From an uncultured Pseudomonadota bacterium (lineage in GTDB: Bacteria > Oederibacteriota > Muellerivitia > Muellerivitales > Muellerivitaceae), in the NCBI GenBank assembly GCA_963843375.1, contig CAWJKT010000025.1, positions 1 through 22,258 on the forward strand: a stretch of 22,258 nucleotides of DNA, in the 5' to 3' direction. The notes beneath the pieces are model-generated. The model ran no database searches and was not told the origin of the DNA. It was given only the letters and a program-made list of their open reading frames with translations. Both the position numbers and the translations under genes were made by a program. Within the stretch, counting starts at the first letter, position 1, and each line of letters starts with the position of its first letter. Below, one piece after another: positions 1-22,258 of this stretch.

Positions 1-1
1 G

Positions 2-745
2 GCTTTTGTTCTTATTTTTATGAGAGTGGCTGGTTTGTTTTTGTCCGCTCCTGTTTTTAGCAGCCGCAATATTCCTGTTATGGTAAAGGCTTCTTGGATA
101 TTGCTTGTTGCTTTTCTCCTTTTCCCGGTGGTGGATTTTAAGGCTGAAACTTTACCGGTTCCCGGTTTTCCATTTGCTTTTGCAGTTGTAAGGGAATTAT
201 TGGTTGGCTTTTCAATAGGGATGGGAGCGACCCTTGTTTTTACAGGAATTCAGTTTGCGGGTCAAATCGTAGATATTCAAATGGGACTAGGCATGGTCAA
301 TATCATCGATCCGCTTACAAGCACGCAGATATCAATAATGGGCCAGTATTATTATATGATTGCCACAATGGTATTTTTGGCGGCTGATGGAGATCATCTT
401 CTGTTAAAGGGAATGGTGGATAGTTTTGGTATTGTTCCGCTTGGGCAAGCGCATCTTTCAGTTGCTTTGGGAACGAAAATGATGGGGCTATTTTCACAGA
501 TTTTTTTTATTGCTTTTCGTATCGGGGCACCAGTAATTGGGGCTCTTTTTATAACGAATATGGCCTTGGGAATAGTTGCTCGTACGGTTCCGCAAATGAA
601 CGTTTTTATAGTTGGAATGCCCTTGAATTTGGGCGTTGGGTTACTCATTTCCGCCGTATCGATGAGTTTTTTTACGTTCATGATGGAGGGTTTGTTTAAG
701 GGGATGTACAGGGATTTGGCAGTTCTAGTCCAAGCCATGAGATAG
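2..745 (+). CDS. fliR: Flagellar export apparatus protein FliR (5' end outside window)
   Basis: Hydrophobic multi-TM protein with FliR motifs 'FAGQIVDIQMGL' and 'ARTVPQMNVFIVGMP'. The frame is open from base 2 (AFVLIFMR...), so the true start is upstream. Lies directly before flhB. Confidence 0.95.
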   Translation, partial: AFVLIFMRVAGLFLSAPVFSSRNIPVMVKASWILLVAFLLFPVVDFKAETLPVPGFPFAFAVVRELLVGFSIGMGATLVFTGIQFAGQIVDIQMGLGMVNIIDPLTSTQISIMGQYYYMIATMVFLAADGDHLLLKGMVDSFGIVPLGQAHLSVALGTKMMGLFSQIFFIAFRIGAPVIGALFITNMALGIVARTVPQMNVFIVGMPLNLGVGLLISAVSMSFFTFMMEGLFKGMYRDLAVLVQAMR

Positions 746-781
746 CATCACATAAATAAAATACTTTAAACCCAGGAATTT

Positions 782-1852
782 ATGGCCGACCCATCACGCA
801 GTGAAAAAGCGACGCCGAAACGAAAGCAAGAAGCCCGAGAAAAGGGTCAAATTGCTCGTTCCGTGGAAGTTAATTCTGCGCTTGTTCTTTTAGCGGCATT
901 AACGGCCTTTCGATACGGTGGGTCTTATATGGTTGATTCGATGAATAACCTTGCCGTTTTTACTTATCAAAACATGAACACTTCATTCGGCACGGAAAAT
1001 ATCTATTCCATGGCTCTTTTTTATATGGGACAGATCTTTAAAATTGTTGGACCTGTTTTGGGCACGGTATTAGCGGTTGGCCTACTGATTAATTATCTAC
1101 AAGTCGGAGTCTTATTCAGTCTGAAGCCTCTTACACCTAAGTTGAGCAATTTAAATCCAATTGGGGGATTTCAAAAGCTGTTTTCGAGAAGGTCGGCAAT
1201 CGAAATTCTAAAATCGCTTTTGAAGTTATCAATTATTGGAGGTATTGCTTATTGGGGTGTAAAGAACGCATTGCCTGAACTGGTGCCGACGATGGACATG
1301 CAGGGCGCCGCGGCTTTATCTTTTGTTGGGGCTTTGACACTAAAAATATTGGATTGGATTATTTTTGCCTTAATGGCACTAGCGCTTTTGGATTATTTTT
1401 ATCAAAGGTGGGAATATGATCAAAGCTTAATGATGACTAAGCAGGAAATTAGGGATGAATTTAAGCAATCCGAAGGCGACCCAATGATTAAAGCCCGAAT
1501 TAGGCAAATTCAACGGGAGATGGCCCGACGTCGTATGTTTGAATCTATTCCCCGCGCAGATGTGGTTATTACGAACCCGACACACGTTGCTGTCGCCTTG
1601 GAATATAAAGAGGGAATGCAAGCTCCAATGATCCTAGCAAAAGGAGAAAGGGTAATTGCTGAGCGAATTAAAGAAATGGCCAAAAAATATAATGTTCCAA
1701 TTGTCGAAAACCCTCCCTTGGCCCGGGCGCTTTTAAAACAATGTCCTGTCGGCGCTCCAATTTCCCCTGATCTATTCGAGGCGGTCGCTGAAGTTCTTGC
1801 ATTCGTTTATCGTATGAATAAACGAAGTGCCGGAACGGCCACTGCTTTTTAA
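782..1852 (+). CDS. flhB: Flagellar export substrate-specificity switch protein FlhB
   Basis: N-terminal 'SEKATPKRKQEAREKGQ', TM segments, 'KQSEGDP' and the NPTH autocleavage site ('VVITNPTHVAVAL'). Confidence 0.98.
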   Translation: MADPSRSEKATPKRKQEAREKGQIARSVEVNSALVLLAALTAFRYGGSYMVDSMNNLAVFTYQNMNTSFGTENIYSMALFYMGQIFKIVGPVLGTVLAVGLLINYLQVGVLFSLKPLTPKLSNLNPIGGFQKLFSRRSAIEILKSLLKLSIIGGIAYWGVKNALPELVPTMDMQGAAALSFVGALTLKILDWIIFALMALALLDYFYQRWEYDQSLMMTKQEIRDEFKQSEGDPMIKARIRQIQREMARRRMFESIPRADVVITNPTHVAVALEYKEGMQAPMILAKGERVIAERIKEMAKKYNVPIVENPPLARALLKQCPVGAPISPDLFEAVAEVLAFVYRMNKRSAGTATAF

Positions 1853-1975
1853 CGGTGATATAAGGTTAAAATTGCTAATAAATGGATTAAAAGGATGAAT
1901 GAAGAAATTGAAAATTGCGGTTACAATACTCATTCATTCCAATTATTAGGTCACTGGATTTTTTGAGAGGAAGCC

Positions 1976-4063
1976 ATGGCAGAAGCAACGGCGATGAATA
2001 CAATTCAAAAAAACAGCGACTTGTTTGTTGCGTTCGTTGTGATTTTGTTTGTTTTGATGTTAATCATTCCCCTTCCTCCAATCTTTTTGGATGTTTTGAT
2101 TTCCTTTAATATTACGATGGCTTTAGTTGTGGCCTTAATCACGATGTACACTTTGGAACCGTTGCATTTTTCAATTTTCCCAACCTTGCTTTTAATAACC
2201 ACTATTTTTCGTTTGGCCCTTAATATTTCAGCCACCCGGTTGATTCTATTGCATGGAAACGAAAGTTCTGCCGCGGCCGGTCGAGTGATTGAGACGGTTG
2301 GTACTTTTGTGATCGGTGGAAGCTATTGGGTAGGGTTTGTCATTTTCCTCATTTTAATTATCGTTCAATTTGTTGTGATCACCAGTGGTTCGCAACGTGT
2401 CGCTGAGGTGGCTGCCCGGTTTACATTGGATGCTATGCCAGGAAAACAAATGGCTATCGATGCGGATCTGAATTCCGGTTTGATTACGGATGATCAGGCA
2501 AGGAAACGACGCAAGGAAGTTGAAAGAGAAGCGGACTTTTACGGTGCCATGGATGGTGCTAGTAAGTTCGTGCGGGGAGATTCTATTGCCGCCATTATCA
2601 TTGTGATTGTTAATATTTTGGGCGGGTTAGCAGTTGGGTTCTTTAAAAGTGGATTGACATTGGGAGAAATCCTCCAGCGATACAGTCTCTTAACCATTGG
2701 AGATGGACTGGCAACGCAAATACCCGCTTTGCTTTTATCATTCGCCACCGGTGTTGTCGTTACGAGAGCCGCGTCAGATAGCAATCTTGGAACGGATTTG
2801 GTCCGTCAGATTATTTCCCAACCAAGAGCGTTATGGATTGCTTCCGCGGTTCTTTTTGGAGCGGGCCTTGTTCCTGGTTTACCGCATTTTGCTTTCATTT
2901 TTATTTCGATTTTGACTGGATCCCTTGCTTATTTTGTTGAACAAGCCTTGAAAAAGGACATAGAAACCGTTGCTGAAAAAGAAAAAGCTCAAATGGGAAC
3001 GGAAAAAAAGAAAGAGCCTGAAAATGTCACCTCGCTTCTTCAAGTGGATCATTTGGAAGTGGAAATTGGATATAGCCTTATTCCGTTAGTTGATGAAGCT
3101 CAAGGCGGAGACCTTTTAGAAAGAATTACGGGTATTCGTAGGCAAATGGCCAGTGACTTGGGATTGGTTGTTCCGCCTATTCGAATTCGTGACAATATGC
3201 AATTACAACCCTCCGAATATGTGATCAAAATTAAAGGGGTTGAAGTTTCGAAATGGAAAATAATGCCCGGCCATCTTTTGGCAATGTCAACAGGGTCAAA
3301 TATGCCGAAAATTCAGGGTATAGAGACAAAAGAACCCACCTTTAATCTTGTTTCTTATTGGATTACCGATGAGGAAAAAGGGTTAGCGGAACAAGCTGGA
3401 TATTCAGTGGTGGATGTATCGACCGTCATCGCTACCCATTTAACCGAGGTGATTCGTAATCAAGCTCATGAATTCTTGACCCGACAAAGTGTTTCTAAAT
3501 TAGTGGATGCGGTCAAAAAAGACGCGCCAACAGTGGTGGATGAGTTAGTTCCTGCCCAATTATCTATAGGGGATCTTCAGAAAATCCTCCAAAATCTTTT
3601 GCGAGAGCACATACCAATCCGAGATTTAGAGAGTATTCTTGAAGCGGTGGCAGATCACGTTCGTGAAACAAAAGATGTTCAGTTGTTGACGGAATATGCT
3701 CGAAAGGGCTTATCTAGGTCCATTACCAAATTGCATCAGGCGGCAGACGGAAAAGTTTATGGTTTGACGTTAGATCCAAACCTTGAAAAAAGAATTATGG
3801 ATTCAGTTCAAGCGGCCGAAAGTGGATCTATCACCGCGATGGATCCGAGGTTTATTCAACAAATATTCCGAAGTCTTTCGTCGGGAATTGAAAAAATGGC
3901 TGGCTCGGGCCGCCAGCCTCTGGTTCTTTGTTCCCCTAACGTAAGGCCATATTTTAAAAAATTAATCGAAAGATTTATTCCCCATTTGACAGTGCTATCT
4001 TTTAGCGAACTTTTACCTAGGACTGAAATACAGTCCGCCGGTGTAATTGAGGCAGGCGAATGA
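1976..4063 (+). CDS. flhA: Flagellar export gate protein FlhA
   Basis: FHIPEP signature 'RVAEVAARFTLDAMPGKQMAIDADL' and 'FYGAMDGASKFVRGD'; 695 aa; GAGG RBS before the ATG. Confidence 0.98.
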   Translation: MAEATAMNTIQKNSDLFVAFVVILFVLMLIIPLPPIFLDVLISFNITMALVVALITMYTLEPLHFSIFPTLLLITTIFRLALNISATRLILLHGNESSAAAGRVIETVGTFVIGGSYWVGFVIFLILIIVQFVVITSGSQRVAEVAARFTLDAMPGKQMAIDADLNSGLITDDQARKRRKEVEREADFYGAMDGASKFVRGDSIAAIIIVIVNILGGLAVGFFKSGLTLGEILQRYSLLTIGDGLATQIPALLLSFATGVVVTRAASDSNLGTDLVRQIISQPRALWIASAVLFGAGLVPGLPHFAFIFISILTGSLAYFVEQALKKDIETVAEKEKAQMGTEKKKEPENVTSLLQVDHLEVEIGYSLIPLVDEAQGGDLLERITGIRRQMASDLGLVVPPIRIRDNMQLQPSEYVIKIKGVEVSKWKIMPGHLLAMSTGSNMPKIQGIETKEPTFNLVSYWITDEEKGLAEQAGYSVVDVSTVIATHLTEVIRNQAHEFLTRQSVSKLVDAVKKDAPTVVDELVPAQLSIGDLQKILQNLLREHIPIRDLESILEAVADHVRETKDVQLLTEYARKGLSRSITKLHQAADGKVYGLTLDPNLEKRIMDSVQAAESGSITAMDPRFIQQIFRSLSSGIEKMAGSGRQPLVLCSPNVRPYFKKLIERFIPHLTVLSFSELLPRTEIQSAGVIEAGE

Positions 4064-5265
4064 GAATAAGAAGATACGAAGCCCCCACCATTCAAGAAGC
4101 CCTCGTTAAAGTGAAAAAGGATTTGGGCCCAGAAGCTGTGATTTTATACACAAAAACTTTTCGAAAAGGTGGGGTTTTGGGGTTGTTTGGACGGCCCATG
4201 GCCGAAATTACCGCTGGTATTGATTTGAATCTTTTGGATGATGTGGTTAAAAAGAAAACAACAATTCATTCGGCTCCATCCGTAGTTGATCGGGGAGAAA
4301 CTTCGGTTCGTCCACCGGCAACTATCGGGTCCTCTCCACCAGTTTATTCTCCTTTGGGTTCTTTGGATCCAGCTCGTGCAAAAGTGAAGGCTCTTCAAAG
4401 AGAATTAAACGAAATGAAAACATCCAGTGTCGCGACGGCCTTCCGGGACTTAACTCAAACAGATTCCACAGGGGTTCTTTCGGAAGGGTTTAATCAGATC
4501 AAAAAAAAATTTGCGAAACAAGAAGTGGAAGATTTTCTTATTCAAAAAATGGTCAAAGGAATGATTGCGGATAGAATTGATCCGGATAAAACCGGGGAGG
4601 TTTTCGCTTGGACCAATCGATTCGTGGCTGGGGCTGTCAAAATTGCGCCGGCTGCGCCTGATGTTAATTTTCAACGTGTTATAGCTTTTGTTGGCCCAAC
4701 AGGAGTGGGTAAAACTACAACCTTGGCCAAATTGGCGGCCCGTTATAGTCTTATGGAACGAAAAAAAGTAGCCATGGTAACCGCCGATACCTACCGTATC
4801 GCGGCGACCGAACAACTAAAAACTTATGGAAAAATCATGGGAATCCCGGTGGATGTTGCGGATTCAGCGGAGGATATATCAGCAATTCTGGCCAAATATA
4901 AGAATGTGGATTTGGTTTTAGTCGATACGGCAGGCCGGAGTCCTTCGAGCGACGAACAACTCGATGAACTAAAACACTTTATCGCTCGGAGCCAACCAGA
5001 TGAAATTCATTTGGTTTTATCCGCTACAACTAAGTATTTTGACATGATTCGAATAATTGAAAGGTTTGGTTCAGCGGTACCAATAAACCGGATGATTTTC
5101 ACGAAATTGGATGAAACTCGTTATTACGGGGCTTTTTTAAATCTGATGAATAACTTTCAAATACCACTTTCTTATTATGCTACGGGGCAAAATGTTCCGG
5201 ACGATTTGGAACTTCCGGAAATTCAATCGTTGTCCGAACGAATAACTAGGATGCTTTTAAGCTAG
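4060..5265 (+). CDS. flhF: SRP-family GTPase FlhF
   Basis: N-terminal 'ALVKVKKDLGPEAVIL'; GTPase motifs GPTGVGKTTT, DTYRIAA, DTAGRS, TKLDET, GQNVPDD; ATGA overlap with flhA. Confidence 0.97.
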   Translation: MRIRRYEAPTIQEALVKVKKDLGPEAVILYTKTFRKGGVLGLFGRPMAEITAGIDLNLLDDVVKKKTTIHSAPSVVDRGETSVRPPATIGSSPPVYSPLGSLDPARAKVKALQRELNEMKTSSVATAFRDLTQTDSTGVLSEGFNQIKKKFAKQEVEDFLIQKMVKGMIADRIDPDKTGEVFAWTNRFVAGAVKIAPAAPDVNFQRVIAFVGPTGVGKTTTLAKLAARYSLMERKKVAMVTADTYRIAATEQLKTYGKIMGIPVDVADSAEDISAILAKYKNVDLVLVDTAGRSPSSDEQLDELKHFIARSQPDEIHLVLSATTKYFDMIRIIERFGSAVPINRMIFTKLDETRYYGAFLNLMNNFQIPLSYYATGQNVPDDLELPEIQSLSERITRMLLS

Positions 5266-5274
5266 GGGGAAGCT

Positions 5275-6174
5275 TTGCAGGATCAAGCCGAAAACCTTCG
5301 TCAGTTAGTAGGAAGAATCAATAGCTCGGATTCTTTAGGTAAGCTTTTGACTCCTACACCCCAATGTCGGGTGATCGCTGTTACAAGCGGTAAAGGGGGA
5401 GTGGGTAAAACAAATATTTCCGTGAATCTGGCTTTAGCCTTTTCCAATCGGGGGAAGAAAGTTCTTTTGTATGATGCAGATATGGGCCTTGCAAATGTTG
5501 ATGTAATGCTTGGCATTATCCCACAATTCACTCTTTTGAATGTTTTGAACGGGCAAAAGAATCTCAAAGAAATTATTGTTGAAGGGCCTGGTGGAATTCA
5601 TTTGGTTGCTTCTGGATCTGGAGGCGTCCAGGAACTTGCCGATTTAAATGAAAACCAACGGAGCAAATTTTTAGACGCTCTATTAGAATTGCAACACCAG
5701 GCAGAAATTATTCTTATTGATACGGGTGCGGGTCTTCACCGCAACGTCCTGGCTTTTGCTTTAGCGGCCGAAGAGGTTATCGTGGTTACCACTCCGGAGC
5801 CCACGGCTTTGATGGATGCCTATGGAATGATCAAAATCCTTTTTCGCGAAAAGAAAAGTCCCGTTATCAATGTTGTTGTGAACATGGCCGAACATCAGAT
5901 GGAAGCTGACGAAGCGGGAAAAAAATTGGTGGTATTATCTAAAAGATTTTTAAATTTAAATGTCGAATATATTGGTTTTGTTCCCCGCGATGCTGGAATG
6001 GTCAGGGCGGTAAAAGAACAAAAACCAGTGCTGTTGTCTTCGCAATTAAGTCCGGCTGCGGTTCATTTGAACCGGTTAGCGGAAATTCTTTTGTCGGGAA
6101 AAGCTCAAGCGGGTGAAGGAAATCTGCTTCAGTTTTTTAAAAAAGTCACAAAAATATTTAGCGGCAACGAATAA
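5275..6174 (+). CDS. flhG: MinD-like ATPase FlhG/FleN (flagellar number regulator)
   Basis: N-terminal 'DQAENLR' motif, deviant Walker A 'SGKGGVGKT', 'DADMGLAN', 'TTPEPTA'; follows flhF; TTG start after GGGGGA. Confidence 0.95.
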   Translation: MQDQAENLRQLVGRINSSDSLGKLLTPTPQCRVIAVTSGKGGVGKTNISVNLALAFSNRGKKVLLYDADMGLANVDVMLGIIPQFTLLNVLNGQKNLKEIIVEGPGGIHLVASGSGGVQELADLNENQRSKFLDALLELQHQAEIILIDTGAGLHRNVLAFALAAEEVIVVTTPEPTALMDAYGMIKILFREKKSPVINVVVNMAEHQMEADEAGKKLVVLSKRFLNLNVEYIGFVPRDAGMVRAVKEQKPVLLSSQLSPAAVHLNRLAEILLSGKAQAGEGNLLQFFKKVTKIFSGNE

Positions 6175-6261
6175 GATTTGAATTTGAAAATGGTTGTTTG
6201 GGGTCACGGGTTGAGGGTAAAAGTCAAATTGATATTGTTTATGATGACAAGAACTTAATGT

Positions 6262-6275
6262 TTGATAAATATCAA
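6262..6275. promoter_or_regulatory. FNR/CRP-family-type palindromic box
   Basis: TTGAT-AAAT-ATCAA is an exact match to TTGAT-N4-ATCAA, just upstream of the RBS for ATG 6292. Confidence 0.4.
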
Positions 6276-6291
6276 GGAGCAGGAGAGAACA

Positions 6292-6705
6292 ATGGCCAGA
6301 CGTGAAAAAGATCGCCTTTATTACGAAATTACAAAAGAGAAACCTTTTGGTTCTTTTCAAATGTTATTGGTGGGTGGTTCCGCCGGTTCAGTTACAGGCT
6401 TTTTGATTGCTTCATTGGTTGGAGCCTATGAAGGTATGGAAATGGACGTTTTAGTTTTTGTGTTTTTAGTTGCCTCTTTTTTGGGATTTTTCTTTGGAGC
6501 GATTCTTATGTGGCTCTGTATACGTTATTTTGGAAAATTGGTTACTGATATTCCATTGGTGGGAGAGGCACCGTCAAGTACCCCTATGGAAGAAACATCG
6601 GAATCCATTATTTCATCTGAAGAAAATCCGGTTTTAGACAATGAAGCGGGAAAAGGGAAATCGGTGGATTTTGTCTTTCCTGAGCTTTCCCCTGATAAGC
6701 AATAG
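6292..6705 (+). CDS. Two-TM membrane protein, probable FlgV-like flagellar protein
   Basis: ATG 6292 follows AGGAG, a better start than TTG 6262. Two hydrophobic helices are followed by an acidic low-complexity tail ending 'GKGKSVDFVFPE'. Its position between flhG and fliA matches flgV in Campylobacter. Confidence 0.6.
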   Translation: MARREKDRLYYEITKEKPFGSFQMLLVGGSAGSVTGFLIASLVGAYEGMEMDVLVFVFLVASFLGFFFGAILMWLCIRYFGKLVTDIPLVGEAPSSTPMEETSESIISSEENPVLDNEAGKGKSVDFVFPELSPDKQ

Positions 6706-6714
6706 TTGGAGAAG

Positions 6715-7555
6715 ATGTCCGAAGAAATTTTAAATTCAATCTGGGCGCGCCATTTAAAAAAGAAAATGGATATGCCAGGCCCGTGAGGAGTTGGCCAAAA
6801 CTTATTTTTTTTTAGTGGAAGCTGAAACCCGAAGAATGCTGGCCCGATTGCCTTTGAGAGCTTATTGGGAAAAAAAGGAAGATCTTGCTTCAGCAGGTGT
6901 TATTGGCCTTTTGCAAGCCTTAGATCATTTTGTTCCACCAAAGGAAAAAAGTATCAATCCAGGCAGGGCATTTGAAGCTTATGCAAGATATCGGATTCGG
7001 GGCCAAATGGTAGATGAGCTTCGAAATTTAGATTTTGCAAGGAGAAACTTACGCAAACAAGCTAGGGCGATTCAAGAAGCGGAAAGAAAACTGGAAGGCC
7101 GATTAGGAAGGTCTCCGCGTGCGGAAGAAACGGCTAAAACCCTGGGTATTCCGTTAAACGATTTGTACGATTGGATTGCCGAAATAAACATGCTCAACCT
7201 TTTGTCCCTAGATGCTGAAATGGGGGACGGGAAAGAAAATGGTTCGTGGGCTGATGTTATTGCGGATGCAAGTGCCGAGAATCCTCTTGATAAAGTTGAG
7301 AAACAAGAGAAAATTGACCAAGTTGCCGAAGCGCTTAAAAACTTGGGAGCTTCAGAACAAAAGGTTCTTCAACTTTATTATGTGGAATTGCTTACTTTCA
7401 AAGAAATAGGTAGGGTTTTAAAGGTAAGTGAATCCCGAATCTGTCAGATTCATCACATGGCGGTTTTTCGGTTGCAAGAATTAGTGGACGAAAGGAGGAA
7501 GCATGGCAACACTCAAGGACGCGAACGGATACACGACCATCACTACCGAAAGTGA
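6715..7555 (+). CDS. fliA: Sigma-28 RNA polymerase sigma factor FliA/SigD (apparent +1 frameshift near 6775)
   Basis: Region 2 'EDLASAGVIGLLQA...YARYRIRGQMVDELR' and region 4 'LTFKEIGRVLKVSESRICQIH'. ATG 6715 (after GGAG) gives MSEEILNSIWARHLKKKMDM; removing one C at 6775/6776 joins it to QAREELAKTY in the main frame (279 aa). Confidence 0.93.
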
Positions 7556-9185
7556 TGGGGTATATTTGACGGTTTTCCCTCCTTCCGGCAAAGGAACTCG
7601 GGTCACTTTGGAACAAGTTAAAGGTGAGCTTCAAAAGAAAAATATGTCGGTCGATAATCCTTCTGTTATTAATCAAGCTGTCGTTCAGGCCTCGGGTCGG
7701 CCTCAAAAAATTATGGACAAAAAAAGTGATGGGACGCAAGAACAAGTTTTTGTTGAGATAAGTGATGATGAAATGTCGGCCAAACTAACGGTGGTTCCAC
7801 CGCAAAAAGAGAGCGATCATTTCACTAATATTGATGATGTCAGAAATGCCTTTAAACGCCGAAATGTTGTTTATGGAATTGATGAAAATCGAATGGCGGA
7901 GCTTTCAGCCAAACTATCCCAATTCGAAGAAACTAAAAACATTAACGAACCCATCGAAATGGATATTGCTTTTGGCACCCCAACTACTAATGGGGAAGAT
8001 GCCAGGATTGAATATCTTTATAAAAAGGCTGAGGAAACGCCCCAAGCTCCTGTTCCGGAAGAAACCGATGATGGCCGAATCGATTATCGAGCCGTTCACA
8101 AAATTGACAATATTGCAAAAGGAACGATATTAGCCCATAAAATTCCACCCACAAAAGGCTTATCTGGTATGACGGTCACGGGTAAAGCGCTTGCGGCTGT
8201 GGATGGAAAAGACATTGATGTCACTATGGGAAAAGGTGTTGTGGCTTCACCTGATAATAAAGACGAGTGGATAGCGGATACCGATGGCCAGGTAATCATT
8301 AAAGAGAACAAGATATCTGTACTAGCGCTCTATGAAATTCCCGGGGACGTGAACCTTTCTACTGGCAATATTGATTTTATTGGTACGGTCATAGTGCGCG
8401 GGGATGTCAAAGATGGATTTAAAGTTTTTGCTGGGGAAGACCTTGTGGTTAATGGCGTTGTTGAAGGAGCGGAATTGAAATGTAACGGCAAACTCTCAAT
8501 TGCGGGAGGGGTTAGCGGGAACGACAAAGCAAAAATTACCTGCGCCGGTGACGCGAATATCAAATATATCAGAAACGCCATTGTCGAGATCGGCGGAAGT
8601 TTAACTTCCGGGCAAGCTATCATGCATAGCAAAGTCACCGTCGGTAAAAAGGTGACCGTTGCGGGTAAAAAAGGCGTTATTGTCGGAGGGCAAGTAATTG
8701 CGGGTGAGGAAGTTAATGCGGCTTCCATGGGCTCTAACTTCGCAACCCCTACAGAAGTCATTGTTGGTGAGGCGGTTGGATTGCGGGACGAACTTCAAAA
8801 AATGGAGACCGAATTAAAGTCAGCCGTTGAAAACCTAGATAAAACTAAAAAAGGAATTCAGTTTTTAAAAGATTTGCAAGTGAAAATGGGTGGCAATCTC
8901 CCCCCGGAGAAAAAAGAGCTTTTGACGAAATTAACAAGAGCGCAATTCAAACTCATGGCCGATACGAAAATGATGGCCGAAAAGAAACAAGATTTAGAAA
9001 AGAGAGAACATGAAGGAGCCGATGACCGCCGTCGGCACGCAAAGGTTACCTGCATGGGCGTTATTCATACGGGAGTAAAAATTACCATTAACAAGGCCAA
9101 CCGTCAAATTTCCGAGGAATTAAAGTATTGCACTCTGACCGAGTCCGATGGCGAAGTAAAAGTTGGCCCTTTCAGAGGAAATTAG
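7503..9185 (+). CDS. FapA/DUF342 flagellar assembly protein A family
   Basis: DUF342 motifs 'GEDARIEY', 'DGRIDYR', 'GDVNLSTGNIDFIGTVIVRGDV', beta-helix-like repeats and a C-terminal coiled coil; strong AAGGAGG RBS; usual position after fliA. Confidence 0.88.
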   Translation: MATLKDANGYTTITTESDGVYLTVFPPSGKGTRVTLEQVKGELQKKNMSVDNPSVINQAVVQASGRPQKIMDKKSDGTQEQVFVEISDDEMSAKLTVVPPQKESDHFTNIDDVRNAFKRRNVVYGIDENRMAELSAKLSQFEETKNINEPIEMDIAFGTPTTNGEDARIEYLYKKAEETPQAPVPEETDDGRIDYRAVHKIDNIAKGTILAHKIPPTKGLSGMTVTGKALAAVDGKDIDVTMGKGVVASPDNKDEWIADTDGQVIIKENKISVLALYEIPGDVNLSTGNIDFIGTVIVRGDVKDGFKVFAGEDLVVNGVVEGAELKCNGKLSIAGGVSGNDKAKITCAGDANIKYIRNAIVEIGGSLTSGQAIMHSKVTVGKKVTVAGKKGVIVGGQVIAGEEVNAASMGSNFATPTEVIVGEAVGLRDELQKMETELKSAVENLDKTKKGIQFLKDLQVKMGGNLPPEKKELLTKLTRAQFKLMADTKMMAEKKQDLEKREHEGADDRRRHAKVTCMGVIHTGVKITINKANRQISEELKYCTLTESDGEVKVGPFRGN

Positions 9186-9234
9186 TTTTGTCGATTTTAC
9201 TTAATCTATTGATCGATAGATTTAATTTAAAAGA

Positions 9235-9249
9235 TGGCCTCTGGAATGC
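9235..9249 (+). promoter_or_regulatory. Candidate sigma-54 (-24/-12) promoter
   Basis: TGGCCTCTGGAATGC has GG-N10-GC with flanking TGGC and TGC, in the intergenic gap before the SwrB-like gene. Confidence 0.3.
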
Positions 9250-9280
9250 GGATTTACTCAAATTGATATAAGGATTGAAT

Positions 9281-9943
9281 GTGGATTTCTTTTTAATTCT
9301 ACAAATAATTTTCGATGTGGTTTTATTGTTTGGGATTTTATTTTTATTTCATTTTTCAGTTCATCAAACTGATAAGAAGAAGGAAGACTCTGATATTTTG
9401 AAGGACGTTCAAGTTCAGGAAATCCGAGACAACCTTCAAGAACTTTTAATGACGCTCAAACAACTGGGGAAGGAAGTGTCGGATAATATTCAGGAACAAG
9501 TTAAAGAGGCCGAGACGAAAACGGAGAGCTTCAAAAAAACTATTTCCAAGTTTCAAAAAGATTTGACTAAAGTGAATAAGATTTCGGACGAATTGAACCA
9601 AGAGCGCCTGCGGCTGGAAGAAAAGACAAACGTAATTGAGGCGGCGAAAATGAAAGATTCAAGAGTTGTTTCGCAAGCCCGGGATTCTTCGGCAATTTCT
9701 GACATGGGGTTGAAAAAATCCGCTACGAAGATTAATGGCGGACAACAAAAGCCTTCAATGGATATTGAGTTGAATGGCGGCGCCAAAAACATGGGGGTTT
9801 CTTCCGATTTGGTGAGGGAAGTTTATCGGTTGGCGGATTTGAGGAAGGAAACCAATGAAATCATCCAGCGTACGAAGCTTAGCCGGGCGGAAGTTCAGTT
9901 GATTTTGAATTTGCGCGTGAATCGGTTCGCGACGCCAAATTGA
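9281..9943 (+). CDS. Membrane-anchored coiled-coil protein with C-terminal HTH-like motif, SwrB/DUF6115/DUF2802-like
   Basis: One N-terminal TM helix, a long coiled coil and C-terminal 'EIIQRTKLSRAEVQLILNL'. GTG 9281 is well spaced from AAGGA (the track starts at TTG 9275). Confidence 0.6.
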   Translation: MDFFLILQIIFDVVLLFGILFLFHFSVHQTDKKKEDSDILKDVQVQEIRDNLQELLMTLKQLGKEVSDNIQEQVKEAETKTESFKKTISKFQKDLTKVNKISDELNQERLRLEEKTNVIEAAKMKDSRVVSQARDSSAISDMGLKKSATKINGGQQKPSMDIELNGGAKNMGVSSDLVREVYRLADLRKETNEIIQRTKLSRAEVQLILNLRVNRFATPN

Positions 9944-9967
9944 ACGGAGATTAAATTAAAATATAAT
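9940..9967 (+). promoter_or_regulatory. Candidate sigma-70 promoter
   Basis: TTGAAC-N16-TATAAT, 31 nt upstream of ATG 9999. Confidence 0.5.
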
Positions 9968-9998
9968 CTTATTACAAGTGCTTGGTTAAGGAAGTTTG

Positions 9999-10643
9999 AT
10001 GCAAAAATATTATTCGATAGAGGTGATTGGCCCGAATAAGGAACTTTTTACGATGGGGAAGTTTTCTGAAATTCCGGGTTCAAACCTTGGAATCATTGGA
10101 AAAGTTACCGGGCCTGGGAAATACATCGTGAATTTAATGGATGGACAACAGATATCTGTTCGTGGCGCAAGAGGTATAAAGGTTGGCGATGAAGTTCACG
10201 TCTTGACGAATGTTGAGAATGTGAAAGTAACAAAAGATAACTTGGAATCCCAAGAGGTCAAATTCAAGGAACCGGGATTGCAGTTACATGCTTTTTTACC
10301 GTTAGGATTTGGGGGTAAAGACGCGAGTGCATCTTTAAGGGTTTACGTTGAAAAGAAAAAAGATGAATTTTTAAAAAATTTTTTACCGGCAATTTATTTT
10401 GTTTTCAATATTCACACCGAGAAACTGGGCGAGCTTCAGTGGAGCATCTATATGAAAGGTCGTCAAGTGGCCATACAAGTTTTTTCCGATATTGTGCATA
10501 TAGAAAATGATGTGTTTAAAAAAATAGTTAATAATGTTGAAAAAAACCTTAGGGACGCGGGTTTTCACTTGATGACTCCAACGGTTTTTTTAAAGAATGC
10601 ATTTCGAATCCCCGAGGGTTTTCGCTTAAATGTTAAGGGGTGA
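9999..10643 (+). CDS. Hypothetical protein with FliK C-terminal (T3S4)-like domain
   Basis: C-terminal 'FNIHTEKLGELQWSIYMKGRQVAIQVFSD...VEKNLRDAGF' resembles the FliK_C pattern; directly precedes a FlhB_C-like gene; ATG 9999 after AAGGAAG. Confidence 0.5.
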   Translation: MQKYYSIEVIGPNKELFTMGKFSEIPGSNLGIIGKVTGPGKYIVNLMDGQQISVRGARGIKVGDEVHVLTNVENVKVTKDNLESQEVKFKEPGLQLHAFLPLGFGGKDASASLRVYVEKKKDEFLKNFLPAIYFVFNIHTEKLGELQWSIYMKGRQVAIQVFSDIVHIENDVFKKIVNNVEKNLRDAGFHLMTPTVFLKNAFRIPEGFRLNVKG

Positions 10644-10949
10644 TTGTTGAGTCCGGAACCGCGGCGCCGAAAGAAAACGACACGAAAGACTGCGGTAGCT
10701 ATTCAGTATGATCGGGAAGCGATGTCGGCTCCCAAGGTCGTTGCGAAGGGACGGGGAGGAGTTGCTGAACGATTAATTGAATTGGCACGAGAAAATAAAA
10801 TACCGATTGTGGAAGACAAGTTATTGGTAGAGATGTTGGATCAATTAAATTTGAACCAAGAAATTCCAGGTGAGCTGTATCAAGTAGTGGCAGAAATTTT
10901 AGTTGCGGTTTATAAAGCAGAAGCGGGATTGAAAAAAAAGACATCCTGA
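10644..10949 (+). CDS. Stand-alone FlhB C-terminal domain protein (EscU/YscU/HrcU family, YlqH/FlhX-like)
   Basis: 'AVAIQYD...APKVVAKGRGGVAERLIELARENKIPIVED...EIPGELYQVVAEIL' aligns by eye with the post-NPTH part of FlhB in this window. Start is TTG 10644 or 10647. Confidence 0.9.
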   Translation: MLSPEPRRRKKTTRKTAVAIQYDREAMSAPKVVAKGRGGVAERLIELARENKIPIVEDKLLVEMLDQLNLNQEIPGELYQVVAEILVAVYKAEAGLKKKTS

Positions 10950-10997
10950 TCAATTCGACCGCGTCGGTTTTGGGGCGCGAGAAGGACAATTTAAACG

Positions 10998-13157
10998 GTG
11001 CGAAAAATTTCAAAGTCTTTACATTTATTGATTTTAAAACCGAATTGTTTAGGGCGTTATTTGATTTTGCTCTTGGCGTTTTTCTGCGGGAATGCGACTG
11101 GGGCATTTGCCCAAACCACACCAATATTCGGACAACCATACACTTTTGGTATCGGCCCCAGAGCAATTGGTATGGGGGGGGCGTTTGTGGCGGTTGCGGA
11201 CGATGCATCAGCCGCTTATTGGAACGTTGCTGGGTTAGCTCAAATATCATCCTATGAAATTTCTCTCTCCAGTGCTCCTAATTATTTTTATCGGAATCAA
11301 GATTATGTTGCTGCGACTCCCACTTCGCCAAGTAACAGTCCGGGTTTTGGTTTTCCTTGGTACGCTTCTTTGCAGATTATTATCCCGGTGGCGAAGGATA
11401 ATACCTTCGGGATTTCCTTATTTCGTCCATATCATACGCAAAGTGATCTTTTTGCCGGAAATACAACCATAAATTCCAATCAAGCTTCGGAAGGAAGTTA
11501 TCTTTTAAATCCGACTTTTCAAGAAAGTGTTATTGAACTCTCTTATGCCGCTAGGCTACCGGCGGTAAGGAATTTCTTGGTCGGAATCAGCATCAAAAGG
11601 GTCACCAATGACCCTGATTACATTGACTATTTCGGCAATGATCCCGACCTCATTGAACAATTGACCAATCCGGTTCGAGTGATTGGGTATGGGGTGGATT
11701 TGGGAATCTTGTACCGTATTCCGGTCACCAAGTATTCTGAAGAATTTAGAATTGGCCTTGCATTAAATAATTTGGTTAGTCGCGTCCAATACCCCAATGG
11801 GTTGTTAATTAGTCCAGGGGACGGCACCCCTGTTTTCGAAAATCCTGGCCCGGGGTCTGAATTCCAGATGCCGCCCCAAATTACCCTGGGAATTGCTTAT
11901 AAAAATAATTATTTCTTTAAGGTTCGGAATATTACTGCTTTTGATTTTGACCAAATTTCAGATCCGGATTTTGGCAATACGAATAATAAAATTATGCATT
12001 TTGGTACGGAGTTCTGGTTTTTTAAAGATGTGGTAGGAATTCGTGCGGGATATTCAACCCCCTTAAGCGCGCCCGGAAATATCAGCCTGGGAGGGAGTAT
12101 CCGTGCTTTGGGTGGTGATTTTGAACTGGATGCCGCTTATTTGCAGGCGGTGAGTCCAACGGCAGATATTGCGGCGGGATCTCAGATTGGAACCTATGAC
12201 ACGGGTGGCATTAATTATGAGCCCTTTTATATAGGCGCGACTTATCAATTTGGGGGTGGCGAGGAAATTCCCCCTCCCAAGGTGCGCGCTTTTGTTCGAC
12301 CGGCTGCCTTTACTCCTTCTCAGGGAGAAAAGGCGACCTTTAGTTTAGATACGACGGAAGATGTAAATATCAACCGTTGGAGTGTTCTTATTTATGATCA
12401 AACGGATCATTTGGTTCGAGGTTTAAGGGGAAGTGGATCTCCGCCGACCAAGTTATTGTGGAGTGGAGAAAATGAACAATATGAACCGCTTCCGCCCGGG
12501 ATTTATACCTGGTCATTCCAAGTTCAAGACCAGTTGGAACATGTAGGTTCAACCCCGGTCCAAACAGTGGAGATTTTGGCGCCTCCGGAAGCCGGGGCGG
12601 CTAAAGATCCAAGTAAACTCTTTGCAATTCGGCAACAACAAGCTGCGCTTTTAGCGCAAGAAAGACAGCAATTAACCGAATTGGCCCAACAAAGCCTTCG
12701 GCAATTATTGGGAACCGAAGAAGCGACCCCTACGACTGCGACTGCCGGTGAGAATCCAACTCCCGTAGAAGCTGGAGGAAATACAAATTATCCGGCCTTA
12801 GGACTTGAAGGGGTTCGGAATTTAACACCAGGCGAAGGATTAAATAGCCACAAAGAACCGGATTCAAATGGGGATCCAATGCTTGTTGTTAGCTATAAAT
12901 CAAAGCTAAACGACGCCAATTACGTTATTCAAGAAGCCGCCGATGTGATGAAAAATGACGTAAAAACAGTTGGAACTAAGGATTTTAAATCGATGTTAAT
13001 TAATGTATATTATGGCCAGCAGGGGAACGTGCTTTCGGTGAAAGCCAATACGGAAGCTGCGGCCAATTATGAATCTGGCAAAATTGATTTGTTAAGACTC
13101 AAACAATTATCAGAAATCTCTATAAATGGCGTAAAGGTGGAACCGGATGCTCAATAA
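10998..13157 (+). CDS. Secreted PorV/PorQ(UPF0164)-like beta-barrel protein with FlgD-Ig/CHU_C-like domain, coiled coil and unknown C-terminal domain
   Basis: Signal peptide (AFA|Q); family motif 'GPRAIGMGGAFVAVADDASAAYWNVAGLAQ'; amphipathic strands ending 'YIGATYQF'; then 'PAAFTP...WSVLIYD...LVR...LLWSGENE...LPPGIYTW'. Confidence 0.72.
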   Translation: MRKISKSLHLLILKPNCLGRYLILLLAFFCGNATGAFAQTTPIFGQPYTFGIGPRAIGMGGAFVAVADDASAAYWNVAGLAQISSYEISLSSAPNYFYRNQDYVAATPTSPSNSPGFGFPWYASLQIIIPVAKDNTFGISLFRPYHTQSDLFAGNTTINSNQASEGSYLLNPTFQESVIELSYAARLPAVRNFLVGISIKRVTNDPDYIDYFGNDPDLIEQLTNPVRVIGYGVDLGILYRIPVTKYSEEFRIGLALNNLVSRVQYPNGLLISPGDGTPVFENPGPGSEFQMPPQITLGIAYKNNYFFKVRNITAFDFDQISDPDFGNTNNKIMHFGTEFWFFKDVVGIRAGYSTPLSAPGNISLGGSIRALGGDFELDAAYLQAVSPTADIAAGSQIGTYDTGGINYEPFYIGATYQFGGGEEIPPPKVRAFVRPAAFTPSQGEKATFSLDTTEDVNINRWSVLIYDQTDHLVRGLRGSGSPPTKLLWSGENEQYEPLPPGIYTWSFQVQDQLEHVGSTPVQTVEILAPPEAGAAKDPSKLFAIRQQQAALLAQERQQLTELAQQSLRQLLGTEEATPTTATAGENPTPVEAGGNTNYPALGLEGVRNLTPGEGLNSHKEPDSNGDPMLVVSYKSKLNDANYVIQEAADVMKNDVKTVGTKDFKSMLINVYYGQQGNVLSVKANTEAAANYESGKIDLLRLKQLSEISINGVKVEPDAQ

Positions 13158-14718
13158 AATTCTGGGGCTGACCCTTCTCCTTTTTTCCCTGGTTGTTTCA
13201 GGATATGCGGCTTTTGACAAGGGGGGGATTACGGGCGACGGTGCTCGGCCTTTGGGAATGGGTGGGGCTTTTGCCTCGATAGCTGATTCGGGCGACGCCA
13301 TATTTTACAACCCAGCTGGGTTGGTCCAAGTCTTAAGGCCTGAAATTTCCGGAATGGGCGCGGTTCTTCTCAATGGGAAGGAAGATTTATTTGACTTTGC
13401 CTATGTCCAACCTTTTGGCGACCAATTCGCATGGGCTTTGGCCACTCAACAGCTTTTGTTTTCGGATGGTTCTGAAAATGAAAGAATTTATTACGGATCA
13501 TTTGCCGCTCCCTTGTCTATCGATAAATCGATTTCTTTTGGACTAAATGTCAAACTTTTTGGAGTCGATTCAGCAACTCAGCCGGGTCAACAAGCCAGCG
13601 GAACGGGACTGGATATGGGGTTTCTATACCATCTTCCAATATTGGATCCACGCTATGGCAAGCAAATTAACCTTGGATTGTGTGCGCAGGATCTTGATAC
13701 CCAAATTAGATACCAGGCCGGGAACGAAGAACCCGTTGCATTTAGCGTCAAGGGCGGGTCAAGTTATGAATTCAATGACGATCTAATTGCAGCCTGTGAA
13801 TTTGAAAGTATTGCCGATCCCAATTTAGGCGATCATACGATTATTCATACCGGGATTGAAGGCTGGTTTTTCGAGGATCAACTGGGCCTTCGGACGGGTT
13901 ATAGCGGTTTCGAAACTTTGCCGGGCGCATTTACGGCTGGGATAAGTTATCGTTCCAGTACTTGGGGAATTGAATATGCCTATATCGGCCACCCTGAGTA
14001 CCTTGGCGATTCCCATCGGATTTCAGCCAGTTGGAGATTTGGCGATTCTTTTCTTGGAAAAGTGAAAAGCTTTATTCCAGAGGGAGTTAACGCCTATGTT
14101 GAAGGTGACATCATCACGCTTCGGTGGAATAACTCTCCATCGTTATCATTATCAGGTTATAACGTTTATTTCAGCAAAACATCTGGCGGGGGTTACTTGA
14201 AGATTAACCAGAGACCCATTAAAGCCAATTATTATTCCTTACGGGGTTTGGAAAAAAACACTCATTATTATTTTGTAGTAAGTTCGGTAACCAATACAAT
14301 TCCGCCAGTGGAAAGTCAATTTTCACAAGAGGTAATGGCGGGGACTACCTCTGCACCGGGGGCTCCAGTTGTGGTACAAAGTGAAGTCCAAAACGAAGGC
14401 GTAATTGATATTGCCAAACAAGAAGGCATGGCTGGTTGGGGCGACCCGGCAAAAAGCGGGTTGAAGGGTTACAATATTTATGTTTCCGAAGTTTCTGGTG
14501 GAAGATTCGATAAAGTTAATGCTCAACCGATTGCAAATGTTCCGACTTATATAGTTCGAAAATTAAAAGTTGGTCAACGATATTACTTTACGTTTACGTC
14601 CGTTTCCAATGATGGTACGGAGAGCGCGCATTCTAAAGAAGTATCAGCAGTGGCTTTGCCTTTCAATTCCGTAGCACAGTCATCCGGGACAAATGTTCCG
14701 AATCAAACAAACCGTTAG
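13147..14718 (+). CDS. Secreted PorV/PorQ(UPF0164)-like beta-barrel protein with two C-terminal fibronectin type III domains
   Basis: Signal peptide (GYA|A); motif 'GARPLGMGGAFASIADSGDAIFYNPAGLVQ'; barrel end 'LGDSHRISASWRF'; FN3 repeats 'LRW...GYNVY...GLEKNTHYYFVVSSV...ESQFS' and 'W...GYNIY...KLKVGQRYYFTFTSV...ESAHS'. Confidence 0.75.
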   Translation: MLNKILGLTLLLFSLVVSGYAAFDKGGITGDGARPLGMGGAFASIADSGDAIFYNPAGLVQVLRPEISGMGAVLLNGKEDLFDFAYVQPFGDQFAWALATQQLLFSDGSENERIYYGSFAAPLSIDKSISFGLNVKLFGVDSATQPGQQASGTGLDMGFLYHLPILDPRYGKQINLGLCAQDLDTQIRYQAGNEEPVAFSVKGGSSYEFNDDLIAACEFESIADPNLGDHTIIHTGIEGWFFEDQLGLRTGYSGFETLPGAFTAGISYRSSTWGIEYAYIGHPEYLGDSHRISASWRFGDSFLGKVKSFIPEGVNAYVEGDIITLRWNNSPSLSLSGYNVYFSKTSGGGYLKINQRPIKANYYSLRGLEKNTHYYFVVSSVTNTIPPVESQFSQEVMAGTTSAPGAPVVVQSEVQNEGVIDIAKQEGMAGWGDPAKSGLKGYNIYVSEVSGGRFDKVNAQPIANVPTYIVRKLKVGQRYYFTFTSVSNDGTESAHSKEVSAVALPFNSVAQSSGTNVPNQTNR

Positions 14719-14733
14719 TTAAGGAGCGAGAAA

Positions 14734-15519
14734 ATGCCCAGTGGCCTTTACATAGCAGCTTCGGGTATGGATTCGGCTCTTATGCGCCAAAACGTTATCG
14801 CGAACAACTTGGCAAATCTTCAAACCCCTGGTTTTAAACAAAATCGAGAGGTCGATATCGCTTTTCCGACTTACCTCATCGCCCGATTACACGATCAACG
14901 AATGAATGTAATGGATGGAACCGCGGAAATTCGGCCGAATATTGGTGTTATGGGTGGCGGGGTTATTCCACAGGAAGTTGCCACGGATTATTCCCAGGGT
15001 TCTCACCTTGAAACTAAAAACCCCTTAGATTTTGCCTTGAATGGGCCTGGCTTTTTCTCGGTTTTAAATCCAGATGGAAAAACATTGTTGACAAGAGACG
15101 GGAGCTTTAGTTTGGATAATAATGGGCGTCTTGTTACTAAAGATGGATTACCTGTTTTGGGCCATAATGGCGAAATATATATTGATGGAAATGAGGTGAC
15201 TGCCGACCAAGAGGGAAATATATCCGTTGATGGAAAAGCGCTTGATCAGCTTTTAACCGTCAAAGTACAAAACGTTGATCAATTAACAAAGGTTGGCCAT
15301 TCACTTTTCAAAACGACTCCCAAAACAAAGGTCGATATGGCGCCTGATGGAATTCAAGTTCAACAAGGTTTTTTGGAACAATCAAACGTGAATTCGATCA
15401 CTGAAATGGTTAATATGATCGATACTTATCGATCTTATGAATTGAATTCCAGAATCATTTCGACTTTTGACCATCTTGGTGAAGAGGCCGCAACTGAAAT
15501 TGGAACTTTAAGGGTTTAA
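14734..15519 (+). CDS. flgF: Flagellar basal-body proximal rod protein FlgF (FlhO-like)
   Basis: 'ANNLANLQTPGFK', 'NPLDFAL', 'LTRDGSF', 'QGFLEQSNVN..EMVNMI'; first of the flgF-flgG pair; AAGGAG RBS. Confidence 0.85.
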   Translation: MPSGLYIAASGMDSALMRQNVIANNLANLQTPGFKQNREVDIAFPTYLIARLHDQRMNVMDGTAEIRPNIGVMGGGVIPQEVATDYSQGSHLETKNPLDFALNGPGFFSVLNPDGKTLLTRDGSFSLDNNGRLVTKDGLPVLGHNGEIYIDGNEVTADQEGNISVDGKALDQLLTVKVQNVDQLTKVGHSLFKTTPKTKVDMAPDGIQVQQGFLEQSNVNSITEMVNMIDTYRSYELNSRIISTFDHLGEEAATEIGTLRV

Positions 15520-15661
15520 TTTAACAAGGTTTTGATGGTTGGGTAAGTGGAAGTAAACGGCCGGACTGCTATGCAGGGGCCGTTCCAGCGCTGAACGATT
15601 GAGGCGAGGGAAAAACTGAAAGCTGAAGTTATTACCGGCTTTCAAACCTGAGGAGGCTTTT

Positions 15662-16460
15662 ATGATGCAGTCACTGTACACGGCGGCTACGGGTATGTCC
15701 GCCCAACAGTTGAATCTTGACACGATTTCCAACAACTTGGCAAACGTGAGCACCACGGGGTTCAAAGCCCAACGGGTGGATTTTCAGGACTTAGTCTATA
15801 GCAATTTGAAACCGGCTGGGACGCCCACTTCCCCCGAAACAAACACTCCCGATGGGCTTCAGATCGGTGAAGGCGTTATGCCGATTTCGACTGAACGAAT
15901 TTTCACCGAAGGGGCCATTCAAAACACTAACAATCCTTTGGATGTATTAATAACTGGAAACAGCGGTTTTTTCCAAGTGACACTTCCGAATGGGGAAACG
16001 GCGTACACTCGCGATGGTTCTTTTACCCAGGATGGTAACGGAAACATTGTCACGGCGAATGGTTATTTTTTAAACCCTCCCATCCAGCTTCCTGCAGAAA
16101 CAAGTTCTATTCAAATCACCTCGACTGGTCAGGTCATGGTGCAGGCTGGAGGATCTACCCAGGCGGTCCAAATTGGCCAGTTGGAATTAACGAATTTTGT
16201 AAATCCGGGCGGGCTTAGCGCGATTGGGAATAACCTTTTTCTGCAAACCCCGGCTTCGGGAGATCCTATTGTAGGAACCCCTGGCGCTGATAGGATTTTC
16301 CCAGGTTCAACAAGGTTCTCTGGAAACCTCTAACGTGGATGTGGTAACCGAGATGGTTAACATGATTGTAGCTCAACGCGCCTATGAAATGAATTCAAAG
16401 ACCGTTTCAACCGCTGATACTATGTTGCTGGATCTTGCCGACATGAAGCAATTTCCCTGA
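15662..16460 (+). CDS. flgG: Flagellar distal rod protein FlgG (apparent +1 frameshift near 16292)
   Basis: '[20 protein letters not shown]', 'GLQIGEGV', 'FVNPGGL'. The conserved C-terminus '[30 protein letters not shown]' continues in the +1 frame to TGA 16458-16460 (265 aa once repaired). Confidence 0.93.
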
Positions 16461-16475
16461 TGCTGAATTAGCGGC

Positions 16476-17453
16476 ATGACGCAAGTTAAGTGGTTAACGG
16501 TTTTTTTATGTTTGACTTTTCCTTTATATGCTGATGAAGGTCTTTTGACCATACATCTATTGGAAAAGTCTACAGTTGTTGGTCCGCAAGTGAGTTTGGG
16601 AGACGTTGCGGAGATAACTGGAAATAATAGAGCGATGATTGAGAGGGTACGACGTTTAGTTGTAAGCCGGGCGGCGCCTTCGGGAGAGCGAATCAAGATT
16701 AACCAAGGCTATGTTAAGGTTGTTCTTCGCCGCGAGGGTTTTTCCCTGGATGACTTTGCATTTGAAGGCGCAGATACAACGGAAGTATTGACCCAGAGCC
16801 AGGTTTATTTCTCCGACGAACTTCTTCCCGAGGCGAAGTCGTTTGTTTTGGGGGAAATTAACGAACCTACTGAAGACATTGAAGTGAAATTGGATGGGGA
16901 TAATAGAAAAATAATTTTGCCGGCCGGCAAAGTCACTGCAAATTTTCGACCGTCATTTTCGGGGAAATACGACGGTGCGGTTTTATTGACAGTGGAGTTG
17001 GAAGTGGACGACCATTTGATAGAGGTACTGCCTTTACGCTTGACGGTGGATGTTTATCGACCGGCTGTGGTAACGACCAAAAGGGTTGAAAAGGGTGAAG
17101 TTTTTACTGCTGGAAATATCGCTTTGGTTCGTGAGCCGAGTTCTAAAATAATGCAAGGATGTTTTCGCCAGTTAAATTACGTTTTGGGTCGTAAAGCTTC
17201 TGCCCCAATAATTCCGGATACGGTTATTCGGGTAAATGATATTTTTGATCCCCCGGTTATTACTCGGGGCAAGATAGTTCAGGCGATAATGCGGCTTGGA
17301 AATGTGGAACTCACCGTGGATGCGAGGGCGGTTGAAGATGGTAAGGCCGGGGATATTATCCGGGTTGAGAACTCGGATTCGCATAAAGTTCTTCGGGCCA
17401 AGGTTTTGGATGAAAAAACGGTTTTAATTCAAAACGATGAACCGAAGTATTAG
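16476..17453 (+). CDS. flgA: P-ring formation chaperone FlgA (long form)
   Basis: Signal peptide, N-terminal 'VSLGDVAEI' domain, C-terminal SAF/ChapFlgA motif 'ARAVEDGKAGDIIRVENSDSHKVLRAKV'; sits between flgG and flgH. Confidence 0.9.
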   Translation: MTQVKWLTVFLCLTFPLYADEGLLTIHLLEKSTVVGPQVSLGDVAEITGNNRAMIERVRRLVVSRAAPSGERIKINQGYVKVVLRREGFSLDDFAFEGADTTEVLTQSQVYFSDELLPEAKSFVLGEINEPTEDIEVKLDGDNRKIILPAGKVTANFRPSFSGKYDGAVLLTVELEVDDHLIEVLPLRLTVDVYRPAVVTTKRVEKGEVFTAGNIALVREPSSKIMQGCFRQLNYVLGRKASAPIIPDTVIRVNDIFDPPVITRGKIVQAIMRLGNVELTVDARAVEDGKAGDIIRVENSDSHKVLRAKVLDEKTVLIQNDEPKY

Positions 17454-17472
17454 TTAGATGGGAGACATGTTA

Positions 17473-18087
17473 ATGAAAATGTGCTTTTTGATTTTGATCG
17501 GATTCGGAGTTTTGGCGGTGGATCAAGGTCTTTTGGCCGATTCGCTTTATCCAAGTGAAGGGTCCAATTCCATTTATACCGAGAAACGGGCGCGCCGAGT
17601 CGGCGACGTGATCACGGTAATGATTGAAGAAAATACCGCTGCTTCTCAAGCGGCTGGAAGTCAATATAACAAAAATGCCAGTGTGGCCTTGGGGGCGGGG
17701 TCTGGGTTTTTAGGTGCAGGCTCCTACGGCGGGGGTGTCCTCAATTCACCTAGCCAGATAGGTATTGGAGCTAGTTCCGCGCACCAAGGACAAGGTACTT
17801 CCAGCCGAAGCACGACGGTTACGGGGGAAATGACTGCCAAAATTCTTTCGGTTTTACCCAATGGAAATTATCAAATTTCGGGTAGCCGCTATGTTGAAGT
17901 TAATGATGAAAAACAAACGATCGAAGTTACAGGTGAGATACGTGCGGATGATATTTCCAAGGAAAACACGATTTCTTCCCAACGGATCGCGAATGCTAAA
18001 ATTAAGTTCACTGGTACGGGCCCCGCGACGGAGGTGGCCCAACCCGGAATATTAACCCGTGTTTTAGGTTGGTTAGGGCTCTTTTAG
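17473..18087 (+). CDS. flgH: Flagellar L-ring protein FlgH
   Basis: 'RARRVGDVITVMIEE', 'VLPNGNYQISG', 'GEIRADDISKENTISSQRIANAKI'. ATG 17473 is best spaced from GGAG (the track starts at 17458). Confidence 0.93.
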   Translation: MKMCFLILIGFGVLAVDQGLLADSLYPSEGSNSIYTEKRARRVGDVITVMIEENTAASQAAGSQYNKNASVALGAGSGFLGAGSYGGGVLNSPSQIGIGASSAHQGQGTSSRSTTVTGEMTAKILSVLPNGNYQISGSRYVEVNDEKQTIEVTGEIRADDISKENTISSQRIANAKIKFTGTGPATEVAQPGILTRVLGWLGLF

Positions 18088-18104
18088 AAAACCTGGAGGA
18101 AATT

Positions 18105-19217
18105 GTGATCGGCAAAAAAAAAGAAATATTATTTCTGATGATTTTTGTTCTTTGCGTTGGGACTGCCCAGTCCGCTCAGGTTCGATTAAAAACCATTGCG
18201 ACAGTAAAAGGGGTTCGGGAAAATCAATTGATTGGGTATGGCTTGGTGGTCGGTCTTCAGCGAACGGGTGATACGCAAAGGGTTGTTTCTACTTTGCAAA
18301 GCATAACTAACATGTTGATGAATTTTGGGATCAAAATTAGTTCGGACCAGATTCGAACCCAAAATGTTGGTGCCGTTATGGTCACGGCCCAATTGGCGCC
18401 ACTGTTAAAATCAGGCGATAAAATTGATGTTACGGTTTCTTCCATCGGCGATGCCAGAAGCCTGCAGGGTGGAACTTTGTTGATGACCCCTCTCCAAGGC
18501 CCTGACGGGCAAGTTTATGCTGTAGCTCAAGGACCACTCGCTGTGGGTGGTTTTTCAGATAATACGGGAGAGTTTCCTTTAATCCAGGTTAACCATACGA
18601 CTGTGGGCCGGGTGCCAAATGGCGCATCCGTGGAACGGGAAGTTCCTTCCACTTTTGTTGATAATGACACCATCTCAATCCTTTTGGATCGTCCGGATTT
18701 TGGCCAGGCATCCTTAGTCACACAAGCCCTTAACCAACAATTTGGCGAACAAGTAGCCAAAGCGCTGGATGGCGGGCAGGTTGATGTGAAAGTCCCCTTT
18801 AATTATCGTGATAATGTTGTTGATTTTATTGCTGCCGTTGAAGATGCGTCGGTGGCGACTGATTCTCCCGCCAATCGGGTTGTAGTTAATGAGAAAACGG
18901 GAACTGTTGTTCTTGGACAAGATGTAAGAATTGACGCTGTGGCAATTGCCCACGGGAATCTCCGATTGGTGATTAAAAAGACGACGGAAATCACTCACGA
19001 CGCAGTTTTTGGACACGATGAACTCACGCATACGACTACTATCAGTTCTGATGAACCGGATAAGAAAGGCAATTTGGTGGTCTTGCCGGAGGGCGCAACC
19101 TTGATGGATGTGGTTGAGGCGGTTAACGCAGTGGGAGCAACCCCGAGGGATTTGATTTCAATTCTTCAAGCGGTCAAAGAAGAAGGGGCATTACACGCTG
19201 AATTAGATATTCTTTAA
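18105..19217 (+). CDS. flgI: Flagellar P-ring protein FlgI
   Basis: 'GVRENQLIGYGLVVGL', 'DVTVSSIGDARSLQGGTLLMTPL', 'GATPRDLISILQA...GALHAEL'; GTG 18105 after GGAGG. Confidence 0.97.
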   Translation: MIGKKKEILFLMIFVLCVGTAQSAQVRLKTIATVKGVRENQLIGYGLVVGLQRTGDTQRVVSTLQSITNMLMNFGIKISSDQIRTQNVGAVMVTAQLAPLLKSGDKIDVTVSSIGDARSLQGGTLLMTPLQGPDGQVYAVAQGPLAVGGFSDNTGEFPLIQVNHTTVGRVPNGASVEREVPSTFVDNDTISILLDRPDFGQASLVTQALNQQFGEQVAKALDGGQVDVKVPFNYRDNVVDFIAAVEDASVATDSPANRVVVNEKTGTVVLGQDVRIDAVAIAHGNLRLVIKKTTEITHDAVFGHDELTHTTTISSDEPDKKGNLVVLPEGATLMDVVEAVNAVGATPRDLISILQAVKEEGALHAELDIL

Positions 19218-19235
19218 AATTAAGGAACTTTAATA

Positions 19236-19706
19236 GTGAATCTTCCAACCCAAGCCGTTTCTTTTTTGCCGTTCGGACTGTCCGATCCTTCAAAGGCTTT
19301 CCCAGTGGAAGCAATGCAGAAGGCTTTTTCCCTTCAACCGAGTTTGGCCTCTAAAGCGGCGGATCAAGTAGTGATGGGACAATCGGGTTTATCGCACTTA
19401 ACCAAAAACCTATCGTCTACATCCTTGAATCCATTACACACATTACCCACCCATTCGGATGCTGAAATTCGACAAGTGTCTAAAAATTTCGAATCTATTT
19501 TTTTGCAGATGGTTTTTAAAGAGATGAGAAAATCCGTCCAAAAATCGAATTTATTGGGTAACTCACAAGGAATGGAAATATTTGAAAGCATGTACGATGA
19601 AGATTTAACCCAACAGCTTGCTTCCGCCGGGGGAGTGGGATTGGGACAAATGATTTATCAAAAACTAAAAGCCGTTACCGTACCCCATAAAAAAACCTTT
19701 TCATGA
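19236..19706 (+). CDS. flgJ: FlgJ rod-capping protein, rod-binding domain only (no muramidase)
   Basis: 'SKNFESIFLQMVFKEMRKSV...IFESMYDEDLTQQLA...GVGLGQMIYQKL'; 156 aa; follows flgI. Confidence 0.88.
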   Translation: MNLPTQAVSFLPFGLSDPSKAFPVEAMQKAFSLQPSLASKAADQVVMGQSGLSHLTKNLSSTSLNPLHTLPTHSDAEIRQVSKNFESIFLQMVFKEMRKSVQKSNLLGNSQGMEIFESMYDEDLTQQLASAGGVGLGQMIYQKLKAVTVPHKKTFS

Positions 19707-20137
19707 GTTTGGCGAATTGTTCGCGTTGCGGTAAGGTTTTTCCATTTTTTCCAGGTAGTAGGGACATTTGTCAAGCTTGCATTAAAGAAGAAGACGATAA
19801 TTATCTCAAAATTTTCCACTACCTTTCTACCCGTCCAAGTGCAACAGCTTCCGAAATAGCCCAAGCCACCGAAGTTGATATCAAAGAAATTTATCGATAT
19901 GTTCGGGAAAACCGTCTTCGATTAGTCAAAATCGATACGGGTTTGAGTTGTGAAAGCTGTGGAATGCCGATTTCTCAGGGTGAAATTTGTGATAAATGCC
20001 TACAAAAGCTATCGGAAGAAATGAAGGGCGAAATCGATAAAATAAAGCAAATTAAGCCCAAAAAGCAGCTTCCAAGTCATGAACCGCGGGATCCCAAGTA
20101 CCTAAAAGACCGGCGCCGTAAAGATAAGGGCCATTAA
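19703..20137 (+). CDS. YvyF-family flagellar operon protein (TIGR03826-like Zn-ribbon/HTH)
   Basis: 'LANCSRCGKVF', CxxC, 'IAQATEV...YVRENRL', 'CESCG...ICDKC'; precedes flgM-flgN-flgK as in Bacillus. Confidence 0.85.
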   Translation: MSLANCSRCGKVFPFFPGSRDICQACIKEEDDNYLKIFHYLSTRPSATASEIAQATEVDIKEIYRYVRENRLRLVKIDTGLSCESCGMPISQGEICDKCLQKLSEEMKGEIDKIKQIKPKKQLPSHEPRDPKYLKDRRRKDKGH

Positions 20138-20224
20138 AACGGCCTTTTCCGGGGTTTTTGTATAAATGGCTTTATTTAAGCCTTTTCTGGCCCCGCTCTA
20201 AGTTCCCCTTAAACCATTTTATCC

Positions 20225-20251
20225 TAAAGTTTTTAAGGCTTAAACCGTTAG
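20225..20251 (+). promoter_or_regulatory. Candidate sigma-28 promoter of flgM
   Basis: TAAAGTTT-N11-ACCGTTAG versus consensus TAAAGTTT-N11-GCCGATAA (8/8 and 5/8, exact spacing), ending 28 nt before the flgM ATG. Confidence 0.7.
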
Positions 20252-20279
20252 GTTCCTTAGAAAACCAAGGAGTTTACCT

Positions 20280-20570
20280 ATGCGTATAGATGGATTTCAA
20301 AACATTCCAGCGGTTCTGCAGTCTTTGAAGACGGACAAGCAACTTAATTCCAATTCGGAAAATGATACAAGTCCGTCTTCTTCAGTCTCACTGAGTTCTT
20401 TTGCGGAAGTCCTTCAGTCATTACAGAGGAATCTGGCTCAAACGGCGAATGCCCGAAGTGCGAGGGTGGATCAATTAGCGCAAGAAGCGCAAAATGGAAA
20501 ACTTTCCGTTGATTTTGAAAAGTTGGCGTCAAATTTAGTCAGTTCCCAAGTGATTGATACCAAAGGATAA
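20280..20570 (+). CDS. flgM: Anti-sigma-28 factor FlgM
   Basis: 96 aa; 'SVSLSS', 'RSARVDQLAQEAQNGKLSVDFEKLA'; position before flgN; AAGGAG RBS; candidate sigma-28 promoter upstream. Confidence 0.82.
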   Translation: MRIDGFQNIPAVLQSLKTDKQLNSNSENDTSPSSSVSLSSFAEVLQSLQRNLAQTANARSARVDQLAQEAQNGKLSVDFEKLASNLVSSQVIDTKG

Positions 20571-20573
20571 CGA

Positions 20574-21065
20574 GTGAAAGACTTGATTCGTTCGTTAATT
20601 GAATGTTTGAAGAAGGAGACGGAACATTACCGTAAGCTCGGAGTTCTAGCCATTCAACAAAAAGAACTGCTAGTCTCAAGTAAGGTGGATTCCTGGAAAG
20701 ATAATTTTCGTCTTGAGGAAAAGGAAGTTTTTGCCTTGAATCCTTTGATCGGGGAGAGAAACGAATTATTGGCCAAGATCGCCAAAGCCAATGGGATGAA
20801 AACAATCGATTTGGAGGGTGTTTTAAAAAAATGCCCCATTGAAGAAGTTGAGGATTTTAAAACGAGCGTGATTGAGTTGATTGGCGCCGCCAAGTCAATG
20901 GAGGAAACCAACAAGGGCAACGAAAAACTTTTAAACAATGCCCTTTCTTACGTTAACTTTACTTTGAAGATTATAAAAACTGGGGGGAAGAAAAAATCCT
21001 TCTCTCCATCTTTGAAGCTGACATCGGAAGAAAACAGGCCGTCATTTGTTAACAGAGTTGTTTAA
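20574..21065 (+). CDS. flgN: Flagellar export chaperone FlgN
   Basis: Helical 163 aa protein with 'TNKGNEKLLNNALSYVNFTL' and a C-terminal 'FVNRVV'; lies between flgM and flgK. Confidence 0.85.
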   Translation: MKDLIRSLIECLKKETEHYRKLGVLAIQQKELLVSSKVDSWKDNFRLEEKEVFALNPLIGERNELLAKIAKANGMKTIDLEGVLKKCPIEEVEDFKTSVIELIGAAKSMEETNKGNEKLLNNALSYVNFTLKIIKTGGKKKSFSPSLKLTSEENRPSFVNRVV

Positions 21066-21074
21066 GGGGGACGA

Positions 21075-22258
21075 ATGATTAATTCTTATTCGGGATTTTA
21101 TACCATTACCCAAGGATTGCAAGTTGAGCAACTCCTTGAAAATATAACCGCTTCGAATTTGGCCAATCCTTCGGTGGATTCCAATGGATACTTGGTAAGT
21201 AGTCTTCAACAAGTTAACCTTGGCACGGGGCCTTCCGAAATTCTTTCGACCGCGAATGGAAATATAGCTGTTTCTTCGGGGCCGGCGGTCGAGTCGATCA
21301 CGAGTCTTCGTAGTTCATTCTTGGATTCCCAAATTCAAAATGAAAGCTCTATTTTGGGATCGGCTGAAATTTTGTCCAATTCCGCAGGCTCGGGCATATT
21401 AAATCTTATTAACAATATCGTGAATGGACCTTCTACATTAAGCGGTGCACTGACCACATTTGCAAATGATTGGGGTAATTTGGCTACCAACACCGGCACC
21501 AGCGCTGCTGTGGTAAACGCGGGCGTTGCGTTTGCCCAACTGGCGAATTCTCAGTTTGATCAATTGACTACCTTGCAACAAAACAATAATGCTCAAATCA
21601 ATAATTCGGTTTCCAAAATTAATCAGCTCCTGCAGCAATTGTCTTCCATCAACCAACAGCTTTTAAACTCCCAAGGCGCGGCAAACGTCAATAGCTTGTT
21701 AGATGCAAGAGATTATGCTTTGGATCTGCTTTCTCGACAGATAAATATCCAAACGAACATAGGCGTTGCCGGAACGGTAAGCGTTTATTTGGGCGGAAGC
21801 AGTGTGACTTTGGTGGATCCGTCTGGGGCAGCAATTTTGCAGACGAACTCGGAGAACCCGAATTATCCCGAACTTCTGGGCGTGACCATACAAAGTCCGG
21901 AAGGCGGATACTACGACACTAATGCATCGGAAACCCCGAACAATATGGCCCAATGGATTACCGGCGGTAACCTGGGCGGTGAACTTCAAGGCCAAAATAC
22001 AATCTTGTCCTACCAAGAGCAAGTTGATCAAATCGCCACTTCGGTGCTGAATATAACCAATTCCTTTAACGAAGCGGGTTACGGGGCGGGCGGATCGACT
22101 ACTGGAACCCCGTTTTTCTACGGTACTGGGGCCGCGAGCATTAGTGTAAACGCAGTTTTGCTTAGTAATAACAGTCTCGTTGGATCTTCACTTATTCCTA
22201 ACACCGACCCGAATTTTGGTCTGGTTAATCCAGCTTATTCGGCAGAGGGAATTTTATA
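21075..22258 (+). CDS. flgK: Hook-associated protein 1 FlgK (3' end outside window)
   Basis: Open frame from ATG 21075 (after AAGGGGG) to the window end: MINSYSGFYTITQGL...SNLAN...SITSLRSSFLDSQIQ...INQLLQQLSSINQQL...NSLLDARDYALDLLS...GGNLGG...GTPFF. Not listed in the ORF track because no stop falls in the window. Confidence 0.9.
   Translation, partial: MINSYSGFYTITQGLQVEQLLENITASNLANPSVDSNGYLVSSLQQVNLGTGPSEILSTANGNIAVSSGPAVESITSLRSSFLDSQIQNESSILGSAEILSNSAGSGILNLINNIVNGPSTLSGALTTFANDWGNLATNTGTSAAVVNAGVAFAQLANSQFDQLTTLQQNNNAQINNSVSKINQLLQQLSSINQQLLNSQGAANVNSLLDARDYALDLLSRQINIQTNIGVAGTVSVYLGGSSVTLVDPSGAAILQTNSENPNYPELLGVTIQSPEGGYYDTNASETPNNMAQWITGGNLGGELQGQNTILSYQEQVDQIATSVLNITNSFNEAGYGAGGSTTGTPFFYGTGAASISVNAVLLSNNSLVGSSLIPNTDPNFGLVNPAYSAEGIL

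Follow-up and report, generated by a model that had tools for sequence, protein, structure and literature searches.

The flagellar system that is genetically linked to a pair of PorV-like outer-membrane barrel genes, here called A and B, in the phylum FCPU426/Goldbacteria is, as far as its sequences reveal, one without detectable flagellin, FlgL, FliD or FliS, and this is the main new result of our work. The first-pass annotation of the window (the whole 22,258-nucleotide stretch of DNA analysed here) had taken the linked system to be an ordinary flagellum, an assumption that this result goes against. It had further proposed that A and B form a flagellum-associated outer-membrane module. On the basis of the linkage to rod and ring genes, and of a motor and hook kept without detectable flagellin, the pair likely braces a filament-less appendage, and we consider it about an even call that A and B are the outer-membrane anchor or collar of a filament-less, long-hook rotary machine. 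This anchor or collar is the best reading of the proposed module, whereas the filament sheath suggested alongside it is unlikely, given that the A/B-linked system has no detectable flagellin and the flagellin-bearing system has no A/B.

A 2026 survey (PMC13277936, section 9) finds fliC missing from only about 2–5% of genomes with flagellar gene sets, so that a lineage-wide system with stators, rings and hook but no filament is unexpected; the survey lists UBA9089 as having undergone a similar gene loss. The system is relevant to the question of what a motor does when it has no filament to turn, and to the stages that lie between flagellum and injectisome, and predictions of motility drawn from 'flagellar genes' may be mistaken in this phylum. 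A and B are a clean marker of the filament-less system and, as far as our searches show, would be the first integral PorV/FadL barrels proposed as basal-body parts; a literature search on flagella of FCPU426/Goldbacteria turned up no paper that treats the pair or describes a system without flagellin in the phylum.

Missing filament genes and a retained motor

Across the 99 genomes of the phylum that made up our survey set, strong matches to both the N- and C-terminal flagellin domains occur in 12, all of which carry a second, A/B-free flagellar system. Such a match is absent from 59 of the 64 A-bearing genomes, and the other five carry the second system, which the FlgI tree separates from the A/B-linked one (40 versus 11, support 99). 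FliD was found in none of 27 A-bearing genomes without the second system, and FlgL and FliS in none of four near-closed genomes of that kind.

While the flagellin filament, FlgL, FliD and FliS of the canonical flagellum are thus not seen, the rest of the canonical inventory is. The cluster of genome G054 encodes export gate, C ring, MS ring, rod, L/P rings, hook and stators, and the same gene order recurs in other families. Stators, export gate, L/P rings and hook look intact; stators, FliL, FliM/N and FlhF/G are kept throughout. Of 41 A-bearing genomes, 40 have the MotB plug, and its Asp is present in all seven examined. FlgK (699–821 amino acids), FliK (743–1079 amino acids) and FlgE are enlarged. 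The FlgK insertion resembles Flagellin_IN clusters in the Atlas (0.91–0.94, with low shared counts), which we note as a lead only.

An ordinary flagellum, with a flagellin, FlgL, FliD and FliS that have diverged beyond detection or were left unassembled and with A and B as motor accessories of the FlgO/FlgP/FlgT type, is highly improbable. The filament-gene searches were profile and pairwise ones only, the system retains FliA, FlgM, FlgN and FlgK, whose usual function is tied to a filament, and genome G003 gave a weak FlgL-like match. However, the same searches readily find all four genes when applied to the second system or to control genomes, and find none of them in the closed genome G074 or in 25 A-bearing genomes that are at least 96% complete. 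Nor does flgL follow flgK in any A/B-type locus read, and the G003 match is an epimerase–FlgL fusion whose 6.7-kb contig bears no further flagellar labels. The six best sigma-28-type sites of genome G000, one of them at an unassigned 130-amino-acid gene, mark no flagellin-like gene with a family match.

In the window's clade, predicted sigma-28-type promoters lie 5' of flgD–flgE and often of a second flgE. A scan of G000 with the canonical consensus was unspecific (74 matches), and the learned motif is in excess over shuffled sequence only at a score of at least 20, since at 13 or more the genome has 15 sites and the shuffles have 13, 7 and 15. A conserved sigma-70-like promoter, judged by eye, precedes A in 11 loci with housekeeping genes upstream.

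Buchnera is a case in which the flagellar stators have been lost. PMC7688988 describes basal-body, ring and hook genes without fliC in Buchnera aphidicola and Lysobacter enzymogenes OH11, and FT3SS of a non-flagellated kind with other roles. The A/B system likewise keeps basal-body, ring and hook genes without fliC, but differs from these remnants in being otherwise complete, with stators, and conserved over about 17 families, and in its enlarged FliK, FlgE and FlgK, the sigma-28-type hook promoters of one clade and the dedicated barrel pair. If the machine served mainly for secretion, as a needle of the kind proposed for those remnants, A and B would help to assemble it by opening or sealing the outer membrane for the rod and would not be permanent braces. 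This reading would fit the missing filament genes, the long FliK, the precedent of non-flagellated FT3SS and genome G074, where CheW is missing and neither fliA nor flgM lies in the clusters examined. We nevertheless regard it as very unlikely in view of the retained stators with their catalytic Asp, FliL, FliM/N and FlhF/G, and of clusters that hold no conserved effector gene.

The A–B locus and its two barrel proteins

The coordinates of the locus are given in Table 1. As first annotated, A and B overlap by 11 nucleotides and B ends 15 nucleotides before flgF, with no terminator-like site between 14142 and 15637, although the terminator scan is weak evidence (11 sites in the region against 9.8 in shuffles). 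An Rfam search of 14700–16500 gave no match, and RNAalifold recovered three pairs only. The break in flgG at 16288 stems from an error of assembly and does not mark a true pseudogene, the extra base being absent from four of four runs, and misbinning of the low-GC contig C25 was discounted on its GC content (0.434, against 0.418 for the equivalent cluster of G054).

Table 1. Features of the A–B locus and its flagellar neighbours, in window coordinates
Feature	Position	Strand	Description
Gene A	10998..13157	+	719 aa; signal-like N-terminus, PorV/FadL-type barrel, Ig domain, helix, linker, alpha/beta C-terminal domain
A, hatch and 14-stranded barrel	11109..12257	+	About residues 38–420; from structure model
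A, Ig domain (FlgD_ig/T9SS-CTD-like)	12264..12584	+	Structural match; predicted periplasmic from barrel topology
A, long helix	12609..12707	+	Residues 538–570, DSSP of model; possible oligomerisation role
A, C-terminal alpha/beta domain	12801..13154	+	Only in A orthologues; profile matches
Gene B	13147..14718	+	523 aa; signal-like N-terminus, PorV-type 14-stranded barrel (about residues 22–298), two Fn3 domains
flgF	14734..15519	+	Directly 3' of B in nearly all genomes
flgG, flgA, flgH, flgI, flgJ	15662..19706	+	Rod/ring block travelling with A–B; flgH without lipobox Cys
Sigma-28-type promoter (predicted) of flgM–flgN–flgK	20223..20252	+	CT[AC]AAG-N16-CGTTAG; the motif recurs 5' of flgD and of a second flgE elsewhere in the genome
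flgK	21075..22258	+	Cut by contig end; 699–821 aa in relatives, where the next gene is fliK or unrelated, not flgL

The initial assignment of both products to PorV-like barrels that share a G.R..GMGGAF-type motif is well supported: the motif lies at residues 51–82 of A and 30–61 of B (signal peptides were judged by eye), and the AlphaFold models of both are 14-stranded barrels with an N-terminal hatch, as in the PorV/FadL superfamily. PorV is the best PDB match of both (Foldseek E values of 4e-10 and 6e-12); A aligns with PorV chain 6h3i_F at Z 29.0 (rmsd 3.2, 290 residues) and with FadL at Z 26.7. In the suggested profile searches, the PorV/PorQ family NF033709 matched A at 79.8 bits (E 2.7e-22) and B at 65.1 bits (E 7.7e-18), below its cut-off of 90, the equivalogs PorV NF033710 and PorQ NF033711 gave 15–21 bits against cut-offs of 250 and 220, and the Pfam PorV, UPF0164 and Toluene_X profiles matched neither protein at E 0.01.

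The Ig domain of A best matches PorU 6za2_B (Z 13.0, rmsd 2.3, 100 aligned), and FlgD_ig matches the G074 orthologue of A (E 4e-6). The C-terminal domain occurs in 64 of the 99 genomes, with 36 matches among 1.84 billion representatives. The whole-model fold search barely probed it, and its best Atlas score is 0.84, with no family and only leads below 0.9; of the large matches, the two read (P0238 and P0241) proved to be repeat proteins and were set aside. The alignments of A and B show no conserved Cys for a lipoprotein anchor.

The motif by itself is unremarkable, as the family is present in all 99 genomes and the window's genome contains 24 PorV_fam matches, spread over about 19 loci. These loci, with other PorV genes near flgK or flgE in several genomes, also mean that the family is common near anything. 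What exceeds chance is the conserved position of the A/B orthologues, not the motif.

Linkage and distribution across the phylum

A and B co-occur in the same 64 of 99 genomes, and the predicted neighbourhood conservation was borne out, the order A-B-flgF-G-A-H-I being conserved. Among 61 A/B genomes with linked flgI, B and flgI lie within 7 kb in 52, are split by contig ends in eight and are separated in one closed genome. That genome, G074, in which A–B sit together between ahcY and ribD at 260 kb from flgF, is the single instance of the orthologues lying away from flagellar loci, which had been named as a refutation; the linkage otherwise holds. Conversely, A/B are present in 61 of the 63 genomes with the linked FlgI type, the two exceptions being 74% and 82% complete and in short contigs. 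About 11 full or partial A orthologues were found among 80 loci kept from a metagenome scan, and the five annotated A loci show the same context as far as the contig reached.

An independent envelope module that merely shares an ancestral operon with flgF–I would account for G074, for the great expansion of the PorV family in the phylum and for the distance correlations with FlgI (0.81 and 0.67, over 19 genomes), which are as vertical descent alone would give. The pattern may indeed reflect one ancestral operon, related genomes not being independent. We consider the independent module quite unlikely, however: gene order is kept at an A identity of 23–35% though flanks change, with A-B-flgF staying linked where the upstream fliR–flhB2 block gives way to housekeeping genes, and the pair is missing from 27 genomes that have no FlgI and from every one of the 15 in families f8 and f9. 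None of the 13 genomes of the non-flagellated families f4–f7 has the A C-terminal domain, although they keep from nine to at least 19 PorV_fam matches. Genome G046 (99% complete) was set aside as a case of co-loss, as its contig ends after flhG and FliG, FlhA and MotB are present, and in G052 the loss of the system is not clean, a flgE/flgD remnant being kept.

A putative outer-membrane brace and its relation to known systems

Like PorV and PorQ of the T9SS (6h3i_F, 8gl6_F; NF033709), A and B are 14-stranded, hatch-plugged barrels with an N-terminal GxRxxGMGGA motif; unlike them, they show 15–18% identity, scores below cut-offs, fused C-terminal domains and a rod/ring operon. They might still act in the PorV/PorQ manner, docking CTD-tagged proteins exported by the SprA-like translocon of the phylum, holding them on the cell surface at the hook base and so coupling a T9SS-like pathway to the rotary motor, which we judge rather unlikely. 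Beyond the structural match to PorV, this docking role is favoured by SprA-like proteins of 1851–2177 amino acids in five of five genomes (multi-segment TIGR04189 matches below cut-off) and by pairs of CTD-like cargo and PorV genes 3' of flgK or flgE in several genomes. The gene of a 1022-amino-acid CTD-like protein in G000 also has a sigma-28-type promoter that recurs in G054 and G067. GldM (PF12081), by which A/B hosts might be set against T9SS PorV hosts, was found in none of the five genomes, although no control genome passed the cut-off either. Against docking stand the subthreshold family and far lower equivalog scores, large tails that suit a scaffold better than a shuttle, an SprA-like gene in G023, which is without A/B, and the lack of a conserved cargo gene beside A–B.

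For the anchor or collar that we prefer, A and B would be exported by Sec and inserted by BAM, and an A:B complex would then surround the L/P rings, its predicted periplasmic tails (sidedness following the barrel topology) anchoring and bracing the basal body. The pair may touch FlgH and FlgI, FlgH having no lipid anchor of its own. A role as substitute lipid anchor for FlgH does not discriminate between the systems, since FlgH is without a lipobox in the A/B-free system too (10 of 10, by eye), and a lipid-less L ring thus does not need A/B. The end structure would be a long hook, about 125–190 nm if calibrated on the Salmonella ruler, with the enlarged FlgK as its cap and MotAB turning it, and would perhaps serve as tether, sensor or short propeller. 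More tentatively, the FlgE hook polymer could replace the flagellin filament altogether as a motor-driven structure, made late from the sigma-28 promoters of flgD–flgE and a second flgE, capped by the enlarged FlgK and held in the outer membrane by a dedicated T9SS-family barrel pair; if true, FCPU426/Goldbacteria would have a flagellar organelle free of any filament and combined with a module derived from the T9SS.

Outer-membrane accessories of flagellar motors include FlgO, FlgP and FlgT of the Vibrio H ring, the FlgP basal disc and the Helicobacter pylori lipoprotein HP0838. FlgO/FlgP/FlgT and HP0838 resemble A/B in the role proposed, tying the L/P-ring region to the outer membrane, but are lipoproteins or periplasmic and belong to filament-bearing flagella. 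No homology of these proteins to A/B was detected in Pfam, NCBIfam and PDB searches, in which the last domain of A was covered within the whole model. A precedent is BamG, which PMC12578637 presents as a FadL-like barrel and fixed subunit of the Bacteroidota BAM complex. We count it in favour of the brace model, as a barrel of this kind built into an unrelated machine; A aligns with chains 9hjm_F, 9n2d_B and 9hj3_F, taken as BamG from entry titles and size, at Z 25.7–26.5. BamG partners BamA and binds a surface lipoprotein through its loops, whereas A and B have additional C-terminal domains and their linkage is to the basal body of a flagellum. The barrels of A and B could instead work as PorV does, by way of their outer loops, which would run against a brace.

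Two PorV/FadL-type barrels before flgF

A single flagellar cluster fills the window, in the order fliR-flhB-flhA-flhF-flhG-fliA-fapA-...-flhB2-A-B-flgF-G-A-H-I-J-yvyF-flgM-N-K. The ORF coordinates of A (719 aa) and B (523 aa) bear out the tight packing described in the first-pass annotation, and the PorV-type motif it reported was found in each protein. In a profile search both match the PorV/PorQ family at scores under its cut-off. A and B are members of the PorV/FadL barrel superfamily, yet by score neither PorV nor PorQ.

Coordinates of the features discussed, in the window
Feature	Position	Remark
Second FliK-like gene, then short flhB-like gene	9996-10949	FliK-like protein of 215 aa
A	10998-13157	overlaps B by 11 nt
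B	13147-14718	15 nt from its end to the flgF start
Two-arm element	15557-15606	just 5' of flgG
flgH	17458-18087	signal-peptidase-I-like site, no lipobox Cys (both systems, by eye)

Structure prediction agrees with the claimed β-barrel fold, giving 14 strands in both proteins. The model of B (mean pLDDT 84) adds two Fn3 domains to the barrel and has PorV as its top structural match (E 4e-10), and in that of A (pLDDT 82) the barrel is followed by an Ig domain and a 33-residue helix, with a disordered linker leading to an alpha/beta domain. The barrel of A, 25% identical to that of B, matches PorV (Z 29.0), FadL (26.7) and three Bacteroidota BAM chains (25.7-26.5), and its Ig domain is closest to PorU (Z 13.0). 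Because PorV/FadL-type barrels have both termini on the periplasmic side, the C-terminal tails of A and B are predicted to be periplasmic. A precedent for the pair is BamG, the same kind of barrel acting as a structural subunit of a machine (PMC12578637), the role predicted here for A/B. The nearest paralogue of the B barrel (genome G000, C3:138549-139988, 39% identity) lies away from flagellar genes and is widespread in family f1.

An apparent break in flgG at position 16288 was dismissed as an assembly error, its extra base being missing from short-read contigs in 4/4 covering runs. A single extra base at 15548 is likewise missing in 2/2, and the flagellar genes on contigs C13 and C15 of G000 hold many similar breaks.

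Linkage to one of two flagellar systems

A study of Goldbacteria has noted flagellar genes in this phylum (PMC7031533), and the titles in our genome scan are mostly FCPU426, Goldbacteria and Firestonebacteria, the remainder being 'bacterium' or scattered other labels. PorV-like genes occur in 99/99 genomes, so adjacency to flagellar genes in one genome would mean little. The last domain of A is found in 64/99 genomes and a B orthologue in the identical 64. FlgI, present in 69, forms two clusters of 40 and 11 rows in a quick tree (support 99). A/B accompany the first type in 61 of 63 genomes, are absent from 11/11 second-type flgI loci within the stretch fetched, and A occurs in none of 15 f8/f9 genomes.

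The suggested conservation of linkage to flgF and flgI stood for most genomes: B lies within 7 kb of flgI in 52/61, and in 8 the two are on different short contigs. It failed in closed genome G074, where A-B sits between ahcY and ribD, 260 kb from flgI. In families f3 and f10-f23 the fliR-flhB2 block is mostly located elsewhere and A-B is still 5' of flgF; by eye, 11 such loci carry a sigma-70-like promoter 5' of A. Orthologues were not retained in non-flagellated relatives, with neither FlgI nor A in 13 genomes of f4-f7. The A/B pair is a real, conserved feature.

A flagellar gene set without detectable flagellin

The A/B-linked system keeps the export gate, C ring, MS ring, rod, rings, hook, FliL and stators, with the MotB plug in 40 of 41 A-bearing genomes searched and its Asp in 7/7 examined. 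CheW occurs in 55/61 genomes and not in G074, and neither fliA nor flgM was seen in the fetched G074 clusters.

Flagellin_N and Flagellin_C each match 13/99 genomes. The strong matches fall in 12 genomes, all with the second, A/B-free system, whose genes they adjoin if the contig extends far enough; the remaining match, in G003, is weak, falls in an epimerase-FlgL fusion on an unrelated contig and was set aside. No strong flagellin match was found in 59/64 A-bearing genomes, closed G074 included; completeness is 90% or higher in 36 of these 59 and 96% or higher in 25. FliD appears in 9/46 genomes, every one with the second system, and in 0/27 A-bearing genomes lacking that system; FlgL and FliS are in 0/4 near-closed genomes of the latter kind, and both are present in G092, which has both systems. 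Flagellin and FlgL queries from the second system gave no credible match in G000 (best E 0.009) or A/B-type loci, and in the loci read, flgK of the A/B-linked system is followed by fliK or unrelated genes, never flgL. Five genomes (G087, G091-G093 and G035; loci L012-L016) hold both a flagellin-less and a complete flagellin-bearing system, the latter having a sigma-54 activator and a hybrid kinase in G087 and G091-G093.

Flagellar remnants without a filament are known from Buchnera and Lysobacter (PMC7688988). A 2026 preprint reports that FCPU426 lost about 35% of ancestral flagellar genes and that fliC is missing in only 2-5% of genomes overall; PorV is not mentioned in the portion of its text available (PMC13277936).

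Most likely, the A/B pair is an outer-membrane part of this flagellin-less machine. After export, A and B would insert into the outer membrane and join the products of the neighbouring rod/ring genes, forming a collar with tails toward the P ring or stators that may steady a motor turning a long hook, capped by an enlarged FlgK. Fold, linkage and gene content are results of the analysis, and the complex, its contact with the basal body, rotation and hook length are predictions. Counting against a collar are the distance of A-B from flgF in G074, FlgH without a lipobox Cys in both systems (37 loci, by eye), the large number of PorV genes and the common descent of the counted genomes. The main rival is that A/B dock CTD cargo in PorV fashion: a SprA-like protein occurs in 5/5 genomes and GldM in 0/5 searched. 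The genomes encoding SprA-like proteins (1851-2177 aa; G054 C1:512305-515895, G074 C1:116673-119915 and others) also carry CTD-like cargoes and numerous PorV paralogues and gave no GldM match, suggesting a T9SS-like pathway beyond Bacteroidota whose energiser may not be GldM.

Hook proteins, putative late promoters and a possible RNA element

Hook-related proteins are longer in the A/B-linked than in the second system: FlgK 699-821 aa (17 loci) vs 463-472 (9 loci), FlgE about 500-870 vs 407-413, and FliK, by longest ORF, 743-1079 aa (14 loci) vs 447-476 (3 loci). Salmonella hooks grow by 0.2 nm for each FliK residue, from 42 to 135 nm as FliK lengthens from 363 to 785 aa (PMC6126814); by this calibration, partly extrapolated, the A/B-linked hook would measure ~125-190 nm. 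In other families the second FliK-like gene (also L162, L266-L272) encodes 837-1251 aa. A PorV-like gene follows two extra flgE copies in tandem at G000 C6:201445-204984 (L142) and L176, and G046 also has a tandem pair. In f3 loci L168 and L169 (G001, G004), fliL is present in three tandem copies and FlgE is 742-873 aa long.

The motif CT[AC]AAG-N16-CGTTAG lies upstream of flgM in 10/10 f1/f2 loci, a placement from which we infer that FliA reads it; Goldbacteria-like loci have a more canonical TAAAG-N-CGATAT in 8/9, the exception being G074. A matrix trained on flgM sites alone scores 16.8-31.0 upstream of flgD in 7/7 f1/f2 fliK-flgD junctions. Upstream of the stand-alone second flgE it scores 13.9-27.3 in 5/10 loci and at most 1.6 in the others (null: 99th percentile 7.5, maximum 14.0, n=599). 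By eye, G042 has a canonical site upstream of flgD; at 9 further loci, from other families, none was seen there, so late promoters on hook genes are clade-limited. G000 has six sites scoring at least 20 (mean 0.65, maximum 4 in 20 shuffles), three of them before flgM, flgD and the second flgE, two before genes for secreted proteins and one before the gene for a 130-aa protein. The last (C14:179477-179869, minus strand), helical-looking, without signal peptide and with a strong sigma-28-type promoter, is a candidate late export substrate.

The conserved two-arm element has hairpin-like arms, GGCYGGAC...GGCC then CGCYGA...GGCG; it had no Rfam match, and RNAalifold recovered only 3 pairs. In f1/f2 it lies just 5' of flgG, in other families just 5' of flgE (L155, L164-L169), and it is possibly a translational RNA element common to rod and hook genes.
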